NCBI GenBank assembly: GCA_963662795.1
Contig: OY759746.1
Location: 1,792,001 to 1,856,000 of the forward strand
Source: Spirochaetia bacterium
Lineage (GTDB): Bacteria > Spirochaetota > Spirochaetia > CADAEX01
Reading direction: 5' to 3'
Length of the DNA stretch: 64,000 nucleotides
The notes under the pieces: model-generated
What the model was told of the DNA's origin: nothing
Database searches by the model: none
The model's input: only the letters and a program-made list of their open reading frames with translations
Part shown: positions 1 to 64,000 of the stretch, piece by piece
Position numbering within the stretch: the first letter of the stretch is position 1
How the letters are laid out: every line of letters starts with the position of its first letter
Program-made: the position numbers and the translations under genes

Positions 1-574
1 CAACCATGGTATGAAGACCGAACCTCTTTGCCCCCTTTTCTTTCATCAGCCTGTACCCTTCGATAAGCTGCTCCCTTGTAAATCCGTATTTTGCTTCTTC
101 CGGGTTTCCGATAATCTTGTTCCCTTCCTTGAGAGGACCCGGGTTGTATCTGAGGCATGCAAGCTCAGGAATTCCTGCATGTTTTTCAAGAAACGGGATA
201 TGGGTTATATCATCAAGGTTTATGACAGCGCCCAGCTCTTTCGCTTTTATATATTCGGCTGCAGGTGTATCGTTTGAAGTAAAGACTATGTCTTCTCCCT
301 TGATTCCTGCCATATCGGAAAGGAGCAGCTCGGGAAGCGAAGAGCAGTCCGCGCCCATCCCCTCTTCTTTGAGAATTTTAAGGATTGCCGGATTGGGAAG
401 GGCTTTTACCGCAAAGTAATTTTTGAATCCTCCCGGGACCCAGGAAAAGGCCTTGTAGAACCTTCTTGCGTTTTCTCTTATGGCTTTTTCATCATATATA
501 TGAAAAGGTGTGGGATGCTTTTCAATGATTTTTTCGATTTGCTGCATTGTAAATGGTAATTTTTTTGATGACAT
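1..574 (-). CDS. lysA: Diaminopimelate decarboxylase, 5' part (runs off window start)
   Basis: Minus-strand translation from ATG at 574: MSSKKLPFTMQQIEKIIEKHPTPFHIYDEKAIRENARRF...NYFAVKALPNP. It has the TPF-Y and FAVKA (PLP lysine) motifs. Absent from the ORF track because the stop lies outside the window. Confidence 0.9.
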   Translation of the reverse strand, partial: MSSKKLPFTMQQIEKIIEKHPTPFHIYDEKAIRENARRFYKAFSWVPGGFKNYFAVKALPNPAILKILKEEGMGADCSSLPELLLSDMAGIKGEDIVFTSNDTPAAEYIKAKELGAVINLDDITHIPFLEKHAGIPELACLRYNPGPLKEGNKIIGNPEEAKYGFTREQLIEGYRLMKEKGAKRFGLHTMV

Positions 575-755
575 TACTAACCTCAGTTTGTGTATTTTGT
601 TATAATATAACTATGACAACTATCTCCCGGGCTGTTATTTTGCGTTTTTTCCTTAGCTTTGCACTTTTTTAAAGACGGGCGATGTTACATAGGTATAATT
701 TACAATATATAAAAAGTTGTTTCAATATTCAAAGAAATAAAACCGACCGGCCGGT

Positions 756-2621
756 ATGCCGGAATTTTTAATAAGAGATGCCGGGGGGGGTGTGAAAACT
801 GGAATTTTTTCTTTTTTAAGGATTTTTGATATTTTAAGAAAAATTATTATAAATCTGCTGTTCTGGGGCCTTATAATCGCAGCTGTTGTTTTCTATGTGA
901 AAAACAACTATATACCGGAAATAGAAGACGGAACTACCCTCGTAATCCGGCCCCAGGGCATGGTTGTCGATTATTTTCCATCAGGCGCCGGCAGTTTTTT
1001 GTCTGATCTCTCTGAGGACGAAACACTCATCCCGTTGAGAAAAATACTCACAGTTCTAGAGGCGGCTTCTTCCGATGAAAAAATATCTTCTGTTTTTATT
1101 GACCTCAGGTACTTTGGCGGAGGGGGCCTGAGCAAGCTTCAGGAGATAGCATCGGCCGTGAAAAAGGTGAAAGAAGCTGGAAAAACTGTAATTGCCTTTT
1201 CAGATAAATATTCCCAGGGAAGTTATTATATCGCATCCCATGCAGGAAAGGCTGTTATTGATCCTCTGGGAGAGTTGATGTTTACAGGCATTGACAGTTT
1301 CACGAATTATTACGGCAAAGGGATGCAAAAATTCAGAATCAGGGTAAATGTCTTTAAGACAGGAGATTATAAAAGCGCTGTTGAGCCTTTTACCTCGGAA
1401 GGGATGAGCCGCTTTTCAAGAGAAGCTTCTTCCGAATATCTGAATGACCTCTGGGGGGAATATCTTTCAGGTATTGCAAAAGAGAGAAATAAAACAGTAA
1501 AACAGCTTGAAAATTATGCAGCAGGCTATGCTTCAATTTTATCCCGGTACAGCAGCAGCTCTGCGGAGGCCGCAAAGGGAAACGGCCTGGTTGATGAGAT
1601 TGCGGTTTGCGATGAGGCGGAAAAGCTTGCGGGGGAAGGCCCTTCAATAGACTGGGAAGAATATTACAAACTTGCGGAAAACAGGGTGGTTCCGGGAGAA
1701 AAGACAATTGCGGTAGTAACTGCTTCAGGAGATATTACAAAAGGCCGTCATCCCCCCGGGGGAATAGGCTCCAGTACCTACACTGATATTTTTGAAAGAA
1801 TAAGTGAGGACGGGAAAATATCGGCAGTTGTCCTTCGTATTGATTCAGGCGGCGGGGGAGTCGGCGCATCGGAAGATATAAGAAGGGCGCTGCAGAAAGT
1901 GAGGGACAGCGGGAAGCCGGTTGTTGTTTCAATGAGTTCTGTTGCCGCATCCGGCGCTTACTGGATTTCTACAGCCTCAGACGCAATCCTCTGCATGCCG
2001 ACAACGCTTACAGGTTCTATCGGAGTATTCGCGATGCTGCCTGATTTCAGCGAATTTCTTGAGAAATATCCCGGTGTGACAACAGACGGATACGGAACAA
2101 CACCCTATTCACATCTTTACCGCCCGGATATGAGCATGACTGAAGATATGAAAAAGGTGCTGCAGCTGAGTGTGGAAAAAGATTATTCATATTTTCTCTC
2201 TCTGGTTTCAGCTTCAAGAGGGATTACCGTTTCAGAAGCAGGAAGAGCTGCAGGCGGAAGGGTGTGGAGCGGAAAGGATGCAGCCGGAAAAAAACTTGTT
2301 GACAGGATGGGGGGCCTCTCCGATGCCGTCTCTCTTGCCGCTGAAAAGTGCGGATGCGGGGAAAAGGATTATTCGGTAAAATACTATGAGGCTGATGATA
2401 ACTGGCGTATTTCCATCATGAACAGATTTTCTTCCCTTTCAAAGAGTTCCGCGGCAGGAAACAGCAGCGATTCATCTCTGTTTGATTCACTTCTTAAGAC
2501 TGCAGCTAAAATACTTTTACTCATCCCTGAACCCGGATATTCCGGCAATAACAGTTCTGAGGATTTTTATAATGGTGAGGTTCAGGCGCTTTATACAGGG
2601 GATGAATATATAGTGATGTAG
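756..2621 (+). CDS. sppA: Signal peptide peptidase SppA, 67-kDa type
   Basis: N-terminal TM; YKSAVEPF (catalytic Lys), LRIDSGGG, SVAASGAYW (catalytic Ser), TGSIGV, GRVWSG. True start may be the GTG at ~792. Confidence 0.92.
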   Translation: MPEFLIRDAGGGVKTGIFSFLRIFDILRKIIINLLFWGLIIAAVVFYVKNNYIPEIEDGTTLVIRPQGMVVDYFPSGAGSFLSDLSEDETLIPLRKILTVLEAASSDEKISSVFIDLRYFGGGGLSKLQEIASAVKKVKEAGKTVIAFSDKYSQGSYYIASHAGKAVIDPLGELMFTGIDSFTNYYGKGMQKFRIRVNVFKTGDYKSAVEPFTSEGMSRFSREASSEYLNDLWGEYLSGIAKERNKTVKQLENYAAGYASILSRYSSSSAEAAKGNGLVDEIAVCDEAEKLAGEGPSIDWEEYYKLAENRVVPGEKTIAVVTASGDITKGRHPPGGIGSSTYTDIFERISEDGKISAVVLRIDSGGGGVGASEDIRRALQKVRDSGKPVVVSMSSVAASGAYWISTASDAILCMPTTLTGSIGVFAMLPDFSEFLEKYPGVTTDGYGTTPYSHLYRPDMSMTEDMKKVLQLSVEKDYSYFLSLVSASRGITVSEAGRAAGGRVWSGKDAAGKKLVDRMGGLSDAVSLAAEKCGCGEKDYSVKYYEADDNWRISIMNRFSSLSKSSAAGNSSDSSLFDSLLKTAAKILLLIPEPGYSGNNSSEDFYNGEVQALYTGDEYIVM

Positions 2622-2767
2622 TCCTTCCCTGATGAGAAGTATGCAAAGTTATTGATAAAAAAAAGTATTGCAGTTATAATTTTTCAATTATTTCAATCTA
2701 TTATAAGCATATTTTATTCAGCATTTATCAGCAGTGCTTCAGATATTATCTGCTAACGGGGGTTTGT

Positions 2768-3958
2768 ATGGCAGTATCACAGCGGGTTATTAAATCTATG
2801 GAAAATTCTTCCTGGATCAGAAAAATGTTTGAAACAGGGGGGATACTGAAAGCAAAATACGGAGACGATAATGTCTTTGATTTCAGCATAGGAAATCCCA
2901 ATGTTGAACCGCCTGAGGATTTTATAATCAAGCTTTCAGAATACGCAAATCTGAAAAAAACTGGGATGCACGCGTATATGCCCAATGCAGGATACCCCGA
3001 TGTAAGGGAAAAAATTGCCTCATGGGTAACATCAACGGAGGGGATTGAGATACACTCTGATAATATTGTGATGACCTGCGGTGCGGCAGGGGCGATGAAT
3101 GTTGTTTTAAAAACAATACTTAATCCCGGTGACAACATTATAGTATCAGCTCCGTATTTTGCAGAATATGAAGCATATATTGAAAACCACGGCGGCGAGG
3201 TAAACCGGGTACAGAGCGGCGAAAAATTCAACCTCTCTGTGGAAAATATTGAAAAAGCCATTAATGACAGGACCCAGGGGATAATAATAAACTCTCCCAA
3301 CAATCCTTCAGGCAGGGTATACAGCGAAGATACAATAAAAAGTCTTGCTTCCATGCTTGAGAGAAAAAGCAGGGAAAGGGGCCGGGCAATATACCTTCTG
3401 AGTGATGAACCCTATAAGAAAATTGTTTATGACGGAATTAAAGTCCCGTCAGTAATCAAAAATTACAGCCACAGCATAATCATGACTTCCTATTCAAAAG
3501 ACCTCTCAATCCCGGGCGAAAGGATCGGATGGCTTGCCGTAAATCCGGCAGCCGAGGATTTACATAATCTTCTGGGCGGAATAATTATGTGCAACAGGAT
3601 TCTCGGATATGTCAACGCGCCTGCAATAATGCAGAAGGTGGTTGCGGACCTCCAGGGCAGAAGCGTGGATATGAGTTTTTATAAAACAAAAAGAGACAGG
3701 CTGTGCGAGATTCTTGGAAACGCAGGTTATGAATTTATAAAGCCGGAAGGAACATTCTACCTTTTTCCCAAAGCGCCGGGGGGAGACGATCTGAAGGCTG
3801 TCAGTGCGCTTCAGGAAGAGAGGATTCTTACTGTTCCCGGGAGGGGTTTCGGAACTCCGGGGTATTTCAGGATTGCCTACTGTGTTTCAGACAGGGTTAT
3901 TGAAAGATCGGCGGAAGGTTTTGAAAAAACTTACAGGGCACTCAAAAATTCCTTATAA
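2768..3958 (+). CDS. PLP-dependent class I aminotransferase (aspartate/aromatic)
   Basis: FSIGNP, INSPNNPSG, SDEPY, SYSKDLSIPGERIG motifs; lies upstream of iorAB-paaK. Confidence 0.9.
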   Translation: MAVSQRVIKSMENSSWIRKMFETGGILKAKYGDDNVFDFSIGNPNVEPPEDFIIKLSEYANLKKTGMHAYMPNAGYPDVREKIASWVTSTEGIEIHSDNIVMTCGAAGAMNVVLKTILNPGDNIIVSAPYFAEYEAYIENHGGEVNRVQSGEKFNLSVENIEKAINDRTQGIIINSPNNPSGRVYSEDTIKSLASMLERKSRERGRAIYLLSDEPYKKIVYDGIKVPSVIKNYSHSIIMTSYSKDLSIPGERIGWLAVNPAAEDLHNLLGGIIMCNRILGYVNAPAIMQKVVADLQGRSVDMSFYKTKRDRLCEILGNAGYEFIKPEGTFYLFPKAPGGDDLKAVSALQEERILTVPGRGFGTPGYFRIAYCVSDRVIERSAEGFEKTYRALKNSL

Positions 3959-4085
3959 GGATTATTGAAATTCGCGCCTGCAGATTAAACCGGCGGTAAC
4001 GGCATAAGGATAACTTCTTGATTCATAACTGCCGGTTCAATAAATCATGAAAAGTGAAGATTCATTTATAGAAAGGAGCTTAATA

Positions 4086-5693
4086 ATGGCAGAAAAAGTA
4101 CTGCTTGGTGATGAGGCTGTAGCACTCGGAGCCATTCATTCCGGGCTTTCAAACGCATACGGATATCCCGGAACTCCATCATCGGAAATTATGGAATACC
4201 TTTTAAAGTATTCCATAAAGACAAAAAAAATACACGCATCATGGTGCAGCAATGAAAAAACCGCATATGAGGATGCTCTCGGCGTATCACTTGCAGGTAA
4301 AAGATCGATAGTAACGATGAAGCATGTGGGCTTGAATGTTGCCGCAGATCCTTTTATAAATTCAGCGCTTCTTAAAATCAACGGCGGCCTTGTAATTGTT
4401 GTCGCCGATGATCCGGGAATGCACTCCTCCCAGGATGAACAGGACAGCAGATTTTTCGCCGATTTCGCGAAAGTACCGTGCTTTGAACCTGTTAACCAGC
4501 AGGAAGCTTACGAAATGACAGGAGAGGCATTCGAGGTTTCGGAAAAATACCATGTTCCGGTTATGATAAGGCTTGTAACGAGGCTTGCCCATTCACGGGC
4601 AGTTGTTGTCACTGGCGAGGAAAAAGAACAGAACAGGATAAAAAAGGCTGAGGATAAAAATACATGGATGCTTCTTCCCGCCCTTGCGAGAAAACAGTGG
4701 GTGACCCTTCTCGGCAAATTTGAGGAGTTTAAAAAAGATTCGGAAAACTCTTCACGCAACCCTCTTTACATAAATCCTGATTTTAAAAAATACGGTGTTA
4801 TCACTACCGGACTCGGCAAAAACTATTATCTTGAAAATATGCCGGAGCTGTCCGATAAACCTTCACATCTTCATGTCGGAGTATATCCTTTGCCTGAAGA
4901 CAAGATAAAAAAGCTCGCGCAGCATGCTGAAAAAATAATTGTTATTGAGGAAGGGTATCCGTTCCTCGAGAGCAGATTACGGGGCATATTAAAACAGCAT
5001 GTTGGAATTGAAGGCAAACTGGACGGGAAAGTTCCCCCGACAGGTGAGCTTAACCCGGACAATGTAAGGCCTGCTCTCGGACTTCCCGTGAGAAAAGCTC
5101 TTGCGGAAGCTGAGCAGCTCCCCGGCCGCCCGCCGCAGCTTTGTCAGGGCTGTCCGCATATTGATTCGTACAACGCAATAAAGGGCGCGCTTGCCTCTTA
5201 CAGCGAAAGCGTGGTTACCTCTGATATCGGCTGCTATGCACTCGGGGCGCTTCCCCCCTATTCTGCGATCGAGACAATAATCTGCATGGGCGCTTCTGTA
5301 GGTACGGCAAAAGGGGCGGCGGAAGCGGGGCTTAAACCTGCTGTCGCGGTTATAGGCGACAGCACATTCTATCATTCGGGAATGACCGCCCTTGTTGACG
5401 CTGTTGCCGCAAACACTTCCATGACGCTTGTAATACTTGACAACTGTACTGTCGCCATGACAGGGGGACAGGAAACAATTGTTCCCACATCAAGGCTTGA
5501 ATCAGTTGTTACTGGACTTGGGGTTGATCCCGCCCATATCAAGACTATTGTGCCTCTAAAAAAGAACCATGAGGAAAATGTGGAAATATTAAGGAAAGAG
5601 ATAGCCTTTGAAGGGCTGTCTGTTATTCTCTCTGTCAGGGAATGTATCGAAGAGACCAAGAGAAGGCTCAAGAAAGGGAAGGGTAATAAATGA
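4086..5693 (+). CDS. iorA: Indolepyruvate:ferredoxin oxidoreductase alpha subunit
   Basis: GYPGTPSSEI, MKHVGLNVAAD, LCQGCPH, DIGCY, GDSTFYHSG (TPP). AGGAG RBS before ATG 4086. Confidence 0.92.
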   Translation: MAEKVLLGDEAVALGAIHSGLSNAYGYPGTPSSEIMEYLLKYSIKTKKIHASWCSNEKTAYEDALGVSLAGKRSIVTMKHVGLNVAADPFINSALLKINGGLVIVVADDPGMHSSQDEQDSRFFADFAKVPCFEPVNQQEAYEMTGEAFEVSEKYHVPVMIRLVTRLAHSRAVVVTGEEKEQNRIKKAEDKNTWMLLPALARKQWVTLLGKFEEFKKDSENSSRNPLYINPDFKKYGVITTGLGKNYYLENMPELSDKPSHLHVGVYPLPEDKIKKLAQHAEKIIVIEEGYPFLESRLRGILKQHVGIEGKLDGKVPPTGELNPDNVRPALGLPVRKALAEAEQLPGRPPQLCQGCPHIDSYNAIKGALASYSESVVTSDIGCYALGALPPYSAIETIICMGASVGTAKGAAEAGLKPAVAVIGDSTFYHSGMTALVDAVAANTSMTLVILDNCTVAMTGGQETIVPTSRLESVVTGLGVDPAHIKTIVPLKKNHEENVEILRKEIAFEGLSVILSVRECIEETKRRLKKGKGNK

Positions 5694-6253
5694 AATTTGA
5701 CATAATTCTTGCAGGTGTAGGCGGGCAGGGCGTTTTATCGCTGGCCGCGATTATAGCGACAGGGGCAATGAAAGATAATCTTAAAGTAAGGCAGTCTGAG
5801 GTGCACGGAATGGCTCAGCGGGGAGGCGCGGTTCTCTCTCACCTTCGTATATCAGACAGTGAAATAGCAAGCGACCTTGTGGCAAAAGGGACTGCATCTC
5901 TTATCATAAGCATGGAGCCTCTTGAGGTTTTAAGGTACGTTGATTATCTTTCGCCTGACGGCAGTGTTGTTACGGCATCAGAGCCGTTTGTCAATATACC
6001 GGATTATCCTGATATTGAAGCGATTTACGGTAAAATAAAAAAAATGAAAAACCATAAAATAGTCGAGTCGCTTGAGCTTGCAAAAAAAGCCGGAACTTCC
6101 CGGGCAGCAAACATGGTAATTATCGGCGCAGCCTCTTCCGTCCTTCCGGTTTCTGCCGGGTCCCTCAAGGCTGCGATTGAGGAACTTTTTTCATCCAAAG
6201 GGAAGGATGTTGTTGATACCAATATAAAAGCATTTACACTCGGGGCTGAATAA
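5690..6253 (+). CDS. iorB: Indolepyruvate oxidoreductase beta subunit
   Basis: GVGGQG and SEVHGMAQRGGAV motifs; overlaps iorA stop. Confidence 0.93.
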   Translation: MKFDIILAGVGGQGVLSLAAIIATGAMKDNLKVRQSEVHGMAQRGGAVLSHLRISDSEIASDLVAKGTASLIISMEPLEVLRYVDYLSPDGSVVTASEPFVNIPDYPDIEAIYGKIKKMKNHKIVESLELAKKAGTSRAANMVIIGAASSVLPVSAGSLKAAIEELFSSKGKDVVDTNIKAFTLGAE

Positions 6254-7576
6254 ATGGAGAAGAAAATGAATATCAGATACTGGAACCGCGAACTCGAGAC
6301 AATAGACAGAAGCAGTCTTGAAAAATATCAGCTTGAGAATTTAAGGGAAACTGTCTCATGGGCCCTTAAGACCCCGTTTTATAAAAAGCGCCTCGGGGAA
6401 GTGGGGATCAACTTTTCCGATGACATAAAAAAGCTTTCTGATATTAAAAAAATACCTTTTACAACAAAGGACGATCTGCGCTCCTCCTATCCCTACGGAC
6501 TTCTTGCACTGCCCAAAGAGGAAGTTGTAAGGCTTCATGCCTCAAGCGGCACGACCGGAACGCCAACCGTTATCTACCACAGCCAGAGGGATCTTGACAG
6601 ATGGACCGGGCTTGTATCAAGGTCGGTTACGATGATCGGTTGCGGCAAAGGGGACGTGTTCCAGAACATGATGACATACGGTCTGTTTACAGGGGGAATA
6701 GGGCTGCATTACGGGGCTGAGAAAGCCGGGCTTCTTGTTATCCCTGTAAGCTCGGGAAACACGAAGCGGCAGTTTAAATTCATGAAAGATTTTCAGACAA
6801 CCTTTGTTCACGCGACTCCGAGCTATATGCTTCATCTCTATTCAAAACTTGAAGAGGAAGGCTATAAACTGTCGGATTTTAATCTTAAAAAATCTATGGG
6901 CGGCGCCGAACCGCATTCGGAGGATATGAGAAAAAAAATTGAATCCCTTTTCAATATAGATATGTACAACAACTACGGCTTAAGTGAGATGAACGGTCCG
7001 TGTGTTGCGACCGAATGCGTTTACAAGGATGATATGCATGTCTGGGAAGATTCATTTTATCTTGAGATGATAAACCCGGACACTCTTGAAGAATCCGGAG
7101 AAGGGGAGAGCGGAGAACTTGTTATTTCAACACTGAGAAGACAGGCTACCCCGCTTTTAAGGTACAGGACTAGAGACCTTTCTGTCATAAATCCCGAACC
7201 CTGCAGATGCGGCAGAACACACCGGAGGATCTCCCGTATCAAGGGGAGGACCGATGATATGCTTATAATTAACGGTGTAAATGTATTCCCTTCCCAGATC
7301 GAGGAAATTATAATGAAGATGCCGGAAATAGGAACAAACTATCTGATTGCCATTGAAAAATCCGGGGCTCTTGACAAACTGACTGTAAAAACTGAAGTAG
7401 GTCCAAACATATTCAGCGATGATGCGCGTGATTTGAATGCCCTCAGACACAGAATCAAGGATAACATCAAGGCTGCCATATCAATTTCTCCCAATGTCGA
7501 GCTTCATGAACCCGGAATTCTCCCTGTTCATGAGGGAAAGGCCAAAAGAGTGATTGATGACAGAAAAAATAATTAA
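6254..7576 (+). CDS. paaK: Phenylacetate-CoA ligase
   Basis: HASSGTTG, YGLFTGG, YGLSEMNGP, LRYRTRD, GRTDDMLIINGVNVFPSQIE; typical ior neighbour. Confidence 0.9.
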   Translation: MEKKMNIRYWNRELETIDRSSLEKYQLENLRETVSWALKTPFYKKRLGEVGINFSDDIKKLSDIKKIPFTTKDDLRSSYPYGLLALPKEEVVRLHASSGTTGTPTVIYHSQRDLDRWTGLVSRSVTMIGCGKGDVFQNMMTYGLFTGGIGLHYGAEKAGLLVIPVSSGNTKRQFKFMKDFQTTFVHATPSYMLHLYSKLEEEGYKLSDFNLKKSMGGAEPHSEDMRKKIESLFNIDMYNNYGLSEMNGPCVATECVYKDDMHVWEDSFYLEMINPDTLEESGEGESGELVISTLRRQATPLLRYRTRDLSVINPEPCRCGRTHRRISRIKGRTDDMLIINGVNVFPSQIEEIIMKMPEIGTNYLIAIEKSGALDKLTVKTEVGPNIFSDDARDLNALRHRIKDNIKAAISISPNVELHEPGILPVHEGKAKRVIDDRKNN

Positions 7577-7616
7577 TATAAACTGATTTTTTAACCGAAG
7601 TTAATTCAGGAACACC

Positions 7617-9077
7617 ATGAAGCCAGACAGTGCCAGAACAATTCTTCTTAAAGAATGTACAACTTTTGATAAAAACGGTTTTGATACTGACATTAATCTA
7701 TATGTTTCTCTTATCGGGGATAAAAAATACCGGCAGGCCGCCTGGGTGTATGAAAAGCGCCTGATTCCGCGGTATCCGGATGAGTATACACGGATAAGGA
7801 TAATCAGGTACTACAGAAAAAATGATCCTCGTTTTGCTGAAATATATGCGGATGCTGTCCGTGAAATCCTGGAAAGGATAATAAGCTCTGTAAAAAAACT
7901 TGTCTCCCATCTGTCTGCCCTGTTCGAAGGGCAGAACAGCGACCCGGTGGATCTGCTCAAAAAAATAGAAATTGCCCTTCGTATTATACCCCGTGGAAAA
8001 GACGAGGGGATTGCATTTCTCGAGAAACTGGAAACCTATACAGTGCTTCTTGATTATATGACTGAAAAGTTCAGTGCAGCTTCAGATATCCTGAAACGCT
8101 ATTTCGATAACACGCTGTTTGTAAAGGTCGAGATAAAAAAAGAAAAGAATCTGACAGCCGGTACAGCCTCAGATTCTTCTTCAGCAGGCCGCACAGAGGC
8201 CCGGCAGCTGCGGAAAAAGATAACAATAGATCTTGATAAAATAGAATTTTCAGAATCGGAACTGGCGTTGATATGCATTGACAGCCGCGTCAAAAACAGA
8301 TCGTACCAGGTGCTTTCATACTGCCGGCTTTACTGGAGACATATCTTTAATCAGGATTTTGAGAAAAAGATTTTTCTGTATTCAAAAAAATACAGCACAA
8401 TCCATTACCGGATTTTTCAGATAATAAAAAACTGCCGCGTAAAAAGGATCGGCGACGATGTAATTCTGCTTGAGATTTACAGCCTGCTTTCAAACGGATA
8501 TCAGTACAGCCTTAAAGAAGACATGATGATGCAGGCCCTTTGGCGAAAAATAAAACCGGCGGACGCTTCGCAGATCAGGACAGGGAAATCAGTCCGGGAA
8601 GCTGAAAAATCTTCACCGGAAAAATTACCTGAAAAAAACAGAAGCGGTAAAAATGAAAAAAAGAAAATTCCTTCCGCTAAAAATAAAAAGCATCTGCGGC
8701 TGATAGAAAGAATGAATTACGGCCAGCGGCCTGACGCAGCAATTATGTCCCTTAAGGAAAAACTTGACCTGCTTAGCTCAGCCGATTCATTTAACGCGCA
8801 TGAGGAATTTAAAGCCCTTCTTCCAAAATATATCGAGCGGTATCTCCTTCGGCACAGGAAAAAAGATTCAGGCAGGGATCCCTATATTCTTAAAGGGGCG
8901 CTTTACGTTATTTCCAATTATATAGCTGATAATTATTCTGATGGATCAGCAACCGGCGAATGGAAAAACAGTATTGCCAAAACAGAAGTTACCAATATGG
9001 GTTTTATTGTTCCGGAAATTACCACAATAATCACCATGTGCCTTGAAGAGGTAAGAATGAGGCGGGCTGTAGCGTAA
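7617..9077 (+). CDS. Hypothetical protein (486 aa, helical with Lys-rich linkers)
   Basis: Long ORF co-oriented with paaK; no motif recognised. Confidence 0.75.
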   Translation: MKPDSARTILLKECTTFDKNGFDTDINLYVSLIGDKKYRQAAWVYEKRLIPRYPDEYTRIRIIRYYRKNDPRFAEIYADAVREILERIISSVKKLVSHLSALFEGQNSDPVDLLKKIEIALRIIPRGKDEGIAFLEKLETYTVLLDYMTEKFSAASDILKRYFDNTLFVKVEIKKEKNLTAGTASDSSSAGRTEARQLRKKITIDLDKIEFSESELALICIDSRVKNRSYQVLSYCRLYWRHIFNQDFEKKIFLYSKKYSTIHYRIFQIIKNCRVKRIGDDVILLEIYSLLSNGYQYSLKEDMMMQALWRKIKPADASQIRTGKSVREAEKSSPEKLPEKNRSGKNEKKKIPSAKNKKHLRLIERMNYGQRPDAAIMSLKEKLDLLSSADSFNAHEEFKALLPKYIERYLLRHRKKDSGRDPYILKGALYVISNYIADNYSDGSATGEWKNSIAKTEVTNMGFIVPEITTIITMCLEEVRMRRAVA

Positions 9078-9198
9078 AGAAAGCCCCCTTCCAGATTAAC
9101 AGAAGAGGGCGGGGGGGAGGTATTGAAGGACCTCAGCTAACGCCTGAGCCCTTCGGCAGATTTAAAACCTTCCGGTCTGTTTATCTGCTGTAATTGCA

Positions 9199-10707
9199 TT
9201 ATTTCAGGAGACCTATCATAACAGAACTTCCCTGTCTGTTAATCTGGAAAATCTTCCTGTTTGATCCCTGTTTGTTGAGAACTGAATAAAAAGACCCGAT
9301 ATCCGTAACAGGTATTTCGTTTATTTCCTCGATTATGTCTCCGGGTTTTATTCCGGCTATTGCTGCGGATGAATCTTCAATTACTGAAACTATTACCACG
9401 CCCTTGACAGATGCCTCAGCTTTGATTTCCTTTCTTATGTCATCAGTCAGTGTCGTTACAATAAGTCCCGGCCAAAGGTCCCTGTTCTTCTGTATTTCAG
9501 TTTCATCGGCCCTCTTTTCAATTTTGACATTGACTGTCATCATTTTTTTATCTCTTATAAGCCTGAAAATAGAGGTTGTTCCAGGGGAAAGTCTTCCAAC
9601 AATCTGTGTAAGATGGGATGAGCTGTCGATGCTTACGTTATCAACTTCTGTAATATAGTCGCCGGGCATGAGGCCTGATTTGTCAGCCGGAGATTTTTTG
9701 AAAAGGTTAAATACAATGGCGCCTTTTTTATCACCGAGTCCCAGGTTTTTTCTTAACTCTTCAGATGACGGATCGTTAAGGTCGCCGATGCTTACCCCCA
9801 GCCATCCGTAGACAACCCGGCCTGTCGAAATAAAATCTTCTATTGCTTTTTTCGAGTTGTTTATAGGAATTGCAAAACCTACTCCGACACTTCCTCCTGA
9901 TTGGGAAGCTATCCAGGTATTGATGCCTACTATTTCACCTTTCATGTTGACAAGAGCGCCTCCTGAATTGCCGGGGTTTATTGATGCGTCTGTCTGAATA
10001 TAATCAGTAAACCCTGAAATCTGGGAATTATCCATGCTTTTTCTCCCCAGTGCGCTTACAATACCCATTGTGACAGTTGACTCAAATCCGAATGGGTTTC
10101 CTACCGCGAGGACAATATCTCCGACAAAAAGATCGTCAGAGTTTCCGAGGACCGCAACAGGAACTTTTTCCGATGTTTCAAACATTACAAGCGCAAGGTC
10201 AGTGCGGGGATCGTTTCCGATGATTTTAGCATCGTATTCCCTTCCGTCGTTAAGCTTTACCTTGATTTCGTTGGCGTTCCCGGCAACGTGATTGTTGGTG
10301 AGAACATAAATCTTTTTTCCGTCCTGTTTGACAATGACGCCTGACCCCAGGCCCGGCTGCCTGTATTCCCTTTTCTGTCCCTGCGGGTTCTGCTGTCCCG
10401 GCTGGTTCGGCTGGTTTCTGAAGAAGAAATCAAAAGGATTTGAGAAATTCGGGATAGTCTGCTCTACTACTTCTACCGTGTTTATTTCTACAACAACAGG
10501 AAGCACCTTTTGGGCCACACCGTTAAATGAATAAAAAACCTGTTCCGCTGAATCAGGAACTGTTCTTTCTTCCGTTTGGGACATTGTGCTCTGGACAGTA
10601 CCTGCAGTTTCTTTTGATGGCGAAGAAAAGATGCATTGTGAAAACAATAGCAGCAGTAATACAGTGAAAAGGATTATAATCCCTTTGGTTTTTCTATTTT
10701 GTATCAT
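9199..10707 (-). CDS. htrA: Do/DegP (HtrA) family serine endoprotease with two PDZ domains
   Basis: Signal peptide; GLGSGVI, TNNHV, DLA, QTDASINPGNSGG triad; two PDZ-like repeats. Confidence 0.93.
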   Translation of the reverse strand: MIQNRKTKGIIILFTVLLLLLFSQCIFSSPSKETAGTVQSTMSQTEERTVPDSAEQVFYSFNGVAQKVLPVVVEINTVEVVEQTIPNFSNPFDFFFRNQPNQPGQQNPQGQKREYRQPGLGSGVIVKQDGKKIYVLTNNHVAGNANEIKVKLNDGREYDAKIIGNDPRTDLALVMFETSEKVPVAVLGNSDDLFVGDIVLAVGNPFGFESTVTMGIVSALGRKSMDNSQISGFTDYIQTDASINPGNSGGALVNMKGEIVGINTWIASQSGGSVGVGFAIPINNSKKAIEDFISTGRVVYGWLGVSIGDLNDPSSEELRKNLGLGDKKGAIVFNLFKKSPADKSGLMPGDYITEVDNVSIDSSSHLTQIVGRLSPGTTSIFRLIRDKKMMTVNVKIEKRADETEIQKNRDLWPGLIVTTLTDDIRKEIKAEASVKGVVIVSVIEDSSAAIAGIKPGDIIEEINEIPVTDIGSFYSVLNKQGSNRKIFQINRQGSSVMIGLLK

Positions 10708-10890
10708 GATAAAACTCCTTTAACTGGTATTTTTAATTTCAATTGATTTTCCTTTTGCTAAAAATATACAAACACTGAAGAAAGTAGTCTAATGAATATT
10801 TAGTTACAATTTTAAACAAAATGTTATAACTGGGTTTATAAAGTATTTATGGATTTCCGGCTCTTAAAAAGTTATTTTATGATGTAAATT

Positions 10891-12273
10891 ATGATAATGT
10901 CATTATACATTAAAAAATCAGGAGCAATAGCGTTGTATAAAATGATCAGCATTAAAAATATATTTTTAATGGGTTTAATATTTCCGCTTATGATGTTTCA
11001 GGCAGGAAGGCTGAACGCGCAGGCGCAGATCAGGGTAATAAGTGTGGAAAAAGCGGTAGAGATGGCACTTGATGAGAATCTCTCTCTTAAAGCAGAGAAA
11101 TACTCCCTTTCTGAAAAAAAGCGAAGCAGGGATACAAGATGGAATGCTCTTGCCCCGGATTTCAGCCTTTCTTCAGCTTTGGCCAAAAAAAATGAAAAAC
11201 CGGTATTAGGGGATTATCACTGGGATTTATCCTGGCAGTTTTCAGCCCAGCTTGCCCTCTCAGCATCTCTTGCAGACGGAATCAGGTATCTGTCCCGGAA
11301 TTATGAGGCAGGTTTGATCAGCTATGAGGATGCTAAAAACCAGCTGAAAAGGGATGTGAAAAAATCATTTTACTCGCTTCTTGTCCTTGAAGAGAGCCTT
11401 AAGCTTCTTGAGAATAATATAAAAACTGCAGAAAAAAGTTACCGTCAGGCAGATATAAATTATAATAACGGACTTGTTTCCGAACTTGATAAGCTTCAGG
11501 CACAGGTAACGCTTGAGAGCCTCCGCCCCGATTATGTTGAGGCTTTAAATAACTATAACATGAGTATCCTTAATTTCAAGGAGATGATAGGGCTTGAAAA
11601 TGAAGATGAAATAAAACTTGAGGGAGTTATTGAACCGGGGCATTATGTTATAGATACAAATGAGCTTATTTTTACTTCCCTCACAGAGAGGTTTGATATT
11701 CAGGAGCTGGTTTATCAGATCAAACTTCTTGAAACTGATCTCTCTTCATCAAGGAACAGCCGTTTTCCGGCGCTGGTTCTGGGATATACGAAAAATATGC
11801 TTTTCGCCGACGATCCGCTGAAAGACAGAATAATCGGTTCGCCGGAAGAAAGCTGGACAGATGCAGGAGCTTTTTCAATATCGCTGTCGCTTGATATTGA
11901 CAGCCTAATTCCGGGGCTTTCAAAAGATACGGAAATAAAAAATAAAAAGGACAGAATCCGCCAGGCGGAATCAAGGCTTTCACAGGCGCTAAGAAAAGCT
12001 GATATAGATATAAGGACAATTGTAATGAATATCGGAAAGTCTGTAAAAAAAATAGAATCACTTGAATATAATGAAAAGCTTGCCAAACGGAGTTACGAAC
12101 TTTCTTCAGAAGGGTATAACGCCGGAACAGTCGAGCTCCTTAAACTTGAAAACTCAATGAACCAGCTTCAGGCCGCGAGGCTGAAGCTGGCTGAAGAACG
12201 CTATAATTACCAGGCCGCTCTTCTTGATCTTGAATATGCTGTTAATAAATCGCTGGAGGATTTGAATGGATAA
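10891..12273 (+). CDS. TolC-family outer membrane efflux protein
   Basis: Signal peptide, two OEP-like repeats (YNNGLVSELD, YNAGTVELL); first gene of RND operon. Start may be 10933 or 10942. Confidence 0.85.
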   Translation: MIMSLYIKKSGAIALYKMISIKNIFLMGLIFPLMMFQAGRLNAQAQIRVISVEKAVEMALDENLSLKAEKYSLSEKKRSRDTRWNALAPDFSLSSALAKKNEKPVLGDYHWDLSWQFSAQLALSASLADGIRYLSRNYEAGLISYEDAKNQLKRDVKKSFYSLLVLEESLKLLENNIKTAEKSYRQADINYNNGLVSELDKLQAQVTLESLRPDYVEALNNYNMSILNFKEMIGLENEDEIKLEGVIEPGHYVIDTNELIFTSLTERFDIQELVYQIKLLETDLSSSRNSRFPALVLGYTKNMLFADDPLKDRIIGSPEESWTDAGAFSISLSLDIDSLIPGLSKDTEIKNKKDRIRQAESRLSQALRKADIDIRTIVMNIGKSVKKIESLEYNEKLAKRSYELSSEGYNAGTVELLKLENSMNQLQAARLKLAEERYNYQAALLDLEYAVNKSLEDLNG

Positions 12274-13192
12274 AAAAACAAAAATAAAAATTGCTGTAAC
12301 TGCATCTGTTATAATTCTTGTACTTGCGGCATTAGCAGTTTTTAACAGAATAGGTCAGGATAAAAAAACGGCAGGGAATAAACCGGGCTCACCTGAGGCG
12401 GCAGTATTTACTGTAGAGACATCTATTGCAGGCAGAGGCGACATAACAGACTACATAAGAATAAACGGCGATGTTAAGGCTGTGCGCAGCATTGATATAT
12501 ATCCGGATACAGCCGGAAAACTCAAGGTACTTAATGTTTCAATCGGAAGTTATGTTAAAAACAATCAGGTTATAGCTGAGATCGACCCTTCAAAACCGGG
12601 TCTTTCATATGCCTTCAGCCCTGTCAGATCAACCATAAACGGTACAGTAACGGCAATTTCCTATGAAGCCGGGGCAACCGTATCTGTTTCAACGCCTGTT
12701 GCGACAATAGGAGACCTTTCCATGCTGCAGATTGAAGCAGAAATTGCGGAACCGGATATTGCCAAAATAAAAATGGGCACAAAAGGTGAAGTGCTGTTTG
12801 CGGCATGGCCGGAAAAAAAATATGAGGCCCATATAGTCGAAATAAGCCCTGTTGTAAACAGCATAACAAGAACCATGGGAATAAAGCTTGAGTTTGATAA
12901 AAATTATCCTGAAATCAAGGCAGGGATGTTTGCATCTGTAAAACTGCTTACCGAAACGAGGAAAAATGTCATTTTTATCCCTTCTGAAACAATTGTAACG
13001 AGAGGGGGATATAAAAATGTGTTTTCAGCATCGGGAGGAAAGGCTGTAATGAACAGGGTTGAAACTGGAATTACTGTTGACGGCTTTACAGAGATATTGT
13101 CAGGAATTTCAGAAGGGGAGGAAATTATTACAAGAGGGCAGAACCTCCTTGATGACGGTGTCGACATAAACATCCTGGGCAGGAGCAGCTGA
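12266..13192 (+). CDS. RND efflux periplasmic adaptor (MFP)
   Basis: N-terminal TM, lipoyl-like halves, GMFA, VETGI...EILSGISEGEEIITRGQ. Confidence 0.9.
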   Translation: MDKKTKIKIAVTASVIILVLAALAVFNRIGQDKKTAGNKPGSPEAAVFTVETSIAGRGDITDYIRINGDVKAVRSIDIYPDTAGKLKVLNVSIGSYVKNNQVIAEIDPSKPGLSYAFSPVRSTINGTVTAISYEAGATVSVSTPVATIGDLSMLQIEAEIAEPDIAKIKMGTKGEVLFAAWPEKKYEAHIVEISPVVNSITRTMGIKLEFDKNYPEIKAGMFASVKLLTETRKNVIFIPSETIVTRGGYKNVFSASGGKAVMNRVETGITVDGFTEILSGISEGEEIITRGQNLLDDGVDINILGRSS

Positions 13193-13194
13193 TT

Positions 13195-16100
13195 ATGACA
13201 CTCTCCAAACTTGCCGTCTCAAGACCAGTTACAATAATTGTTATTTTTTCACTTGTAGTAGGACTCGGCCTTTTTCTTCTTCCGGGAATTCCGATAGATC
13301 TTTACCCCAATTTCAATCCGCCGGTTCTTGTTGTAATTACCACCTATTCAGGCGCCGGTCCTGAAGATATAGAAAAAAATGTCACAAGAATCCTTGAGGG
13401 CAACCTTTCCAATGTGGCGGATCTAAAAGAGATTACCTCTACTTCCTCGGAAGGGAGCAGCCTGATCCTGCTTGAGTTTGACTGGAGCAAGGATATGACA
13501 GAGGCGGCCAACGATATAAGGGACAGGCTTGAATTCGCCAAATCATTCATGCCGGATGACGCGGAAACCCCGGTCCTCTACAAATTTGACCCTTCAATGA
13601 TACCTATCCTTTTTCTTACGGTTGAGGGATCAAGAAGCCCTGAAGAGCTAAAGAGTATCGCTGAAGATATTATCCAGCCGAGGATTGAACAGGTACAGGG
13701 CGTCGCCCTTACAAGGGTTAACGGCGGCCGCGATAAAATAATAAGGGCAGCAGTTTCAAAAAACAGGCTGGAAGCCTATTCCCTTACAATTTCAGAGATT
13801 GCAAAGGCGATTTCTTCCCAGAACATTGATGTAGGGGGAGGCAGTGTTTCTTCGGGTTCCTATAATTTCATTGTAAGGAGCAAAGGGGAATTTAAAAAAA
13901 TTGAAGAAATTGAAAACACTGTTGTTGCATACAGGTCCGCATCTTCCGGAGCTTCTCCATCCGCGATAAAACTGAAAGATATTGCTGATGTATCGTACAG
14001 CCTTGAGGATGAAACCCAGGCTGTATTTATAAACGGTAAACCTGGTATTTATGTAATAGTGCAGAAACAGAGCGGGGCGAATTCTGTTAAAACAGCTGAA
14101 AACGTACTTGAAAAAATGAAGGAACTCAACAGGGAACTTCCGAAAGGAGTTAAGCTGAGCATCCTCAGGGACACTACTACAATTATCAAGGATTCAATCA
14201 GCCAGGTAAGCCGTTCCGCTCTCACGGGAGCTCTTTTCGCAATGGCAGTTCTCCTCTTTTTTCTCCGTACTGTTAAAAGTACGCTTGTCATAGGGGTATC
14301 AATCCCGATTTCGTTATTGATTACATTGATGGGTATGTATTTTTCCGGGATAACAATAAATATTCTTTCTCTTGCCGGGCTCACGCTGGGTGTCGGAATG
14401 ATTGTGGATTCATCCATTGTAATCCTTGAAAATATTTATAGATACCGCGAGAAGGGGGCACAGCTTAAAGTTTCGGCAATACTCGGAAGCGAAGAAATGA
14501 AAGGCGCGATCACAGCCTCTACCCTGACAACAATATGTGTTTTTATTCCGGTAGTCATGTTCAGGTCAGATCTTGGTTTTCTTGGAATAATGTTCAGCGA
14601 TCTTTCATTTACTGTCGTTGTTGCCCTTGTAGCCTCGCTTATAGTCGCTCTTGTCCTGGTCCCTGTTCTTTCCAGCAGATATTTAAAGATTTACACCAAA
14701 AAACAGAAACCGGTAAAAAATCCTCTTCTTGCATCAATAGACAGGGCATCGGAAAATTTCTTCCTGAGCCTTGAAAAAATATACAGGAAAGTCCTCAATA
14801 TTGTCCTTAAAAGGCGTAAAACCACAATCGGCGTTGTAACAGGAATATTCATTCTTTCCATTGCGATGCTGCCTCTTGCCGGGCTTGAATTATCGCCAAT
14901 GGCAAGTGATGACGAGGTTACACTTTCTGTGGAACTTCCGGTCGGCAGTAATCTTGAGACAACAAAAGAGATAATTAACCGTCTCGAAAAAATTGCAGTA
15001 TCGGAAATCAGCGGGTATGAAGAGATCATAAAAACATCAGGGTCAGCCTCGGGATTTTTTTCCGCCGCAGATTCATACAAAGGGGAATTATATATCAGTC
15101 TTCCCCCTTTCAAAAACAGGAAAGACAGTTCCGATGATGTAAAAAGAAAACTGCGCGCCCATTTTTCAGAATTCCCCGGTGTTGTTTTCAGGTTTACAGC
15201 CGGCAGGCAGGGCCCGAGTAACCCTGATCCTATTGACATTCTCATTAAATCAGATGACCTCGAACTTGCCACCGCTACGGCGGAAGCCATAAAGGCCCTG
15301 ATTGAAAAAAACGTTCCTGAAGCAAAAGAACCTGATACAGACATAAAGGACAGCCTTCCGGAGGTGGAGATCAGATTTGACAGGGAAAAAATGTATGAAC
15401 TTGGGCTGTCGGCTGCTGCAGTTGGAAACGAAGTTAAAGCGGCTGTTAACGGAATAAGGCCGACAAAATACAGGGCCGGAGATGAAGAGCTTGATGTGCT
15501 TGTAATACTCAGGGAATCCGACCGCAGGGAGCTTCCTGACCTTAAAACAATCTATGTTACAAGTACAAGAGGCGAATATATTTCGGTTTCAAGTTTTGCC
15601 ACCCTTGAGACAGGGACAGGCCCTGTGGATATAAAGAGGGTTGACCAGACCCGTGTTATTCATGTCAAGGCAGGTGTAGAAAAAGGGGCAAAGCTTAATG
15701 TTGTTGAAAAGAAAATTGAAGAGCTTATCCGCACCAACATAATCCCGGATGATGCAGTTGCCATAGAGTATTCAGGTGATTACGGAGACCTGATGGATTA
15801 CGGGAAAAAATTCCTTGCAATCATGATTCTTGCCCTTTTCCTTGTTTACGGTGTAATGGCAAGCCAGTTCGAGTCGTTCAAAGACCCGTTCATAATGTTT
15901 CTTACAGTACCTCTTATGCTGATAGGGGTTGTTCTTATTCACCTGATTGTCGCAAAACCGTTCAGTCTTTTTACCGCTGTCGGGGTCGTAATGCTGGCAG
16001 GTATTGTAGTCAATAACGGTATTGTTCTTGTCGACTACACAAACCTTCTTGTAAACAGGGGGTACACCCTGTTTACAGCGTGCGTTGAAGCCGGCGTGAG

Positions 16101-16308
16101 CAGGTTAAGGCCGATCCTGATGACAACGCTTACAACAATACTCGGGATGGTCCCGCTTGCTTTTTTCCCGGGCGAAGGATCCGAGCTGGTGCAGCCCATA
16201 GGACAGACAGTAATCGGGGGGCTGGCTACAAGCACAATTATTACCCTGGTGTTCATTCCTGTGATGTATTTTGTTTTCAATAAAAAACGGATGGAGGGAC
16301 GGCTGTGA
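13195..16308 (+). CDS. RND efflux permease (AcrB/AcrD/AcrF family)
   Basis: 1037 aa; GMIVDSSIVILENI, GIVVNNGIVLVD, RLRPILMTTLTTILG. Confidence 0.95.
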   Translation: MTLSKLAVSRPVTIIVIFSLVVGLGLFLLPGIPIDLYPNFNPPVLVVITTYSGAGPEDIEKNVTRILEGNLSNVADLKEITSTSSEGSSLILLEFDWSKDMTEAANDIRDRLEFAKSFMPDDAETPVLYKFDPSMIPILFLTVEGSRSPEELKSIAEDIIQPRIEQVQGVALTRVNGGRDKIIRAAVSKNRLEAYSLTISEIAKAISSQNIDVGGGSVSSGSYNFIVRSKGEFKKIEEIENTVVAYRSASSGASPSAIKLKDIADVSYSLEDETQAVFINGKPGIYVIVQKQSGANSVKTAENVLEKMKELNRELPKGVKLSILRDTTTIIKDSISQVSRSALTGALFAMAVLLFFLRTVKSTLVIGVSIPISLLITLMGMYFSGITINILSLAGLTLGVGMIVDSSIVILENIYRYREKGAQLKVSAILGSEEMKGAITASTLTTICVFIPVVMFRSDLGFLGIMFSDLSFTVVVALVASLIVALVLVPVLSSRYLKIYTKKQKPVKNPLLASIDRASENFFLSLEKIYRKVLNIVLKRRKTTIGVVTGIFILSIAMLPLAGLELSPMASDDEVTLSVELPVGSNLETTKEIINRLEKIAVSEISGYEEIIKTSGSASGFFSAADSYKGELYISLPPFKNRKDSSDDVKRKLRAHFSEFPGVVFRFTAGRQGPSNPDPIDILIKSDDLELATATAEAIKALIEKNVPEAKEPDTDIKDSLPEVEIRFDREKMYELGLSAAAVGNEVKAAVNGIRPTKYRAGDEELDVLVILRESDRRELPDLKTIYVTSTRGEYISVSSFATLETGTGPVDIKRVDQTRVIHVKAGVEKGAKLNVVEKKIEELIRTNIIPDDAVAIEYSGDYGDLMDYGKKFLAIMILALFLVYGVMASQFESFKDPFIMFLTVPLMLIGVVLIHLIVAKPFSLFTAVGVVMLAGIVVNNGIVLVDYTNLLVNRGYTLFTACVEAGVSRLRPILMTTLTTILGMVPLAFFPGEGSELVQPIGQTVIGGLATSTIITLVFIPVMYFVFNKKRMEGRL

Positions 16309-16589
16309 AAAGAATTGAGATAATCGCAAACCATTCGGTTGAGGATTACATAATGGAAATACTTGAAAAGTCGGGTATTACAGCCTACACGAAGATTCCT
16401 GTTGTACATGGAAAGGGAAATACGAATCCCAAAATGGGTACAAGCGTATGGCCGGAAGATAATTTTATGCTCATAATATATACTGATGAGGGGGAAGCCG
16501 GAAAACTTAAAAGCCTCATCATGGACTTAAAGCAGAAATTTACCGATGAGGGGATTAAGTATTTTGAAGTCGGGTGCCTGCCCGGATAA
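16305..16589 (+). CDS. PII-like RND-associated small protein (PG0541 type)
   Basis: YTKIPVVHGKG...PKMGTSVWP motif; overlaps the RND stop codon. Confidence 0.75.
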   Translation: MKRIEIIANHSVEDYIMEILEKSGITAYTKIPVVHGKGNTNPKMGTSVWPEDNFMLIIYTDEGEAGKLKSLIMDLKQKFTDEGIKYFEVGCLPG

Positions 16590-16613
16590 TAAGGTGTCAT
16601 AAAGGTGTTATAG

Positions 16614-17315
16614 ATGAAAGCTTCAGTTTTGATTATTGAAGATGAGCATGATATTGCTGAACTCATAAAACTTTATCTTGAGAATGAGGGATTCTGCGTG
16701 CTTCATTCCGACACGGCGGAGAGGGGCCTTGAAATAGCCAGAAACGGTAAAATTGATATTGTCGTGCTTGATATAAATCTTCCCGGAATGGACGGTTTTG
16801 AATTCCTTCAGGCACTGAGAAAAGAGTATTCCATTCCTGTCGTTATTGTTTCCGCCAGGGAGGATGACGCAGATATGATACTTGGACTCGGGATAGGCGC
16901 TGATGACTATGTTACAAAGCCGTTTTCCCCCAAAGTCCTGGCTGCCCGGGTACGGGCCAATTTAAGGCGTTATATGCTCTCTGATGAGGGAGAAAAATCA
17001 GGCAGAAACATTATAAGACTCTCAGAATACACTGTCGAAAGGGATGCCTACCTTTTGAAAAAGGGAAATACCCGTATTCCCATTTCTCCCCGGGAGTTCG
17101 AAGTGCTTGTTTATCTTCTTGAAAATCCCGGAGAGCCCAGGACACCGGAAGAAATATACAGCGCGGTATGGGGTAATAATTTCGGCGACCTTACTACTGT
17201 TGCCGTGCATATACAGCGGCTTAGAAAAAAACTTGAAAAAGACCCTTCCAGGCCGCAGCTGATAGAGACGGTCCACAGTCTTGGATATAAGATCAGAAAG
17301 GAATTAATCTCTTGA
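16614..17315 (+). CDS. OmpR-family response regulator
   Basis: LIIEDE, LDINLPGMDG, GADDYVTKPF, winged-helix C-terminus. Confidence 0.95.
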   Translation: MKASVLIIEDEHDIAELIKLYLENEGFCVLHSDTAERGLEIARNGKIDIVVLDINLPGMDGFEFLQALRKEYSIPVVIVSAREDDADMILGLGIGADDYVTKPFSPKVLAARVRANLRRYMLSDEGEKSGRNIIRLSEYTVERDAYLLKKGNTRIPISPREFEVLVYLLENPGEPRTPEEIYSAVWGNNFGDLTTVAVHIQRLRKKLEKDPSRPQLIETVHSLGYKIRKELIS

Positions 17316-18661
17316 CATTACGGACAAAGACTTTCGCAGCAATAACAGGTTTTGCGATTATCCCGCTGGTTTTTTCATTCTCGGTATATCTGATCAACCA
17401 TCATATAAATCTGGACAATTCCGCGATTGAACAGAGATTTATAATTTCCAAATGGATTGAAATGGAATTCTATCCCTCGGTTTACAGGATGAGGACGGAA
17501 GACCTGAAAATTCCGGAAGGGATAGAGCTTTGCCTTATCAACGAGAGAGGATTTGTAACATATTCGAATATCTCCCTGATACCCCCGGGATCTTATTTCA
17601 GTATAATTTTTCCGAAATTCTATGAAAGTATTAAAGGGAGAGACAGTAAATCCATAAATGAAAGTTTTATTATTGACGGGAAAAAATGGCATTTTTTTCT
17701 TATATACAGCCTGATTCCCCCCGTGCTGGAAAAGGAGAAGTTTTATGTCCTGATAAAAACACTTCAATTCACATTCTTTATTATTGCTGCCGGTACCATC
17801 CTGGGATCTTTATTTATCGGTTCAATATTAAAATCCGTAAACAGACTTGAGTCGGCAGTAAAAAAAATTGCTGACGGGAACCTTGATTTTCAGCTCGAAG
17901 TAAAAGGCAACGATGAATTCGCCGCGCTATCGGCCTCTTTTGAAAAGATGAGGGAGACACTCAGGGATGACCATGCAAGAAAGTCCAGATTCCTGATGGC
18001 GGTATCCCATGATCTTAAGACACCCCTTACAAGTATAAAGGGATATCTTGAGGCAATAAGCGACGGAATGGCTTCCGATGCTGAAACCCAGAAAAAATAT
18101 CTTGGAATAATTTCCGAAAAGGCCAGTGCGCTTGAAAAAAGGATCTCCGATCTTATCGATTTTGCCGGTATGGAAACGGGCGAGTGGCAGCTGAAAAGAA
18201 AAACGATTCCCCTTAAAGCATTTCTTGATTCCCTGAGTATAATTTACAGGGAAGACTGCGAGATACTGGGCAGGAAATTTATATATGAAAATACAATCCC
18301 TGAAGAATATGAAATATCGTGCGATCCTGTACTTTTTGAAAGGGCCCTTGAAAACCATTTTACAAATGCGCTGCGCTATACGTTTGACGGAGCGGTAATA
18401 AGCCTGCGCTGTTCAATGGAAAAGGATAAGCCTGTGATAGAAATAGCGGATAACGGTAAAGGCATTGATGAAAAAGATATGAAATATATTTTTGAACCCT
18501 TTTACCGGGGGAGCAGCTCAAGAAGGGAACCTGGAATGGGGCTCGGACTTTCCACATCCAAATCCATATTTCAGAGTCACGGATGGGAGGTCAGCGTCGC
18601 CGCCTCAACAGGGGAAGGGGCAACCGGAACTGTTTTCAGAATATCACTCAAAGACATGTAA
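17312..18661 (+). CDS. HAMP-domain sensor histidine kinase
   Basis: Two TMs, HAMP, SHDLKTPLT H-box, DNGKG, GLGL boxes. Confidence 0.93.
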   Translation: MTLRTKTFAAITGFAIIPLVFSFSVYLINHHINLDNSAIEQRFIISKWIEMEFYPSVYRMRTEDLKIPEGIELCLINERGFVTYSNISLIPPGSYFSIIFPKFYESIKGRDSKSINESFIIDGKKWHFFLIYSLIPPVLEKEKFYVLIKTLQFTFFIIAAGTILGSLFIGSILKSVNRLESAVKKIADGNLDFQLEVKGNDEFAALSASFEKMRETLRDDHARKSRFLMAVSHDLKTPLTSIKGYLEAISDGMASDAETQKKYLGIISEKASALEKRISDLIDFAGMETGEWQLKRKTIPLKAFLDSLSIIYREDCEILGRKFIYENTIPEEYEISCDPVLFERALENHFTNALRYTFDGAVISLRCSMEKDKPVIEIADNGKGIDEKDMKYIFEPFYRGSSSRREPGMGLGLSTSKSIFQSHGWEVSVAASTGEGATGTVFRISLKDM

Positions 18662-18716
18662 AAAAACCGTACCACTTGTAATGATACGGTTTTATCCTGC
18701 GCTTTTTATTATCCTG

Positions 18717-20699
18717 TCACAGCTTTATGGGAAGGGATTTGAGTTTCAGGTCAAGCTCTTTTTTCTGAGCATTAATCTCCTTCTCAAGTGAGCCGATCTT
18801 TTTGGTAAGCTCTTCTATCTGCCTGTCCGCCTCTTCCTGAATCCCGGCTTTTTCCTTTAATACCGCCGCAAGTTCTTCTGCAGCATAGGATTTTACATCT
18901 GCTGCGATTTTTTCCGGCGATACAGCCTTTGCAATCAGATTGTCAAGAGAACTTTTTATCTTAAGCGAAAAGTCGCCTCCGCCTGAAGAATATACCGCCT
19001 CAAAATCCATCCTGTTTTCCTTTTCAATAATACCTGAAATTATTTTACCTGTCTGCGAGGTTGTATTCATCCTGAAATTATCTAGTGAAATACCTGCCGT
19101 CCCGTTAAAATTCTTATCCGCGGAAACAGCTGCCGCTGCTGATATATCCATATCCGCGCTCAGTTTGTCTATCCCCGCGGGAGAGAGAAAGGAGAGGTTT
19201 GATAATTTACCGCCTGTTACGGCAATTTTAATACCTGAAAAATCTTCCGTCGATTTTCTTCCGTCAAAAAAACCTTCAGCTTCGGTCCTGATATTATCAA
19301 TGCCTGACTTGATCATAAAAACAAGAGGTTTTCCCGCAAGCTCCTGATTGTTTGTGATATCCTTTATCTCAAGAGAATGCCTGTTGCCGCCGGTAAAAAA
19401 CGAACCGGAAACCTTCCTGATATGCAGTGAAGGGGAGCCGTAAACCGTATATCTTATGTCCCGGCCCCTCTTTGCTTCAGATGCAGGAGGAGCATCTTCA
19501 GCTTTCTTTTTATCTCCCGACTCTTTGATCTTTAAAAATATTTCATACGCATTACCGTATTTTTTCATGAACGGGTCAAGCTTTTCCTCTACAAGCGGCC
19601 GGGCAAATGAGGAGACAGAGAAAGACCCTTTTCCAGGGAACAGGGAGATGATATATTCAATATCATTTGAAACAGCTTTTTCTATGTTCTTTTTCCCGTC
19701 CGCAGCTGTTTTTTTGAGTTTGTCGGCTTCTTTGCGGGATGAGGCAACATTGCCTGAAATTGATGATACTCTTGAAGAAGCTGATTTAATCCTGTCTGCA
19801 ATTTTTTTGGCACCGGCTAAATCAAGCTTTGAGGAAAGTCTGGCAGATGTAATTTCATTTACATCTTTTTCCAGCTGTTTGATATCGCTTTCAGTTTTAT
19901 CAATCCCGGCCCTGATATTTTCAGCACCGCTTTTAAGGTCATCAGCAGTTTTTTCCGCAGTCAGGGGAGCTGAAAGCTTATCTGTATTTTCCCTGATTAC
20001 TTTTTTTACAGTATCCCTGTCCGGAATCAGGTTGTCCGGCAGCTTTCCAGCCGCTAAAACTGTTTCCTTTAATTTATCGGAAGAGGCAGGCCCGGAATCA
20101 GCTTTTTCCTTTTTTGCAGCTCCTGCGAGGGCTTTTGCCCTTACCGCCCTTTTCTCTCCTATGGCAAAATCCTCAAGTTTTATTTCTTCTGCAGCGAATT
20201 TGCCTTTAAGCACTTCAGACATGTCAAGGTCTATTACCGCTTCCCCTGTCTGAAACAGATTTCTGTCAGGGTCATCCCTGTCCGCAACCTGCATGGATTT
20301 ATATCTGATCAATCCTGTGAAAAGGCTTAAGCGGAGGCCCGTTACTTCAGACTCTGCCTTGAATATTTTTTCAAGCCCCTTTTCCATCCCTTTTTCCGCA
20401 AGAGGATTCTGGAAAAATACTGTAAAAACAGTAAAGGAAATTACCAGCGCGGCAAGAGACCCGATTTTACCGATCCCAAGTGCTCCGGAATTCTTTTTGA
20501 TTCCTGAGATCAGTTTGTTAAGCTTTTTTACGGTATCTGCGTTATCAGGTTCTGTAAGAACATACAAGTCCCCTTTTTTTTCGTAGACAGAAAGGATCAG
20601 TTCCCTTTCATCCTTAAGAAAGATCTTCCCGAGAATCTTTTTTTCAAATTTCTTTACTGCATAACTTTTCTTAAAAAATTTTTTAAGTCCGGCCGCCAT
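18717..20699 (-). CDS. TIGR03545-family protein
   Basis: TM followed by AsmA-like N-terminus and coiled coil, RGRDIRY motif; paired with the TIGR03546-like gene. Confidence 0.65.
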   Translation of the reverse strand: MAAGLKKFFKKSYAVKKFEKKILGKIFLKDERELILSVYEKKGDLYVLTEPDNADTVKKLNKLISGIKKNSGALGIGKIGSLAALVISFTVFTVFFQNPLAEKGMEKGLEKIFKAESEVTGLRLSLFTGLIRYKSMQVADRDDPDRNLFQTGEAVIDLDMSEVLKGKFAAEEIKLEDFAIGEKRAVRAKALAGAAKKEKADSGPASSDKLKETVLAAGKLPDNLIPDRDTVKKVIRENTDKLSAPLTAEKTADDLKSGAENIRAGIDKTESDIKQLEKDVNEITSARLSSKLDLAGAKKIADRIKSASSRVSSISGNVASSRKEADKLKKTAADGKKNIEKAVSNDIEYIISLFPGKGSFSVSSFARPLVEEKLDPFMKKYGNAYEIFLKIKESGDKKKAEDAPPASEAKRGRDIRYTVYGSPSLHIRKVSGSFFTGGNRHSLEIKDITNNQELAGKPLVFMIKSGIDNIRTEAEGFFDGRKSTEDFSGIKIAVTGGKLSNLSFLSPAGIDKLSADMDISAAAAVSADKNFNGTAGISLDNFRMNTTSQTGKIISGIIEKENRMDFEAVYSSGGGDFSLKIKSSLDNLIAKAVSPEKIAADVKSYAAEELAAVLKEKAGIQEEADRQIEELTKKIGSLEKEINAQKKELDLKLKSLPIKL

Positions 20700-20703
20700 A
20701 TCA

Positions 20704-21243
20704 TTACCCCCTGAAGTTCCGCAGTTTGTTTGCTTTTGTAACGAGCATTACAGTTTTTGATACTATTGGCAGTGCCGCGATTTTTCTGACAATATTGCTT
20801 GATAAAAATCTGTCTCTAAGTTTTGTCCTGTAAAGCGCAATCAGCTTCCTGCACCCTATCCAGAGAGGGACAAAAAGAACTGCCATTACAATGATGCTTC
20901 CGGTAACTGCTGTATTGTTGAAATCCGTATAGGGAATGAGCGGAGTGTTGTACAGTTTTGTAAAAAGATTCTCAAGAGTGCCGGCCGTAAGTATTTTGTA
21001 CCCGACAGCATCGAAGAGAGGATCGGCAAAAGATGCCAGCGGCTTTATAAGCGCAATCACAATCATTTCCACCCCGAAATTTATTTTCAGGAAGAATGTA
21101 AGGCCGAGCAGGACAAACCATGTAAGATTTCCTGCCGGAATCATTGCAAGCGTTATGCCGAGCGCCATGGCTGCTGCAATTTCTCCGGGCCTGTTATTGG
21201 CATTCAATGCCGCAAAACTGTTAATAATCCATTTTAAAAACAT
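20704..21243 (-). CDS. TIGR03546/DUF2062-family membrane protein
   Basis: LNANNRPGEIAAA...FNNTAVTGS...YR motif; AAGGAGG RBS before ATG 21243. Confidence 0.8.
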   Translation of the reverse strand: MFLKWIINSFAALNANNRPGEIAAAMALGITLAMIPAGNLTWFVLLGLTFFLKINFGVEMIVIALIKPLASFADPLFDAVGYKILTAGTLENLFTKLYNTPLIPYTDFNNTAVTGSIIVMAVLFVPLWIGCRKLIALYRTKLRDRFLSSNIVRKIAALPIVSKTVMLVTKANKLRNFRG

Positions 21244-21257
21244 AAAACCCTCCTTCA

Positions 21258-21341
21258 TGGAACACTATCTTCAGGATATTATCTACAGGATATTATCCAC
21301 AGGATAGTATCCACAGGATAGTATCTGCGGGAAATTATCTT
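21258..21341. repeat. Tandem 14-bp repeat, about 5-6 copies (CAGGATAKTATCYR)
   Basis: caggatattatcta/caggatattatcca/caggatagtatcca/caggatagtatctg/cgggaaattatctt at 21272-21341, plus a degenerate copy at 21258. Confidence 0.85.
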
Positions 21342-22126
21342 ATTCCCAACAGCTCTTTTACAGTCTCAATTTTTTCACCAAGTTCCTTTTTCCGTAAATT
21401 ATAAACATTCTCACCCGGGCCGTATATTCCGGTATCAACCTTAAGTTTTTTTTCTTCCTCAAGGAGGTTCCCGTAATAAGCAGTCCAGTCATCTTCCTCA
21501 TGGAGCGATTTTACAGGGATGATTTTGGCAGCAGGTTTCCAGGGCTTTCCAAGCTTTCTCCTCGCCATGAGCAGTATTATTATCTCTTCTGCCGAAAGGT
21601 CTCCAAAGAGTTTTTTTTCGTCAGACAGTTCTTCATCGCCGTATATTTTTTTATAGAAAGATAAAAATGCTTTTTCGCAGTCAGCGTATTTTTCCTGCCT
21701 GAAATAAAGCCTTGAAAGGTACGGCAGGTTAAATTCAATCATGTAGTCCTGTACATCTTCCCGTTTCAGGATATCGAGCGCTTTATCAAAATCCCCTTCC
21801 TCAATGAGACACCATGCCTCCGCCGCTCCAACGCCCGGGTGGTCTGTGAGGGTGAATCCCGAAGAAACAGCATCAAACAGTTTTTTCATGTCCCACGGGG
21901 CAGAATAATTTTTGAATAAATCAACATAGAGCTGCCAGACTGAAGGTTCTTCCCTGATTCCCTTTAAAATAACGTCGTCTGCAAGGTCGTAGTGTTTTCT
22001 TGCCCTGAGATACCCTGCCGATATTATTTTCCGCTCCCATTTAGCCTTTTTAAGATTGGGGTAAATTCTTGCGAGAAATATGATTGCAGCGACAAATCCT
22101 CCAATCATCAGATATTTTAAAATCAT
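21335..22126 (-). CDS. Membrane-anchored TPR-like hypothetical protein
   Basis: N-terminal TM and TPR-like helices (AWCLIEEGDFDKALDIL, LSRLYFRQEKYADCE). Confidence 0.7.
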   Translation of the reverse strand: MILKYLMIGGFVAAIIFLARIYPNLKKAKWERKIISAGYLRARKHYDLADDVILKGIREEPSVWQLYVDLFKNYSAPWDMKKLFDAVSSGFTLTDHPGVGAAEAWCLIEEGDFDKALDILKREDVQDYMIEFNLPYLSRLYFRQEKYADCEKAFLSFYKKIYGDEELSDEKKLFGDLSAEEIIILLMARRKLGKPWKPAAKIIPVKSLHEEDDWTAYYGNLLEEEKKLKVDTGIYGPGENVYNLRKKELGEKIETVKELLGIR

Positions 22127-22370
22127 TATGTACTCCTTGGTGCAGGGCGGCTTCTGCCGGGCAGGCCGCCTTTAGTTAATTATAGTATTAAAATTATTAT
22201 TTTAAAAGATTAAGGCAGGGGCGGCCTTTCCTTCCTCAGCCCTCAGCCATCAGCTATAAGTTATCACCCCTCTGCCCCGGTGCAGTAGCTCCATAAAATA
22301 TTCTTCCGCGGTAAGTCCTTCCGCAGTATCCGTTGGTAATAAATCCCTCCATAAGTACAGCAGCAGCCGG

Positions 22371-22994
22371 CTATTGAGCCGTCCATGGATTGTGTTTTAT
22401 TTCATCCTCTATAGAGGTTTCCGGGCCGTGTCCCGGATACACAACAGTAACTCCCGGAAGGGTGTAAAGTTTACTGCGGATCGAATCAAGCAGCTGTTTC
22501 CGGCTTCCTCCGGGCAGGTCTGTCCTTCCTATGCTTCTGAAAAAAAGTACATCTCCGCAAAAGAGGGATGCTGATTCCTTATGGTACAGGGAAATGTGCC
22601 CCTGTGTATGCCCGGGAGTGTGCAATACCTTAAGGTTTACGCTGCCGAAAGAAATGATTTCTGTCTGTGATGCGTCAATGGAGGGATCAGGCGAAATATC
22701 ACAGTCAAGCCCGAACATGGCAGCGTCGCCGCCTGTTTTTATACGGTCATATTCAAGTCTGTGGGCAGCGACCGGTACCTTGTTGCATGAGAAAAATTTA
22801 TTCCCGCCGATGTGGTCGAAGTGGCCGTGCGTGTTGATAATAACAGAAAGCTCATATTTTTCCCTGGAAATAAGCTCCGCTATTTCTGTGCTTCTGTCTC
22901 CCGGGTCTATTAATGCGGCTTTTTTTGTATCGGTGCAGACAAGAAGATAGCAGTTTGCCTGAACCGGGCCCAGCGTATATTTTTTAATAATCAA
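22371..22994 (-). CDS. MBL-fold metallo-hydrolase (glyoxalase II-like)
   Basis: THGHFDHIGG, HTPGHT, GDVLF, GRTDLPGG, PGHG. Confidence 0.93.
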   Translation of the reverse strand: MIIKKYTLGPVQANCYLLVCTDTKKAALIDPGDRSTEIAELISREKYELSVIINTHGHFDHIGGNKFFSCNKVPVAAHRLEYDRIKTGGDAAMFGLDCDISPDPSIDASQTEIISFGSVNLKVLHTPGHTQGHISLYHKESASLFCGDVLFFRSIGRTDLPGGSRKQLLDSIRSKLYTLPGVTVVYPGHGPETSIEDEIKHNPWTAQ

Positions 22995-23149
22995 GAGTCA
23001 CTCCCTGACAGTTTTACTTCCGGAATAATGGCTGGAAGTAATTACCGTCAGGAACTAAAATAACAATAATTTATCAAATATTCCATGACTGTAAGTGGTT
23101 TTAAAAATATTTGTATGGTATATCTGAATTCCGCAGCCGGAGGATAAAA

Positions 23150-24125
23150 ATGGAAAATGAAAATAAAGTAAGCAGGGAACAGGGCGATATAAACCAGGGA
23201 AAGAGCAGAATAAAATACTGGAAAAGGAATTTTGACGGTGAAGCTGAAAAATGGTTTAAAGAGGACAGGAAATATTTTCTCCATCAGGCCTTATCCACTC
23301 CCGTGCTTAATATTTTAAGCAAGACAGACGGTATCCACATATATGATATGACGGGAAAAAATATATAGACATGCACGGCAACGGAGTCCATAACGCAGGC
23401 TTCAGTAATCCTGAGGTAATTGAGGCTGTAAAAAAACAGCTTGATGAAAAACTCTGCTTTACCCCGAGACGGTTTTCAAATGTTCCGGCCATAAAATTCG
23501 CTAAAAAGCTCGCAGAAATTACCCCCGAGGGACTTGAAAAATCCCTCTTCTGTCCCGGGGGGGCGGAAGCGATAGAGACGGCAATAACCCTTGCCAAACA
23601 GGTTACAGGTAATTTCAGGACATACTTGTCCTTGGAAAATCGTTCGGGGGAGGCCTCCTTCCCTTTGCCGGCATTGTTGTAAAACCCGAATATGACATAT
23701 TACCCGGCAGATCGATCGGACACTATACCCATGAGAAAAACCCCCTGTGCAGCGCGGCAGGGCTTGCAGAAATTGAGTATCTTGAAAAGCATTCTCTTGT
23801 TGAGAATGCGGCTGAAATAGGCAGGTATACAATGGAGAGGTTTGAAAGCCTTAAAGAAAGACATCCCATGATAGGCAATATCGCCGGTATCGGCTGCCAC
23901 ATCGGCATCGACCTTGTTAAAAACCGCCTCACAAAAGAAAGGGCAGTGGATGAGGCTGAAGCAGTAATGTACAAATGCATGGAAAAGGGGCTTGCGTTCA
24001 AGATTATTGAAAGCAACATAATTACGCTCAGGCCTTCACTGCTGATTACAAAGGATGAGATGGAGTGGTGCATCAGGACAATGGAAGAGGCAATAGGTGA
24101 GGTTGAAAAGGGCAGTTACTACTGA
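23150..24125 (+). pseudogene. Class III aminotransferase-like (PbfA-like) pseudogene
   Basis: Fragments FLHQALSTP, (Y)IDMHGN, LGKSFGGG, GHYTHEKNP. One A is missing from an A-run near 23360, and an out-of-frame deletion near 23620 removes the central region. Confidence 0.85.
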
Positions 24126-24254
24126 GCAATTCATTATTCTGACGAACTTATTTTCTCAGGTGCTGACATTTGTTGACATGTAAACAAATGAGGTACTATG
24201 ATTGAGTGTTGTCCGGATCCCCCCCTCATGAGGGAAATGAAAAAAAGAGGCATA

Positions 24255-25815
24255 ATGGAAGAAGCATTTGAAACCGGCCCCCCTATTCTTGAAACGAGAT
24301 GCATAACGAAACAGTTCCCCAGGGTCCTTGCCAACGATGAAATCAGTATCCGCCTTCATAAGGGAGAGATCCTGTCCATTCTGGGCGAAAACGGTGCGGG
24401 AAAATCCACGCTGATGAATATCCTTTACGGACTTTACAGGCCGACCTCCGGAGAGATAATCCTTAAAGGAAAGGAAAGTGCCTTTTCCTCCCCGCGCGAT
24501 GCCATCAGGGCAGGGCTCGGGATGGTTCATCAGCACTTTATGCTTGTCGAGACGCTCACGGTAACGGAAAACATAATTCTGGGTTCAGAACCTTCAAAAG
24601 GGGGTGTAATAGATTATCAGCTTGCGAAAAAACAGGTGCTTGAAATCTCTGATCTTTACGGGCTTCATGTGGACCCTGATGAAAAAATTGAAAACCTTTC
24701 CGCCGGTCTTCAGCAGAGGGTCGAGATTTTAAAGGCCCTTTACAGGCATGCGGAAATTCTGATCCTTGATGAGCCGACCGCGGTGCTCACCCCCCAGGAG
24801 GTTGAAGAGCTTTTCAGGGTCATAAGGGCGCTCAGGGACAAGGGTGTCTCTATCATAATCATTACCCACAAACTCGAAGAGGTTATGGCTATCTCAGAGA
24901 GGGTTTATATATTAAGGCGGGGGAAACTGGCAGGAGAAGGCGATATTAAAGACCTTACATAAGGAAGAGCTGGCAAACATGATGGTCGGCCGGGATGTTA
25001 TTCTCCGTGTTGATAAAAAGGGAAGCCGAAAAAAGAAAGAGGCTGTCTTTTCCATTGAAAATCTTTCTGTCCTTAAAAAAGGGGGAACCGCTCTCCTTGA
25101 CAGCATGACACTTGATGTTTCGCCCGGTGAAATTGTCGGTATGGCAGGTGTTGACGGAAACGGACAGAGTGAACTTTCACAGGCTGTCATGGGACTTGTT
25201 AAAATTGATAAAGGTTCAATCAGGTTAAACGGAAAGGAGATCAGCACCCTTTCCACAAGGGAAAGGATAAAAGAGGGTATTTCATTTGTCCCTTCAGACA
25301 GACAGCGGGACGGCCTTGTTCTTGAAATGAGCGTAAGTGATAATATAATAATCGGCAGGCACGACAGAAAACCGTTTGTCAGGAGTGCCGGGCGGATTAA
25401 CCACAGGGAAATCAGAAGATATGCCGAAAAGCTTGCAGGCGATTTTGACATCAGAACTCCATCCGTGTCAGTCAGCGCCGGAGCCCTTTCCGGCGGCAAC
25501 CAGCAGAAGGTGATCCTCGCCAGGGAGTTTTCAAAGTCTCCTGTTTTCCTTCTCCTTAATCAGCCTACAAGGGGGCTCGATGTAGGCGCTATAGAATATA
25601 TCCATTCGCGGATAATGGAGATGAAGGAGAAGGGGGCCGCAATCCTTCTTGTTTCGCTTGAGCTTGAAGAAATTTTTGCTCTTTCGGACCGGATCCTTGT
25701 AATCTACGAAGGGCAGATTGTCAGGGAGCTGAAAACAGATGAAACTACTGATTATGAGGTAGGGCTTTATATGACAGGCGGAAGGAAGAAAGGGTCTTTA
25801 AATGACGGGAAATAA
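24255..25815 (+). pseudogene. Nucleoside/sugar (CUT2) ABC ATP-binding protein, frameshifted
   Basis: GENGAGKST, LSAGLQQ, DEPT in ORF1; LSGGNQQK, QPTRGLD in ORF2. An extra base at ~24960 (ACA T AAG GAA GAG) splits the gene; a sequencing error is possible. Confidence 0.8.
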
Positions 25816-27067
25816 AGCGGGCACTGAAGTGAGAAGAGAAAGAAAACACCTCAAAAAAGCTCTTGATGTAATTTCTGTTCTGCTGCTTGCCTCAGGCGCC
25901 GTATATTATCTAGGAGGCAGTTTTTCAGGCCTTGCGGCCATCTCATCCGGTGCCGCGCTGTATCTGTTTAATATCTACTATTTCGAAGGTCGGATGAGGG
26001 CTTTATCCGCAGTTAAAAAATATCTCTCAAGGCTTACTGTCCCGGTAATAGGTATTGCATCTGCGGTTTTATCCGGCGCAGTAATAATGCTTCTGACCGG
26101 ATATGATCCGCTCCAGTCATACACGGCCCTCTTCTACGGCGGGTTTGTAAAGAACTGGTATGTCGCGGTGCTTAACGCAACTCCCCTTATTTTTACGGGA
26201 CTTTCCATTGCCTTTGCTTTCAAAGCGGGGTTATTTAATATCGGCGCCGAGGGGCAGTACTATATCGGGGCCATGGCAGGAGCCTGGCTCGGGTTTACGC
26301 TTGAGCTGCCGCCTCTTCTTGCAATCATTCTTGTCTATACCGGCGGCAGTTTTCTGGCATCGCTCTGGAACTTCATTCCCGCTCTTCTCAAGGTGAAAAC
26401 CGGGGCGCATGAGGTAATTACCACAATGATGTTTGCCCACATCGCAAGATACCTTTCTCCCATATTTATAAGATCTTTCGGCGGCGACCCGGCAACCTCA
26501 AATCATCCCTATGTTACCTGGGACATCCCTGAGAGCAGCTGGCTCCTTTCTTTCCGCTCTTTTATTCCTGATGCCAACTACCGGCTTCATACAGGAATCA
26601 TCATTGCAGTTGCCGCAGCTTTTTTTGTCAGCTATGTGCTTGAGAACACGAAAACAGGATTTGAGATAAAGGCTGTCGGTTTTAATAAAGAGGCGGCAAG
26701 GGTGCAGGGGATATCTGTCGGGAAAAACATATTTATCGCGATGATGTTTGCAGGGGCCCTCGCAGGTATGGCAGGCATTACCCAGGTACTGGGCCTTGAC
26801 CACAAACTGTTCGATAATCTTCAGGCCGGCTACGGCTGGAACGGAATTTCCGTCGCGCTGCTTGCCTCAAATAATCCGGTAGGTGTTATCTTTACTTCGC
26901 TGCTGTGGGGTGCCCTTGATGCCGGGGGGCAGTATATGGCCAGGACTACAAAGACTCCGAATTCAATAGTCGAGATAATAAAGGGGATAATGCTGTTTCT
27001 GATTGTCGCGAAATATATCTATATTTACGCATCCCGGCTGATTAAAAGGAAAAAAGGGGGGAGGTAA
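25802..27067 (+). CDS. Nucleoside ABC transporter permease
   Basis: GLFNIGAEGQ, HEVITTMM, GYGWNGISVALL. Confidence 0.9.
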   Translation: MTGNKAGTEVRRERKHLKKALDVISVLLLASGAVYYLGGSFSGLAAISSGAALYLFNIYYFEGRMRALSAVKKYLSRLTVPVIGIASAVLSGAVIMLLTGYDPLQSYTALFYGGFVKNWYVAVLNATPLIFTGLSIAFAFKAGLFNIGAEGQYYIGAMAGAWLGFTLELPPLLAIILVYTGGSFLASLWNFIPALLKVKTGAHEVITTMMFAHIARYLSPIFIRSFGGDPATSNHPYVTWDIPESSWLLSFRSFIPDANYRLHTGIIIAVAAAFFVSYVLENTKTGFEIKAVGFNKEAARVQGISVGKNIFIAMMFAGALAGMAGITQVLGLDHKLFDNLQAGYGWNGISVALLASNNPVGVIFTSLLWGALDAGGQYMARTTKTPNSIVEIIKGIMLFLIVAKYIYIYASRLIKRKKGGR

Positions 27068-28029
27068 TGTCTGACATGTCATTTCTGCTGTTTTTAAATA
27101 CCGACCTCCTTGTCGCGACAGTGAGGCTTTCAACCCCCATTACGCTTGCGGCGCTCGGCGCGACAGTATGCGAGAGGGCCGGTGTTGTAAACATCGCAAT
27201 GGAAGGGATTATGATAATCGGGGCCTTCTTCGCTGCAGTTACCGCCTTTTACACAGGCAATCCGTGGCTCGGGCTTGCCTCAGGTGTAATCGCGGGAGGC
27301 ATCTACAGCCTGATCCACGCGGCAGCGGCAATCAGTCTCCATCTTGACCATGTTGTATCCGGCGCTGTCCTTAACATTCTTGCATTCGGGATTACCAGGT
27401 ATCTTATGGTCCTTTTTTTCGGCCATCCGGGGACTTCGGACGCAATCCCCTCTTTTCTTGGGGATTATCAGTTTGCAGTTCCCCTGCTTTCAAAAATACC
27501 GGTGCTGGGCCCTGTTTTCTTCAATCAGACACCGATAATCTATATATCTTTCGTTCTTGTAATATTTCTCGCCTGGTTTCTGAAATACACCAGGACAGGC
27601 CTTCATATCCGGGCCGCAGGGGAGCATCCACTTGCGCTTGAGACTATCGGCGTCTCTGTCTGTAAAATAAAATATCTGGCTGTCTTTATTTCAGGGCTTG
27701 CTTCAGGGCTTGCGGGAGCTTATCTTTCCATTGAGAACAATGTATCATTCACCGAAGGGATGACAAACGGTAAAGGGTTTATAGCCCTTGCCGCGATGAT
27801 ATCAGGAGGATGGAGCGCGGCCGGCTCGTTTCTTTCCGCCCTTTTTTTCGGTTTTGCGGACGCCCTTCAGATCCGTTTTCAGGTGTTCAGGATATTCCAT
27901 GTGCCTGAGGAGCTTTTTATTATATTCCCCTATGCCGCGACAATAATAGCTGTAGCCGGATTTGTAAGAAGATCAAGACCGCCCAGGGCAGACGGTGTTG
28001 ATTTTATAATAGAGAAAGAAAATGAGTAA
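27067..28029 (+). CDS. Nucleoside ABC transporter permease
   Basis: ERAGVVNIAMEG, RAAGEHP, GKGFIALAA. Confidence 0.9.
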   Translation: MSDMSFLLFLNTDLLVATVRLSTPITLAALGATVCERAGVVNIAMEGIMIIGAFFAAVTAFYTGNPWLGLASGVIAGGIYSLIHAAAAISLHLDHVVSGAVLNILAFGITRYLMVLFFGHPGTSDAIPSFLGDYQFAVPLLSKIPVLGPVFFNQTPIIYISFVLVIFLAWFLKYTRTGLHIRAAGEHPLALETIGVSVCKIKYLAVFISGLASGLAGAYLSIENNVSFTEGMTNGKGFIALAAMISGGWSAAGSFLSALFFGFADALQIRFQVFRIFHVPEELFIIFPYAATIIAVAGFVRRSRPPRADGVDFIIEKENE

Positions 28030-28044
28030 TCAAAGGAGATTTTT

Positions 28045-29097
28045 ATGAAAAAAGGGATAAGACTTGCTGTTCTTATATTAGCTGCGGCAATGATGCTGTC
28101 AGTTGCTTCCTGCAAAAAGGAAGAGAAAAAAGCAGAAGAGAAAAAGCTTTTTGCTTCAATGGCAACTGACGTCGGCGGGCTTGGAGATAAATCGTTCAAT
28201 GACGGAGCAAATCAGGGGCTGGAGCTTGTAAAGGAAAAACTCATGGCCGATGTCAAGGTTGTTGAATCCAAACAGCAGACAGACTATGTTCCAAACCTGA
28301 TCGGTCTTGCCGAAGACGGTTCCGATATTGTCTTTGCCGTCGGGTTCCTGATGGAACAGGCGGTAAAGGAAGCTGCTAAAAACAACCCGGACACAAAATT
28401 CGCGGGAATTGATATCTCGGCAGGAGACGGCGACCCTTCAAACTTTATGGGAATACTCTACAAGGAGCACGAATCAGGCTATCTTGCAGGAGTTGCCGCC
28501 GGCATGATGACAAAGGAATACGCATCTGTTTCCCCTAAATTCAATGACAAAAATGTCGTCGGCGTAGTCCTCGGGATGTTTATCCCTCCTGTTGAAAAAT
28601 TCGAGGTCGGTTTTATCCAGGGAGTAAAGGCTGTCAACCCTGACTGTAAAGTCCTGTCTGTAACAACCGGTTCCTTTGTAGATCAGGCCAAGGGAAAGGA
28701 AGCGGCCCTCGCGATGATAGAGCAGGGCGCAGACATTGTTTTCCAGGTCGCGGGTCTTACAGGCCTTGGAGTTATCCAGGCATGCAAGGAAAAAGGAGTT
28801 GCGGCAATCGGTGTTGATGTTGACCAGAGCGGCGTTGCGCCCGACACAGTGCTTACATCCGCAGTGAAGCAGATTCCCCGGACTGTATATCTTGCGGTAG
28901 AGGCTGTCAAGAATAATACATTTACCGGCGGTACAAAAGTTTACGGAATAGAAGATGACGCTACCGGCATTTCACCCTTCCATGAATTTGAAAGTATTGT
29001 GCCGCAGGCTGTCAAGGATAAGGTTGCACAGGTTACGGCAGACATGAAGGCCGGGAAAATAAAGATCGAAACTACAAGGGCCGCGCTCGGCATGTAG
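28045..29097 (+). CDS. BMP-family lipoprotein (nucleoside-binding)
   Basis: Lipobox VASC, GGLGDKSFND, AIGVDVDQ, LTSAVK. Confidence 0.93.
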   Translation: MKKGIRLAVLILAAAMMLSVASCKKEEKKAEEKKLFASMATDVGGLGDKSFNDGANQGLELVKEKLMADVKVVESKQQTDYVPNLIGLAEDGSDIVFAVGFLMEQAVKEAAKNNPDTKFAGIDISAGDGDPSNFMGILYKEHESGYLAGVAAGMMTKEYASVSPKFNDKNVVGVVLGMFIPPVEKFEVGFIQGVKAVNPDCKVLSVTTGSFVDQAKGKEAALAMIEQGADIVFQVAGLTGLGVIQACKEKGVAAIGVDVDQSGVAPDTVLTSAVKQIPRTVYLAVEAVKNNTFTGGTKVYGIEDDATGISPFHEFESIVPQAVKDKVAQVTADMKAGKIKIETTRAALGM

Positions 29098-29104
29098 ATT
29101 ATCC

Positions 29105-29158
29105 GGGGCGCCCCTGTTTTTCCGCTTATGTGCGAAAGACGCGGGCGTCTTTTTTTTA
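29105..29158. terminator. Intrinsic terminator between convergent genes
   Basis: GGCGCCC...GGGCGTC stem followed by a T-run. Confidence 0.65.
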
Positions 29159-29169
29159 CTCCACCCCCC

Positions 29170-29907
29170 TCACAGCTTTATGAGTTTTTTTACCGCAGCG
29201 TCTGCCGCAAGCAGGCCGAATATGGCGGTGATTACAGGATAGCTTCCCAGAATATTTCTCTCTCTCCCCCTGACAAAATCCTCCTTTTCCTCTTCACTTC
29301 CCGGCGGGCGGAGCGCGCTTTTCATCGGGACTTCGTCCGAATACACGCATGTTATGCCTTTTTCGATTCCCCTGCGGCGCAGATATTTGCGCAGGTTCCG
29401 TGCCAGCGGGCAGACATCTGTTTCAGAGATATCTGCTGTTTTGATCCGGGAAGGGTCTGTCCTGAGCGCCGCCCCCATTGAGGATATGATATCTGTGCTG
29501 TTTTCAACTGCCCAGGCGAGAAGCTCAATCTTGGGGCCGAGCGAATCTATCGCATCGATAATAATATCAGGCCTTTCCCGGAAAATTTCAGGAAAAGTAT
29601 CCCTGTGCGCGAAAACCTTAAGCGCGTCAACAGTGCATGAAGGGTTTATGCCGCATATCCTTTCCTTTATGACATCAACCTTTGCTCTTCCGACAGTTGA
29701 GTCGAGGGCGCCGATGTGCCTGTTTATGTTTGTAACTGCTATCACGTCAAAATCGGCAAGCGTTATATGTCCAATTCCGCACCTCGCGAGCGCCTCTGCG
29801 GCGAACCCTCCGACTGCGCCGAGCCCGACAACAGCGGCGTGTCTGCCTGCAAGATGCGATAATTTATCTTCTCCAATGAGCTGTGTAAGCCTTGAAAACC
29901 TCTCCAT
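29170..29907 (-). CDS. tcdA: tRNA threonylcarbamoyladenosine dehydratase (ThiF family)
   Basis: GLGAVG, DFD..TNINR, IDAIDS, SSMGAA, CPLAR, VYSDE. Confidence 0.88.
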   Translation of the reverse strand: MERFSRLTQLIGEDKLSHLAGRHAAVVGLGAVGGFAAEALARCGIGHITLADFDVIAVTNINRHIGALDSTVGRAKVDVIKERICGINPSCTVDALKVFAHRDTFPEIFRERPDIIIDAIDSLGPKIELLAWAVENSTDIISSMGAALRTDPSRIKTADISETDVCPLARNLRKYLRRRGIEKGITCVYSDEVPMKSALRPPGSEEEKEDFVRGRERNILGSYPVITAIFGLLAADAAVKKLIKL

Positions 29908-30772
29908 TTTCTTCTGTCACTCCGCATAATTCCGTTATATCAATATCAAGAAGCTTTGCCGTCTTTTCATAAACCGAAAGAAGCTCACCCCGGTATATAT
30001 CAGGTTCTGCCGCATCAGCATCTCCGGCATGCCATGTGCGGTCGGTTTCAAGCAGCAGAAACCTTTTGTCAATTTTAAGTATACAGTCTGATGCCCTTTC
30101 AGAGAAGAAGCCGCCCCTGCCGTGCGAAAAAAGTGTTCCGAATGAAATATATCCCCCGAGCGATATAATTTTTCCCATTGTCTCTGCCGAGCCGCTGTAG
30201 GCATGGACTATAAAGGGAGCTCTTATCCTCTCCCTTACACTTTCCAGAACCGAAAGAAGCGCGCCCCATTCCCGAACGCAGTGTATTGTAAAAGGCTTTT
30301 CAACTCTTAAGGCTGTCTCAAGCGCTCTTCTGAAAACATACTGCTGCTTTTCCCTTTCCCCGCCCCCAAGACGCAGCCTGTCAAGCCCGATCTCCCCGAT
30401 AAAAGCCCCCGTCTTAAGCGCAGTCTGCTCAAGCGCGGCAAGACGCTCATCATCAGCCTCATTAAAATCCCAGGGGTGAATCCCGATAAAAGGGATGACT
30501 GACGCGCCGCTTTTCCCTTCACGGTGTATCCCCTCCTCCAGTGAAAAAAGGGCCCCGCTCTCCCAGAGATCCCTTTCCCTTATATTGTTGAAAATCATTC
30601 CCGGCCGGATTTCCGGCTCATCCTCAGCTGGTATCCGCCTTAAGCTTTCCTCCCTGCCCGCCTCAGTTCTCCTGCCCTGTTTATCCTCACAGGAAAACCC
30701 GTCAAGCAGAGTCTTCATGCTTTTACCTGAGTCATATCCGTAAAGATGGCAGTGAAAATCGCTTAATACCAT
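29864..30772 (-). CDS. TatD-family hydrolase
   Basis: DFHCHL, GIHPW, IGEIGLD, IHCVR, HAYSGS, LLETD. Confidence 0.88.
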   Translation of the reverse strand: MVLSDFHCHLYGYDSGKSMKTLLDGFSCEDKQGRRTEAGREESLRRIPAEDEPEIRPGMIFNNIRERDLWESGALFSLEEGIHREGKSGASVIPFIGIHPWDFNEADDERLAALEQTALKTGAFIGEIGLDRLRLGGGEREKQQYVFRRALETALRVEKPFTIHCVREWGALLSVLESVRERIRAPFIVHAYSGSAETMGKIISLGGYISFGTLFSHGRGGFFSERASDCILKIDKRFLLLETDRTWHAGDADAAEPDIYRGELLSVYEKTAKLLDIDITELCGVTEENGEVFKAYTAHWRR

Positions 30773-31026
30773 ATCCTGATTGTACAATAAAAAAGCGGTT
30801 TTCCGCATATAAAATTCTTCATTACTGCGCAGGTAATATATAGTTCATTCTTCATCTGCGGCATGCCTGAAATCCGGCTTCCAGAATCTCATTTTTTCTT
30901 GACAATTGCTTTATGCCGCTATAGGATTCACATCAGCAGCAGCTGTCCCTTTTTGAGAAAGGGTTTTTTATCTCCGGCGTGATTATTGCTGCTTTTGATC
31001 ATGCAGAACATAAGGATTTGCCTCCA

Positions 31027-32166
31027 ATGTCAATCATAAGTGCTGTTTTGTATCCCCTTTCCATCCCTTTCAGAATGACCTTTTCACATGCCGAAGCGAG
31101 CCGTTCAGTCTGCGATTCATATATTCTTGAGTTAAGCGACGGGAAGAACAGCGGTTTCGGAGAGCTGATCCTGCGCAGCTATGTAAATGACCCGGGCGGT
31201 ATTTTCGATTCAAAACCAAAAATATCAAAGCGGATTTCTGAAATGATAGAGGAATTAACAGACGGAAATACCGGATTCATCACTCCTGATGAATTGAAAA
31301 ACAAAGTTCTTGACAGCCGCTGGAAGAATCATGAGCTTCCGCTCCTCGCTGCCGTTGAGGGGGCTCTTCTGGATATTCTCTGCCGCCGGAATAATGCCGA
31401 CATTTACAATCTTCTCGGGCAGCCACCCAAAAGGATGGAACTTGTCTATGGAGGGGTTCTTCCGATTCTTTCAGATGAGGCAATGACGGGGATTATTGCC
31501 GCTTATCATCAAATTGCCATTCCCTATATGAGGGTGAAGCTGTCAAAGGACTTAAGCTATAACAGGCATGTCTTAAAAACAGTGCGGGAGAGTTTCGGCG
31601 GTGATTTTGATATCAGGGTGGATGTAAACTGCGCGTGGGATATCAGGACAACCCTGGATCACATAGAACTGCTTAAATCTTGCGGAGTGAAGCTCGTAGA
31701 GGAGCCTGTCGGCGCTGACCATGAAAAAATGGTAAATCTTGCCGGCCGTACCAGGGGAAGCGGTGTTACTTATGTCGCGGATGAATCTGCAGTCTCTTTT
31801 GATGATATTGCCGGCATCGCCGCAGATAAGACTTTTTCCATGCTTAATCTCAGGCTGGCTAAAAACGGCGGCCTTTTACGTGTTCTTGAGCTGTCCCTGA
31901 GGGCAGAGAAGGCAGGCCTTAAGTATCAGCTTGGCTCCCACGTGGGTGAGACCGGAATTCTTTCGGTAACCGGGCGTATTGCGGCATCCCTCATGAAAAA
32001 TCCGGTTTATATAGACGGTTCATTTGATGATTTTCTTCTCTCTGACAATATTACAACAGAATCATTTACCTTCGGCAGCGGGGGAAAGGCGCCGGTTATT
32101 ACCGGAAAAATGATGGGTTATGATGTTGATACCGGCAAACTGGGGAAGGGCATTGTCCTTATTTGA
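31027..32166 (+). CDS. Enolase-superfamily (MR/MLE-like) protein
   Basis: F.HA..SR, GFGE, RVKL, DVN, EEP, ADES, NLRLAKNGG. Confidence 0.85.
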   Translation: MSIISAVLYPLSIPFRMTFSHAEASRSVCDSYILELSDGKNSGFGELILRSYVNDPGGIFDSKPKISKRISEMIEELTDGNTGFITPDELKNKVLDSRWKNHELPLLAAVEGALLDILCRRNNADIYNLLGQPPKRMELVYGGVLPILSDEAMTGIIAAYHQIAIPYMRVKLSKDLSYNRHVLKTVRESFGGDFDIRVDVNCAWDIRTTLDHIELLKSCGVKLVEEPVGADHEKMVNLAGRTRGSGVTYVADESAVSFDDIAGIAADKTFSMLNLRLAKNGGLLRVLELSLRAEKAGLKYQLGSHVGETGILSVTGRIAASLMKNPVYIDGSFDDFLLSDNITTESFTFGSGGKAPVITGKMMGYDVDTGKLGKGIVLI

Positions 32167-32289
32167 TTTGCTTTTCCACCGGCCCTGCGGGTACGCGGAC
32201 ACTGCCACAATTGTCAGATTTATAAAATTATTTTTAAAAAAGTTTATGGGTCCTGATGCCGATAGTGAAACAGGAGAACCTGAAGCCTG

Positions 32290-34179
32290 ATGTCGAAAAG
32301 CAATGCAGTAAAGAGAATTCGAAAGAAAGCCAATCCTCTTAAAAATGCATTACCGCAGGAAGTGTACAATGAAGTAAGCTGTTTAAATATCAAAGCCGTA
32401 TATGAATATGTAAAGAACAGGATCCCCAAAAAAGCAAATCTTGTATTCAGGGATTTACCTGGAGTTTATGCCAAGATCAAAAACCCAGTTGAGGTGCTGA
32501 CTGATGAGAACAACTGGGTTTCAAACAAGGTTACGGTAAAGATATTTCAAAACGCTAAAGAGATACTCGGGGATGAAAATGCCCCTTACTCTATTGGACT
32601 GGAATCGATTACACGCAAACATTTCGGCTATATACAAAAAATATTTTTACATGCGTTCGGGGGGCCTTTAGGTATACTAAAGAGGATTAACCATATAAAC
32701 AGCCAGTTTAATACAAACAAGGTTGTGGAGACGGTTTACACTTCTACACGGCATGCTGTTGTAAGGCTCCACTGGAAGGAAAACAGGGGAATAACAAGCG
32801 ATATCTGCGCTTTTAACCGGGGGATATATTCTGCTATTCCTACCCTCTGGAAGCTCCCTCCCGCAGAGGTTGAAGAGCCTTACTGTTTTTTTAAGGGAGA
32901 CCCCTACTGCCAGTTCAATATCCACTTTCAGCACGGAACACATAATATATACAGCCTGTTCAATCACTTCCAGACACGTAAAAGCCAGCTGCTTTCAGCG
33001 CTTGAACAGATTGAAAGCGACAAGCTGGTACTGAAGAAAAAATATGATGAGGTAAACCGTCTCAATGATGAGCTGGCTGATGAGGTTGACAAGCTTAAAG
33101 CCATAAACGTTGCGTCAAATATGCTTGTTTCCCAGGACAATACCGAGGAGATCCTGAAAGCGACAATGAAATCCATGAGCGAGGTTCTTAAATACGACAG
33201 GGCAATTATTATGCTTACTGATAAATCTGAAAAGTTTCTTGATTTTAAATACGCATTCGGAGAAGATCCGCTTTTTATCAAAAAATATCTGCAAAATTAT
33301 AAAATACCAATGGACAGGGAAAATAATATAATTGCCAGGGCAGCCAGACTGGGCCGTCCAATACATATTGCTGATCCGGGCAAGGCAGGCCTCCGCAGGG
33401 GCAATCTTATCCTGAGTAATTTTAATGTTTCCTCTTTTATTATTGCACCTCTTGTCGTGAATGATAAGGTAATAGGGGTAGTTGCCGCGGACCGGATCAG
33501 GGGCGACCAGAAAGTTACATCAAGAGACCTTGATGAACTTTCCATTTTTACCAACAACATTGCAGAGACTCTTCACAAGGCGCAGCTTAAGGAAGAGATT
33601 GAGAGCAGCTATCTGAATACTGTCAAAGCGCTTGTACAGGCAATTGAGGAGAAGGATGCCTATACCAGAGGCCACTCTGAACGGGTCGCCCTGATTTCAG
33701 TTCAGATCGGGGAAAAAATCGGACTTGAGGAAAAAGAGATTGAATACCTGCGTCACGGGTGTCTCCTTCACGATGTCGGTAAAATAGGGATTTCCGAAAG
33801 TATAGTCTGCAAAAATGCCGAACTCACTGATGAGGAGTATGATATTATAAAGCAGCATCCCATAAAGGGAGAAGAGATTGTAAGGCCAATCAGCTTTCTC
33901 CAGAATCACCTCTACCTTATCAGGAACCATCATGAATGGTACGATGGTTCGGGATATCCGGACGGTCTTTACGCTGAGGAAATCCCAATCGGGGCCCAGA
34001 TTGTAGGAGTCGCGGATGCCTATGATGCCATTACATCAACACGACCGTACAGAAGGGGCCTGCCTCCCGGAGAGGCCCTTGCCCGTATAAACAACTATAG
34101 CGGGATCCAGTTTTCTCCGCTTGTGGTAAATGCCTTCAGGGAAATATTCCCTTTCATAAAAGAAAACCTGATTAATTGA
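32290..34179 (+). CDS. HD-GYP phosphodiesterase with V4R-like N-terminal sensor and GAF domain
   Basis: C..N.G...VEEPYC...GDPYC (V4R-like), GAF (APLVVNDKVIGV), TRGHSERV, HDVGK, HHEWYDGSGYP. Confidence 0.88.
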   Translation: MSKSNAVKRIRKKANPLKNALPQEVYNEVSCLNIKAVYEYVKNRIPKKANLVFRDLPGVYAKIKNPVEVLTDENNWVSNKVTVKIFQNAKEILGDENAPYSIGLESITRKHFGYIQKIFLHAFGGPLGILKRINHINSQFNTNKVVETVYTSTRHAVVRLHWKENRGITSDICAFNRGIYSAIPTLWKLPPAEVEEPYCFFKGDPYCQFNIHFQHGTHNIYSLFNHFQTRKSQLLSALEQIESDKLVLKKKYDEVNRLNDELADEVDKLKAINVASNMLVSQDNTEEILKATMKSMSEVLKYDRAIIMLTDKSEKFLDFKYAFGEDPLFIKKYLQNYKIPMDRENNIIARAARLGRPIHIADPGKAGLRRGNLILSNFNVSSFIIAPLVVNDKVIGVVAADRIRGDQKVTSRDLDELSIFTNNIAETLHKAQLKEEIESSYLNTVKALVQAIEEKDAYTRGHSERVALISVQIGEKIGLEEKEIEYLRHGCLLHDVGKIGISESIVCKNAELTDEEYDIIKQHPIKGEEIVRPISFLQNHLYLIRNHHEWYDGSGYPDGLYAEEIPIGAQIVGVADAYDAITSTRPYRRGLPPGEALARINNYSGIQFSPLVVNAFREIFPFIKENLIN

Positions 34180-34327
34180 TCAGCAAAGCCGTTTTATCCC
34201 GAATATTACAAAAAAGCTTGAAATATCAGACACTCCGTCAGACAATGTTAAAATACCCCATTTAAGGCGGAATTATTAAAATAATGCCATCCGGAATGGG
34301 TAAATATTTTATTCTGTGAGGTGTGAT

Positions 34328-35215
34328 ATGAAGGTAAATCTGTCAAATTTTTTTCAGGCAAAGTTTAATGTAATGCTTTTTAAGGTTCTTCCCTACTGCT
34401 GCAGTTATTCCTACATGCAATTAATCGGCCGTCTTTACTATCTTATTTTTCGCAGGGAAAAGCACATAATTGAAAAGAACGTACAGGACCTGCTTAAGGA
34501 TAAACCTGCCTCCTATGTCAGGCAGAAAACAAAACTGGCTTTCAGGGGTATTTTTGACCACTACTTCGAGAAAATGTATTCTGCCTTTAAAAGCATGGAT
34601 GATATCAGCAGCCTTGTGGAGAAACGGTTCAGTATTGAAAATGAACAGATTCTTAAAGACGCATTTGCCATGGAGAAGGGCGTAATCCTTGTTACCGCGC
34701 ATTGGGGAGCGGTTGAGTTTATCCCCTGGGTGATGGCTTTAAGGGGTTATCCGATAAGCGTAATTCTTGAATGCCGGACAGAGCATCTTGCTAGGTCACT
34801 GCAGAAAAAGACCGAACATCTTGACGCGGACCTTATCACCTCATCTTCCTGCGAATCTGTTTACGCGACAGCGCTTGAAAGCCTTCAGAAAAACCGGCTT
34901 CTGATGACGGAATGCGATGAAGTTGATAAATGGCGGATAAAAAGCAACCGCACAATGGAACTTTTCGGACATAAGCTCTATTTTGACAATACTCTCGATG
35001 TCATGGCCCAGCGCTCAGGCGCTCCTGTTGTGGGTGTGTTCCTTAAACGGACAGGGAAAGGCAAATTTACCCTTATCTGTGAAATGATAAGCAGCGGACA
35101 GAGGGGAGAAAATACTGCGGCAAGATCATTTGAGCTGCTTCAGAAATATGTTTACCAGGCCCCGGAACAGTGGTACCAGTGGAAAAAATGGCAGGCAATG
35201 AAAGCTGTATCGTAA
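34328..35215 (+). CDS. LpxL/lysophospholipid acyltransferase family protein
   Basis: GVILVTAHWGAVE, PEQWYQW motifs. Confidence 0.82.
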   Translation: MKVNLSNFFQAKFNVMLFKVLPYCCSYSYMQLIGRLYYLIFRREKHIIEKNVQDLLKDKPASYVRQKTKLAFRGIFDHYFEKMYSAFKSMDDISSLVEKRFSIENEQILKDAFAMEKGVILVTAHWGAVEFIPWVMALRGYPISVILECRTEHLARSLQKKTEHLDADLITSSSCESVYATALESLQKNRLLMTECDEVDKWRIKSNRTMELFGHKLYFDNTLDVMAQRSGAPVVGVFLKRTGKGKFTLICEMISSGQRGENTAARSFELLQKYVYQAPEQWYQWKKWQAMKAVS

Positions 35216-35646
35216 GTTGTAAACCGGCGCAGTCCGGCTGACCTCCAGGATGATGAGGGAAAAAACAGGAGCATAAAAACGGCAAAAACAGAAGTGTAAC
35301 AGAAAAAGTTTATTACTCAAAACATCGGACCGGAAAAAAGGTCAGCGGCGGATTTTTATATAATCAGGGCTCCCTTCCGTTCAGCTTTATCTCTTTTTTG
35401 CAATCGGGATTTTTACGGGAAAGAAGCGGCCGCCTGGCTGAATTGGCTGTTTTTCGCATATTATTGAGTGTTTTATTTCATTTTAATAAAAAAATATGGA
35501 AAATATTGAATTAAACTGCTAAAAATATTCCTCTTTATTGAATTTAATGCTATTTATCACCAATTTATTGACTTATTTTTCAGGCATGCTATATAATGTA
35601 AATGACTGCATTGTTAATTTTAAACAATTTTTACAGGAGCAAGTTC

Positions 35647-35874
35647 TTGTTAAAAGGTAAACCTTTAATTAACCAGGAACGGTGCAAAGGGTGCCGCCTG
35701 TGTATCGGAGTATGTCCGAAGAATATTCTTGAAATGTCGGAAGAGACGAACAGACTTGGTGTTCATTTCCCTGTCTGTACTGATGAAAATGAATGCATCG
35801 CCTGCGCGTTCTGCGCGACAATGTGTCCGGACATAGCAATAGAGATAATCAAATTCACACCGGAGAGAGAATAA
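35647..35874 (+). CDS. 2x[4Fe-4S] ferredoxin (2-oxoacid oxidoreductase delta subunit)
   Basis: CKGCRLCIGVCP and CIACAFCATMCP; TTG start after AGGAG. Confidence 0.9.
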   Translation: MLKGKPLINQERCKGCRLCIGVCPKNILEMSEETNRLGVHFPVCTDENECIACAFCATMCPDIAIEIIKFTPERE

Positions 35875-35876
35875 TA

Positions 35877-36926
35877 ATGAATAAAAGAGTTCTCATGAAG
35901 GGTAATGAAGCTGTAGGTGAAGCTGCGGTTCTTGCCGGATGCAGATATTATTTTGCCTATCCAATTACACCGCAGAATGAAATACCTGCATACATGTCAA
36001 AAAGGCTGCCCGAAGTGGGCGGTACATTTCTCCAGGCTGAAAGCGAAATTGCGGCTATAAGCATGGTGATGGGAGCTTCCGCGGCAGGCGCGAGGGCAAT
36101 GACTTCATCCTCATCCCCCGGGATTGCCTTAAAGCAGGAAGGGATATCATACCTCTCGGGAGCGCAGCTTCCGGCAGTTGTGGTAAACATGATGAGGGGA
36201 GGCCCGGGGCTCGGCAACATAGCCGGGGCGCAGGGCGATTACTATCAGGCGACCCGCGGCGGCGGAAACGGCGATTACAGGACGATAGTCCTTGCTCCGG
36301 GTAACGTTCAGGAGCTGGCCGATTATACAATCAGGGCATTTGAGCTTGCCGATAAATACAGGGTCGTAACCCTTATCCTCGGCGACGGATATCTGGGGCA
36401 GATGTCGGAACCGCTTGTCCTGCCTGAAGAGGTTAAGAAGGTCCCTGTGAAGCCATGGGCCCTCACAGGCGCCAAAGACCGCGATCCCCATACAATAGCC
36501 TCATTAAGACTATACCCCGACAACTACCTTGAAAAACACAATATTGAGCTTGAGAGGATCTATACTGAAATAAAAAAGAATGAAGTGCTTTTTGAATCGT
36601 TTATGACAGATGACGCCGATTTTGTTCTTGCCGCGTACGGAACATCCTCAAGGGTATGCAAAAAAGCCGTAAGAATACTGAGGAAAAGCGGGATAAAAGC
36701 CGGTCTTTTCCGGCCGATAACGCTCTGGCCTTTCCCTTCGGAAGAACTGGCTGCCCTCGGAAAAAGAGTAAAAAAAATACTTACCGTCGAAATGAGCATG
36801 GGGCAGATGGTGGACGATGTCAACTTGAGCGCGGGCCGCTTTACCGATGTTGATTTTTACGGCCGGGCAGGGGGCATGATTCCCGAAGCGGAAAAAATTG
36901 TTGAAAGGATAAAAAGCTATGTCTGA
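35877..36926 (+). CDS. vorB: 2-oxoacid:ferredoxin oxidoreductase alpha-type subunit (VorB-like)
   Basis: MKGNEA, YPITPQ, QAESEIAA, SSSSPG, RGGPGLG. Confidence 0.85.
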   Translation: MNKRVLMKGNEAVGEAAVLAGCRYYFAYPITPQNEIPAYMSKRLPEVGGTFLQAESEIAAISMVMGASAAGARAMTSSSSPGIALKQEGISYLSGAQLPAVVVNMMRGGPGLGNIAGAQGDYYQATRGGGNGDYRTIVLAPGNVQELADYTIRAFELADKYRVVTLILGDGYLGQMSEPLVLPEEVKKVPVKPWALTGAKDRDPHTIASLRLYPDNYLEKHNIELERIYTEIKKNEVLFESFMTDDADFVLAAYGTSSRVCKKAVRILRKSGIKAGLFRPITLWPFPSEELAALGKRVKKILTVEMSMGQMVDDVNLSAGRFTDVDFYGRAGGMIPEAEKIVERIKSYV

Positions 36927-37674
36927 AAAAATATATGAATATCCCAAATCCATTAACGATGTGCCGACTCATTACTGCGCGGGATGCGGGCATGGTATTA
37001 TTCACAAGCTTCTTGCCCAGTGCCTTGATGAGCTTGATATCGCAGGCGAAACACTGCTTGTCGCGCCGGTAGGCTGCTCTGTTCTTGCGTACAATTACCT
37101 GAAGGTCGACGGTCTTGAGGCTGCCCATGGCAGGGCTCCCGCCGTCGCGACCGGGCTTAAAAGGGTGCACAGTGACAAGATGGTAATTTCATACCAGGGC
37201 GACGGCGACCTTCTTGCTATCGGGACTGCCGAGACAATCCATGCCGCAAACCGCGGAGAGAAGATAACAATCATTTTTGTGAACAACGCGATATACGGGA
37301 TGACAGGAGGGCAGATGGCCCCTACCTCACTTGAAAATCAGGTAACAATGACAAGCCCGCACGGCCGTAATGTTAATGAGGTCGGGTACCCGATCAGGGC
37401 GTGCGAACTTATCAATACACTTGAAAAACCCTATTATATTGAAAGATGCAGCGTTCACGATGTGAAGAGCATAAATAAAACAAAAAAAGCGATAAAAAAA
37501 GCTCTCACCTGTCAGAAGGAGGGGCTTGGCTATTCATTTGTTGAAATACTTTCAACATGCCCGACAAACTGGGGAATGGAGCCTGTAAAGGCTGTTGAAT
37601 GGCTTAAAAATTCGATGATACCGTACTATCCGCTTAAGGTATTCAGGGATAAAGGGGTAAAGACAGATGCATAA
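36919..37674 (+). CDS. 2-oxoacid:ferredoxin oxidoreductase beta (TPP-binding) subunit
   Basis: YCAGCGHG, HGRA, YQGDGD, NNAIYGMTGGQ. Confidence 0.9.
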   Translation: MSEKIYEYPKSINDVPTHYCAGCGHGIIHKLLAQCLDELDIAGETLLVAPVGCSVLAYNYLKVDGLEAAHGRAPAVATGLKRVHSDKMVISYQGDGDLLAIGTAETIHAANRGEKITIIFVNNAIYGMTGGQMAPTSLENQVTMTSPHGRNVNEVGYPIRACELINTLEKPYYIERCSVHDVKSINKTKKAIKKALTCQKEGLGYSFVEILSTCPTNWGMEPVKAVEWLKNSMIPYYPLKVFRDKGVKTDA

Positions 37675-38200
37675 CGAAATTATCTTTGCCGGATTCGGCG
37701 GGCAGGGTGTAATCCTTGCCGGAAAAATACTGAGCATTGCGGCAATGATGGAGGGAAAATATGTTTCGCACATCCCCTCATACGGCGCTGAAATGAGGGG
37801 CGGAACAGCAAACTGCAGCGTTGTAATATCCGACGATGAGGTGGCATCTCCTGTTATTGAGCATCCGGACATATGCGTAGTCTTAAACGCTCCGTCCCTT
37901 GCGAAATTCGAGCCGAGAATGAAAAAAGGGGGGCTGATGATATACAACAGCTCACTTATTAATCTCAAGGCATCAAGAAATGATATTGAATACCTCTCTG
38001 TTGATGCAAACGGTCTTGCGGAAAAGCACGGCTCTGCCCGCGGTGTAAACATGGCGGCGCTCGGAGTGCTTATTAAAAAAATGCCTCAGCTTGCTTCCCT
38101 GAAATCCCTGGAAGAAGCTCTTGATCATGCTGTATCGGCGCGAAACAGGAAACACAATGCAGTCAATGTCGAAATTATAAAGGAAGCATATGATATATGA
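37667..38200 (+). CDS. 2-oxoacid:ferredoxin oxidoreductase gamma subunit
   Basis: AGFGGQG, PSYGAEMRGGTANC. Confidence 0.92.
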   Translation: MHNEIIFAGFGGQGVILAGKILSIAAMMEGKYVSHIPSYGAEMRGGTANCSVVISDDEVASPVIEHPDICVVLNAPSLAKFEPRMKKGGLMIYNSSLINLKASRNDIEYLSVDANGLAEKHGSARGVNMAALGVLIKKMPQLASLKSLEEALDHAVSARNRKHNAVNVEIIKEAYDI

Positions 38201-38285
38201 TTCCGGCCTTACGCCTTTATTGAAATTGCTATAGTCCCTCAGGGTACTGGCGTATATAAAAAACATATTGTTAAGTAGATATTGA

Positions 38286-39293
38286 TCAGTGTAAAAAGTA
38301 TTTTAACCAGCGATCTGATTTAAGAACTTCCGGATTTGCAATGTTGTCAGGAAGCTTTTTGCTGTAAACAGTCTTAATCCTTTCAGCGCTGGATGTTGCC
38401 ATTCTTATTACGCATTCTGAAGTAAGGGCTGCGGTGTGGGGGGTGAGTATTACATTCCAAAGACTCAGGAGTCTGTTGTCTTTCTCAGGCGGTTCACTTT
38501 CAAAAACATCAAGACCTGCACCTCTGATGATTCCGTTTTCAAGAGCTTTAATAAGGTCTTTTTCGTTTATTGTTCCTCCGCGGGAAGTATTTATGATAAA
38601 TGATGATTTTTTCATAAGCTTGAGCTTTTCATAATCTATAAGGTTTTTGGTTTCAGCTGTCAGAGGAATGTGTACCGATACAAAATCCGATTCAGAAAGA
38701 ATAAAATCAAGTGTCCTGAAGTCAACCCATTCAGAGTATTTTTCCTTTATGTTCCGGGGAAGATAGTCATCATGGGCAACTATCCTCATGTCAAAGGCTG
38801 ATTTGCACATCCTTGCAAGTTCAGCGCCTATCCTGCCGAATCCGACAACACCGAGTGTTTTTCCCCTGATGTCTGACGGGAGGTTTTTATAACGTATTTT
38901 GAAGTTGTTTTTTCTTACCTCGCTGTCAAGAAGGGAAAACTGTTTTGAAAGGGCAAGGATGAAAGCAAGCCCGTGCTCTGCAACAGAAGTCATGTTCACC
39001 CCAAGGCTTGATGTTACAAGAACACCCTTTTCTGTACATGCTGCAAGGTCAACATTGTCAACCCCGCCTCCTGTCCTGCTTATTGTATAAAGCTCTTCGC
39101 AGTCTTCAAGAAGTTCTTTTGTTATTTTAATCCCTGTCCTTAGTGAAATAGCATTTGCATTCTTCATGAGGGGCTTTACAGCATCAAAGGTGCATTCAGG
39201 TGAAACAGTTATTTTAAAATTACTTTCTTTGAGAACCTCAACAGCTTCATCTTCAATCATTTGCGGAAGCAGTACGTTCCATTTATTTTCCAT
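38286..39293 (-). CDS. D-isomer-specific 2-hydroxyacid dehydrogenase
   Basis: GVVGFGRIG, INTSRG, LDVFESEP, TPHTAA. Confidence 0.92.
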   Translation of the reverse strand: MENKWNVLLPQMIEDEAVEVLKESNFKITVSPECTFDAVKPLMKNANAISLRTGIKITKELLEDCEELYTISRTGGGVDNVDLAACTEKGVLVTSSLGVNMTSVAEHGLAFILALSKQFSLLDSEVRKNNFKIRYKNLPSDIRGKTLGVVGFGRIGAELARMCKSAFDMRIVAHDDYLPRNIKEKYSEWVDFRTLDFILSESDFVSVHIPLTAETKNLIDYEKLKLMKKSSFIINTSRGGTINEKDLIKALENGIIRGAGLDVFESEPPEKDNRLLSLWNVILTPHTAALTSECVIRMATSSAERIKTVYSKKLPDNIANPEVLKSDRWLKYFLH

Positions 39294-39315
39294 AAAAATT
39301 TCCTCTTAATTTTGT

Positions 39316-40242
39316 TCAGGAGATAAAACCGCTTTCCTTAAGGTCTTTTTCAAGATTCATTTTCTGTTCAAGTGTCAGATATTTTAAAGGTCTTCTGGGA
39401 TTTCCACCTGAAAAACCTGCAAGGTCCATTGCGTACTTTACCCCTGCAACACCGTATGAACCTGATACCTTCTTGTTGAGTGAGACAAGATCGTCCCTGA
39501 GTTTCACTGCTTTTTCCTTTTCACCTGTTGCATAAAGTGTGTAAAGGTCAGCACATGCGTCAGGAAAAACATTTGCAAGAGAGAGAACGCCTCCTGTCCC
39601 TCCTGCTTCAAGAAGATCAAAAAAGTATCCTGCAGACCCTGCCAGAACAGAAAAGGCACTGTTGTCAGCTTTTACAATTTCCGGCCACGTGTCTTTTGAG
39701 CTGTCTTTGATCCCTGCAACCATCGGATGCTCCTTTACCCTTTCTATGACATCGTTTTTGATTGTAACCCCTGCAGCAACGGAAGGATTATTGTAAAGGA
39801 CAACAGGGATCTCTGAATTGTCTGCAACTTCAAGGATGTGCTGAACCATTATATCGGAATCCATTTTTTTTGCAAAAAAGTTCGGCATTAAAAGACTGGC
39901 CATGGCAGCGCCCATATCAGCCGCTCTTTTTGTCATCTGAATGCTCTCATAAGTACTTTCGCATCCTGTTCCTGCCATGACAACCTTATCCTTTGAAGAA
40001 TATTTGAGAACAGTTTCAAGTACTTTGAATTTCTCGCTTTCTGTCAGTGATTTGAATTCGCCATTTGTGCCGAGAACAAAATATCCTTTAAGGCCCGACT
40101 GGTTCATTTTCTCAATATTCTTTCTAAGCCCATCATAATCAGGTTTATCATCGGTGAATGGGGTACACATAGGTGAAAAAACACCTGATAATAATTTTTT
40201 TGGATTATCCAATATTTTCTCCTTTTTATATTTGTCAGACAA
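39316..40242 (-). CDS. DHDPS/NAL-family aldolase (KDG/HOGA-like)
   Basis: TPF, GTNGE, LYNNP, GIKDSS. Confidence 0.88.
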   Translation of the reverse strand: MSDKYKKEKILDNPKKLLSGVFSPMCTPFTDDKPDYDGLRKNIEKMNQSGLKGYFVLGTNGEFKSLTESEKFKVLETVLKYSSKDKVVMAGTGCESTYESIQMTKRAADMGAAMASLLMPNFFAKKMDSDIMVQHILEVADNSEIPVVLYNNPSVAAGVTIKNDVIERVKEHPMVAGIKDSSKDTWPEIVKADNSAFSVLAGSAGYFFDLLEAGGTGGVLSLANVFPDACADLYTLYATGEKEKAVKLRDDLVSLNKKVSGSYGVAGVKYAMDLAGFSGGNPRRPLKYLTLEQKMNLEKDLKESGFIS

Positions 40243-40245
40243 TAT

Positions 40246-40947
40246 TTACAGCCCCAATGCGTTCAGATCTTCTTCTGCGTTTCTCAAGTGCTGACGCATC
40301 TCCTTTTCTGCAAGGTCAGGGTCATGTTTTTTCAGTGCAAGAAAAATTCTTCTGTGAGCATCACTGGCCCTTTTTATACCACCGGATTTTAATGTTGCTT
40401 CTCTGGATTCGCTTATAAGCTCTGTAACGGATGAGAGCATTATTTCAAAAACAAAACTATCTATTGATTTAAGGATTTTGTTGTGAAACTCAGTATCCTT
40501 TTTAACATAATAATCAAGAGGACGGTTTTCAATTTCCATTAAACTGATAATTTCTTCTATTTCATAAAGCTGCTCTTCAGTTATTTTTCCAGCAGCAATC
40601 CTCGCTATTTTGCATTCAAGCGCCTCGCGTGCGCTTATAAGGTCGAATAGTGACTTCTTGCTGTTTCTTTTAAGTGTAAGACTTATCATGTTTACAGCAT
40701 GCGATGCTGAAGGATAGGCAACAGTAGGTTTTTTACCCTGATTTATTTCAATAAGCCCCTGTGTTTGTGCCACACGTAAAGCTTCCCTCAGGCTGAATCT
40801 GCTTACACCCAGTTTTTCTGAAAATTCTTTTTCCGAAGGCAATTCATCTCCTGATTTTAACTCACCCTCAAAGATGTACTCGTGTATTACAGAAAGAATT
40901 TGCTCTATTTTGTCGTTACTGTTTATTTTTTTTATTGACTTAGCCAT
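40246..40947 (-). CDS. FadR/GntR-family transcriptional regulator
   Basis: LPSEKE...GVSRFSLREAL wHTH; FCD domain D.EFH...H. Confidence 0.92.
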   Translation of the reverse strand: MAKSIKKINSNDKIEQILSVIHEYIFEGELKSGDELPSEKEFSEKLGVSRFSLREALRVAQTQGLIEINQGKKPTVAYPSASHAVNMISLTLKRNSKKSLFDLISAREALECKIARIAAGKITEEQLYEIEEIISLMEIENRPLDYYVKKDTEFHNKILKSIDSFVFEIMLSSVTELISESREATLKSGGIKRASDAHRRIFLALKKHDPDLAEKEMRQHLRNAEEDLNALGL

Positions 40948-40984
40948 AAACCCATGATACCCTTTTTTCTACATGGTGTCAATA

Positions 40985-41040
40985 TATGTTTTTAACATAT
41001 TATAATATGTAGATATGTTAAAAATAATGTAGATATCAAA
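40985..41040. promoter_or_regulatory. Putative GntR operator in divergent promoter
   Basis: Inverted repeat TTTTAACATAT...ATATGTTAAAA and repeated ATGTAGATAT between gntR and the FGGY operon. Confidence 0.45.
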
Positions 41041-41065
41041 TATGTTGTAGGAATATTAACTTAAA

Positions 41066-42424
41066 ATGAGCAGAAAAAAAATACTGGCAGTAGACATAGG
41101 TACCCAGTCGTTAAAGGCATCAGTAATAGACGACAATCTTATTACTATGGAAAGAAGTAAAATAGCGTACAATCCGGTTACACACTCGGGCAACTGTGTT
41201 GAAATAGATATTCATATTCTCTGGAAAGCTTTTTTGGGCGCATGTGAAAATCTCAAAAACAGGGATATCGAAGGGATTACCTTCTCAACTCTCTGCCCTT
41301 CACTTTTACTGATGGATGAAAACGGATATCCGCTTTCTCCTGTTCTTCTGCATCTTGACAGGAGAAGTCAGAAGCAGTCTGACTGGATCATTGAAAATAT
41401 AGGGCTTGTAAAATTCCGTTCAATAACCGGGAATCCTCCAATATCAGGCGGGATATCTGTTACCAGTATGCTCTGGATAAAAGAAAATTGTAATGAAGGA
41501 CTTCCTGAAAAATCTGTATTCGGTCATGTAATAACCTATTTTATGAAAAAGCTTACAGGAAAATTTCTGATTGACCCCTCCAATGCATCTTTTACAGGTC
41601 TTTATGAAACACTTGAATATTCGAACTGGAGCAGTGAGCTCCTTGAAAAGACCGGTATAGACCGCAAGCACTTGCCTGATCTTCTGGATTCTGCTTCTGT
41701 TGCAGGATTCCTTGATCAGGAAATGGCAAAAAAGACCGGTTTTAAAATTGGGACTCCTGTAGTTATTGGTGCCAATGATACAACCTGTGCAGTTGCAGGT
41801 GCCGGAGTGGATGAGGCAGGTATGCTTTTAAATACGACAGGTACGGTTGAAATACTTGCCATGTGCTCTGATAAACCAGTTACAGGTGAAAATCATCTTA
41901 TAAGGACTCATGCCTACAGAGACAGGTGGCTTCTTATGAGGACTCTCGGCGCAGGTGGAGCTTCCATGGAATGGTTCAGGAAGAATTTCTGCAGGGATTT
42001 AAGCAGGGAATATTTTTATAATGAATACCTTCCTTCAGTTCTTGAAAAGAACAATTGCAGTGGACTTGTATTTGAACCATATCTTACCGGAGACAGACAC
42101 AGGCTGGAGAAATTAACTGCATCTTTTAAAAACATAACCCTCGATTCAACACGGGAGGATTTTTTCCATGCACTTGTTTTAGGCAATGTCAGTTATATCA
42201 TGGGGATACTGGATGAATGGAAAAATATCTGTGAACTTGACGAAACAATATTTCATGTCGGCGGCGGTGCGGGAAACGCATATACAGAATACAAACAAAG
42301 GATAATGAAGGATTTTAAGTTTGTGAATATCGGAGAGACTGCGGAGAAAGGGGCCGCAGTGATTGGTTTTAAAGCTCTTGGAATTGAAACTGAGAAAATG
42401 AAAAAGATTAGAATAGGAGTTTAA
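41066..42424 (+). CDS. FGGY-family carbohydrate kinase
   Basis: AVDIGTQSLKA, D.R, DPSNASFTGL, GAND, GTVE, PYLTGDR. Confidence 0.88.
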   Translation: MSRKKILAVDIGTQSLKASVIDDNLITMERSKIAYNPVTHSGNCVEIDIHILWKAFLGACENLKNRDIEGITFSTLCPSLLLMDENGYPLSPVLLHLDRRSQKQSDWIIENIGLVKFRSITGNPPISGGISVTSMLWIKENCNEGLPEKSVFGHVITYFMKKLTGKFLIDPSNASFTGLYETLEYSNWSSELLEKTGIDRKHLPDLLDSASVAGFLDQEMAKKTGFKIGTPVVIGANDTTCAVAGAGVDEAGMLLNTTGTVEILAMCSDKPVTGENHLIRTHAYRDRWLLMRTLGAGGASMEWFRKNFCRDLSREYFYNEYLPSVLEKNNCSGLVFEPYLTGDRHRLEKLTASFKNITLDSTREDFFHALVLGNVSYIMGILDEWKNICELDETIFHVGGGAGNAYTEYKQRIMKDFKFVNIGETAEKGAAVIGFKALGIETEKMKKIRIGV

Positions 42425-42425
42425 T

Positions 42426-43463
42426 ATGAAAGCACTGGTTCTGGAAGAATATTCGAAACTTGTTTACAGGGATGTTGAAAAACCTGTTATCAAAAACAGT
42501 GATGATATTCTTATAAAGGTTAAGGCTGCAAGTGTCTGCGGTTCTGATGTTCACGGTCTTGACGGTAGTACGGGAAGAAGGAAACCTCCCGTTGTAATGG
42601 GTCATGAGGCTTCAGGTGAAATTGCTGATATTGGCAGCGGAGTTAAAAGATATAAAAAAGGTGACAGGGTTATTTTTAATTCAACCCTTTTTTGCGGGGC
42701 GTGTGATTTTTGCCTGCATGGAAACGTTAATCTCTGTGATGAGAGAAAGGTGTTTGGAGTTTCGTGTGACGAATACAAAATTGATGGGGCTTATGCTGAA
42801 TATATCGTGGTTCCTGAAAGAATTGTCTATCCAATTCCCGGGGATCTCTCTTATCAGAAAGCCGCTCTTATTGAACCCCTTTCTGTCGGGTTTCATGCTG
42901 TCAGAATGGGGGAACTTGGAATAAATGACAGTGTGCTTGTTATAGGGGCGGGAACAATCGGTTCATTTGTTATTCAGTCTCTTAAGCTTAAAGGAGCCGG
43001 CAGAATAATTGTTGCTGATATTGATGATGAAAAACTTGAACTTGCAAAGCTGATGGGCGCTGACTATATCATCAATTCGGGAAAAAAGGATTTTGTGGAA
43101 GAAGCACTCAAAATATCTCCTGATGGTATTGATATTGTTTTTGATATCGTAGGAAAGGAAAGTGTAACCGTCAAGAGTCTTGATTTACTTAAAAAAAACG
43201 GTAAGGTTGTAATGGTTGGTTTGTTTGATGCAAATATTTCCTTTCCTATACAGAAAATTACAACATGGCAGTATAAGATTATCGGCTCATATATATCGGG
43301 TGATGAATACCCTGCTTGCCTTGCTCTTGTTGAAAGCGAAAAAATTAATCTGGATCCTTTTATAAATAATTATGTTCCCCTTTCCGAAGCTCCGGATTGG
43401 TTTGAAAGACTTCATAAAAGGGAGAGCGGTCTTAACAAGGTGATTTTTAATCCTGAAAAATAA
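42426..43463 (+). CDS. Zn-dependent sugar/polyol dehydrogenase
   Basis: CGSD, GHE, CGACDFC...C, GAGTIG. Confidence 0.9.
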   Translation: MKALVLEEYSKLVYRDVEKPVIKNSDDILIKVKAASVCGSDVHGLDGSTGRRKPPVVMGHEASGEIADIGSGVKRYKKGDRVIFNSTLFCGACDFCLHGNVNLCDERKVFGVSCDEYKIDGAYAEYIVVPERIVYPIPGDLSYQKAALIEPLSVGFHAVRMGELGINDSVLVIGAGTIGSFVIQSLKLKGAGRIIVADIDDEKLELAKLMGADYIINSGKKDFVEEALKISPDGIDIVFDIVGKESVTVKSLDLLKKNGKVVMVGLFDANISFPIQKITTWQYKIIGSYISGDEYPACLALVESEKINLDPFINNYVPLSEAPDWFERLHKRESGLNKVIFNPEK

Positions 43464-43634
43464 ATTGCGTTATTAGTTATTATAAATGACTGAAATTATA
43501 TTTGATATTGTCCGGAACAGTAATTTTTAAAAGAGATCCTGGAGATTTCCTGAATCATAAATCTGTCCGGATTTTATCAGATTTAATTAATAAAAAGCAG
43601 ATATTTTCTGCTGAACAATAATTGGAGGAAATAT

Positions 43635-44630
43635 ATGAAGAAAATTATGGTATCTTTTTTACTGGTACTAATGGTTTCAACAGTCTTTGCCGGCGGAAAC
43701 AGCGAAGGCGGCAAAACAAAAATTAAAATTGCCAGTATGCAGGCTGAAGGAACTCCTGAAACAAGATCTATCTTTAAATTCAAGGAACTTGTAGAGGAAA
43801 GATCAGGCGGGAAAATAGTTATTGAAATTTATCCCAATAATCAGCTCGGTTCACCTGAAACCTATATCGACAGCACCCGTCAGGGAAATATTGAAATGTG
43901 TGTTCCGGGAACGACACTGTCAGTGCACCAGCCTATGGTAGCTGTTCCGGAAATGCCTTTTCTTTTCAGAGACTGGGCTCATGTTGAAAAAGCACTTACC
44001 GACCCCTATGTAATGAAAACGATGACTGAAGGTATTGTTGAAAAGGTAGGATTGAGAAATCTTGGGATAAGCCCGGATGCCTTTAGGGTTGTAAGCTCCA
44101 ACTCTCCCATCAGATCAATGAAGGATTTTGAAAATATGAGATTGAGAGTTCCCAATATCCCTCTTTATATTGAGTGGGCAAAGGGTGTGGGTGTCAATGC
44201 GATAGCGCTTCCTTTAAGTGAACTGTTTACAGCTCTGGAGCAGGGTGTGGCAGATGGACAGGAAAATCCCTTTGCAACAATTCAGATGATGAAATTTTAT
44301 GAAGTACAGAAATATATTACCACAACCAGACATATTTTTTCAGTTCATGGATGGTATATAAACGAAAAATTCTGGCAGACGCTGTCAAAAGAAAATCAGG
44401 ATCTTATAGCAAAAGCTGTAACTGATTCCATAAAATATAATTTTGAGATTGCGGCTGACGCAGAAAAAGATGCCATAAAATATTTAAGCGATCAGGGCCT
44501 TGAAATTATTGAGCCAGACGCAACTTTTAAACAACAACTTGTTGATTCACAGAAAAATGTTTATAACTGGTTCTATCAGAAATATCCCGGTAGCAAAGAA
44601 CTTGAAGCTTATATTCGAAGTATAAAATAA
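43635..44630 (+). CDS. dctP: TRAP substrate-binding protein DctP
   Basis: Signal peptide, YPNNQLG, LRVP, ALEQGVADGQENP. Confidence 0.92.
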   Translation: MKKIMVSFLLVLMVSTVFAGGNSEGGKTKIKIASMQAEGTPETRSIFKFKELVEERSGGKIVIEIYPNNQLGSPETYIDSTRQGNIEMCVPGTTLSVHQPMVAVPEMPFLFRDWAHVEKALTDPYVMKTMTEGIVEKVGLRNLGISPDAFRVVSSNSPIRSMKDFENMRLRVPNIPLYIEWAKGVGVNAIALPLSELFTALEQGVADGQENPFATIQMMKFYEVQKYITTTRHIFSVHGWYINEKFWQTLSKENQDLIAKAVTDSIKYNFEIAADAEKDAIKYLSDQGLEIIEPDATFKQQLVDSQKNVYNWFYQKYPGSKELEAYIRSIK

Positions 44631-44679
44631 ATATTGAAGGGGAGCCATTCACTCCCCTTCAATACAAAAAGGATTTAAT

Positions 44680-45180
44680 ATGAGCGATAAAATACCTGAT
44701 CAAATAAATAATGGAAATGCTAACAACAGGTTTAAGTTTTTTCTGAAATTAATTGTAGTTATATCAATAACTACAATGATAATGCTTGTTTTTATTAATG
44801 CTGCACTGAGGTATCTCTTCAACAGGGGCTTTCCCGCAAGTGAAGAGCTTGCAAGGTTCTTTTTTATCTGGACGATTTTTCTTGGTATTATAGTTGCATA
44901 TAAAGAAGGCGATCATGTTTCTGTTACCATGTTTACGGATGGATTAAAAGGTAAAATCAAAACCTTTGTTAACATTCTTTCCAAGATCTCTTCCTTTGTT
45001 GCAATGATTGTGATCCTGATGGGAGGGGTTAAATATACCCTGATGTCAACAACCTACAAAAGCGTTGCAACCGAGATAAATTTTGCATTAATATCGGTAT
45101 CTATAGTGGTTATGTCTGTTGGTGTAATATTTTTAATGATTAAAAATATTTACGACACTGTAAAACATAAAAAGTCTTAA
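44680..45180 (+). CDS. dctQ: TRAP small permease DctQ
   Basis: RY...EELAR..F.W, HV motifs; four TMs. Confidence 0.9.
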   Translation: MSDKIPDQINNGNANNRFKFFLKLIVVISITTMIMLVFINAALRYLFNRGFPASEELARFFFIWTIFLGIIVAYKEGDHVSVTMFTDGLKGKIKTFVNILSKISSFVAMIVILMGGVKYTLMSTTYKSVATEINFALISVSIVVMSVGVIFLMIKNIYDTVKHKKS

Positions 45181-45191
45181 AGGAATCAGCG

Positions 45192-46478
45192 ATGGAATTA
45201 TTAATATTTATTGTTAGTTTAGCATTTTTTCTGTTTATCGGGGTACCTATTGCACTGGTGCTTGTTCTCTGCGCAATTTCTTTGATGCTTTTTATGGGTA
45301 TCGGAGATCCCACCATCATCAGTCAGTCGATGGTGACAGGTACAAACAATTTCCCCCTGATGGCAATCCCTTTCTTCATGCTGGCCGGTGAAATCATGGC
45401 TCAGGGGGGGCTTTCGGGAAGGATTGTAAAATTTGCAAACCTGCTTCTCGGAAGAATTAAAGGGGGGCTTGGGTATGCCACAATTCTTGCCTGCATTTTA
45501 TTTGCAGGTCTCTCAGGCGCAGCTGTTGCCGAAGCGGCAGCTCTTGGCAGTATTCTCATACCGCTTATGAAAGATAACGGTTATAAACCAGAACGTGCTG
45601 CCGGTTTTATCTGTGCAGGTTCCATAATTGGTCCTATTATTCCTCCCAGCATACCAATGATATTACTTGGAACAACAGTCGGAATTTCAGTCACAAGATT
45701 GTTTATGGCAGGATTGGTTCCTGGTCTTATGCTCGGGATGGGATTGATGATAGTCTGGTTCTTTATTGTCAGAAAAGACGGATACACGGATGTTGAAAAA
45801 TATACATTGAAAGAAGGATTTATCATAATAAAGGAATCTCTCCCTGCACTGTTTCTGCCTGTGATATTGTTATTTGGTATAAGATTCGGGATTTTTACCC
45901 CAACAGAAGGTGGTGCTTTTGCCGTCGTATATGCCCTTTTAATATGTCTCTTCTGGTATAAGGAACTTACCTGGATGCAGCTTGTCGATGTATGTGTGGC
46001 AGCTACTAAAACCACTGCAGTAGTTATGTTTATCGTAGCTGCAGCAACAGCAGTAGGCTGGTTTATCACGGTTGCACAGATTCCAAATCAGATGGCAGCT
46101 CTTTTAACACCTTTTATTGACAGACCCTTTCTCTTAATACTTATTATAAACGGGTTTTTGTTTTTAATGGGTATGGTTATGGATATCACACCTAATATTC
46201 TTATCTTTGCTCCGGTTATTTTCCCTGTAATTATCAAAGCTGGAATTGATCCTGTATTCTTTGGGTTAATAATGGTTTTGAACTTATGCATAGGCCTTAT
46301 TACTCCACCAGTTGGTGTTGTTTTATATGTCGGTTGCAGTGTCGCAAAAGTACCGTTTGGAAAGCTTGTAAAAGGGCTGTTTCCGTTCCTCTTAATGGAA
46401 TTACTGATTCTGATTATTCTTATGCTTTTTCCTGATATAGTAACAGTTCCTGTAGATCTGATAATGGGAACCAAGTAA
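45192..46478 (+). CDS. dctM: TRAP large permease DctM
   Basis: AIPFFMLAG, IIPPS, FTPTE, ITPPVG. Confidence 0.93.
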   Translation: MELLIFIVSLAFFLFIGVPIALVLVLCAISLMLFMGIGDPTIISQSMVTGTNNFPLMAIPFFMLAGEIMAQGGLSGRIVKFANLLLGRIKGGLGYATILACILFAGLSGAAVAEAAALGSILIPLMKDNGYKPERAAGFICAGSIIGPIIPPSIPMILLGTTVGISVTRLFMAGLVPGLMLGMGLMIVWFFIVRKDGYTDVEKYTLKEGFIIIKESLPALFLPVILLFGIRFGIFTPTEGGAFAVVYALLICLFWYKELTWMQLVDVCVAATKTTAVVMFIVAAATAVGWFITVAQIPNQMAALLTPFIDRPFLLILIINGFLFLMGMVMDITPNILIFAPVIFPVIIKAGIDPVFFGLIMVLNLCIGLITPPVGVVLYVGCSVAKVPFGKLVKGLFPFLLMELLILIILMLFPDIVTVPVDLIMGTK

Positions 46479-46489
46479 AGGTTGATGTA

Positions 46490-47776
46490 ATGAATTTTAA
46501 ACCGGTAAAAATAAATTTTAATGATGGATTATCATTTGATTTTCCTGAAATGATCAGGATAAGACAAAAATTTTCAAAAGAAAAAATAATCGGCATAGAA
46601 GAACATATAAAGAAGGAACTTGAAAAAATATCATTACAGGATTTAAAGAATAAAAGAATTGCAATAACTGCAGGAAGCAGGGGCATTTCAGATATCAGGA
46701 TAATTATCAGGGTAATTATTGATAAATTAAAAAAGCAGGGCGCAAAACCGTTTATCGTCCCTGCCATGGGAAGTCACGGCGGAGCAACGGCAGAGGGACA
46801 GCTTGAAATACTTGCCTCATATGGGATTACTGAAGATTCAATGGCGGTCCCTGTAATTTCATCAATGGACGTGGTCGAAATAGGAAGAATGCAAAACGGG
46901 ACTCCTGTTTATTGTGATAAAAATGCATATAACGCCGATGGTATAATTATAATCAACAAAATAAAACCTCATACGGATTTCAAAGGTGAACATGAAAGCG
47001 GAATATTAAAAATGATGGGGATAGGACTGGGTAAACATAAAGGAGCAATGGCTCTTCATTCGCTGGGTTTTGAATTGTTTTCAGAAGTTCTTAAAGAAGC
47101 TGCCGAAATATTTATTGAAAATGGCAAAATATTGTTCGCTGTCGGAATAGTTCAGAATGCATATGAAGAAACAATGATCGCAGAAGTAATACAGGCAGAT
47201 TGTATTATGGAAAGAGACAAAGCACTGCTGGTGACGGCAAAAAAAAATATTGCGAAACTTCTTTTTCCAAAGATAGATCTGCTTATTGTTGATGAAATTG
47301 GTAAAAATATAAGCGGAGAAGGAATGGATCCGAATGTTACAGGCCGCCCCGGTTCAGGGTTAAAAGAAGGATTTGAAGCGCCTGATATTCAAAGAATTTT
47401 TGTAAGAATGGTGGATAAGATATCACACGGAAACGGGAACGGCATAGGACTTGCAGATTATACAACTGTTGAATGTGTAAACAGTCTTGATCTTTGTTCA
47501 ATGTATACAAATGCAATTACAGCCAATGTTATTGACACAGTAAAAATACCTTTAATTATTGATACAGAAAAAAATGCAATAGCGGCAGGACTCAGCACAT
47601 GTGTCGGAACCGAACCGGGAAAAGAAAGAATTGTGCGAATCAAAAACACAAATGAACTTGACACTATTTATGTGTCAGCACAATGCGTCATTGATATTTC
47701 GGATGATGAAAACATTGAAGTAATGGATAGAAAAATATTTTTTGATTTTGATGAAAACGGAAAACTTAAAAATTAG
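46490..47776 (+). CDS. LarA-superfamily / DUF362-like putative isomerase
   Basis: AGSRGI, PAMGSHGGAT, KPHT.F, ESG..KM..IGLGK, GKNISG.GMD.NV.GR. Confidence 0.75.
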   Translation: MNFKPVKINFNDGLSFDFPEMIRIRQKFSKEKIIGIEEHIKKELEKISLQDLKNKRIAITAGSRGISDIRIIIRVIIDKLKKQGAKPFIVPAMGSHGGATAEGQLEILASYGITEDSMAVPVISSMDVVEIGRMQNGTPVYCDKNAYNADGIIIINKIKPHTDFKGEHESGILKMMGIGLGKHKGAMALHSLGFELFSEVLKEAAEIFIENGKILFAVGIVQNAYEETMIAEVIQADCIMERDKALLVTAKKNIAKLLFPKIDLLIVDEIGKNISGEGMDPNVTGRPGSGLKEGFEAPDIQRIFVRMVDKISHGNGNGIGLADYTTVECVNSLDLCSMYTNAITANVIDTVKIPLIIDTEKNAIAAGLSTCVGTEPGKERIVRIKNTNELDTIYVSAQCVIDISDDENIEVMDRKIFFDFDENGKLKN

Positions 47777-47785
47777 GGGTAAAAA

Positions 47786-48565
47786 ATGGATAACATAGTT
47801 GAGCAGAAATTTTCTCTTAAAGGTAAAACAGCAGTTATAACAGGAGCAGGAAGGGGTATCGGAAGATCAATAGCTTTTGCTCTGGCAAAAGCAGGTGCTG
47901 ACATTGTTATATGGGATATAATAAAGGAAAACGCTTTAAAGACAGCTGATGATATTGCAGCGGAAACCAGTGTCAAAACTTATTCATATGTTTCAGATAT
48001 TACTGTAAAGGAAAAAATAAAAGAAAGCGTTGAGAAGATTATCGCAATGACGGGAAAGGTTGATATTCTTGTCAATAACGCAGGAGTGCAGGTAAGAAAA
48101 CCTGCTCTTGAATTTTCAATTGCAGAGTGGGAACTTGTTCTTTCAACACACCTGACAGCTACTTTTCTGATAACCCAAAGCTTTGTTTCCCATATGCAAA
48201 ATAACGGCGGGGGGAGGATTATTAATTTAGGATCCCTTAATTGTTCCATAGCTGTAAAAGATATTACAGCCTATGTTGCTGCAAAAAGCGGTATCGCCGG
48301 GCTTACAAGATCAATGTGTGTGGAATATGCACAGTTCGGAATAAATGCAAATGCCATAGCACCTGGATGGGTTGAAACTGAACTGACAAGAAAACTTTTT
48401 GAGAACCCTGAAAAGAAAAAATGGGTCATGGACAGACTTCCCATGGGCAAGCTTGCTGATGCAGAAAATGACCTCGGATATCTTGCCGTTTTTCTTTCCT
48501 CGGAAGCTTCAAGATATATTAATGGTCAGGTAATCTATTCGGACGGAGGTTTTACGGCTTGCTGA
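47786..48565 (+). CDS. SDR oxidoreductase (KduD/gluconate 5-dehydrogenase-like)
   Basis: TGAGRGIG, NNAG, YVAAK, NAIAPG, DGG. Confidence 0.9.
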   Translation: MDNIVEQKFSLKGKTAVITGAGRGIGRSIAFALAKAGADIVIWDIIKENALKTADDIAAETSVKTYSYVSDITVKEKIKESVEKIIAMTGKVDILVNNAGVQVRKPALEFSIAEWELVLSTHLTATFLITQSFVSHMQNNGGGRIINLGSLNCSIAVKDITAYVAAKSGIAGLTRSMCVEYAQFGINANAIAPGWVETELTRKLFENPEKKKWVMDRLPMGKLADAENDLGYLAVFLSSEASRYINGQVIYSDGGFTAC

Positions 48566-49451
48566 ATAATTTAGCTGATAAAAAATACCATGTGTGGTGT
48601 CTAAACATAGGTGTCCAAAACAAGGACTATTAATTGCCTGCTAACCTGAGTATAATGATTTAAGCTTGGCGGTGTGAATCATTATAACAAAAGGAAAACA
48701 GGCGATGAGTTCCAAATCTACTATAATTAAATCAAATTCTTCAAATAATACCGAGACATGAATTTGAAGAATCTGCAAAAACAAAGTTAATTATATTTCC
48801 AATAGTTTTTCATGCCGGGAGCAGTTTGTTTCAATACCGGTTGCCCGGATTTCAGGGCAACCAGGTTTTTAGAGAAATAGAAAACTCATTAGCATCAATA
48901 ATTGGTCAGCTTTGTCATTTAGGGGCTAAAAGAGATAAAATGTTCTATATTTATCCTGTGCAAATAATAATCGCAATTCTGAAATTTATGAAAATATCTT
49001 CACAGATCTTCTTGAAAAAATATTATCTATGAAGAGAATTCATAAGCATGGATTTAAAAATCTCTTTATAGTATTGATACTTTTACTATCGATTTATGCC
49101 AGAACCATGTTTTCATGGGCAGGATTTAAAAAACATTAAAGGGGAATAAAACTTAAGGGCACCTCTAATAACCCTTGTTAAAATCAATTATTTTCTGTCC
49201 ATTGCCAAATATAGAGTTCCTTTAATCAGCACAGGGTTTTCATGCTGCAGTCTATCTGCTGTCAAGCCGTTATGCTCTGCATATCTGCAGGTATTTTATT
49301 ATACTATAAGTCAGATTTGTCAGCCTGATTAGTGTATTCTCCCTGATAATTCCAATTGTTCTTATAATATTTCCTTTTATTGAAAGAAATTGACCATACT
49401 ATAAGCTTACCTGTGAAGCTGCTGGTTGACTTTTTATAGGAGGAGATTAAT

Positions 49452-49564
49452 ATGAATGCACTGGTTCTGGAAGAATATTTATAACTTGTTTACAGGGATG
49501 TTTAAAAATTTGTTATAAAAAACAGCGATGATATTCTTATAAAAGTCAAGACTCCATGTGTCTG
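49452..49564 (+). pseudogene. Decayed duplicate of the 5' end of the Zn-dehydrogenase gene at 42426
   Basis: ATGAATGCACTGGTTCTGGAAGAATAT... aligns colinearly with 42426-42538, including the RBS, but carries in-frame TAA stops. Confidence 0.85.
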
Positions 49565-49842
49565 TATTTTGATGACCATAATCATGGTGATGCAGGAAAT
49601 GGGATTTCAGCTGAAATAATGAATGAAAAAACAAAAAACCATGAATAAAAGAATATCTGATTATTTCAGTAAAAAAATGATAGGGAAAAATTGTTTTGCA
49701 TGCATTATGATTATTAAAGCATTGCTAAGGAACCATGCTTGACAGTAGGAATCCTCTGGCAATGAATGATAAGTTATATTGTAAAGTTGAAATTCCAGTC
49801 AAAGGGTATAGAGTTGTTATTAAATAAATTGGAGGTACTGCA

Positions 49843-50232
49843 ATGATAAAGTATGAATTTGAGCATATCCATATAATATGCAATGATATTGAAATTACTA
49901 AAAACTGGTATGTCAGCAAAATGGGGGCAGAGGTTACCTTTGAAGCGGTGTATAAAGGTAATCAGGTTTATTATTTAAAACTGGGCGGAATAATTATAGT
50001 ACTGATTGATAAACAGTTCCCGGGAGAAACTCCGATGCCCTCTTCAATCAGGCATAGACGCGGTCTGGATCATTTTGGCGTTCTTGTTAAAGACCTGGAA
50101 AAAGCACTGGCCGAATTGAAAGCCCAGGGAGTTCATGTTATTCAGGATGTTACTCATGTCAGGGAAGGACTGAAAATATCATATATAGAAGCTCCTGATA
50201 ATGTCAGAATAGAAATATCGGAAAGAAACTGA
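49843..50232 (+). CDS. VOC (glyoxalase-like) family protein
   Basis: EHIHI, GLDHFG, YIEAPDNVRIE. Confidence 0.88.
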   Translation: MIKYEFEHIHIICNDIEITKNWYVSKMGAEVTFEAVYKGNQVYYLKLGGIIIVLIDKQFPGETPMPSSIRHRRGLDHFGVLVKDLEKALAELKAQGVHVIQDVTHVREGLKISYIEAPDNVRIEISERN

Positions 50233-50399
50233 TCAGTAAAATCATTTGAACAAACCCGGAGCATCCATATCCGGGCCTGCCATTACACATTACCTCCCCG
50301 CCCTCTGACCTGAAAGTCGGCTTTAACAAAATCCAGTTATCAGTTATACTAAACTCCATTTTACAGGTATAAAATCAGCATAAGTAAAGGGGGATTAAC

Positions 50400-50975
50400 T
50401 TGAACGCTAAAAACAGACTTGGCAGCAGACTTAAAGCGCTCAGAGAAGCTAGAAACATCACTGTTGATGACCTTTCCGACAGGGCAAACCTCTCGGCCGA
50501 AGGGGTAAAAAAAATAGAAAACGGTGAAATGATACCCGGCCTTGCTCCGTTATTCAGACTTGCGCGTGTTATGGGGGTGCGGATAGGTACGTTTCTTGAT
50601 GACCAGGAAAACATCGGCCCTGTCGTCACAAAAAAGGGAGAAAAAAAGGGGGTCACAAGATTTTCCGACAAGGACAATCCCGCAAGCTCGGACCTTGATT
50701 TCTACTCATTGGCCCTTAATAAATCAGGAAGGCACATGGAGCCTTTTATTATCGATATCTATCCCTCATCCGAGGAGGATTACAGGACTTCTTCCCATGA
50801 GGGGGAGGAATTCCTTTATGTTATTGAAGGCGGGATTGAAATCAAATACGGCAAAGAAATATACAGTTTAAAAGAGGGTGAAAGCATTTATTACGATTCA
50901 ATTGTAATGCATCATGTACATTCAGCCGGCACCGGACCTGCCAAAATTCTGGCAGTAGTTTACGCGCCGCTTTAA
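50400..50975 (+). CDS. XRE HTH-cupin transcriptional regulator
   Basis: HTH_3 N-terminus; MEPF, HEGEEFLYV, YYDS...H cupin. Confidence 0.9.
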   Translation: MNAKNRLGSRLKALREARNITVDDLSDRANLSAEGVKKIENGEMIPGLAPLFRLARVMGVRIGTFLDDQENIGPVVTKKGEKKGVTRFSDKDNPASSDLDFYSLALNKSGRHMEPFIIDIYPSSEEDYRTSSHEGEEFLYVIEGGIEIKYGKEIYSLKEGESIYYDSIVMHHVHSAGTGPAKILAVVYAPL

Positions 50976-50987
50976 GGGGAGAAATAA

Positions 50988-52658
50988 ATGCTTGAAATAA
51001 CATTAAGCGCACTTTTGCGTGAAAAGACCAAAGCAGATCCTGACCGTGAGTTTATGGTTTATTCAGACAGGAACCTCCGCTTCACATACGGGGAATTTGA
51101 CAAAAGGGTAAGCGACCTGGCAAAAGGGCTTCTTTCGATAGGGATAAAAAAGGGGGACAACCTCGGCATCTGGGCCACAAATGTTCCGGACTGGCTCACA
51201 TTCCTGTTCGCGTCCGCGAGAATCGGCGCCGTGCTTGTTACAGTCAATACCAACTATAAGCTCCATGAGCTTGAGTATCTTGTAAGGCAGGCTGACCTTA
51301 CTACCCTATGCATTTCAGACGGTTTTAAGGACAGCGACTATGTCGCGATGGTAAATGAGCTGATCCCTGAACTCAAGGATTGCCAGAGGGGATACCTTAA
51401 GAGCGGCCGGTTCCCGTATCTTAAAAACCTTATCTTCATGGGACCGCAGAAGCACAGGGGGTTGTTTTCTATTCCCGAGCTGATACTCCTCGGTTCCCAC
51501 CTTGATGAAGGGGAACTTGAGGAAGCGGAAAAAAACATGCACTTTGATGAAACCATCAACATGCAGTACACATCAGGCACAACCGGTTTTCCGAAAGGGG
51601 TTATGCTTTCTCACTACAATATAATCAACAACGGCTATTACATAGGCGAGTGCCAGAAATTTACAGCTGAAGACAGACTGTGCCTTCCTGTTCCGCTTTT
51701 TCACTGCTTCGGAATAGTCCTCGGCGTACTGGCTGCCCTTTCCCACGGCAGCACAGTTGTTCTGCTTGAAAGCTTTGACCCTCTTGTCGTTCTTGCCTCT
51801 GTCCAGAGGGAAAAATGTACTGCGCTTTACGGTGTACCAACCATGTTTATAGCAGAACTCAACCATCCGATGTTTGATATGTTCAATCTTGAAAGCCTTC
51901 GTACCGGAATAATGGCAGGGTCTCCCTGTCCCATGGATGTAATGAAAAAAGTTATCGAAAAGATGCATATGAGCGAGGTTACAATCGCGTACGGGCTTAC
52001 AGAGGCTTCCCCTGTAATGACCCAGACAAAAACCGATGATCCGATAGAGAAAAAAGTAGGCACAGTAGGAAGAGAACTTGAGAATATTGAGGTCAAGGTT
52101 GCAGATCCTGAAACCGGGAAAGAATGTCCTGTCGATGTTCAGGGAGAGCTCTGCTGCAGGGGATACAATGTAATGAAAGGGTATTACAAAATGCCTGAAG
52201 AAACTGCAAGAGTCATAGATCCTGACGGCTGGCTCCATTCAGGCGATCTTGGGGTAAAAGACAGCGACGACTTTTTCAGCGTAACAGGGCGTATCAAGGA
52301 CATGATAATCCGCGGAGGAGAGAACATCTATCCGAAGGAGATCGAGGAATACCTCTACAACATGGAAGGGATAAAAGATGTCCAGGTCGCAGGTATCACC
52401 GATATGAAATACGGCGAGGTACCCGGAGCTTTTGTTATTCTGAAAGAAGGCTCGTCCCTTAAGGAAGAGGATATAATCGATTTCTGCAGGGGCCAGATAT
52501 CGCGCTTTAAGATACCGCAGTATGTGTTTTTTGTTGACTCGTACCCCATGACAGGCAGCGGCAAGATCCAGAAGTACAGGCTGCGAGAAATGGGCGATGA
52601 GCTTGTCAAAAGCAGGACTTCACAGACCAAGAGCTTTACCCTGTCAAATAAGAATTGA
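50988..52658 (+). CDS. AMP-dependent acyl-CoA synthetase
   Basis: [45 protein letters not shown]. Confidence 0.93.
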
Positions 52659-52661
52659 GAT

Positions 52662-52703
52662 AAAACCGCATCTGCCCTTAAGCCGGGTAATGCGGTTTTT
52701 TTT
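52662..52703 (+). terminator. Intrinsic terminator
   Basis: AAAACCGCAT...ATGCGGTTTTTTTT hairpin. Confidence 0.7.
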
Positions 52704-53125
52704 AACCTGCAAAGGTGCCAAAAAAAAACAACCTCAGATCCTTCAAGACAAAATTAGACAGTATTCAGGCAATCATAAATCCGTATAAAATTCAGCATAT
52801 CCGCTTCTTTTACAGGATGAGTTCAAATGTTGGAGCTGAAGAGCTCAAATCAGACACAGTAATTCTCATAAAGATATCCCTGAGCTGTATTTTAAACGCT
52901 TAACCGGCTCCTTTTCACGGAATAAGTTTCTTTTTAAAGATACAATGATGATATTTTTATCATTAAAACACATTTATTATGCTGTTTTTGGCAATTTTAC
53001 TTGCCAAAATTGACAATCACCCCTTATGATGTAATATATTACCAAAAAGTTTTTCATTTAAAAATGTTTTTTGAATGAAAAAAGTATTTGTATAAATACT
53101 TAACAGAGGAAACAAAGGAGTAAAA

Positions 53126-54496
53126 ATGGAAGCGTTAAGTAAATTCGTTTCAATCATCGGTTCATTTGCCTGGGGGCCGATTATGATCGTCCTGTTGTTC
53201 ATGACTGGTCTTATCCTGTCTGTCGGGACTAAAATTGTCCAGTACCGAAAGCTGGGATATGCATTCAAACTGCTGTTTACCAAAGATGCCGATGCAGAAG
53301 GGGACATAAGCCCGTTTGCTGCACTGATGACAGCATTGGCCGCCACAATCGGAACAGGTAATATTGCCGGCGTTGCGACTGCAATTGCAGTAGGCGGACC
53401 AGGAGCTGTTTTCTGGATGTGGGTAACCGCAATACTCGGCGGAGCTACTAAATTCTCTGAAGCAGTACTGGCAGTCAAATACCGTGTAACTGATGAAAAG
53501 GGTGAAAAATCAGGCGGCCCGATGTATTACGCAAGCAAGGGTATGGAAGAAAAATTCGGCGGCAACTGGAAATGGCTTGGATTCCTTTTTGCGCTGTTTG
53601 CCTTCCTGGCTTCATTCGGTATCGGAAACATGGTACAGTCCAATTCGGTCGCAGCATCTCTTCAGCAGTCAATTGGACTGGCTCCATACATATCTGGTAT
53701 AGTTATCGCTATTGCAACCGGACTTGTAATTATCGGAGGAATCAAGAGCATAGGAAAAACAGCTGAAAAGATTGTTCCAATTATGGCTATTATTTATGTA
53801 CTTGGCTCACTCTGGGTAATTTTCGCAAACATTACATTCCTTCCGAGAGCATTCGGATGGATCTTCGGAAATGCATTTAACGCAAAAGCTGTAGGCGGCG
53901 GGTTCCTTGGAACTGTAGTCCGCATGGGTGTTGCAAGAGGTATTTTTTCTAATGAAGCCGGTCTTGGAAGCGCTCCTATCGCTCATGCCGCTTCAAAGAC
54001 AAGCGATCCGATCCGCCAGGGTATAATTGCCTCCCTCGGATCATTCCTTGATACAATAGTAGTCTGCAGCATGACAGCTCTTGTAATTTTAATCTCACCG
54101 ATAGTAAATATCGGAGCTGACGGTTTGATGGTAGTCAAGGACGGCCTTAACGGCGCGGCCCTTACCACAGCTGCCTACAGCGCAAGCCTTCCTGTAGTTG
54201 GACAGTACATCGTAAGTTTCGGTCTGATATTCTTTGCATACTCAACAATACTCGGCTGGTACTATTATGGTTACAAATCATTTGAATACCTTGTAGGCGT
54301 AAAAATCGCCTCATTCTACAAATGGGTATGGGTAGCGCTTGTTTATATCGGTGCGGTAATTCCACTCAGTTTTGTATGGGATTTTTCAGACGCATTCAAT
54401 GGACTGATGGCTATCCCCAACCTTGTCGCTCTTATCGGTTTGAGCTCGGTTGTATTCGGCATGCTGAAAGAATATGAAGTGAAAATGAAAAAATAG
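53126..54496 (+). CDS. Alanine/glycine:cation symporter (AGCS family)
   Basis: IGTGNIAGVA, GGPGAVFWMW, GGPMYY, RGIFSNEAGLGS, DTIVVC. Confidence 0.95.
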   Translation: MEALSKFVSIIGSFAWGPIMIVLLFMTGLILSVGTKIVQYRKLGYAFKLLFTKDADAEGDISPFAALMTALAATIGTGNIAGVATAIAVGGPGAVFWMWVTAILGGATKFSEAVLAVKYRVTDEKGEKSGGPMYYASKGMEEKFGGNWKWLGFLFALFAFLASFGIGNMVQSNSVAASLQQSIGLAPYISGIVIAIATGLVIIGGIKSIGKTAEKIVPIMAIIYVLGSLWVIFANITFLPRAFGWIFGNAFNAKAVGGGFLGTVVRMGVARGIFSNEAGLGSAPIAHAASKTSDPIRQGIIASLGSFLDTIVVCSMTALVILISPIVNIGADGLMVVKDGLNGAALTTAAYSASLPVVGQYIVSFGLIFFAYSTILGWYYYGYKSFEYLVGVKIASFYKWVWVALVYIGAVIPLSFVWDFSDAFNGLMAIPNLVALIGLSSVVFGMLKEYEVKMKK

Positions 54497-54520
54497 GGTT
54501 AAGACTTTAATCCTTAACAG

Positions 54521-54570
54521 AAGGAGACAGGCAGAATTCCTTAATACAGGAAAGATCCTGTCTCCTTTTT
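54521..54570 (+). terminator. Intrinsic terminator
   Basis: AAGGAGACAGG...CCTGTCTCCTTTTT. Confidence 0.65.
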
Positions 54571-54781
54571 ATTATCATTACTTTTAGGGCAGTAACGCAT
54601 GCTGCCGGGAAATAAAAATAAAAAATAATGCTAAAAATAAAAACCGGTGTATAATTACCTATTAATCATAATCGGCAGAGTATGTTTCGGCTGCCTGCGG
54701 ATATAGTATTTTTACTTAACCACATTGCCTGTTTAAACCTGAAATGAAGCAGTAATGCAGAAAGGGATGTAATATCCTGTT

Positions 54782-55801
54782 GTGGCAGGAATTATATCAG
54801 ACGGAAAAGATATAAAAGTACGCATTCCCTATTCAAGAGAAGCTGTATTAAAACTTCATCAAATTGGCGGAGGCAGATGGAATCCGGAAGAAAAAGTATG
54901 GATTTTCAGCTACAGCAGGGAAAAAGATGCTTTAATCAGGAAGAATATCGGCCCGATATCCTTTTTACCGGATATTGAAACAGAGATTGTAAAACTGAAA
55001 AAAGAACTTGCCTTGAGGGGATACAGCCCTAAAACAGAAAAAGCCTATATAAGTCATGTTGAAAAGCTGCTTAAATTCTGCCGCTCAGAATGGCTCACAC
55101 CAAACCATAAAACCACAGATAAATTTCTATTGGAATTATGTTCAGGCCTAAAGTTGTCCGGCAGTTTCATGAATCAGTTTACATCATCGATAAAATTTTA
55201 TTTCAATAATTGTCTCGGCCGTCCTGATGAAGCAATGCTTCTTCACCGGTATAAAATCGGAAAAAAACTTCCCCCTGTTTTAAGCAAAACTGAGGTTGCG
55301 CTGCTTCTTGATTCTGTAATAAACCTTAAACATAAAACTATTCTGTCGGTAATCTATTCTTCAGGTCTTAGAATAAGTGAAGTGATAAATCTGAAACCGG
55401 GAGATATTGATTTTGATACAATGAATATTCATGTCAGGCAGGGAAAAGGAAGAAAAGACCGCATAACAGTTCTTTCAAGAAAGGCCGCCCAACTGATTTC
55501 ATTGTACAGAGAAGAATATCTTCCTTCTGTCTGGCTGTTCCCCGGACAGATCCAGAGCAGGCACATAAGTGTAAGAAGCGTTGAGGCTGTTTTTGGACGG
55601 GCATTGCTCAAATCCGGAATTGAAAAAGCTGCAACCGTACATACCCTAAGGCATTCTTTTGCAACCCATTTGCTGGAAGGCGGAACAGATATCCGCTATA
55701 TTCAGCAACTCCTCGGGCATAAAAACCTTAGCACAACCCAGATATATACTCATGTATCAAGCTGGAAACTGAAAAATATAGTCAGCCCGCTTGATTGCTG
55801 A
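54782..55801 (+). CDS. Integron-like tyrosine recombinase (SAM-like N-domain; lacks IntI I2 insertion)
   Basis: LRGYSPKTEKAY (SAM_4-like), SGLRISE, GKGRKDR, HTLRHSFATHLLE, LLGH, TTQIYTH; complete catalytic set; sits directly upstream of the cassette array. Confidence 0.9.
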   Translation: MAGIISDGKDIKVRIPYSREAVLKLHQIGGGRWNPEEKVWIFSYSREKDALIRKNIGPISFLPDIETEIVKLKKELALRGYSPKTEKAYISHVEKLLKFCRSEWLTPNHKTTDKFLLELCSGLKLSGSFMNQFTSSIKFYFNNCLGRPDEAMLLHRYKIGKKLPPVLSKTEVALLLDSVINLKHKTILSVIYSSGLRISEVINLKPGDIDFDTMNIHVRQGKGRKDRITVLSRKAAQLISLYREEYLPSVWLFPGQIQSRHISVRSVEAVFGRALLKSGIEKAATVHTLRHSFATHLLEGGTDIRYIQQLLGHKNLSTTQIYTHVSSWKLKNIVSPLDC

Positions 55802-55878
55802 AGCTGAATTCTACGCATAACTGCAGATAAAATTAAATAAATAATTATATCTGCAGTTGTTCATCTATAGTCTTTGAA

Positions 55879-55906
55879 TTGATGTATTACGTATGTATGA
55901 TACAAT
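55879..55906 (+). promoter_or_regulatory. Candidate cassette promoter (Pc-like)
   Basis: TTGATG-16 bp-TACAAT with an extended TG, about 45 bp upstream of the first GTT crossover. Confidence 0.4.
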
Positions 55907-55931
55907 CTAGGCTAAGCTAAAGCAAAGAATC

Positions 55932-55957
55932 ACAACTGCAACTACTAGGAGTTATAC
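55932..55957 (+). other. attI-like primary recombination site
   Basis: GCAACT-ACTAGG-AGTTATAC. GTTATAC (55951) is the exact complement of GTATAAC (56868) that closes cassette 1. No attC hairpin precedes it. Confidence 0.7.
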
Positions 55958-56110
55958 GAAAAACCGCGCCAAGAGGCTACAATTTCGCCCCGGGGAAACG
56001 GGAAAAGCCAGGCGTCCTGCCTGGCTTAAGAAAGAAATAACAGAAAATGGTAATAATTTTTAAAAGTGTGAATTTTGTAGTTTTGGAATAGCTTCAGTTC
56101 TTGAATAGAT

Positions 56111-56139
56111 TTGACTTACACAGCAATATGTGTTAAAAT
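56111..56139 (+). promoter_or_regulatory. vapBC sigma70-type promoter with palindromic operator
   Basis: TTGACT-17 bp-TAAAAT; ACACA...TGTGT inverted repeat in the spacer. Confidence 0.65.
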
Positions 56140-56166
56140 GTACACAAAAGGATTGAGGAGAAAAAT

Positions 56167-56367
56167 ATGGCTACAAACCTTGCAATTGATGATAAATTAT
56201 TAATACTTGCCCAGGGTATTGCTGGAATAAAGACAAAGAAGGATACAGTAAACCTTGCGCTTAAAGAGTTTATTCAGAGAAGAAAACAGGAAGAAATTAT
56301 AGATATTTTTGGCAAAATAGAGTTTGCAGAAGATTATGACTATAAACAAATGAGAAATAGAAAATGA
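56167..56367 (+). CDS. vapB: VapB-family antitoxin (cassette 1)
   Basis: MATNLAIDDKLL...TKKDTVNLALKEFI pattern; overlaps the toxin start. Confidence 0.88.
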   Translation: MATNLAIDDKLLILAQGIAGIKTKKDTVNLALKEFIQRRKQEEIIDIFGKIEFAEDYDYKQMRNRK

Positions 56368-56789
56368 AAATACTTGTAGATACTTCTGTCTGGTCATTGG
56401 CATTAAGGAAGAAAACACTCACAAAGGAAGAGGATAAAATTGTAAGAGAATTAAAGGAATTAATTTATGAACTTAGGGTCATGATAATGGGGCCTATAAG
56501 GCAGGAATTATTATCCGGCTTATCAGATGATGAAAAGTTTAAGATATTAAAGGAAAAATTAAAATCATTTGAAGATATAGAATTGAATCAGGAAGATTAT
56601 GAGAAAGCAGCTGAGATATCGAATAGTTGTAGAAAGAAAGGAATCCAAGGATCACATATAGATTTTTTAATATCAGCAGCAGCATTGAATAGAAATATAA
56701 GTATTTTTACAACAGATAAAGATTTTGAAAATTATAAAAAAATATTAAGTTTGAAATTGCATAAAGTAAGAGAAGAAATAAACAAGTAA
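56364..56789 (+). CDS. vapC: VapC PIN-domain toxin (cassette 1)
   Basis: LVDTSVW, QELLSG, DFLI, FTTDKDF acidic PIN residues. Confidence 0.9.
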   Translation: MKILVDTSVWSLALRKKTLTKEEDKIVRELKELIYELRVMIMGPIRQELLSGLSDDEKFKILKEKLKSFEDIELNQEDYEKAAEISNSCRKKGIQGSHIDFLISAAALNRNISIFTTDKDFENYKKILSLKLHKVREEINK

Positions 56790-56867
56790 AAGGAAAAGAC
56801 CCGCTTTCGTACGTCCTGTACGAAAGCGAAGAGGGGCGAAATTAAGAAAAAGAAGGCGCGGTTCATC

Positions 56868-57050
56868 GTATAACAGCGGATGTTCGGTTTCGGCTGGCGG
56901 GGAGTAAATTATCAAGAAACCCAGCCTTCACCCAAATTGCCTGTCCTATAACCATTTTGATAATTTAAAATATTACGGAAGAGTTTAATCAATAGCTGTA
57001 TAATGCAATTGAATAATCAGGCAACTTCGATCATCCGCGGGACGTTATTT
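56868..57050 (+). other. attC-like site 1 (183 bp)
   Basis: GTATAAC-A-GCGGATG...CATCCGC-GGGAC-GTTATTT. Confidence 0.8.
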
Positions 57051-57305
57051 GCAATACCGCAGATTAGTGATTATGAATTATCTAATTTAGTTCGTGTTTG
57101 TTCAAACATTCCGTGCCCAAGAGGAGCCCGGCGTCCTGCCGGGCTTAAGAAGAATTATAAAATCTTAAACTTACAATAATAAATAGGGAAAATGCTTTTA
57201 GATATTTATTGTAAACTTTTCCAGCAATGTAATAATTATAAAATGAATAATAAAAAGATTGGATCTGGTGTTAAATATTAATAAGAATAAAGGGTAGGTA
57301 ATTTT

Positions 57306-57665
57306 ATGGATAAGTATTTTGAAAGTAAAATAAACAGTAGTATAACAGATCGAAAAAAACTTCATGAAAGATTTGTAAAAGGTTGTAAAACCTATAAAAG
57401 CTTTCTAGAGCTTGAGGAAAGAGCATTTTCTGATAGTGCTTTATCAAGAAAAGTAAAAGAATTAATGGCATTATCAATATCAATAGTAACCAAGTGTGAA
57501 CCTTGCATAGAATGGCATGTGCAACAAGCTTTACTTCAAGGAGCTACAGATGAAGAAATATATGAAACAATAGATGTTTCAATAGAAATGGGAGGAGGAC
57601 CAGCAGGAGCATATGCAAGGTATGCGCTTAATGCAATGGATTATCATAGAGCAAATAAAAGATAA
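57306..57665 (+). CDS. Carboxymuconolactone decarboxylase / AhpD-like protein (cassette 2)
   Basis: ALSRKVKELMALSISIVTKCEPCIEWH (CxxC), GAT.EEI.E, MGGGP. Confidence 0.9.
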   Translation: MDKYFESKINSSITDRKKLHERFVKGCKTYKSFLELEERAFSDSALSRKVKELMALSISIVTKCEPCIEWHVQQALLQGATDEEIYETIDVSIEMGGGPAGAYARYALNAMDYHRANKR

Positions 57666-57946
57666 AAAATGAAATATTGAGATAAACCATTAAAGAATTA
57701 AGCTCCACGATGAAGGAGAGACGATATATTTACAAAAAAAATAAAGCTGTAAGTAGAAAAGTAGTAAATATATGAATATAGGATGAAAATAAAAAGTAAA
57801 TTATTGACTTAAAATAGATAAGAGTGTTATTTGGTACTGCCATGTAAAAAGTATGGGGAGCGCCCCGTTTTCGCCGTCCTGGCTCAAACGGGAAGAAGGG
57901 CACGGGAGGAGGAAGGAAAAGAGGGAATAAATAATTGCGGTACTGC

Positions 57947-58138
57947 AAATAACAGCGATTATTTCGCTGCGCTCCCTGTGGTCGCTTGGGCTCCTGCCAG
58001 TTGAGCTGGCAGATCGCCATATTTTGTTTTCATAAAACCGGAACAACATGTGTTTTATGCTCTTCAAGTTTGTAAAAACTAAATAAAAATATTTTAGAGT
58101 TTAGCCACAAAACATCGAATAATCGCGAGACGTTATCC
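57947..58138 (+). other. attC-like site 2 (192 bp)
   Basis: AAATAAC-A-GCGATTATTTCG...CGAATAATCGC-GAGAC-GTTATCC. Confidence 0.82.
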
Positions 58139-58233
58139 ACAATGCCCCCACAAGATGCAATCGCCCGGACCTCCGGCCGACGGGCGAGGATATGTTGTAC
58201 TAGGTAAGATTTTATTCACTAAAAGGAGTAAAA

Positions 58234-59025
58234 ATGCTATTACCAAATATTGATGAATTAAGAAATCAAAATACGATTTGGCACTATACAAAAGTTGATT
58301 ATGCAATAAAATACATATTGTATGAACTGAAATTACGTCTTTCGCCCGTGGCAAAAAGTATTGATCCAATAGAAAATAGTGGACATGGTATTAATTATTC
58401 TAATTTCAACAAACAAGAAGAAATATCAGATTTTGCCCGTGAATTACGTAATAAATATATTAAACAGTCTCAAAATGTTAAGCAACTATCATTTTGCATG
58501 AATGAATATGCTGATAATAAAATGCATAAAATTGATAAATATGGTTTTATAAAACCTAGAATGTGGGATCAATATGGTGATCATTATAAAGGGGTTTGTT
58601 TTGGTTTTGATAAAAAAAAATTAAAAATCAATGAGGAAAAACAAGTTGCAGGAAAAGTTGTATATTACACATATGATGAATTTATTGGAATTGAGCATTT
58701 TTCAATAAATGCACAAATAACACCAGATATTAATATTTCAGAACCAGAATATATTCAGAATCTTAGTAAGAAATTTAATCAATTATTTTTTAAAAAGCAT
58801 ATTGATTATATTGGTGAAAATGAATACCGAATTATATCGTTTAGCGAAACTGATTTTGATTATATAGATATCGAAAAATCAATTAATTGTATTATAATTT
58901 CAGGTTTTGTAGAATCAAACTATGATTATAGGGTATTAAGAAAGTATGCAAAAAAATTAAACATACCACTTATTCAAATATTATGGATCGGAACAAGTAT
59001 TGATATACAAAGAATAGAAAAATAA
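58234..59025 (+). CDS. DUF2971-like protein (cassette 3)
   Basis: WHYT, DPIE, MWDQYGDHYKGVCFGFD, K...Y..ENEYRII. Confidence 0.75.
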   Translation: MLLPNIDELRNQNTIWHYTKVDYAIKYILYELKLRLSPVAKSIDPIENSGHGINYSNFNKQEEISDFARELRNKYIKQSQNVKQLSFCMNEYADNKMHKIDKYGFIKPRMWDQYGDHYKGVCFGFDKKKLKINEEKQVAGKVVYYTYDEFIGIEHFSINAQITPDINISEPEYIQNLSKKFNQLFFKKHIDYIGENEYRIISFSETDFDYIDIEKSINCIIISGFVESNYDYRVLRKYAKKLNIPLIQILWIGTSIDIQRIEK

Positions 59026-59135
59026 TATTAAAAACAAAGAAATCTAATTTATGCAAGGATAATAATTGCCTGACAGTAAATAAAGTCCAGCCTTGGCTCC
59101 GCCGTGCGGCTTGGACAAGAAGTGGGGGCACTGGT

Positions 59136-59306
59136 GGATAACAGAGGATAATTCGCTGCGCTCGGAGTACCTCGCTTGGCCTGCGGCATATTTTGCTAGC
59201 ATTAAAGCAGTTCATATTCTATTTTACCCTATTTAAATATATTTCCCAAGACTATTACGTTGAAAATGGTTTTAGCAAAACATCGCTTATCCGCGGGACG
59301 TTATCC
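59136..59306 (+). other. attC-like site 3 (171 bp)
   Basis: GGATAAC-A-GAGGATAA...TTATCCGC-GGGAC-GTTATCC. Confidence 0.8.
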
Positions 59307-59424
59307 ACAATGCCCCCACAAGATGCAATCGCCCGGACCTCCGGCCGACGGGCGAGGATATGCAGTAGGAGTAATATACAGTATAATAGTATATGTTAGA
59401 AGAACCATTCGGGCAGAGGAAGAA

Positions 59425-59982
59425 ATGAAAAGAGAACAATTTTTTATATTGATTTTGTCAATATTACTTATTTCCTGCACAAAGATGGAAAACGATGTAA
59501 TTCTATTAGTTCCATATAGTCAACAAGAAAAATTAATTAACTATTTTACTAAAGCCAGTATTAAAGTAAAAATTGATAATTCTTTGATGACAATTTCTTC
59601 TCCTACTGATAATGTATTATTAAACCTTCTTGATTTTCTATTTACCAATATATATTTGAATAAAAGTAATTTAAATAATTCAACTACCACAAGAACTCAA
59701 GATGGATCATATTATAAAAGAAAATATCTTGAAATACTTCCTAATTTAAAATACATAATAAGGGATGATTTGAGTAGTCCAAAGGCAGTATATGACCCAA
59801 CACATCCTGATGCAATTAAAGAAGGTAAAGACAAAGGATATGTATATTATCCAAATATAATTATAGATGATGAGGAAAATGATCTTATCAATAATGTATT
59901 TTTATATAATTCAATTCTTGAATACTTAAAAAGTAGAAACATACCAGTTATGTCTATAGAAATTGATCCAAATAATATATGA
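59425..59982 (+). CDS. Lipoprotein with FlgC-like (flagellar rod) domain (cassette 4)
   Basis: Start MKREQFF with lipobox LLISC; SNLNNSTTTRTQDGSYYKRK and VYDPTHPDAI..G...GYVYYPNI match FlgC motifs. The upstream extension in the ORF track reads through repeat DNA. Confidence 0.75.
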   Translation: MKREQFFILILSILLISCTKMENDVILLVPYSQQEKLINYFTKASIKVKIDNSLMTISSPTDNVLLNLLDFLFTNIYLNKSNLNNSTTTRTQDGSYYKRKYLEILPNLKYIIRDDLSSPKAVYDPTHPDAIKEGKDKGYVYYPNIIIDDEENDLINNVFLYNSILEYLKSRNIPVMSIEIDPNNI

Positions 59983-60041
59983 TGAGTATCATAAATATTT
60001 CTGAAATTGATAGAAATTAATGTTTTTTAAATACAAAAAGA

Positions 60042-60161
60042 CTTCTAACTACTTTTACCTGATGTTTTCTTTGTTACATTTTGTACTGTCGCTTCGCTTC
60101 TGACGCACAAAATGCGCCAAGCCCTTCGGGCACGAAAATACAGATTAAGCAAATGTAAAAT
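60042..60161 (+). other. Degenerate classical-type attC nested within cassette 4
   Basis: CTTCTAAC-tactt-TTACCTG...CAGATTAA-gcaaat-GTA. CTTCTAAC is the exact complement of GTTAGAAG at 59395, upstream of the gene. Confidence 0.6.
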
Positions 60162-60247
60162 TCCAATTACTTAAACAAGGAAATAAGGGAAGAAGTCCGG
60201 CCTTGGCTTCCAGCCGTGCGGCCCGGACAAGAAGTGGGGGCACTGGT

Positions 60248-60439
60248 GGATAACAGCGATTATTTCGCTGCGCTCCCTGTGGTCGCTTGGGCTCCTGCCA
60301 GTTGAGCTGGCAGATCGCCATATTTTGTTTTCATAAAACCGGAAGAACATGTGTTTTATGCTTTTCAGGTTTGAAAAAACCAAATAAAAGTATTTTAGAG
60401 TTTAGCCACAAAACATCGAATAATCGCGAGACGTTATCC
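60248..60439 (+). other. attC-like site 4 (192 bp), near-identical to site 2
   Basis: About 6 substitutions relative to 57950-58138 by manual comparison. Confidence 0.85.
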
Positions 60440-60531
60440 ACAATGCCCCCACAAGAAGACACCGCCCGGACCTCCGGCCGACGGGCGAAGAGAATTGAAT
60501 ACCAATTAAACTACTTAAAAAAGGTAAATAT

Positions 60532-61434
60532 ATGAATGGATTAAATGAAAAAAGTATTTTATTCAAACATTTAGAGGACAATTCTTTACATACGATAAAT
60601 GAATTATATCATTATACAACAATAGAAAATTTCTACAAAATTATTGAAACTAAAACATTTTATATTTTTAATTCTTATCAAATGAATGATTATAAAGAAA
60701 ACTATGTATTGATCGAAAAACTCAAGGAATATTTAAAAAATAGAAATGATATTCCAGAGGATTATCTGAATAAACTTGATGAAACCATAAAGATAAAGTT
60801 TAGATTGAATACACCATATGTGTTTTGTTTAACTGAATTAAATGATTCGTTATCACAATGGAGAGCTTATGGAAATGATGGAAAAGGAATTTGTTTTAAA
60901 ATAGACAGTAAAAAGTTACAAATGAAATATCGTCTGCCTTTTACAGGCGCAGAAAAAGATAATAATTTATCATTACACAATGTAATTTATAATAATGAAG
61001 AGATTAAAAATATCATTGAGAATATTATCAATCAAAGTATTGATTTTGCAAAAACTCGAGATGAAAATATTAGAAATATAGTCTTTGCTGAAACAGCATG
61101 TGCTTTAATGGTAAGATTTAACCCAGTAGTAAAATTAAATGAATTTAAAGAAGAGAAAGAATGGAGAATTATTTACAATCCGGTCTGTATAAAAACCGAC
61201 GGCATTCCATTTAATACTTTAGATAATAATAAAGATATTGGATTTTTAATAACAAATAATAATTTGAGATCTTATTTTAAAATATCATTTACAAGTGATG
61301 AATTTAAAGATATTATTTCTGCTATTTATATTGGTCCTAAAAGTAGAGTAGACGATTATGAAATGCGAATATTATTAGATATTAATGCATTAAAGAATAC
61401 AGAAATATATCGTTCAAATATTCCATATAGATAA
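60532..61434 (+). CDS. DUF2971-domain protein (cassette 5)
   Basis: LYHYT, MNDYKE, DSLSQWRAYGNDGKGIC, FKEEKEWRI, IYIGP, SNIPYR. Confidence 0.85.
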   Translation: MNGLNEKSILFKHLEDNSLHTINELYHYTTIENFYKIIETKTFYIFNSYQMNDYKENYVLIEKLKEYLKNRNDIPEDYLNKLDETIKIKFRLNTPYVFCLTELNDSLSQWRAYGNDGKGICFKIDSKKLQMKYRLPFTGAEKDNNLSLHNVIYNNEEIKNIIENIINQSIDFAKTRDENIRNIVFAETACALMVRFNPVVKLNEFKEEKEWRIIYNPVCIKTDGIPFNTLDNNKDIGFLITNNNLRSYFKISFTSDEFKDIISAIYIGPKSRVDDYEMRILLDINALKNTEIYRSNIPYR

Positions 61435-61526
61435 TTATTTGTATAGGTAGAATAATTAACTGACTGTTTATGAAGTCCGGCCTTGGCTTCCAGCCGTGCG
61501 GCCGGACAAGAAGTGGGGGCACTGGT

Positions 61527-61698
61527 GGATAACAGCGGTTCAAGCGCATCGCTCGGATTACCTCGCTTGGGCTTCGCCAAACATCGCAGGGTTTATGCTA
61601 CAACTTTTTGAAATAACGAGTTAGGAGTAATAAATAATACAGCTTTATGTTAAATAGTCTTGGTCTGCGATGCTTCGCTTAACCGCAGGACGTTATCC
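61527..61698 (+). other. attC-like site 5 (172 bp)
   Basis: GGATAAC-A-GCGGTT(C)AAGCG...CGCTTAACCGC-AGGAC-GTTATCC. Confidence 0.82.
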
Positions 61699-61836
61699 AC
61701 AATGCCCCCACAAGATGCGATCGCCCGGACCTCCGGCCGACGGGCGAAAATTAGTAAACGCAGTTTTATAATTGGAAATGGTAAGCACTTTTTCCCCAGT
61801 CATGGAAAGGAAAAGTACCCCACCTAGTGAAAAAAA

Positions 61837-62568
61837 TTAGCTCTCCTTTTTATTTGAAATTCTATATGAATCTCCCGCGAGGGAGAAAACATGTGCATGA
61901 TGCAGCAGTCTGTCCAGCAGCGCTGTTGTCATTACTTCGTCCCCAAGCATTTCCGCCCAGGAATCAAAACTTTTGTTAGATGTTATGATAATTGATGTGC
62001 GTTCATAAAGTTCACTCACCAGCGAAAAGAATAAATTGGCCTCTTTTCGGTCAATAGGTGTGTAGCCTATTTCATCGATGATCAAGACATCGGACTTCAT
62101 GATTCGATTGAGCCTGAATGTACTCGAGCGCTGAACATCCATTGTTTTCAGTAGCTTCACCAGTGATGTGATTCGCTCAAAGCAGACCTTATACCCTTTC
62201 TGAATTGCCTCATAACCAAGTGCAATAGAAAGATGAGTTTTCCCTATTCCCGGAGGTCCAAAGAAAAGAAGATTTTCCTGTTTATCTATCCAAGTGAAAT
62301 CGAGAAGATTTTTAAGCTGTAATTTGTTTATACCTTCCAGCCTATTTATATTAAAATCTTCAAGAAGTTTTATTACCGGAAAATGAGAGCCTGCAAGGTT
62401 GCGTCTCAGCCTGCGTTCCATCCGGTAGGAGATCTCTTTTTCCAGAAGAGTTTTAAGGAACTCAAGATGTGAAATTTCACTTTCAACATTCACTTCATTT
62501 AATGCTTTTGATATCCCCTGAAGTTTTAAGTTTTCCAGCACTCCGGTACAATAATCGAGCGTTTTCAT
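61837..62568 (-). CDS. istB: IS21 helper ATPase IstB
   Basis: GPPGIGKTHL, LIIDEIGY, IITSNK, LLDRLLHH, GDSYR. Confidence 0.95.
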   Translation of the reverse strand: MKTLDYCTGVLENLKLQGISKALNEVNVESEISHLEFLKTLLEKEISYRMERRLRRNLAGSHFPVIKLLEDFNINRLEGINKLQLKNLLDFTWIDKQENLLFFGPPGIGKTHLSIALGYEAIQKGYKVCFERITSLVKLLKTMDVQRSSTFRLNRIMKSDVLIIDEIGYTPIDRKEANLFFSLVSELYERTSIIITSNKSFDSWAEMLGDEVMTTALLDRLLHHAHVFSLAGDSYRISNKKES

Positions 62569-64000
62569 AAAGCTCCTCCGATTATGCTGACCAGCGAACT
62601 ATAATAACTAAGCTTCCTTTGAACAACTTTTGGATTTCTTAAATCTGCTTTAACAGCCTGAATTCCGGTTATTAGTTTAGGGAGAATATTATCATGTAAA
62701 TCTTCAGTAACACCTTTTACATATGCATACGCTTCTTCAAGATTCATGGCGCTGCATCCCCCTGTTTCTTCACACACGATAAGGGCCTTTGAAAGTAGCT
62801 CAACATCATAGCCGCCGGATAGAAATTTACTTAAACTTGAATGCTGTTCACGAAAATAACGGGTGTAACGCCGATAGTTTTTCTGAACAAATTCCTCCCA
62901 ACCGGGAGCTGTAACTTTTTCAAGTAACTCATCTCGAAGCTGTGTTTGTTTAACAGAATTATCTTTAAAATGATTCTTTTTCGATATTATCTGTCCAGGA
63001 AGTACTGAGCGTGCGTGATGAGCAATTTCTCTTCCAGCCAATTCATCATAAATGAATAATTCATTCTCTGATCTATAAATCCAGACGGTTTTACGCCGGT
63101 ATGAAATAGGCACTGAATATTTACAGGAATCTACACTTATGAAACTTTTTAGATCTACTTTACGATCTTCCCGCTCAAGAATGGAATCTCTTTTAAACAT
63201 TGAAGCCCGCAAGGGCTTGAGTTTCTCTTGTTCCTTTTTAAGCAGGTTTGCAGGAATTATTCCGGTTGCTTGAGATATTTTCCCGTTTGCTGTTCTCACT
63301 ATCCATGAAGAGAGCTTTGATTGAACATCTTCGAAATCATCAAAGGTTCTCGCTGAAAAAAAACTTGTCTTTACGAACTTAACGAGATTTTCTACCTTTC
63401 CCTTGGATTCCGGATCTGCTTTTCGACAGACATATAGCTCAAACTGCATTTCATCTTGAAATTGGCTAAATGATTTTGTGAGAATAATATCCCCGCTGTT
63501 TTCACTGACAATCAGGGTCCGGTCCTGATCAATTACTATCTGATGTGGTATGCCACCTATGTACTCAAAACAATCAAGAAGATGTAAAATTACATCCAAT
63601 GTTGTAAACGGACGTTGCTGTACTGCAACATATCGGTATCTGCTTGCAGAGAGCACTGATGCAAAGATATAGACGGTCTCTCCAGTGTTTATCTTTAGCT
63701 GGCCAAAATCAACCTGCAATTGTTTTCCAAACGGCAGTTCATCTACCGGAGTATAGGACCTATATAGCGGTGATGTAAGAATTCCACCTGTTCTTACCAG
63801 ATATGAAATATAATTTCTCAAAGTACGGGGTGTTCCCGGAAGATTCTCCTCCCCGTATTTTTCCTCCAGCAAATCATAGACTGAAGACGAATATACCTTG
63901 CTTTCATTCAGCCGGTAAATCTCAATGACTTCGTCTCTGAAGGGTTCGAAGACTTGTTCTTTTTTATGAGCGATTTTTTGATACTCAACATATTTTTCAG
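62565..64000 (-). CDS. istA: IS21 transposase IstA (5' end outside window)
   Basis: QLQVDFG, DQD, DPESKGKVEN, YSVP; the frame stays open from 63872 to the window edge; 4-bp overlap with istB. Confidence 0.93.
   Translation of the reverse strand, partial: EKYVEYQKIAHKKEQVFEPFRDEVIEIYRLNESKVYSSSVYDLLEEKYGEENLPGTPRTLRNYISYLVRTGGILTSPLYRSYTPVDELPFGKQLQVDFGQLKINTGETVYIFASVLSASRYRYVAVQQRPFTTLDVILHLLDCFEYIGGIPHQIVIDQDRTLIVSENSGDIILTKSFSQFQDEMQFELYVCRKADPESKGKVENLVKFVKTSFFSARTFDDFEDVQSKLSSWIVRTANGKISQATGIIPANLLKKEQEKLKPLRASMFKRDSILEREDRKVDLKSFISVDSCKYSVPISYRRKTVWIYRSENELFIYDELAGREIAHHARSVLPGQIISKKNHFKDNSVKQTQLRDELLEKVTAPGWEEFVQKNYRRYTRYFREQHSSLSKFLSGGYDVELLSKALIVCEETGGCSAMNLEEAYAYVKGVTEDLHDNILPKLITGIQAVKADLRNPKVVQRKLSYYSSLVSIIGGAL

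Follow-up and report, generated by a model that had tools for sequence, protein, structure and literature searches.

The window, that is, the whole stretch of 64,000 nucleotides analysed here (contig OY759746.1 of a Spirochaetia bacterium), carries a tyrosine recombinase gene, an attI-like region and the beginning of a cassette array. These features are listed in order below; R1 is a covariance model of the array's attC-like sites.

54782..55801, plus strand: tyrosine recombinase gene, 339 aa, composed of an HARP-like N-terminus, a SAM-like core-binding part and an I2-less catalytic domain
55802..55954, plus strand: attI-like region, ending GAG/GTTA, with GTT at 55951
55952..57044, plus strand: cassette 1, toxin-antitoxin pair of VapB (56167-56367) and VapC/PIN (56364-56789)
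56850..57068, plus strand: attC-like site 1, AAC end 56874, GTT start 57044, R1 111.9 bits
57045..58132, plus strand: cassette 2, CMD/AhpD-family protein (57306-57665)
57929..58156, plus strand: attC-like site 2, AAC end 57953, GTT start 58132, R1 168.7 bits
58133..59300, plus strand: cassette 3, DUF2971 protein (58234-59025, Pfam)
59117..59324, plus strand: attC-like site 3, AAC end 59142, GTT start 59300, matched by R1
59301..60433, plus strand: cassette 4, 185-aa ORF (59425-59982) with no Pfam family
60229..60457, plus strand: attC-like site 4, AAC end 60254, GTT start 60433, R1 173.1 bits
60434..61692, plus strand: cassette 5, DUF2971 protein (60532-61434, Pfam)
61508..61716, plus strand: attC-like site 5, AAC end 61533, GTT start 61692, R1 167.2 bits
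61693..61836, plus strand: start of cassette 6, with a B arm and the conserved GC hairpin module, broken by IS21
61837..64000, minus strand: IS21-family element in the array, with istB at 61837-62568 and istA from 62565 to the window end

The recombinase gene ends at 55801 and is followed by the attI-like GTTA at 55951 and then by the array, which is the adjacency expected of an integron. The attI-like region is kept in G014, a genome of the same genus, as far as GTTATACG. The arms flanking cassette 1, GTTATACGAAAAACCGCGCC and GGCGCGGTTCATCGTATAAC, are 90% complementary, and for site 3 a long hairpin is predicted for both strands (z -3.1 for the bottom and -4.5 for the top strand). R1 matches all five sites of the window at 112-176 bits. 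In cassette 4, a decayed attC of the canonical type was also recognized by eye at about 60040-60170. The sequence-only reading had described an integrase co-oriented with an attI-like GTT and with at least six cassettes lying between complementary AAC and GTT arms. This arrangement is indeed seen at 55951 and at five sites; as for the number, five cassettes are complete and the sixth is interrupted by the IS21-family element.

The extent given in that reading takes in no more than the first 2% of the array. Past the IS21-family element the array restarts with a site at C1:1857316 of the host genome (G000) and runs to C1:2,180,730. As a whole it measures about 332 kb, or 8.4% of the genome, and comprises about 196 sites in one orientation and about 195 cassettes. 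R1 gave 198 matches over the array, all on the plus strand (196 without two overlap duplicates), and no sites in the 20 kb that follow its end; in the whole-genome search the array held 147 of the 150 scored matches. A scan for a stem plus AAC/GTT found 187 sites on the plus strand and 6 on the minus strand of the array region, against 9 sites in either of two equally large control regions, so the attC-like sites are far above the number given by chance. The longest ORF is co-oriented with the array in 148 of 167 intervals.

The attC-like sites are imperfect inverted repeats with R''/R' and L''/L' boxes, in which structure is conserved over sequence. All 40 of the 40 sites aligned carry AAC and GTT without variation, and pairing holds in 91.5% of cells, versus 31.5-42.2% when the partner is slid. 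Compensatory changes occur in 9 of 15 pairs (in the L stem alone, 9 of 11), and the covariation score was matched by none of 500 shuffles. The unpaired spacer between R and L is asymmetric (1x5), the 5' arm contributing 1 nt and the 3' arm 5 nt. On its outer side, the R arm continues into a conserved bubble of 3-4 nt, in which ACTG faces CAAT, and a second 7-8 bp stem. The sites resemble those of classical integrons (IntI1, VchIntIA/IntI4) in being imperfect palindromes from AAC to GTT in which the R and L boxes pair and one base is bulged, but differ from them in the 1x5 spacer and in a length of 146-184 nt with long loops. They also differ from the treponeme-type attC, which is mostly 55-58 nt long with a symmetric 2x2 spacer (CTAAC AC CCGCTT C AACCTG ... 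CAGGTT AAGCGG TA GTTAG). The sequence-only reading had thought it likely that attC models would miss the platform. R2, a covariance model of these canonical treponeme-type sites, served as a proxy for such models; it matched none of the R1 sites, and R1 matched none of the canonical arrays. The sequence-only reading had proposed a different recognition chemistry for the platform; the site architecture does differ, and the chemistry may do so as well.

Since the sites are long, fall into few sequence families and have GC-rich hairpins alongside, one might take them for REP- or MITE-like intergenic elements or terminators that lie by chance beside a Xer-type gene. This is hardly credible: all sites have a single polarity, the L stem covaries across site families and genomes, and a search of the sites against Rfam matched no family. 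The cassette boundaries argue in the same direction. At 146 informative junctions, the arm after GTTA fits the AAC arm of the next site better in 119 and its own arm in 17, with 10 ties. Complementarity at +5 to +8 after GTTA is 0.86-0.89 with the next site and 0.46-0.71 with the own site, whereas pairing of the L' stem with the own site is 0.90-0.99; the switch of partner is thus placed between L' and +5 after GTT. The crossover would therefore fall at G/TT, as located to about 9 nt rather than to the exact phosphate, and classical integrons have their cassette boundary at G/TT too. The cassette-specific complementarity extends about 20 nt past GTT here, compared with about 7 in classical integrons. 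Cassettes duplicated at dispersed positions, with identity up to 99.9%, give the same boundary. Their identity begins at gac/GTTA in 6 of 6 pairs examined and ends just past the next GTTA in 3 of the 4 pairs for which the next site was printed; in the fourth it runs about 25 nt further, and the two following cassettes of that pair start alike. Cassettes are also shuffled between genera: G011 shares five with the host genome at 84-91% identity and in a different order.

These duplicates, with their exact GTTA edges, bear on a further explanation, namely that the array is a fossil: the integrase would have lost I2 together with its activity on folded attC, and the cassettes would have become fixed genes of the chromosome. 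IS elements have built up in the array, as a fossil might lead one to expect. However, among the sequencing runs found, all of which are stored as contigs, run X4 from another sample and study has a contig with 0 differences from the window over 54500-55954, and the match stops at the attI GTTA; in run X4, cassette 1 and most other cassette interiors have zero or trace depth. Judging from the contig and from depth, the X4 strain, whose integrase is identical, carries another cassette next to attI. The integrase gene itself is intact and is kept in G014 at 80% identity with no stops. For these and the phylogenetic reasons below, we regard the fossil explanation as very unlikely.

The 339-aa recombinase matches the Pfam families Phage_integrase and Phage_int_SAM_4. 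Its catalytic positions R197, K222, H287, R290, H313 and Y322 show little or no variation among 118 homologues. By sequence as well as by fold, the best match is the integron integrase 2a3v, which is also the top structural match of the AlphaFold model (mean pLDDT 88.7). Residues 72-234 of the query align to residues 9-172 of the chain and residues 259-337 to residues 239-317; from the gap between the two blocks, IntI4/VchIntIA has 66 residues where the query has 24. The spacing from GKGxKxR to HxLRH is 66 aa, versus 106-107 aa in canonical Spirochaetota IntI ORFs (n=20 with both motifs found). The IntI-specific additional domain (I2 helix, patch III region) is therefore lacking, as the sequence-only reading had stated. 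Its expectation that IntI models would miss the protein was borne out for NCBIfam TIGR02249 (integron integrase), which gives 200.1 bits in two stretches with a cut-off of 265. I2 is described as essential for classical IntI function in two papers (Smyshlyaev 2021, PMC8138268; Cury 2016, PMC4889954), and this speaks for a fossil array. NCBI names homologues 'site-specific tyrosine recombinase/integron integrase'.

XerC/XerD and archaeal XerA are alike to the window integrase in their core, which consists of a SAM-like and a catalytic domain without I2. A XerC/XerD resolvase was rejected (175.4 versus 335 for XerC, 173.2 versus 330 for XerD), and a separate Xer pair is encoded at 3.077 and 3.082 Mb of the genome. 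The top NCBIfam match was archaeal XerA (NF040815), which was likewise rejected, since 214.5 bits did not reach the curated cut-off of 220 and the host is a bacterium. Unlike Xer recombinases with their single dif, the window integrase is accompanied by an array of folded-palindrome attC-like sites.

The N-terminal 65 aa of the integrase (about 54782-54979) form an HARP-like domain, which the sequence-only reading had overlooked. Against PF07443, for which Pfam sets a gathering score of 25, the window protein itself reaches 12.2 bits (E 0.14), and 34 of 118 members of the integrase family match PF07443 at E <= 0.01. With a profile from 20 N-terminal segments, 4o66 was the sole match below 0.1 (E 3.8e-5); Foldseek also ranked 4o66 first, as a weak match (E 0.27, TM 0.48). 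The domain shares with the HARP domain of SMARCAL1 (PDB 4o66, PF07443) the order beta-beta-alpha-beta-beta-alpha, but is joined to a recombinase, not to an SNF2 ATPase. The HARP domain of SMARCAL1 binds fork or ss-ds junction DNA. In Bacteroidota homologues, one to three HARP-like copies stand in tandem. The profile also matches 12 of 29 canonical I2-bearing Spirochaetota IntI ORFs and did not find the domain in array-linked integrases of Ignavibacteriota and Patescibacteria, so the domain is not a simple substitute for I2.

The sequence-only reading had proposed a search for arrays beside homologues, and homologous integrases do adjoin arrays. I2-less integrases and the same site architecture occur together in five phyla: in other Spirochaetota, Gemmatimonadota, Ignavibacteriota, Bacteroidota and Patescibacteria. 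Sites of this architecture adjoin I2-less homologues in one MAG each of Gemmatimonadaceae (7-8 sites), Ignavibacteriota (10 sites) and Patescibacteria (2 sites), and in Flavobacterium aciduliphilum (2-3 sites). Clear arrays were found in 7 of 20 further Spirochaetota loci. Beside many homologues the scans detected no array, among them 5 of these 20 stretches and an entire proteobacterial clade (30 rows).

Alternatively, a canonical I2-bearing IntI may have built the array and may still recombine it, the I2-less recombinase being a bystander or an accessory, for example a Xer-like resolvase. The host genome has a degraded canonical intI at C1:412371-413302 and an intact one is encoded in each of G010, G011 and G012, so action of a canonical IntI in trans is historically possible. 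Furthermore, arrays persist in G010 and G012 beside I2-less genes that carry a stop codon, and R2 has eight matches within the host array. On the other hand, R1 gave 0 matches in 155,619 nt around the canonical IntIs of six other genomes. G011 is a natural control because both systems are present in one genome: its intact canonical IntI adjoins an array of short sites (TATAAC GCCCA GTTGAG...), in two loci of which R1 found 0 matches, and its I2-less integrase stands before an R1-type array in another part of the genome. R1-type sites are present in G014 (95% complete) and G019 (92% complete), in neither of which a canonical IntI was found. The pairing of I2-less integrases with class-II arrays recurs across the five phyla, each of 8 array loci checked has one recombinase ORF only, and the attI polymorphism lies directly 3' of the I2-less gene. 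We consider it unlikely that a canonical IntI is responsible for the array.

In a tree built with IntI sequences, whose backbone is unresolved and whose root depends on one long outgroup branch, the I2-bearing integrases are monophyletic (support 100*, 26 rows) and the query clade falls outside them. There is thus no sign of a recent loss of I2, which also argues against a fossil array. Array-linked homologues that are only 36-49% identical share the lack of I2. Treponeme-type 'inverted' integrons are likewise found in Spirochaetota and have an integrase co-oriented with the cassettes, and the HARP-like N-terminus found in part of the canonical Spirochaetota IntI ORFs is a further likeness; however, their integrases have the insertion (107 aa from GKG to HxLRH) and form a clade of their own (support 100*).

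The locus is a genuine integron-like platform whose integrase lacks I2, and it may be active in recombination. It is probably the head of a distinct type of sedentary chromosomal integron, with a recombinase that is an I2-less relative of IntI. Like classical integrons, it has a recombinase beside attI and co-oriented, mostly single-ORF cassettes, with toxin-antitoxin cassettes in a very large sedentary array. It differs from them in an integrase that lacks the additional domain, has an HARP-like N-terminus and is co-oriented with its cassettes, and in the 332-kb length of the array. Beside the observed anatomy, covariation, cassette boundaries and recurrent pairing of integrase type with site type, we infer that the I2-less integrase catalyses the cassette reaction. 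It would integrate and excise cassettes by crossover at the G/TT of attI at 55951 and of the attC-like sites, and folded single strands would be its substrate. The sites keep the classical logic (an R box with AAC/GTT, an L box that pairs, and one bulged base) in a changed geometry, and this geometry, possibly together with the HARP-like domain, may take over the role of I2.

We found no published description of such an I2-less integron platform, and our results point to a second kind of integron that has been overlooked. In Ghaly et al. 2022 (bioRxiv 10.1101/2022.02.06.479319), the additional domain is the defining character of integron integrases. It serves both as their definition and as the structural account of how folded attC is recognized. 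We lean slightly towards the broader view that I2-less IntI relatives, often with one to three HARP-like domains, make up a second integron lineage that is ancient and widespread, with members in Spirochaetota, Gemmatimonadota, Ignavibacteriota, Bacteroidota, Patescibacteria and perhaps other groups. Such a lineage would recombine its own class of attC, be invisible to methods based on intI_Cterm, and perhaps explain part of the CALINs and arrays larger than any Vibrio superintegron. If so, the origin of CALINs ('integrase-less' attC clusters) merits a second look. The 1x5 spacer, the ACTG/CAAT bubble and the HARP-like domain offer testable handles on what would be a second structural solution to the recognition of hairpin sites, directly comparable with VchIntIA. 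If an I2-less enzyme heads about 196 cassettes here and has relatives next to arrays in five phyla, integron surveys undercount integrons.

In the window, the gene at the head of the cassettes encodes an integrase of unusual form:

54782-55801, + strand: tyrosine recombinase of 339 aa with Phage_int_SAM_4 and Phage_integrase domains

The sequence-only reading had claimed that this protein is an integrase without the insertion (I2) of classical IntI, and this was borne out. All of its top NCBIfam matches were under their cut-offs: NF040815 (XerA/'integron integrase') gave 214.5 bits (cut-off 220), TIGR02249 (integron integrase) 200.1 bits split over two stretches (cut-off 265), XerC 175 bits (335) and XerD 173 bits (330). 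In the alignment to 2a3v, a solved integron integrase, residues 72-234 correspond to chain residues 9-172 and residues 259-337 to 239-317; between these two blocks IntI4 has 66 residues and the window integrase 24. The motifs GKGxKxR and HxLRH are 66 aa apart in the window integrase and 106-107 aa apart in canonical Spirochaetota IntI ORFs (the 20 with both motifs detected). In an alignment of 120 rows, this interval is 105-106 residues in 26 rows and 64-75 in the other 94. The absence of the I2 segment is therefore real. The AlphaFold model, for which 118 homologues were the input, is confident (mean pLDDT 88.7) and has 2a3v as its top PDB match. The catalytic positions show no or almost no variation over the 118 sequences. 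The additional domain is taken as defining by Ghaly et al. 2022 (bioRxiv 10.1101/2022.02.06.479319), and the window integrase fails this test of an IntI. According to Smyshlyaev et al. [quoted passage not shown]

The sites of the window array are a distinct structural class. Each unit runs from a cassette ORF through an arm with TAAC at its end, some 40-150 nt of loop and an arm of the form gac|GTTA to the next ORF. On an alignment of forty diverse sites from three genera, RNAalifold found an L stem of 8 bp with compensatory changes in 7 of its 8 pairs. When a fuller structure was specified (TAAC/GTTA R box, 8-bp L stem, one-base bulge and three more pairs), 91.5% of cells were paired, against 31.5-42.2% with the 3' partner slid by 1-3 columns; two-sided changes occurred in 9 of the 15 pairs, and none of 500 shuffles reached the observed covariation score. 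Whereas the attC sites of treponeme-like canonical IntI arrays are mostly 55-58 nt with a symmetric 2x2 spacer and a cassette-specific complementarity of just 7-8 nt, the R-L spacer here is asymmetric, a single nucleotide (A) on the 5' arm facing five (GxGAC) on the 3' arm, and the span from AAC to GTT is mostly 146, 162-165 or 183-184 nt. Outside TAAC/GTTA the arms also reach further than in canonical attC: about 5 variable paired bases come first, then a conserved bubble in which ACTG faces CAAT, and finally a variable 7-8-bp stem. At site 3, both strands are predicted to fold better than shuffles (z -3.1 and -4.5). No Rfam family was found in window positions 54000-64000 at E <= 1.

We built two covariance models, R1 for the class-II sites of the window array and R2 for canonical treponeme-type attC, the latter trained on 21 canonical sites. 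R1 had no match over 155,619 nt flanking canonical IntIs in six genomes. R2 recovered canonical arrays; in the array of the source genome (G000) it gave only 8 weak-to-moderate matches (best 48.7 bits), none of which overlapped an R1 site and all of which lay within the array, at most about 220 nt upstream of such a site. Class-II cassettes were seen to contain canonical treponeme-type attC sites or relics of them:

G000 contig C1, 1955198-1955335 (locus L019, 10198-10335): canonical treponeme-type attC or relic
Window, about 60040-60170 (by eye): canonical treponeme-type attC or relic

It looks as if cassettes with a canonical attC were re-equipped with a class-II site.

Several lines of evidence point to cassette movement by crossover at GTT. 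The arm 3' of GTTA is the better complement of the next site's AAC arm in 119 of 146 informative junctions, and of its own in 17, with 10 ties. Complementarity at +5 to +8 is 0.86-0.89 with the next site and 0.46-0.71 with the own site, and for the L' stem, pairing with the L'' of the same site is 0.90-0.99. This switch of partner at GTTA is the signature expected if the TT.. side of a cassette's own R' lies at the 5' end of that cassette, as in classical integrons, although the cassette-specific complementarity is about 20 nt here and about 7 nt there. The array contains 63 self-matches with a length of 450 nt or more and an identity of 90% or more. In all six duplicated-cassette pairs inspected, identity starts at gac|GTTA and the preceding loops are unrelated. 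In three of the four pairs with the next site printed, identity stops within a few bases past the next GTTA; the fourth shows about 25 nt more, since the two cassettes that follow open with the same arm. The source genome and G011, a genome of a different genus in the same family, have five cassettes in common (84-91% identical), whose order differs between them. Contigs of a sequencing run (X4) from another sample and study were also compared. A contig of 6336 nt has no difference from the window across 54500-55954 and loses the match at the attI GTTA; depth was zero or trace at cassette 1 and most other cassette interiors, and the cassette 2 ORF was partly covered. Contig 'joints' in this comparison were not used, as they are located in repeated attC sequence and have short sides (21-43 nt).

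The array continues past an IS21 element that interrupts cassette 6. A regular-expression scan followed by a stem scan of G000 contig C1 from 1.846 to 2.190 Mb found 187 sites on the + strand and 6 on the - strand, with a background of 9 sites in each of two control regions of equal size. R1 found 198 matches in the same region, all on the + strand (196 without two duplicates from overlapping loci), and none over the next 20 kb. The array thus measures about 332 kb, which is 8.4% of the 3.93-Mb single-contig genome. The longest ORF is co-oriented with the array in 148 of 167 intervals. In a whole-genome R1 search, 147 of the 150 scored matches were inside the array, and the three solitary sites outside it may be secondary-site cassettes. 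A GC-rich hairpin module (core CGCCCGGACCTCCGG) opens most cassettes just after the GTTA arm, with 153 copies genome-wide that all lie within the array; a second GC hairpin, with CCTTGGC, closes most cassettes before the AAC arm (140 of 173 sites). The GC-rich module has no Rfam match. The array has two further IS-like repeats (about 1.28-1.30 kb each), one in 5 copies and the other in 3 or more. It also contains two XerA-like recombinase genes, one with an open frame of 297 aa and one split, which share about 90% identity over about 1.06 kb. These features are as follows:

Window 61837-64000 and beyond: IS21-family element (istA, istB) in cassette 6
Window 58153-58185, 59321-59353, 60454-60486 and 61713-61745, and throughout the array: GC-rich hairpin module
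G000 contig C1, 451545-451750 (+), 2344535-2344743 (-) and 2489602-2489808 (-): solitary R1 sites far from the array, 124-148 bits
G000 contig C1, 2050776-2051576 (-) and 1881755-1882554 (-): XerA-like recombinase genes inside the array, opposite strand
Window 50988-54496: AMP-dependent synthetase gene and sodium:alanine symporter-like gene, upstream of the integrase

An AMP-binding enzyme gene was also seen upstream of the integrase in G019, a genome of the same family, in a translated fragment read by eye. This suggests a conserved chromosomal position of the integrase locus in the two genomes.

The check that the sequence-only reading called for, arrays beside homologous integrases, gave a positive answer: they were found in G019, in G011, in further Spirochaetota and in records outside the family. 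Among the 20 genomes of the GTDB family, homologues at E <= 1e-60 are present in G014 (80% identity), G019 (59%) and G011 (46%). Co-oriented arrays lie immediately downstream in G019 and G011; in G014 the contig stops 239 nt past the integrase gene, and six R1 matches are on another contig. G010 and G012 have an I2-less homologue with an in-frame stop and adjoining R1-type arrays in divergent layout, with 17 R1 matches between 3281505 and 3302327 in G012. R1 had no match in five family genomes without a close homologue; since the family genomes are kin, this co-occurrence is not an independent statistical test.

Three of the 20 family genomes (G010, G011, G012) and 29 of 301 sampled Spirochaetota genomes have a canonical IntI above the TIGR02249 cut-off. 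The source genome has only a degraded copy, near which no attC array was seen:

G000 contig C1, 412371-413302 (locus L007): degraded canonical intI, I2 region present, with stops or a frameshift and IS genes on either side

The decisive case is G011, where the canonical IntI adjoins an array of its own with another site form (TATAAC GCCCA GTTGAGCTG ... CTCCAACTGA TT GTTATAT), on which R1 had no match, and the I2-less integrase heads an R1-type array of more than 40 kb. A second R1-type cluster on the opposite strand lies about 75 kb from this main array, with no recombinase match reported nearby:

G011 contig C1, 3112490-3120827, + strand: second R1-type cluster

Outside the family, there are at least 80 related loci, of which 80 served as a sample. 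R1 is family-specific and gave only marginal matches in Gemmatimonadota (26 bits) and Flavobacterium (22 bits), so the arrays in these loci were found by repeat analysis instead. Among the loci listed, the same site architecture adjoins I2-less homologues in five records:

Gemmatimonadaceae MAG: 7-8 sites of the form CATAAC AAT GCGGTTTCCGG ... CCGGAAACC.. GTTAT
Ignavibacteriota MAG: 10 sites with cognate arms
Flavobacterium aciduliphilum DSM 25663: 2-3 sites
Spirochaetota MAG: 1 site, then the contig end
Patescibacteria MAG: 2 sites in divergent layout

The eight loci checked have one recombinase ORF each, from which the insertion is absent. On inspection, what looked like sites in three other loci (L035, L056 and L105) proved to be false positives. 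A homologue at E <= 1e-55 occurs in 80 of 400 sampled other Spirochaetota genomes. Judging by the locus ranges, the contig runs out no more than 800 nt past the gene in 15 of the 29 Spirochaetota loci among the matches listed, and begins no more than 1000 nt before it in 4, an excess that repeats downstream of the gene would cause. Among 20 downstream stretches from other Spirochaetota, 7 clearly have a co-oriented array with 4 or more sites and 8 have one or two plausible sites; in 5, one of which is just 1 kb, the script listing and inspection found no sites. A 'no array' result from the scripts is weak, because some degenerate sites within reach of R1 escaped the strict generic scans.

A quick LG+G4 tree was built from 120 rows, with nine short ones omitted. 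All 26 rows that bear I2 fall into a single clade (SH-aLRT 100). The window integrase lies outside this clade and clusters with those of G014, G019 and G011 and with metagenomic proteins (87-99). An I2-less clade from Patescibacteria is sister to the I2 clade (92, unstarred). The backbone is open and the root rests on one long Xer branch; the tree gives no support for I2 having been lost recently in the lineage of the window integrase and cannot order gain and loss of I2.

Residues 1-65 of the window integrase are predicted to fold as beta-beta-alpha-beta-beta-alpha. PF07443 (HARP) gave a sub-threshold match to this protein alone (E 0.14) and matched 34 of 118 relatives at E <= 0.01 (best 3.9e-6). 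A profile from 20 N-terminal segments matched the SMARCAL1 HARP structure 4o66 (E 3.8e-5), its sole match below 0.1; Foldseek with the N-terminal domain also ranked 4o66 at the top, yet weakly (E 0.27, TM 0.48). Bacteroidota homologues carry tandem HARP-like copies, three in L049 and L062 and two in L050, L052 and L053. A simple replacement of I2 by this domain was rejected, because the HARP-like profile matches 12 of 29 canonical Spirochaetota IntI ORFs, which bear I2, as well as 29 of 81 I2-less ORFs, some matched sequences being themselves in the profile. The HARP-like domain may help in recognising attI or the ss-ds junctions of folded sites.

In the literature outside subscription journals and supplements, we found no account of attC arrays headed by an integrase that lacks I2 or is fused to HARP; related I2-less proteins may be present in the supplementary trees of Cury 2016 (Figures S1, S5). 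We infer that the I2-less integrase catalyses recombination at these sites, and likewise the mechanism by which they would be recognised. The array that begins in the window is a real, very large integron-like platform.

Follow-up and report, generated by a model that had tools for sequence, protein, structure and literature searches.

Leader and trailer arms of cassettes in a Spirochaetia integron-type array are probably the split strands of an extended attC stem

The window analyzed here, a 64,000-nt stretch of the chromosome of a Spirochaetia bacterium, contains the first five and a half cassettes of an integron-type array that covers 332,755 bp (8.5% of the chromosome) and holds 192 R′ boxes, 190 R″ boxes, and 184 complete cassettes. 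The inverted R″ and R′ boxes, with their AAC ... GTT signature, lie without exception on the plus strand, and the 184 R″-to-R′ intervals of 70-190 nt mostly measure 140-190 nt. Cassette lengths range from 613 to 5,864 nt across the array, which begins 150 nt past the stop codon of a tyrosine recombinase gene. The features of this region are as follows.

54782-55801, plus strand: tyrosine recombinase P0001, 339 aa (PF00589, E = 2.5e-40)
55802-55950, plus strand: presumed attI region, between the recombinase stop codon and cassette 1
55951-55970, plus strand: cassette 1 leader, 3′ half of the outer stem (R′ box and extension)
55981-56026, plus strand: cassette 1 leader, second-tier arm and GTCCT-loop hairpin (56006-56026)
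56167-56789, plus strand: cassette 1 cargo, vapB-vapC toxin-antitoxin pair (PF09957, E = 8.6e-18; NF047959, 101 bits, cut-off 80)
56802-56874, plus strand: cassette 1 trailer
56870-57048, plus strand: attC 1 core (R″-L″-loop-L′-R′), heterotypic (type 1 trailer, type 2 next leader)
57044-57145, plus strand: cassette 2 leader, with outer stem half, second-tier arm, and hairpin (57125-57145)
57306-57665: cassette 2 cargo, AhpD-domain protein
57864-57953, plus strand: cassette 2 trailer, with hairpin (57864-57892), second-tier arm, and outer stem half
57949-58136, plus strand: attC 2 core, heterotypic junction (type 2 to type 3)
58132-58186, plus strand: cassette 3 leader, with outer stem half (58132-58151), CAAGA linker, and hairpin CGCCCGGACCTCCGGCCGACGGGCG (58162-58186)
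58234-59025: cassette 3 cargo, DUF2971 protein
59085-59142, plus strand: cassette 3 trailer, with hairpin (59085-59116), AAGAAG linker, and outer stem half (59122-59142)
59138-59304, plus strand: attC 3 core, homotypic junction
59300-59354, plus strand: cassette 4 leader, with stem half (59300-59319) and hairpin (59330-59354)
60195-60254, plus strand: cassette 4 trailer, with hairpin (60195-60228) and stem half (60234-60254)
60250-60437, plus strand: attC 4 core, homotypic junction
60433-60487, plus strand: cassette 5 leader, with stem half (60433-60452) and hairpin (60463-60487)
60532-61434: cassette 5 cargo, DUF2971 protein
61475-61533, plus strand: cassette 5 trailer, with hairpin (61475-61507) and stem half (61513-61533)
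61529-61696, plus strand: attC 5 core
61692-61746, plus strand: cassette 6 leader, with stem half (61692-61711) and hairpin (61722-61746)
61837-63998, minus strand: IS21-family element interrupting the body of cassette 6 (IstB, NF038214, 264 bits)

An initial annotation had proposed that each cargo gene is wrapped in a complementary leader and trailer, and the strings it quoted were all recovered at their positions. In cassette 1, GTTATACGAAAAACCGCGCC (55951-55970) pairs with GGCGCGGTTCATCGTATAAC (56855-56874) as inverted repeat I14 (20 nt, 90% complementary), and AATTTCGCCCC (55981-55991) and GGGGCGAAATT (56833-56843) are the arms of a second-tier stem. The architecture of this leader recurs in related types with other stem sequence. 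Its trailer proceeds from a GTCCT-loop hairpin (56802-56828) through the second-tier arm and an AAGA-rich linker to the 5′ half of the outer stem, which ends in R″, and a promoter-like site (TTGACT-17-TAAAAT, 56111-56139) precedes vapB-vapC. In cassette 2, GTTATTTGCAATACCGCA (57044-57061) pairs with TGCGGTACTGCAAATAAC (57936-57953) as inverted repeat I20 (18 nt, 94%), the second-tier arms are CCGTGCCC (57111-57118) and GGGCACGG (57898-57905), and a sister type carries a compensatory change in this second-tier stem (CCATGCCC/GGGCATGG). Further along, GTTATCCACAATGCCCCCAC starts at 58132, 59300, and 60433, and once more at 61692, and GTGGGGGCACTGGTGGATAAC ends at 59142, 60254, and 61533.

Pairing was scored between leader nucleotides 6-21 and the trailer, with a threshold of at least 8. 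Over the whole array, 172 of the 184 cassettes reach this threshold with their own trailer, confirming that complementary arms accompany the individual cassettes, as compared with 9.4% of trials for random leader-trailer pairs; just 0.46% of genome background pairs reach a score of 4. When leaders were scored across the attC, against the trailer of the upstream neighbor, 49 of 172 junctions also attained a score of at least 8, because 44 of the 172 unite neighbors of the same type (8.9% expected). The informative cases are therefore the 128 of 172 scored junctions at which the trailers differ, and at these the cassette's own trailer is the better match in 122 and the neighbor's in 6. Clearly non-cognate ends were observed in 5 of the 184 cassettes, and only the ~5 bp of the R box can form in place at heterotypic junctions. 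The pairing belongs to the cassette as a mobile unit.

The outer helix formed by the two arms comprises 20 bp, with positions 1-10 paired, position 11 mismatched, and positions 12-20 paired, which bears out the earlier suggestion that pairing extends far beyond the 7-bp R box. The array contains 39 leader types, the commonest represented by ~40 cassettes, and 67 distinct leader/trailer combinations, among which positions 6-9 and 12-20 covary, each being 88-97% Watson-Crick with 3-4 pair types; sequence thus differs among types while pairing is kept, as the annotation had it. Position 11 is a leader-A/trailer-C mismatch in 65 of the 67 combinations, and the leader nucleotide is A in all 184 cassettes. 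On the sense strand this position is A•C, whereas on the antisense strand it is a G•T wobble. The junction motifs previously noticed recur throughout: of the 184 cassettes, 171 have NAAGA after the leader stem (CAAGA in 148), and 162 have AAGA before the trailer stem (AAGAAG in 130). Beyond these unpaired, AAGA-rich linkers lie small conserved hairpins, to which some types add a further stem.

The arms abut an attC core in which R″ (ATAAC) is followed by L″, and L′ and a GGGAC spacer precede R′ (GTTAT). The L box covaries among variants (GGATAA/TTATCC, GGTTAA/TTAACC, GATTAT/ATAATC, and GAATG/CATTC). Predicted folds contain this second paired box, a partly unpaired and strongly asymmetric spacer (~1 nt versus 5 nt), a variable terminal loop, a stretch of 4-5 nt left unpaired on one strand beside the R box, and an outer stem with a bulge. 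Crossover at G|TT is indicated by the change of type at GTT and by cis covariation at positions 4-5. The attC 3 junction is homotypic and can thus form its entire outer stem in place; the folds there show separate modules for trailer hairpin, outer stem, core, and leader hairpin. With DNA parameters, an attC joined to its own leader has a mean predicted minimum free energy of -38.2 kcal/mol for the top strand and -42.2 kcal/mol for the bottom strand, whereas the corresponding means for 137 heterotypic genomic junctions are -27.2 and -29.2 kcal/mol. The bottom strand is predicted to be more stable in 169 of 179 units, and also in most single modules, although the differences are small (0.3-2 kcal/mol per module) and the attC 3 unit shows the opposite preference (top -49.5, bottom -46.5 kcal/mol).

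P0001 sits directly upstream of the array and is co-oriented with its cassettes, thereby conforming to the integron arrangement of a recombinase with catalytic motifs adjoining a co-oriented cassette array. By sequence comparison, it is integron-integrase-like but without the IntI-specific insert. Among fold matches, the integron integrase 2a3v ranks first (E = 6.8e-17; mean pLDDT of the AF2 model, 84.8), yet P0001 residues 235-258 align with residues 173-238 of the 2a3v chain of VchIntIA, leaving 24 residues where VchIntIA has 66, so that the additional domain specific to IntI (I2 helix) is absent in this alignment. A complete integron, with an I2-bearing integrase next to attI and the array, is accordingly not what P0001 heads. 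The TIGR02249 match, at 200 bits, falls short of the cut-off of 265 and is confined to two separate stretches, profile positions 3-172 and 230-313. The protein also carries a conserved N-terminal beta/alpha domain of ~60 aa, and its HxLRH and catalytic-Tyr region is invariant in 11 homologues. P0001 resembles XerA, XerC, and XerD in giving a full-length alignment with archaeal XerA (4a8e) and in scoring 214.5 bits on NF040815 (cut-off 220), but it differs from them in its best fold match and in that it heads a cassette array instead of serving a dif site. In an unrooted tree of 35 proteins, whose inner nodes are unresolved, P0001 groups with canonical IntI, and the branch parting it from the genome's own XerC/D-like pair has 100/99 support. 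The genome's only canonical intI is broken by a frameshift and in-frame stops and lies 1.43 Mb from the array. The region between P0001 and cassette 1 may function as attI, given its position before the first GTTAT and its three AACTGCA(G/A) copies, which occur in both direct and inverted orientations (inverted repeats I19 and I21).

We consider it probable that the cassette's own attC hairpin is extended outward at its base and that leader and trailer represent the two strands of this extension. The anatomy of this split stem, including its linkage to the cassette and its covariation, is well supported: the arms extend the R″/R′ stem outward and change type exactly at GTT, and a long attC stem that has been split is therefore the simplest account of them. 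Strand exchange by the recombinase at G|TT, within the outer stem, would place the 3′ half at the start of the cassette and the 5′ half, together with the attC core, at its end. Excision would rejoin both halves in the circle, and a complete helix would be expected only in the excised circular cassette or at a same-type junction. The long stem might then render the attC of a free cassette more stable and better marked than array-resident sites, which would favor capture over loss; such a benefit would probably act on the bottom strand. Two observations weigh against this functional proposal. The long stem is missing from canonical attC sites and from a second attC type found in related arrays, so it is not needed for integron recombination generally, and the 128 junctions with differing trailers must still recombine if their cassettes are ever excised.

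The split stem is a variation on known attC anatomy. As in the 59-base elements and Vibrio VCRs, the sites are imperfect hairpins with R″/R′ boxes bearing AAC/GTT, an L box, an unpaired spacer, and a variable loop, within an array of co-oriented ORFs. In both cases, crossover in the R box means that the first bases of a cassette complement its own R″ (canonical model as outlined in parts of PMC7439510 and PMC5371416). GC skew places the attC bottom strands on the leading-strand template, the arrangement given for 25 of 30 sedentary chromosomal integrons in the relevant section of Loot et al., 2017 (PMC5371416). The sites described here differ from canonical attC in a stem reaching 13 bp further outward than the 7-bp R box, in the fixed A•C at nucleotide 11, in the conservation of AAGA linkers and flanking hairpins, in an R″-to-R′ span of mostly 140-190 nt, and in spacer asymmetry. 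Arrays in other Spirochaetia genomes (L095, L096, L097, L099, and L100) share this architecture together with the pairing in cis, and Bacteroidota arrays exhibit a shorter form in which 10 bp and A•C at position 11 are followed by 3-4 bp. Judged from two spirochaete control arrays beside canonical IntI and from literature searches, the extension appears unusual: perfect cis runs are exactly 9 bp in 9 of 10 cassettes of one array (G089) and 4-8 bp over 7 intervals of the other (G034).

Chromosomal integrons with canonical IntI occur in Treponema and other Spirochaetia, the same bacterial class, and differ in that the array-adjoining recombinase here lacks the IntI insert. Their integrase is sometimes co-oriented with the cassettes, as a passage of PMC3607928 describes, and as we observed at the G034 locus; arrays beside canonical IntI in two further genomes (G066 and G113) hold cassettes of the same extended type. 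Another point of comparison is the DUF1874 motif (Weinberg et al., 2017; PMC5737381), a multistem structure in consecutive intergenic regions, in which its authors suspected an atypical attC whose structure goes beyond a simple hairpin. Whereas a recombinase gene heads the array here, the authors saw none in that account (PMC5737381). Searches against Rfam returned no match at E ≤ 1 in window positions 54000-64000 and none at gathering score in five related loci, including for the DUF1874 motif, if it is in the library.

A more elaborate proposal, which we regard as unlikely, is that the 20-bp stem and its position-11 mismatch constitute a landmark distinguishing folded attC from duplex DNA for a recombinase clade that never had, or has lost, the I2 helix. 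The full landmark would be displayed by free cassettes alone, since insertion divides the stem. The resulting capture ratchet could explain an array of this share of the chromosome. The hairpins with a TCC loop on either side of every ORF, irrespective of attC type, could serve the extra N-terminal domain of the recombinase as arm-like sites or, alternatively, be the footprint of a cassette-making step.

Somewhat less probable is the fold around the ORF envisaged in the initial annotation, by which leader and trailer of the same cassette, in array-borne single-stranded DNA, would pair across a ~1.3-kb gene, draw the flanking attC sites together, and promote precise excision. The complementarity in cis is real and cassette-specific, and a 20-bp helix of approximately -20 kcal/mol could close a large single-stranded loop. 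However, the lagging-strand template exposes the attC top strand (GC skew), on which position 11 is the A•C mismatch, and pairing R′ of one site with R″ of the next would leave both attC partner R boxes unpaired. Cassette length is also highly variable. The pairing itself stands, but the fold around the gene is the less likely reading of it, since a split attC stem, rejoined in a circular cassette, explains the arms more simply and without a long-range fold.

The annotation's further suggestion of an RNA scaffold is disfavored. We think it improbable that the leader/trailer duplex, or the hairpins alone, process, stabilize, or translationally tune cassette mRNA in read-through transcripts, for which the leader-trailer stems of rRNA operons offer a loose parallel. 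Hairpins do bracket the ORFs, a CCTCC occurs in the loop of the leader hairpin, and the hairpins persist in related genomes in cassettes with a different attC type, hinting that they serve the gene rather than the site. Nevertheless, the wobble-compatible form of position 11 is on the antisense strand, for which stem, core, and both hairpins are mostly predicted to be more stable; on the sense strand, no trailer hairpin scored as an intrinsic terminator, and no Rfam family was matched.

It is more doubtful again that the arms are an unselected footprint, a long inverted repeat left by the generation or copying of cassettes or attC on a palindromic template. The types do behave like lineages, as reflected in their number and in the size of the commonest, and the excess of same-type neighbors suggests local copying. 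Pairing has nonetheless been kept through many sequences by two-sided changes, the linkers are conserved, and the single non-Watson-Crick position is nearly invariant and shared with Bacteroidota arrays. A role of the arms in cassette formation is likewise speculative.

Finally, there is next to no likelihood that the repeats are the terminal inverted repeats of small MITE- or IS-like transposons carrying one gene each: 20-bp inverted repeats do flank ~1-kb units, but they begin exactly at the GTT/AAC boxes and run continuously into the attC cores, all 184 units are co-oriented in a single array beside a tyrosine recombinase, and the cargo is varied and without transposase. The genuine insertion sequence of the window, the IS21-family element in cassette 6, is unrelated to these repeats; its IstA scores 139 bits on NF033546, under the cut-off of 160.

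A run of small ORFs lies downstream of a tyrosine-recombinase gene in the window, all of them co-oriented and spaced by 170-190-nt repeats (window 55500-62000). The layout of these repeats is that of integron attC sites, ...ATAAC-A-(L'' box)...loop...(L' box)-GGGAC-GTTAT..., with L boxes that vary yet stay complementary (GGATAA/TTATCC, GGTTAA/TTAACC, GATTAT/ATAATC, GAATG/CATTC). The cargo, which is typical of cassettes, comprises a VapB/VapC pair, an AhpD-domain protein, two DUF2971 proteins and one ORF that matches no family above a curated cut-off. Two other features of the window have these positions:

54782-55801, + strand: tyrosine-recombinase gene, with the first cassette 150 nt after it
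61837-63998, - strand: IS21-family element, which breaks up the sixth cassette

Within the presumed attI region (window 55819-55858 and 55932-55955), AACTGCA(G/A) occurs three times, and two of the copies form a 17-nt near-perfect palindrome (inverted repeats I19 and I21); these are possible recombinase-binding repeats. The vapBC cassette is preceded at window 56111-56139 by a strong match to a sigma-70-like promoter (TTGACT-17-TAAAAT plus an extended TG), which would fit a self-expressed toxin-antitoxin cassette.

The window covers only the start of the array, which extends over 332,755 bp (genome 1,847,951-2,180,706) and occupies 8.5% of the 3.93-Mb single-contig genome. Profile searches of the genome revealed 192 R' boxes and 190 R'' boxes, on the + strand throughout, with 184 R''-to-R' intervals falling within 70-190 nt. 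Complete cassettes likewise number 184 and range in length from 613 to 5,864 nt (median 1,321), which places the array on the scale of the largest sedentary integrons in the data set of Loot et al. (2017), where, according to the available portion of that paper (PMC5371416), arrays reach up to 203 cassettes.

The initial annotation had proposed that each cargo gene is enclosed by a complementary leader and trailer capable of folding around the ORF. All of the strings that it quoted are present where it placed them, and the pairings proposed for cassettes 1 and 2 correspond to two inverted repeats, I14 (20 nt, with 90% complementarity) and I20 (18 nt, 94%). Complementarity in cis was scored between leader nucleotides 6-21 and the 17 nt preceding R'', excluding the invariant GTTAT/ATAAC. 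By this measure, 172 of the 184 cassettes score at least 8 against their own trailer. Scores of at least 8 against the upstream trailer, across the attC, were found in 49 of 172 cases, because 44 neighbours share the same type. In 128 cassettes the trailer of the upstream neighbour differs by more than 2 nt, which makes them informative; of these, 122 pair better with their own trailer and 6 with the neighbour's. When leaders and trailers are paired at random, a score of at least 8 arises in 9.4% of trials, and a score as low as 4 is attained by just 0.46% of genome background pairs; clearly non-cognate ends are present in five cassettes. Leader and trailer thus show genuine complementarity, which is specific to the cassette and goes well beyond what chance would give. 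Neighbouring cassettes carry the same 16-nt leader type at 44 of 172 junctions, compared with 8.9% expected from type frequencies, which suggests local duplication or type-biased insertion.

The pairing arms reside outside the attC hairpin and extend its R''/R' stem outward, such that the trailer arm terminates in R'' (...ATAAC) and the leader arm opens with the R' of the previous attC (GTTAT...). Counted from the G of GTT, and compared across 39 leader types and 67 distinct leader/trailer combinations, the stem has the following composition:

Positions 1-3: invariant
Positions 4-5: covarying in cis
Positions 6-9 and 12-20: 88-97% Watson-Crick, with 3-4 pair types at each
Position 10: A-T in 52 combinations, A.A in 13
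Position 11: leader A opposite trailer C in 65/67 combinations; leader nucleotide 11 is A in 184/184 cassettes
Positions 21-22: unpaired

Conserved AAGA linkers bound the helix on both arms, and the junction motifs noticed in the initial annotation do recur, with NAAGA following the leader stem in 171/184 cassettes and AAGA preceding the trailer stem in 162/184. Cassettes 1 and 2 of the window are rarer types bearing an additional second-tier stem (55981/56833 and 57111/57898, respectively), which in a sister type of cassette 2 exhibits a two-sided change (CCATGCCC/GGGCATGG).

The sequence type changes exactly at GTT, and whatever lies 3' of the G goes with the downstream gene. Leader and trailer therefore most likely represent the two halves of one long stem belonging to the cassette's own attC. 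These halves would be parted by insertion at G|TT and would meet again only when the cassette is excised as a circle or stands next to one of the same type. Folding with DNA parameters gives a mean minimum free energy of -38.2 kcal/mol (top strand) and -42.2 kcal/mol (bottom strand) for an attC joined to its own leader, compared with -27.2 and -29.2 kcal/mol, respectively, at 137 heterotypic genomic junctions. On these predictions, the free cassette would offer a hairpin much more stable than that of the resident site. Free and resident cassettes would thus differ structurally, and we infer that a better-folded or better-marked free cassette might bias capture over loss.

The two strands of the stem are not equivalent: position 11 opposes A and C, a mismatch, on the sense strand, whereas the complementary strand has a G.T wobble there. 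Predicted stability is higher for the bottom strand in 169 of 179 units, and also in most single modules; the differences are small, and the attC 3 unit of the window is an exception. The GC skew of the genome puts the origin at about 1.38 Mb and the terminus at about 3.42 Mb. [quoted passage not shown]

Local hairpins are located past the linkers. By motif count, the leader hairpin core CC(C/T)GG(A/G)CC(T/C)C(T/C)GG is present in 159/184 cassettes. Hairpins of the minor types are simple, with G-TCC-T loops, and include nine different stems in leaders and eight in trailers. A strict search for a perfect 5-bp stem with a TCC loop, which picks up the minor types alone (inner stems are short in the main type, whose hairpins were counted by motif instead), yielded 15/184 leaders and 11/184 trailers versus 32/2,000 random windows. 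RNAalifold produced no useful consensus from mixed hairpin sets because the hairpin families are too different, and they are therefore described by type. In the predicted fold of a homotypic junction, the trailer hairpin, outer stem, attC core and leader hairpin form separate modules on both strands (z-scores of -3.3 for the top strand and -2.6 for the bottom strand). Two arrays located beside canonical IntI (genomes G113 and G066; loci L112 and L114, reverse strand) mix extended-type cassettes with a second attC type, whose R'' is GCATTTAAC and which keeps the leader and trailer hairpins around the ORF while the long cis stem is missing. The hairpins therefore travel with genes and are not bound to one attC type. 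That they flank ORFs even where the long stem is absent hints at a possible RNA role for the hairpins. No trailer hairpin qualifies as a sense-strand terminator, and promoter-like sites show no enrichment (37 observed, 31.4 expected).

The stem itself allows other explanations. Pairing around the ORF within the array could draw the flanking sites together, but this seems improbable, as the data are explained without it and such pairing would run on the strand that bears the mismatch. An RNA role for the stem is disfavoured, with the strand asymmetry speaking against it. The interpretation in the initial annotation is partly supported: pairing is kept across differing sequences, and folding around the ORF is unneeded. 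The compensatory variety of the pairs and the fixed mismatch speak against a purely historical footprint. Terminal repeats of a MITE or IS were rejected, as the repeats are continuous with attC cores, the units are co-oriented in one array and the cargo is not transposase.

This leader/trailer architecture recurs, together with an almost invariant leader hairpin, downstream of homologous recombinases in other Spirochaetia genomes (loci L096, L097, L095, L099 and L100, the last of which shares one contig with L002). Delimitation by regular expression skipped sites in other genomes, such that many of the 38 intervals cover more than one cassette and the counts are supporting evidence only: scores of at least 8 were obtained in cis in 16 and across the attC in 3, with the cis partner better in 26 and the across partner in 7. 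Two Bacteroidota arrays (L068 and L058) exhibit a shorter form, consisting of 10 bp, leader A and trailer C at position 11, and then 3-4 bp. The comparison with canonical IntI comprised two spirochaete arrays, G034 and G089. In G089, 9 of 10 cassettes have a perfect cis run of exactly 9 bp, which is followed by an unpaired leader A, and in G034 the runs are 4-8 bp (7 intervals). Within the reach of these two controls, the 20-bp helix thus elaborates a shorter common plan and is not a general property of integrons.

The recombinase heading the array has a tyrosine-recombinase catalytic domain, and its best match among solved structures is an integron integrase, VchIntIA (2a3v). A region of 66 residues in VchIntIA is represented by 24 in this protein, and the integron integrase profile TIGR02249 leaves positions 173-229 unmatched and reaches 200 bits, below its cut-off of 265. 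By these alignments, the protein is without the IntI-specific insert (the I2 helix region). The sites are attC sites by the testable features of boxes, L pair, crossover position and array context; the locus falls outside complete integrons as defined by the IntI insert. The N-terminus carries an extra conserved beta-beta-alpha-beta-beta-alpha domain of ~60 aa. Homologues (E<=1e-40) are found in 47/201 sampled Spirochaetia genomes and canonical IntI above the cut-off in 65/201, with both kinds in some. Such homologues immediately precede similar arrays in five or more other Spirochaetia genomes, and from this conserved adjacency we infer that the adjacent recombinase services the array. In an unrooted tree of 35 proteins, the canonical IntI clade and the insert-less proteins constitute one unresolved group, split from the XerC/D-like pair of this genome by a branch with 100/99 support. 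The recombinase could be an intermediate or a secondary-loss form of integron integrase. The sole canonical intI of the genome is 1.43 Mb off, outside the window (G000:C1:412,090-413,300 in the host genome; locus L081 4090-5300); it contains the IntI-specific region but carries a frameshift and in-frame stops, and no attC of the extended family is present near it. Two paralogues of the recombinase, with 37% and 43% identity to it, reside within the array on the opposite strand (G000:C1:2,050,779-2,051,573 (-) and 1,881,758-1,882,309 (-), respectively).

The integron attC is a textbook example of a recombination site read by shape rather than sequence, and its accepted shape stops at the 7-bp R box. 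In the attC family described here (184 cassettes, 39 stem types, several genomes), the helix runs 13 bp further, with one non-Watson-Crick position. The crossover falls inside this helix, and each cassette thereby documents its own site, in a record that maps the crossover and reveals cassette shuffling straight from sequence. The canonical model, in the accessible part of its description, includes only the R box, extrahelical bases, unpaired spacer and terminal structure (PMC7439510). Literature available mostly as abstracts describes neither a basal extension of the attC stem, on which supplementary attC alignments could bear, nor a cassette array headed by an I2-less recombinase, and neither is described in the available portions of PMC8352920, PMC8618304, PMC4889954, PMC3053210 and PMC3607928. 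Rfam gave no matches in window 54000-64000 at E<=1, and none in five related loci at the gathering score; the non-matching families include, provided that the library holds it, the DUF1874 motif, which was suspected to be a complex attC by Weinberg et al. (PMC5737381, available in part). In the accessible text of Escudero et al. (2016; PMC4792948), the I2 helix is considered the key step in the move to single-strand recombination, and its origin is posed as a chicken-and-egg problem. Here, attC sites adjoin an intact recombinase whose nearest kin, by fold and by tree, are integron integrases but which is without that helix, making the locus a natural system for testing folded-site recognition in its absence.

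The Bacteroidota recombinase homologues (L005, L010, L013, L017, L019, L068 and L058) are ~575-583 aa in length and bear a long extension at the N-terminus; downstream of them lie arrays whose attC-like sites measure ~126 nt. IntegronFinder 2.0, in the part of the paper available, found few complete integrons in Bacteroidetes (PMC9024848), and these arrays may therefore go unrecognised. In the present genome, isolated trailer/attC/leader modules occur outside the array at G000:C1 ~450.5-451.6 kb (+), 2,344.5-2,344.8 kb (-) and 2,489.6-2,489.8 kb (-), and are possibly cassettes at secondary sites.

What the first reader, a model, noticed from the sequence alone, without database searches (positions are those of the whole stretch)
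58132..61747. Unrelated genes share a near-identical 56-bp leader and ~61-bp trailer: a reusable cassette shell
Seen: the leader GTTATCCACAATGCCCCCACAAGA...CGCCCGGACCTCCGGCCGACGGGCGA occurs at 58132, 59300, 60433 and 61692. The trailer AAGTCCGGCCTTGGCTTCCAGCC...GTGGATAAC occurs at 59083, 60193 and 61473. They enclose dissimilar AT-rich genes. Inference: new cassettes arise by placing foreign DNA into a pre-existing shell, which bears on the unresolved question of cassette genesis.
Basis: partly seen in the sequence, partly recalled or inferred. Interest (0 to 1): 0.8.

Follow-up and report, generated by a model that had tools for sequence, protein, structure and literature searches.

The report
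Giant split recombination site of integron-like array
The shared "leader" and "trailer" are the two outer halves of one very large hairpin-forming recombination site that flanks every gene cassette in a huge integron-like array, which sits beside an unusual recombinase and in places holds ordinary integron cassettes nested inside its own.

Summary
The leader (58132, 59300, 60433, 61692) and trailer (59083, 60193, 61473) are where stated.

They belong to an array of about 190 cassettes over about 332 kb. The array lies on one strand, directly downstream of a tyrosine recombinase (54782-55801) that lacks the integron-integrase insertion.

Between each trailer (ending GGATAAC) and the next leader (starting GTTATCC) lies a 145-185-nt attC-like palindrome. 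The first 20 nt of a leader pair with the last 21 nt of the same cassette's trailer, not the neighbour's. I counted 40 leader types, and the pairs change in a compensating way.

So crossover falls at G|TT inside a composite site of about 300 nt. Linearising a circular cassette there leaves a 5' leader and a 3' trailer.

The shell is reused: 39 cassettes of one type carry 34 unrelated cargo clusters. No empty shell was found.

Elsewhere in the array, 28 cassettes carry an attI-like module after the leader. In 12 of the 22 with a clear junction, the cargo is a classical integron cassette with matching R boxes. DNA has therefore been docked into shells, though not demonstrably in the three window cassettes.

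I rate this a new variant of a known kind, of high interest.

The parts
54782..55801 (+). Tyrosine recombinase of the integron-like/Xer kind. It has an extra conserved N-terminal domain of about 62 aa and lacks the integron-integrase insertion.
   Evidence: Pfam Phage_integrase plus Phage_int_SAM_4. NCBIfam TIGR02249 scores 200 bits (cut-off 265) in 2 stretches; NF040815 scores 214.5 (cut-off 220); XerC/XerD score 175/173 (cut-offs 335/330). It aligns to VchIntIA 2A3V residues 9-172 and 239-317, so 24 residues of the query stand for 66 of IntI. AF2 model pLDDT 86.5. Best PDB matches are XerA at Z 21.8 and VchIntIA at Z 19.0, and residues 1-62 are unmatched.
55802..55950 (+). attI-like platform region with promoter-like hexamers (55874-55906) reading into the array. 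The first crossover box GTTA is at 55951-55954.
   Evidence: The block around 55850-55910 and the AGGAGTTATACG junction are conserved with locus L015. A contig of run X5 is identical over 55800-55954 and then diverges.
55951..56874 (+). Cassette 1: leader of a different type, VapB-like ORF (about 56168-56367), VapC/PIN toxin (56364-56789), and a trailer ending ATAAC at 56874.
   Evidence: PIN and VapC matches. The leader GTTATACGAAAAACCGCGCC is the reverse complement of the cassette's own trailer end.
56875..57043 (.). attC-like core 1 (L''...L').
57044..57953 (+). Cassette 2: leader of a third type, CMD/AhpD-family ORF (57306-57665), and its own complementary trailer.
   Evidence: Leader GTTATTTGCAATACCGCA pairs with trailer TGCGGTACTGCAAATAAC.
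57954..58131 (.). attC-like core 2, 95% identical to core 4.
   Evidence: D2
58132..58187 (+). Leader of cassette 3: R' box, 16-nt stem extension, AAGA, hairpin L.
58234..59025 (+). Cargo of cassette 3, a DUF2971 protein of 263 aa.
59083..59142 (+). Trailer of cassette 3: hairpin T, AAGAAG, stem extension, R'' box.
59143..59299 (.). attC-like core 3.
59300..59355 (+). Leader of cassette 4.
59426..59982 (+). Cargo of cassette 4, a lipoprotein-like ORF with no Pfam family. The listed ORF 59260-59982 starts at a TTG upstream of the leader; ATG 59426 is the likely start.
60193..60254 (+). Trailer of cassette 4.
60255..60432 (.). attC-like core 4.
60433..60488 (+). Leader of cassette 5.
60532..61434 (+). 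Cargo of cassette 5, a DUF2971 protein of 300 aa.
61473..61533 (+). Trailer of cassette 5.
61534..61691 (.). attC-like core 5, with a canonical-looking L box (GTTCAAGC / GCTTAAC).
61692..61747 (+). Leader of cassette 6. This cassette is interrupted by an IS21-family element.
61837..63998 (-). IS21-family istB (61837-62568) and istA (62565 to beyond 63998), inserted in the array.

Best explanation
Leader and trailer are the outer arms of a composite attC-like recombination site of about 270-310 nt. The site belongs to a chromosomal, integron-like cassette system.

Each integrated cassette reads, 5' to 3':
- G|TTA, a 16-nt variable stem arm, AAGA, hairpin L (together the 'leader')
- the cargo
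- hairpin T, AAGAAG, the complementary stem arm, ..TAAC (together the 'trailer')
- an attC-like core of 145-185 nt (L'' - variable structure - L'), ending in G

In the excised circle the leader follows the core, so the parts form one continuous element. Its strand, probably the bottom one, folds into a long hairpin. The R box is extended outward by a conserved bulge and mismatch and a second 9-bp helix. The two small hairpins sit at the base.

Strand exchange at G|TT lies inside this element, so cutting it leaves about 56 nt at the 5' end and about 62 nt at the 3' end of every cassette.

Shown here:
- the anatomy
- the compensating covariation of a leader with its own trailer
- the position of the crossover
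- confinement of the repeats to the array
- conserved linkage of the array to the adjacent recombinase in three genomes

Inferred:
- that this recombinase (not IntI) catalyses the reaction
- that folded single-stranded DNA is the substrate
- that the extended stem and flanking hairpins stabilise folding of a site with a very long central loop, or bind the recombinase's extra N-terminal domain
For: (1) Array. Profile models of the core ends find 191 and 188 sites on the + strand within C1:1.847-2.181 Mb, and 185 pair up. R'' is TAAC in 175 and GAAC in 14; R' is GTTA in 172 and GTTC in 16.

(2) Own against neighbour pairing. For 185 cassettes, the alignment score of leader against reverse-complemented trailer averages 13.0 for the cassette's own trailer, 5.6 for the adjacent upstream trailer and 3.6 for random trailers. 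Own exceeds adjacent in 136, equals it in 38 and is lower in 11.

(3) Covariation. There are 40 leader types and 58 unique leader/trailer pairs. Positions 4-9 and 12-20 each show 2-4 different bases yet are 90-100% Watson-Crick with the own trailer. That is 89% for own trailers against 59% for random other trailers over positions 5-20. Position 11 is never Watson-Crick: it is A opposite C on the top strand, which is T.G on the bottom strand, in 60 of the 61 pairs aligned.

(4) Hairpins. 96% of 134 unique leader segments and 94% of 143 trailer segments fold at -5 kcal/mol or better, against 38-41% of shuffles.

(5) Fold of 60185-60495. The bottom strand gives -68.6 kcal/mol (z -7.75) and the top strand -61.1 (z -5.4). 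The stem runs through the R box into leader and trailer.

(6) Crossover at R'.
- Among 20 groups of duplicated cassettes, 19 of 42 pairs share the downstream core and 4 of 42 share the upstream core; chance is about 13% by my estimate from the core-cluster sizes.
- Of 4 cassettes shared with genome G011 at 86-91% identity, 2 end at the next R' +3 and +5.
- A contig from another study matches 55800-55954 exactly and diverges at the attI GTTA.

(7) Linkage. Recombinase homologues at 80% and 46% identity are followed by arrays with the same leaders.

(8) Independence from IntI. G011 also has an intact canonical IntI (399.6 bits) beside classical 64-101-nt attCs, 415 kb from this array. In the focal genome the canonical intI is broken. 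XerD-like and XerC-like genes lie elsewhere.

(9) Sharp limits. Conservation ends at about +60 and begins at about -62.
Against: - No recombination was observed directly. The runs laid are assembled contigs, which cannot show circles or rare excisions.
- The core type is statistically independent of both the upstream trailer type and the downstream leader type (shuffles reach the observed mutual information in 301 and 753 of 1000). Also, 23 of 42 duplicate pairs have different downstream cores. The simple rule that the core travels with its cassette therefore holds only in part.
- In G011 the parse was poor: 11 junctions in 60 kb. Of 3 intervals of single-cassette length (971-1344 nt), 2 have matching ends and 1 does not. 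A second mismatched cassette was seen.
- The core keeps a canonical L box with an extra base, which in known integrons is read by the very insertion this recombinase lacks. The broken canonical IntI could therefore have been the enzyme.
- The N-terminal domain has no assigned fold or function.
Confidence: 0.75

Rival explanations
1. Shell loading. Cassettes of this system are made by inserting foreign DNA into a pre-existing cargo-less shell (leader + trailer + core). Identical shells then come to hold unrelated genes. This does not exclude the best explanation; it concerns origin.
For: The same 20-nt shell type holds 34 unrelated cargo clusters in 39 cassettes, with sharp and fixed cargo limits. 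28 cassettes carry a module of about 65 nt, unstructured and attI-like, at offset about 56 from R', just after the leader and ending in ..AATAT|GTT. In 12 of the 22 with that junction, the 7-mer at the junction is the exact complement of the R'' of a classical attC-like site that ends 17-43 nt before the trailer. A stricter test gives 8 of 23, against a permuted mean of 1.6 and a maximum of 6 in 500, and 0 of 148 cassettes without the module. These nested attCs are 80-93% identical to attCs beside the canonical IntI of G011. One example was read base by base and folds like a classical attC.
Against: No empty shell was found: the shortest cassette is 483 nt, there were 0 matches in 151 genomes of the class, and 0 matches in metagenome contigs for two patterns. 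The window's three cassettes have neither the module nor a nested attC. Among recent duplicates, shell and cargo stay together in 46 of 48 cargo pairs. The nested cassettes may be later insertions into already loaded cassettes rather than the origin of cassettes.
Confidence: 0.35
2. The array was built by the canonical integron integrase, now a pseudogene at C1:412371-413302, acting in trans. The adjacent recombinase would be incidental.
For: The cores have canonical R''-L''...L'-R' anatomy with an extra base in L''. A canonical intI remnant exists, in two pieces of 175.8 and 195.7 bits with a frameshift and stops. Classical attCs occur inside the array.
Against: In G011 the intact canonical IntI sits beside its own short attCs, 415 kb from the giant-site array, while the ADD-less recombinase sits at the head of that array. 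The recombinase-then-array order is kept in three genomes. No giant-site sequences were found beside the canonical intI.
Confidence: 0.15
3. Leader and trailer are expression modules. A 5' stem-loop and promoter or RBS would form the leader, and a terminator or insulator would form the trailer, so each cassette is an autonomous transcription unit.
For: Both contain stable hairpins. Some leaders are followed by a perfect TATAAT hexamer, as in the module.
Against: No terminator-like site was found on the + strand at any trailer, and promoter-like sites are not enriched (37 against 31.4 +/- 5.1 in shuffles). The hairpins are followed by AAGA, not a T run. Cargos carry their own RBS (for example AAAGGAG before ATG 58234). 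Expression modules would not explain why a leader covaries with its own trailer and shares the AAC/GTT boxes. There were no Rfam matches.
Confidence: 0.08
4. They are an ordinary dispersed repeat (REP, MITE or TIR element) that happens to flank genes.
For: The cassette ends are 20-nt terminal inverted repeats.
Against: All 157 leader hits are in one orientation in one array. Only 3 truncated fragments lie elsewhere. The repeats always abut attC-like cores.
Confidence: 0.01

Closest known systems
Sedentary chromosomal integrons (for example the Vibrio superintegron with its VCR repeats)
   Same: A long one-strand array of mostly single-ORF cassettes separated by highly similar imperfect palindromes with AAC...GTT boxes. 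Cargos are unrelated, many of them toxin-antitoxin and defence genes (defence content of such integrons from the abstract of 10.1101/2024.07.02.601686 in the listing). Crossover is inferred at G|TT.
   Different: The adjacent recombinase lacks the IntI-specific insertion and has an extra N-terminal domain. Conservation and pairing run about 60 nt beyond each R box into the cassette. The composite site is about 300 nt. The array is about 332 kb, 8.5% of the genome; from memory that is longer than the Vibrio arrays (about 126-150 kb), and this was not checked here.
Treponema-type integrons with intI co-oriented with the cassettes
   Same: The host is a spirochaete-like bacterium: the closest named loci are titled Spirochaetia bacterium. 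The recombinase is on the same strand as the array.
   Different: Treponema attCs are 63-132 bp and the enzyme is a genuine IntI (passages of PMC3607928 read). Here the cores are 145-185 nt plus arms, and the enzyme lacks the insertion.
CALIN (clusters of attC sites lacking an integron integrase)
   Same: By the IntegronFinder definition (passages of PMC9024848) this array would count as a CALIN if its cores are detected, because no IntI lies nearby.
   Different: CALINs average about 6 attC sites and are read as decayed integrons. This one has about 190 sites, an intact dedicated recombinase at its head, and conserved synteny in other genomes.
Arm-type sites of attP in lambda-like integrases
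   Same: One recombination site carries accessory elements on both sides of the crossover. Integration splits it, so each junction keeps one arm. The recombinase has an extra N-terminal domain.
   Different: The N-terminal domain did not align to the lambda Int arm-binding domain: alignments cover residues 64-339 only. The arms here are hairpins and a stem extension, not repeated duplex motifs. This is an analogy only.
'Integron-like' subgroup of simple tyrosine recombinases (Smyshlyaev et al. 2021, PMC8138268)
   Same: [quoted passage not shown] NCBI names this family 'site-specific tyrosine recombinase/integron integrase'.
   Different: In what I read, no cassette array or recombination site is described for the insertion-less members.

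Membership tests
Integron (IntI + attI + attC cassettes) | An integron integrase with the IntI-specific additional domain in the catalytic fold | tested here: not met
   The adjacent recombinase scores TIGR02249 at 200 bits (cut-off 265) in two stretches. 24 residues of the query stand for 66 of VchIntIA. A canonical intI exists 1.4 Mb away but is broken.
Integron (IntI + attI + attC cassettes) | attC sites: imperfect palindromes R''-L''...L'-R' with conserved AAC/GTT, an extra base in L'', and structure conserved more than sequence | tested here: met
   185 paired sites. TAAC/GAAC covaries with GTTA/GTTC. The L arms differ between core types but stay complementary. The extra base is present, as in GTTCAAGC / GCTTAAC.
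Integron (IntI + attI + attC cassettes) | Crossover between G and TT of R', so that the 5' end of a cassette matches its own attC | tested here: met
   Own against adjacent complementarity is 13.0 against 5.6. Position 4 (A or C) covaries 100% with the own trailer. Further support comes from duplicates and inter-genome copies and from the attI variant. All of this is indirect; no reaction was observed.
Integron (IntI + attI + attC cassettes) | attI and a promoter next to the integrase gene | tested here: inconclusive
   A conserved region of about 150 nt holds promoter-like hexamers and a GTTA junction. Its function is untested.
Integron (IntI + attI + attC cassettes) | Cassettes mostly hold a single ORF in one orientation | tested here: met
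   The longest ORF is on the + strand in 162 of 185 cassettes. Median cassette length is 1355 nt.
REP / MITE dispersed repeats | Copies scattered through the genome, in both orientations, independent of a recombinase locus | tested here: not met
   157 of 157 leader hits are on the + strand in one array.
Housekeeping XerC/XerD | Equivalog-level match to XerC or XerD, and the only such genes in the genome | tested here: not met
   Scores are 175 and 173 bits against cut-offs of 335 and 330. Better XerD-like (313.5) and XerC-like (296.6) genes lie at about 3.077 and 3.082 Mb.
Known structured RNA families (Rfam 15) | A match to a curated covariance model | tested here: not met
   There were 0 matches at E up to 1 over 54500-62000.

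The most novel reading that the evidence does not exclude
This may be a two-tier integron. The first tier is a cassette system independent of IntI: an insertion-less recombinase acting on giant split sites. Its cassettes can themselves carry a promoter-like element and an attI-like docking site. The second tier is the ordinary integron integrase, which loads classical cassettes into those docking sites. The result would be cassettes of cassettes. If so, the shells are mobile landing pads, and this would be a concrete, testable route by which new cassettes of one system are made from another. The same recombinase family sits next to long attC-like palindromes in Clostridia and Bacteroidota loci, phyla where integrons are reported as rare. 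The system may therefore be a widespread and overlooked sister of integrons.
Probability: 0.3. Interest if true: 0.9.

Novelty: new variant of a known kind. Interest (0 to 1): 0.8.

Why it matters
Integrons are defined by IntI and short attC sites, and how cassettes arise is unsolved. This locus bears on both points.

- It shows a very large cassette array (about 190 cassettes, 8.5% of a genome) headed by a recombinase without the IntI hallmark.
- Its recombination site is three to five times longer than usual and is split by the crossover.
- In a relative, the system co-resides with a normal integron.
- It contains normal integron cassettes docked at a defined site inside its own cassettes.

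Together these give experimentally tractable substrates: the composite site, the docking module and two recombinases. They can be used to test how hairpin sites are recognised without the IntI insertion, and whether one cassette system can load another. The finding also warns that IntI-based searches may miss whole classes of cassette arrays.

Tried and rejected
- Rfam scan of 54500-62000 found nothing.
- The terminator and promoter reading of trailer and leader was not supported by the consensus scan.
- Pfam on the N-terminal 81 aa gave only HARP at E 0.17. The Atlas features search of residues 1-62 gave a best score of 0.82, below its lead threshold.
- The Foldseek and VIA second look aligned only residues 64-339, so the arm-binding idea has no structural support. 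The domain was not folded alone.
- Earlier notes of this scan had nothing for this genome or sequence.
- Sequencing runs: no RNA holder was listed. The contigs of 4 runs broke at the repeats. Their 'joints' are other cassettes sharing leader and trailer, so they are not evidence of excision.
- Empty-shell searches found none: 0 of 151 genomes and 0 metagenome contigs for two patterns. The patterns are exact and narrow, so this is weak negative evidence.
- A generic attC scanner applied to 80 loci of recombinase relatives was insensitive and missed the known G011 array. It flagged long palindromes in only 6 loci, and extension of pairing beyond the R box was not evident there by eye.
- The parse of G011 and G005 arrays with the focal genome's core models recovered too few junctions (11 and 1) for a replicate test.
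- The docking module was not found beside either canonical intI.
- Seven literature searches and passages of four papers gave no description of insertion-less integron-like arrays, split extended attC sites or nested cassettes. Ghaly et al. [quoted passage not shown] Supplements were not consulted.

Full report
**Observation.** The repeat finder gives a four-copy family whose GTTATCC start falls at 58132, 59300, 60433 and 61692, and three trailers that end in GGATAAC at 59142, 60254 and 61533. The trailer at 59083 is a variant of the other two, with a compensating change in its hairpin. Two of the three enclosed genes are DUF2971 proteins that share only 33% identity over 46 aa; the third has no family. 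The repeats are far beyond chance. The 56-nt leader has 157 BLAST hits in the 3.93-Mb genome, all on the + strand and all between C1:1850132 and 2180043.

**Context.**
- A tyrosine recombinase gene (54782-55801) lies directly upstream on the same strand.
- Between each trailer and the next leader lie 145-185 nt. The ends of this stretch are complementary, the sequence differs between copies while the pairing is kept, and there is an extra base on the 5' arm (for example GTTCAAGC against GCTTAAC). This is the anatomy of an integron attC site.
- The window holds five complete cassettes: VapBC, an AhpD/CMD protein, DUF2971, a lipoprotein-like ORF, and DUF2971. A sixth is cut by an IS21 element.
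- Profile models of the core ends find 191 and 188 sites on the + strand of C1:1.847-2.181 Mb, giving 185 paired junctions. That is about 332 kb, or 8.5% of the genome.
- The longest ORF is on the + strand in 162 of 185 cassettes, and the median cassette length is 1355 nt.
- One Pfam scan of a representative of each of 127 cargo clusters shows very diverse cargo. It includes many toxin-antitoxin and anti-phage-type genes (PIN, MazF, HigB, YoeB, RES, Fic, TIR, SIR2, OLD-like ATPases, Eco57I-type methylases, AbiH, HEPN, AIPR, HerA, a reverse transcriptase) and several transposases.

**What leader and trailer are.** The first 20 nt of a leader are the reverse complement of the last 21 nt of the trailer of the same cassette, not of the trailer just upstream across the core.
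- Over 185 cassettes the mean alignment score is 13.0 for the own trailer, 5.6 for the adjacent trailer and 3.6 for random trailers. Own exceeds adjacent in 136, ties in 38 and is lower in 11. The low-scoring cases are mostly long intervals where a junction was probably missed.
- There are 40 different leader starts.
- In 58 unique pairs, positions 4-9 and 12-20 each take 2-4 different bases yet are 90-100% Watson-Crick with the own trailer: 89% against 59% for random partners.
- Position 11 is never paired. It is A opposite C on the top strand, hence T.G on the bottom strand, next to an extra trailer base.
- Beyond this stem both sides have an AAGA-type linker and a stable hairpin. 96% of leader segments and 94% of trailer segments fold at -5 kcal/mol or better, against about 40% of shuffles.
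- The stems of the minority hairpin types differ while their loops keep an RTCCW motif.
- Conservation stops sharply at about +60 and starts at about -62.
- Folding 60185-60495 as single-stranded DNA gives one long stem through leader, R box, L box and trailer, at -68.6 kcal/mol on the bottom strand (z -7.75) and -61.1 on the top strand.

This pattern is what integron logic predicts if exchange occurs at G|TT of R' and the excised circle carries a site whose stem is much longer than the 7-bp R box. The bases 3' of the cut belong to the next cassette in the array, but to the same cassette in the circle. Leader and trailer are therefore one element seen after circular permutation.

**Where the crossover lies.**
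- Position 4 of R' (A or C) follows the downstream cassette's own trailer in 100% of pairs, while the bases before the G follow the core.
- Among 20 groups of duplicated cassettes, 19 of 42 pairs keep the same downstream core and 4 of 42 the same upstream core; chance is about 13% by my estimate from the core-cluster sizes.
- Four cassettes are shared with genome G011 at 86-91% identity. Homology ends at the next R' (+3, +5) in two, at R'' (+4) in one and 52 nt into the core in one.
- A contig from a different study is identical to 55800-55954 and diverges right after the attI GTTA.

Against a simple picture, core type is statistically independent of both flanks, and more than half of the duplicate pairs differ in the downstream core. 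Cores are evidently replaced often, by gene conversion or by a second exchange at R''. I could not tell which.

**Which enzyme.**
- The adjacent recombinase aligns to VchIntIA (2A3V) on both sides of the IntI-specific insertion but has 24 residues where IntI has 66.
- It scores below the integron-integrase, XerA, XerC and XerD cut-offs.
- Its model (pLDDT 86.5) is closest to archaeal XerA (Z 21.8) and VchIntIA (Z 19.0).
- It has a conserved N-terminal domain of about 62 residues (strand-strand-helix-strand-strand-helix, invariant W33 and W40) with no Pfam or fold match in my tests.
- Homologues at 80% and 46% identity head arrays with the same leaders in two other genomes.
- G011 also has an intact canonical IntI (399.6 bits) flanked by ordinary 64-101-nt attCs, 415 kb from the giant-site array. 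The two systems are therefore separate there.
- In the focal genome the canonical intI is present only as a frameshifted, stop-containing remnant at C1:412371-413302. XerD-like and XerC-like genes lie near 3.08 Mb.

I therefore assign the array to the adjacent recombinase. This assignment is inferred, not shown.

**Is the shell reused?** Yes, in the descriptive sense.
- The commonest type (the one in the window) occurs in 39 cassettes with 34 unrelated cargo clusters. The next three types occur in 17 cassettes each, with 13-16 clusters.
- The same types occur in G011.
- Among recent duplicates, shell and cargo stay together in 46 of 48 cargo pairs. The two exceptions show a compensating 4-nt block change on both arms.
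- No cargo-less shell was found. The three copies outside the array are truncated fragments.

**An unexpected result bearing on genesis.**
- BLAST of the classical attCs of G011's canonical integron hits seven places inside the focal array. Six of them lie at the 3' end of the cargo, 78-154 nt before the end of the trailer.
- These cassettes also carry a conserved module of about 65 nt immediately after the leader. It contains a perfect TATAAT, ends in ..AATAT|GTT, and does not fold (z about -0.5), like an attI.
- The module occurs 28 times, only in the array and only on the + strand.
- In 12 of the 22 copies with the junction, the 7-mer GTTxxxx is the exact complement of the R'' of a classical attC-like site that ends 17-43 nt before the trailer.
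- With an added L-box pairing requirement the count is 8 of 23, against a permuted mean of 1.6 (maximum 6 in 500). It is 0 of 148 cassettes without the module.
- One example was read in full (L119:13470-16137): leader, module, GTTATGT, a 724-aa ORF, ACATAAC...GTTATAA, 18 nt, trailer. Its inner site folds as a textbook attC with the bulged G.

These cargos are thus ordinary integron cassettes inserted by attI x attC-type recombination at a docking site inside giant cassettes. This supports 'DNA placed into a shell' for that subclass. It does not show that all cassettes arose so, and the window's three cassettes lack both features.

**Comparison and novelty.** The system works like a sedentary chromosomal integron, but it fails the defining IntI test and differs in the size and split nature of its site.
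- A classification paper notes that the IntI insertion is not conserved throughout the 'integron-like' recombinase subgroup (PMC8138268, passage).
- Seven full-text searches found no account of arrays run by insertion-less members, of conserved arms beyond the R boxes, or of nested cassettes.
- The same recombinase family is very large (7383 hits at E 1e-20 or better). It sits beside long attC-like palindromes in loci titled Fusibacter, Aquimarina and Tenacibaculum and in one metagenome assembly. I did not analyse those arrays further.

**Verdict.** The best explanation is a split giant attC-like site of an integron-like system (confidence 0.75). I rate it a new variant of a known kind, with interest 0.8.

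Noticed in passing
genome C1:412371-413302 (outside the window): A canonical integron integrase gene with the IntI-specific motif region, broken by a frameshift and in-frame stops. No attC array was detected next to it.
   Followed up: partly
genome C1:1.847-2.181 Mb (the array as a whole; the window holds its first 8 kb): The type of the attC-like core is statistically independent of the shell type on either side. Duplicated cassettes often have different downstream cores. No explanation was established.
   Followed up: partly
genome C1:2050779-2051573 (-) and 1881758-1882309 (-): Two further recombinase genes of the same family (NF040815, 217 bits for the first) lie inside the array on the opposite strand. 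They lack the N-terminal domain.
   Followed up: partly
window 59047-59098 and 61437-61488: Trailers of the commonest shell type are preceded by another small conserved hairpin (CAGGTA...TACCTG). It is also seen at the array fragments outside the array.
   Followed up: no
window 61760-64000: An IS21-family element (istA/istB) interrupts the sixth cassette just after its leader. A cluster of six 99-100% identical primary ORFs spread over six different shell types, which I took to be IS transposases without confirming it, and several other transposase families also sit in cassettes.
   Followed up: partly
loci L029, L041 (Fusibacter), L054 (Aquimarina), L049 (Tenacibaculum), L083: Homologues of the recombinase (about 40-45% identity) are followed by 150-190-nt AAC...GTT palindromes resembling attC sites. 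These are in phyla where integrons are reported to be rare.
   Followed up: partly
G011 array (loci L011, L124, L125): At least two cassettes there have a leader of one shell type and a trailer of another, in reciprocal combination. This could arise from recombination within the conserved hairpins.
   Followed up: no
window 55800-55954: A contig of a run from a different study matches this platform region exactly and then diverges at the attI GTTA. This suggests a different first cassette in another population.
   Followed up: partly
genome C1:450400-451900, 2344400-2344900 (-), 2489450-2489950 (-): Three truncated pieces of array (trailer and core, with or without the first 20 nt of a leader) lie far from the array. 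They are probably relocated by rearrangement.
   Followed up: yes

Follow-up and report, generated by a model that had tools for sequence, protein, structure and literature searches.

Genes and repeats of the locus

The locus lies in a 64-kb stretch of the analysed genome (G000), referred to as the window, whose coordinates are used throughout unless a genome position is stated. A recombinase gene stands at the head of a long array of repeats (shell repeats), and two successive shells enclose a cassette, cassette 4, which holds a gene for a predicted lipoprotein followed by a hairpin. The features are as follows.

54782..55801, + strand: gene of an IntI-like tyrosine recombinase at the array head; product without the IntI-specific extra domain
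59084..59354, + strand: upstream shell repeat; L-arm AAC at 59142 (end of cassette 3), R-arm G at 59300
59301..60254, + strand: shell-level cassette 4, delimited by its two arms, with TTATCCACAATGCCCCCAC... at the start and ...GTGGGGGCACTGGTGGATAAC at the end
59355..59395, + strand: type-2 tail, candidate docking site; conservation stops at the G (59395) of GTT
59396..60155, + strand: putative nested conventional integron cassette, from TTAGAAG... up to the G of R′; boundary taken from homology with contigs L179 and L180
59425..59982, + strand: cargo gene, open reading frame of 185 aa; predicted lipoprotein (MKREQFFILILSILLISC...) with an FlgC-like C-terminal segment
60042..60161, + strand: attC; R″ CTTCTAAC at 60042–60049, L″ at ~60052–60061, L′ CAGATTAAG at 60141–60149, R′ GTAAAAT at 60155–60161
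60156..60193, + strand: spacer separating the attC from the shell that follows; forms the right flank of the docking site
60194..60490, + strand: downstream shell repeat; cassette 4 is closed by the 5′ module and the L-arm (AAC at 60252–60254), and cassette 5 begins at the R-arm G (60433)

The shell array comprised 198 shell repeats of ~310 nt and 197 units over 332 kb (genome 1,848,850–2,180,720), all on the + strand. Each shell contained two arms, an L-arm with AAC as its last letters and an R-arm with GTT as its first; in the upstream shell (59084..59354) the order was 5′ module, L-arm, central linker, R-arm and 3′ module (59330–59354). The two arms of cassette 4, each ~20 nt long and lying within the shell repeats, were complementary to one another (start GTTATCCAC...GCCCCCAC, end GTGGGGGC...GTGGATAAC).

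The recombinase encoded at 54782..55801 was matched by the IntI model TIGR02249 with 200 bits in two stretches (cut-off 265) and by NF040815, its best NCBIfam match, with 214.5 bits (cut-off 220), and thus fell under both cut-offs; PF00589 and PF13495 were found in Pfam. Alignment with the bona fide IntI of G011, a genome of another genus, gave 37% identity with gaps over the 28-residue stretch of IntI, and the nearest named records were Spirochaetia MAGs.

The cargo protein, which we take from its lipobox (MKREQFFILILSILLISC...) to be a lipoprotein, was matched by the FlgC model TIGR01395 at E 1.6e-9 (38 bits, under the cut-off of 102). Its residues 111–166 matched FlgC genes of ~152 aa in 44 of the 61 related genomes, G000 included. 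A cargo homologue in G011 (40% identity) was set aside as an ordinary chromosomal copy, uninformative on the cassette, with neither attC nor shell adjoining. Promoter scanning of 58900–60600 returned eight promoter-like sites (7.5 expected), none of them within the tail, and a terminator scan of the same interval returned none. The tail contains the letters TATAAT; as the promoter scan gave no site there, no promoter is claimed.

The hairpin behind the cargo gene and its sequence family

The octamer GTTAGAAG was read at 59395–59402 and its exact reverse complement CTTCTAAC at 60042–60049, so that the start of the nested cassette is complementary to its own R″ over 8/8 nt. TTACCTG, CAGATTAA, an inner CATTTTGT/ACAAAATG stem and a GCCC-TTC-GGGC stem were all found in the hairpin that follows, and at its 3′ end, CAAATGTAAAAT (...CAGATTAAGCAAATGTAAAAT), the G at 60155 is followed by TA rather than TT. 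The initial annotation had described this flanking pair and the terminal GTA correctly, and had taken the hairpin for an attC. An 8-mer pair of this type is weak evidence when taken alone: in a control with ten offsets, in which the reverse complement was sought downstream within the unit for 33 comparable 8-mers, 1–8/33 were paired as well.

A covariance model (R1) was built from 22 sibling attC sites with the site at 60042–60161 and its duplicate excluded; R1 is family-specific, being made from sites of G000 itself, and is distinct from the general attC model of IntegronFinder. Against the window this family-specific model gave a full-length match at 60035–60166 with 63.0 bits (E 5.6e-11); no other match on either strand of the 64 kb fell under E 0.1. 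In the R″ box, CTTCTAAC corresponded to the core RYYYAAC and aligned with AUAUAAC of the model, its first position being T, not R. The alignment contained a 3-nt gap after AAC, 3/17 non-standard pairs and GTA in place of the GUU of the model; GTAAAAT at 60155–60161 accordingly departs from the R′ core GTTRRRY with its crossover G|TT.

The fold was weak on both strands. A value of −13.7 kcal/mol (z −1.35) was obtained for the top strand, with 19/200 shuffles equally good, and one of −15.7 kcal/mol (z −1.64) for the bottom strand, with 13/200 shuffles equally good. In the comparison with the siblings the bottom strand folded at −15.3 kcal/mol (z −2.3); the sibling median was −23.0 kcal/mol, and 17/22 siblings were more stable. 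No Rfam family reached its gathering threshold in the 64 kb, and a search of 55700–61900 with E up to 10 returned five chance-level matches, none of which touched the hairpin.

It was the family context, namely the R1 match, the recurring pair of cassette start and R″ and the covariation of the stem, that set the hairpin apart from chance. The 209 nt behind the cargo gene recurred at genome 1,901 kb with 97% identity and, as partial copies (78–79%), elsewhere in the same region, and iterated nhmmer searches recovered 26–27 sites, all on the + strand at genome 1.85–2.15 Mb, with a left end ...(A/C/T)TAAC and a right end GTTA.... In the sibling stem, compensatory changes were present at 14/17 pairs; stem cells were paired in 87.9% of cases versus 61.4% after shuffling (reached in 0/500 shuffles) and 27–44% with partners slid, and the covariation score was 0.717 versus 0.242 in shuffles (likewise reached in 0/500). 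With R1, 32 matches (E ≤ 1) were obtained in G000, spread over 28/197 shell units, and none outside the shell array. Two attCs were present in four units, in one of which, when checked, the second R″ (GTCTAAC) complemented the first R′ (GTTAGAC). The last attC started 55–160 nt ahead of the next shell in all 28 attC-bearing units.

In a class comparison set of 61 genomes, G000 counted in, R1 matches were found in 21, again with G000 included. Four relatives (G005, G008, G011 and G057) carried a bona fide IntI (375–400 bits, cut-off 265) beside dense R1-matched arrays, which identifies the family as the attC of the conventional integrons of this spirochaete group. Taxon-specific attC models, Spirochaetes among them, are treated in PMC8352920, and PMC3607928 gives Treponema attC lengths as 63–132 bp. 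The hairpin resembles integron attCs of the Spirochaetes type in an R″ of the form ...TCTAAC with a complementary cassette start TTAGAAG, in candidate L″/L′ boxes and an unpaired spacer within an imperfect hairpin of ~120 nt, and in belonging to a taxon-specific family arrayed beside IntI in relatives; it differs from them in the GTA of the nested R′. On this sequence evidence the hairpin is an attC, as had been proposed.

The same cassette was met in conventional surroundings. A homologous protein was encoded on two metagenome contigs, L179 (77% aa identity) and L180 (70%), and on both the homology to the window began at G|TTAGAAG (G|TTAGAAGG), directly upstream of which lay the right half of an ordinary attC (83.7 bits in L179, 37.9 bits in L180) where the window has the tail. 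Four attC matches were present within 3.5 kb of L179, and neither contig contained shell sequence. The R″ of L180 was GACTTCTAAC, as in the window, followed by the family spacer AACTG, beyond which an IS110-family transposase gene cuts into the attC; within IS110, one subgroup has attC sites as its targets. The R″ of L179 (GAGACTAAC) agreed with the cassette start over 5 nt only, and its attC was truncated further in. These contigs support the assignment of 59396–60155 as a conventional integron cassette, one that is apparently mobile in other arrays as well, and thereby the origin in a conventional integron that the initial annotation had put forward. A homologue with an intact GTT, which the same annotation had suggested looking for, was not found; both contigs lack the right half of the attC. 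Four sequencing runs were compared in the form of contigs, whose joints correspond to other repeat copies with unread sequence in between and are thus neutral as to excision. Two environmental runs (X1 and X3) held copies at least 85% alike of the shell modules and of 60047–60156, and the cargo gene was absent from them. One X1 relative continued ...GT|TAGAAAG and so has an intact GTT; it is a related site rather than the nested cassette.

Were the hairpin instead a terminator, a REP-like repeat or a small RNA element, with GTTAGAAG/CTTCTAAC paired by chance, then its weak fold and the pairing of roughly 1–8/33 control 8-mers would be as expected, whereas an R1 match over the full length, a family confined to one strand and one array and found again arrayed beside IntI in relatives, a cassette boundary common to L179 and L180 and an IS110-family element inside the attC copy of L180 would not. 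This explanation was judged extremely improbable.

The enclosing cassette and its candidate docking site

A duplicate of cassette 4 (98%) lies 49 kb downstream, at genome 1,900.5 kb. Identity was 88–100% per 50-nt bin and was confined to ~59283–60281, the shared stretch being that from the GTT of one shell (59300) to the AAC of the next (60254). Since the duplicate ends at the arms, the outer unit is real, and the nested cassette, defects included, is part of it; the duplicate shows that the nested cassette still travels as a passenger of the outer one, and it supports the initial description of a cassette within a cassette.

The R-arm before a gene complemented the L-arm after it perfectly in 71/109 informative cassette pairs, and the two arms of one shell did so in only 21/117 pairs; random arm pairs were matched at 12/14 positions or better in 10% of trials. 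The central linker (~140–178 nt) occurred in about five types whose two halves stayed together, and linker type was independent of the L-arm (0.11 versus 0.10) and of the R-arm. As linkers assort independently of the arms that flank them, the moving unit of the shell system seems to run from arm to arm with the linker excluded. A recombination site that travels with the upstream cassette, as in integrons, was therefore not what the shell array displayed.

Between the 3′ module of the upstream shell and the nested cassette lies the type-2 tail (59355..59395). Seven copies of this tail were found, each immediately following the 3′ module of a shell and each diverging right after GTT. A second class, type 1 (~65 nt), was represented by 26 copies with GTT at the junction in 22 and ATT or GGT in the other four. 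All 33 tails were on the + strand, lay in the array and were conserved only to GTT. For 19/33 the 8-mer at the GTT had its exact reverse complement downstream in the unit (control, 1–8/33); 14 of these 19 complements coincided with the left end of an attC detected by nhmmer, and two more with later R1 matches (units 2111593 and 2156785). The tails themselves formed no stable hairpin (−3.5 to −10.1 kcal/mol, z −0.0 to −2.9). Among the five distinct type-2 units, an attC was detected by the model only in cassette 4 and one further unit had an R″-like complement, which leaves type 2 the weaker-supported class of the two.

On the other side of the inserted cassettes, the sequence behind the G|TT of the last attC tracked the L-arm type of the following shell and hence belongs to the platform rather than to the cargo. 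One platform recurred with differing cargo; the right side of cassette 4 (TAAAATTCC...) resembled no other platform. The first shell-array cassette of G011 had the same layout, with a tail, GTTATATGATC and then GATCATATAAC at an attC to which R1 gave 27.8 bits. As judged from the sequences, nesting is thus a regular docking architecture and not a one-off; the single capture event envisaged in the initial annotation is better described as one instance of an arrangement present in 28/197 units.

In its behaviour the tail is an attI analogue: it has a conserved left side, a GTT crossover, a variable right side and a record of repeated use, and the pattern of tails and attCs over the units is the trace to be expected from repeated attI × attC insertion. 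The analogy, drawn from behaviour alone, has its limits. No resemblance was found between the tails and the sequence near intI in the integrons of four relatives or around the G000 intI pseudogene, the only matches being those of shell motifs in shell loci, and none of the 33 adjoined a recombinase gene in G000, all lying inside cassettes. Unoccupied docking sites were sought with five short patterns in G000 and, in a weak search, with one strict gapped pattern allowing zero mismatches in the 61 genomes, and none were found.

A single system would leave nothing nested. The array would then be an integron array of the ordinary kind, into which a separate element, the shell, mobile or regulatory in nature, had inserted beside attCs. 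This would suit the last attC lying 55–160 nt before the shell in every attC-bearing unit and the ATAAC/GTTAT core common to shell arms and classical sites. It is, however, hard to reconcile with a classical attC in only 28/197 units and in few of the 90-nt stretches upstream of shells, most of which have none, with a duplicate cut at the arms, or with relatives in which the two systems occupy separate loci and have a recombinase each; and arms complementary across the cargo (71/109) and not within the shell (21/117) imply that the shell is not one travelling unit. The probability left to it is very small.

With nesting accepted, the state of the nested attC has to be explained. From its GTA, from the lack of the 3 nt between R″ and L″ that L180 and the siblings possess and from its weak fold, it is likely to be decaying or unusable. 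The siblings carry GTTAAAATT at the junction where GTAAAATT was observed here, so that loss of a single T would yield the present sequence. GTT was retained in 22/28 nested attCs of G000; in three relatives whose IntI is intact, 85/88 attCs of the conventional arrays had it (Fisher p 0.006, with sites that are kin, non-independent and include one duplicate pair). The difference is in keeping with a constraint that relaxed once the integrase had been lost.

Decay is not the only route to a GTA. The cassette may have entered a non-canonical secondary site at G|TA and been locked there from the start, and in attI × attC exchange of integrons whatever follows the G at the right junction is contributed by the target, by which such an insertion would produce GTA equally well. 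The right side of cassette 4, unlike that of any other platform, and a second unit (start 2008566) that likewise ends ...ATTGTAAATTAC are compatible with this, while the junction GTT in 7/7 type-2 and 22/26 type-1 tails, the defects located away from the junction (the 3-nt deletion and an L′ mismatch) and the one-T difference between GTTAAAATT of the siblings and GTAAAATT speak against it. Insertion at G|TA without decay was held to be unlikely. An empty platform would read ...TATATGTT... under decay and ...TATATGTA... under insertion at G|TA. Of the decay that the initial annotation proposed, the GTA, the 3-nt deletion, the 3/17 odd pairs and the better folds of 17/22 siblings are thus in place, and the process itself is the probable reading of a GTA that insertion would also yield.

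Two cassette systems and their probable contact

In G005, G008, G011 and G057 a second, shell-type recombinase with shell fragments was located at a locus separate from the IntI and its array; its gene was intact in G011 and G057 and carried a stop in G005 and G008. The conventional intI of G000 (genome 412.1–413.3 kb) is, by its sequence, a pseudogene, being frameshifted with two TGA and one TAG in its second part. The relatives support the existence of two cassette systems, each with its own recombinase, a distinction that the initial annotation had already drawn.

The arrangement is most probably, and with good confidence, a conventional cassette (the lipoprotein gene with its attC of ~120 nt) nested in a larger cassette of a second array system. 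Behind the 3′ module of the shell, the outer cassette carries the conserved, non-hairpin, attI-like tail ending in GTT, with which a circular conventional cassette would have recombined at G|TT to give the junctions tail-G|TTAGAAG on the left and attC-G|(T)TA... on the right. The enzyme was presumably of the IntI type, the candidates being the conventional IntI, now a pseudogene here, and the IntI-like enzyme of the array itself. The junctions, the membership of the hairpin in its family, the recurrence of the architecture and the occurrence of the same cassette in conventional arrays are the established parts of this account.

Several known systems offer partial parallels. A conventional cassette is normally part of an intI-adjacent array running from attC to attC, whereas the nested one sits inside a cassette of another system in a genome whose intI is broken. 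The tail resembles attI in being conserved left of G|TT, variable right of it and hairpin-free, and in having been reused for different cassettes, with some units holding two cassettes in series; it differs in that there are 33 tails, each located within a mobile unit and not next to intI, without similarity to the intI-proximal regions of the four relatives. Superintegrons of the Vibrio type are likewise large one-directional arrays of mostly single-gene cassettes, set apart by repeats that resemble one another, with a tyrosine recombinase at the head, as are the 197 units over 332 kb here, but the shell repeat of ~310 nt, a recombinase without the IntI extra domain and a recombinase gene oriented as the array set the shell array apart from them. 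An IntI with the additional domain, by which an integron is defined, is absent from the shell array, and in contrast to a classical attC the centre of the shell repeat assorts independently of both neighbouring cassettes. Insertion of cassettes at secondary sites is known from the integron literature of the 1990s. Such secondary-site or fused cassettes are similar in that a defective downstream site makes the cassette a permanent part of its surroundings, and different in that the surroundings here are mobile as well, being a cassette whose docking site is dedicated and recurs.

Integrons, the standard example of how bacteria gather and reshuffle genes, are conceived as a single integrase with a single attI and a single array. 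The present locus differs: attI-like sites have been multiplied to 33, are carried in cassettes of another, undescribed array system and hold cassettes that are in circulation among ordinary integrons too, which would provide a concrete route for the passage of genes between two cassette economies. A search confined to one literature collection returned no paper on a shell-type array, a cassette-borne attI-like site or nested cassettes. The genome further offers a natural series from intact to decayed attCs beside a dead conventional integrase, and a way into the study of a 332-kb array with a recombinase that falls outside the definition of an integron integrase. Search tools based on IntI and attC would show scattered attC clusters only and miss the architecture.

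A broader reading may be offered tentatively, with the balance of probability somewhat against it. The shell array would be a second-tier system, in which certain cassettes serve as mobile docking platforms with attI-like sites and capture conventional cassettes, the attC of the captured cassette decays and the recombinase without the extra domain remobilises the gene from arm to arm. If this were true, conventional integrons would feed the 332-kb array, and cassette 4 would have been caught in mid-conversion. On a further metagenome contig, L182, the same lipoprotein family sits directly between long shell-type sites, which is the arrangement that a second-tier system predicts.

Extent and interruption of the shell array

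The shells (repeats of about 310 nt bounding the units) form a 332-kb array running in one direction, with 198 structured repeats of about 310 nt and 197 cargo units (genome C1, the genome of the same organism, 1,848,850-2,180,720). The recombinase ahead of the array was IntI-like and lacked the IntI-specific domain. Unit ends consisted of complementary arms of about 20 nt, which fell into about 13 covarying types. Shell cassettes 3 and 5, on either side of cassette 4, each encode a DUF2971 protein (PF11185), and after cassette 5 the array is broken by two minus-strand ORFs that resemble an IS21-type pair, one a putative transposase and the other a putative ATPase helper bearing GPPGIGKT.

Features of the array in the window
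55951-61830: part of the shell array inside the window
58234-59025: DUF2971 (PF11185) protein, E 9e-11
60532-61434: DUF2971 (PF11185) protein, E 6e-14
61837-63998, minus strand: two ORFs interrupting the array

Linker and R-arm of the shell

About five types of central linker were distinguished (for example window 60255-60432); linker type was independent of the arms on either side, while the two linker halves remained linked to each other. Unlike an attC, the shell linker is not inherited together with the upstream cassette. The commonest R-arm, which is the majority R-arm across the whole array, contains TTATCCACA (window 59301-59309), the DnaA-box consensus; of 107 perfect copies genome-wide, 62 fall in the array, on the plus strand.

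Conventional cassettes and their integrase

Many conventional cassettes of the attC family of the nested cassette open with GTTAxxxxGACCCTTCGGGCAGAGGA, a start that forms a short GC hairpin (loop TTCG) immediately 5' of the ribosome-binding site and is degraded in the window copy (59403-59417).

Positions of the cassette-start GC hairpin
L179 (metagenome contig with a homologous cassette): 1467-1481
L180 (second such contig): 112-126
Genome: 1954230 and 1955340

In L180 (780-2143), the attC of the homologous cassette is broken just past L'' by an IS110-family transposase gene; the IS1111-attC subgroup of IS110 targets attC sites. The conventional integron integrase of the genome is a pseudogene (C1 412,089-413,302, corresponding to 1219-2432 of locus L040): its reading frame shifts near 412.9 kb, and its second part holds three stops. 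An IS30-like fragment lies upstream, and no attC array adjoined the pseudogene at this locus.

Cargo protein and mini hairpins

The cargo of the nested cassette (window 59425-59982) is a predicted lipoprotein, of which residues 111-166 were similar to FlgC, a protein of the flagellar rod (the match, at E 1.6e-9, stays below the cut-off); a role in rod assembly, as a decoy or a modulator, is possible. A homologue with 43% identity was found in a further metagenome contig (L182 1330-2260), directly flanked by two long sites reading ...CACCTAAC|AGCGG...~190 nt...GGAAC|GTTGGGCG..., the interior of which was similar to one shell linker type; neither shell outer modules nor a classical attC were present at these sites.

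Many shells that lack a classical attC (23 of 141 shells) have a mini hairpin just 5' of them. It has the pattern CAGGTAGAATAATTACCTG, with ...CAGTTTA frequently coming next, and may represent a reduced site or a terminator.

Mini hairpins in the window
59058-59076: CAGGTAGAATAATTACCTG form
61447-61465: CAGGTAGAATAATTACCTG form
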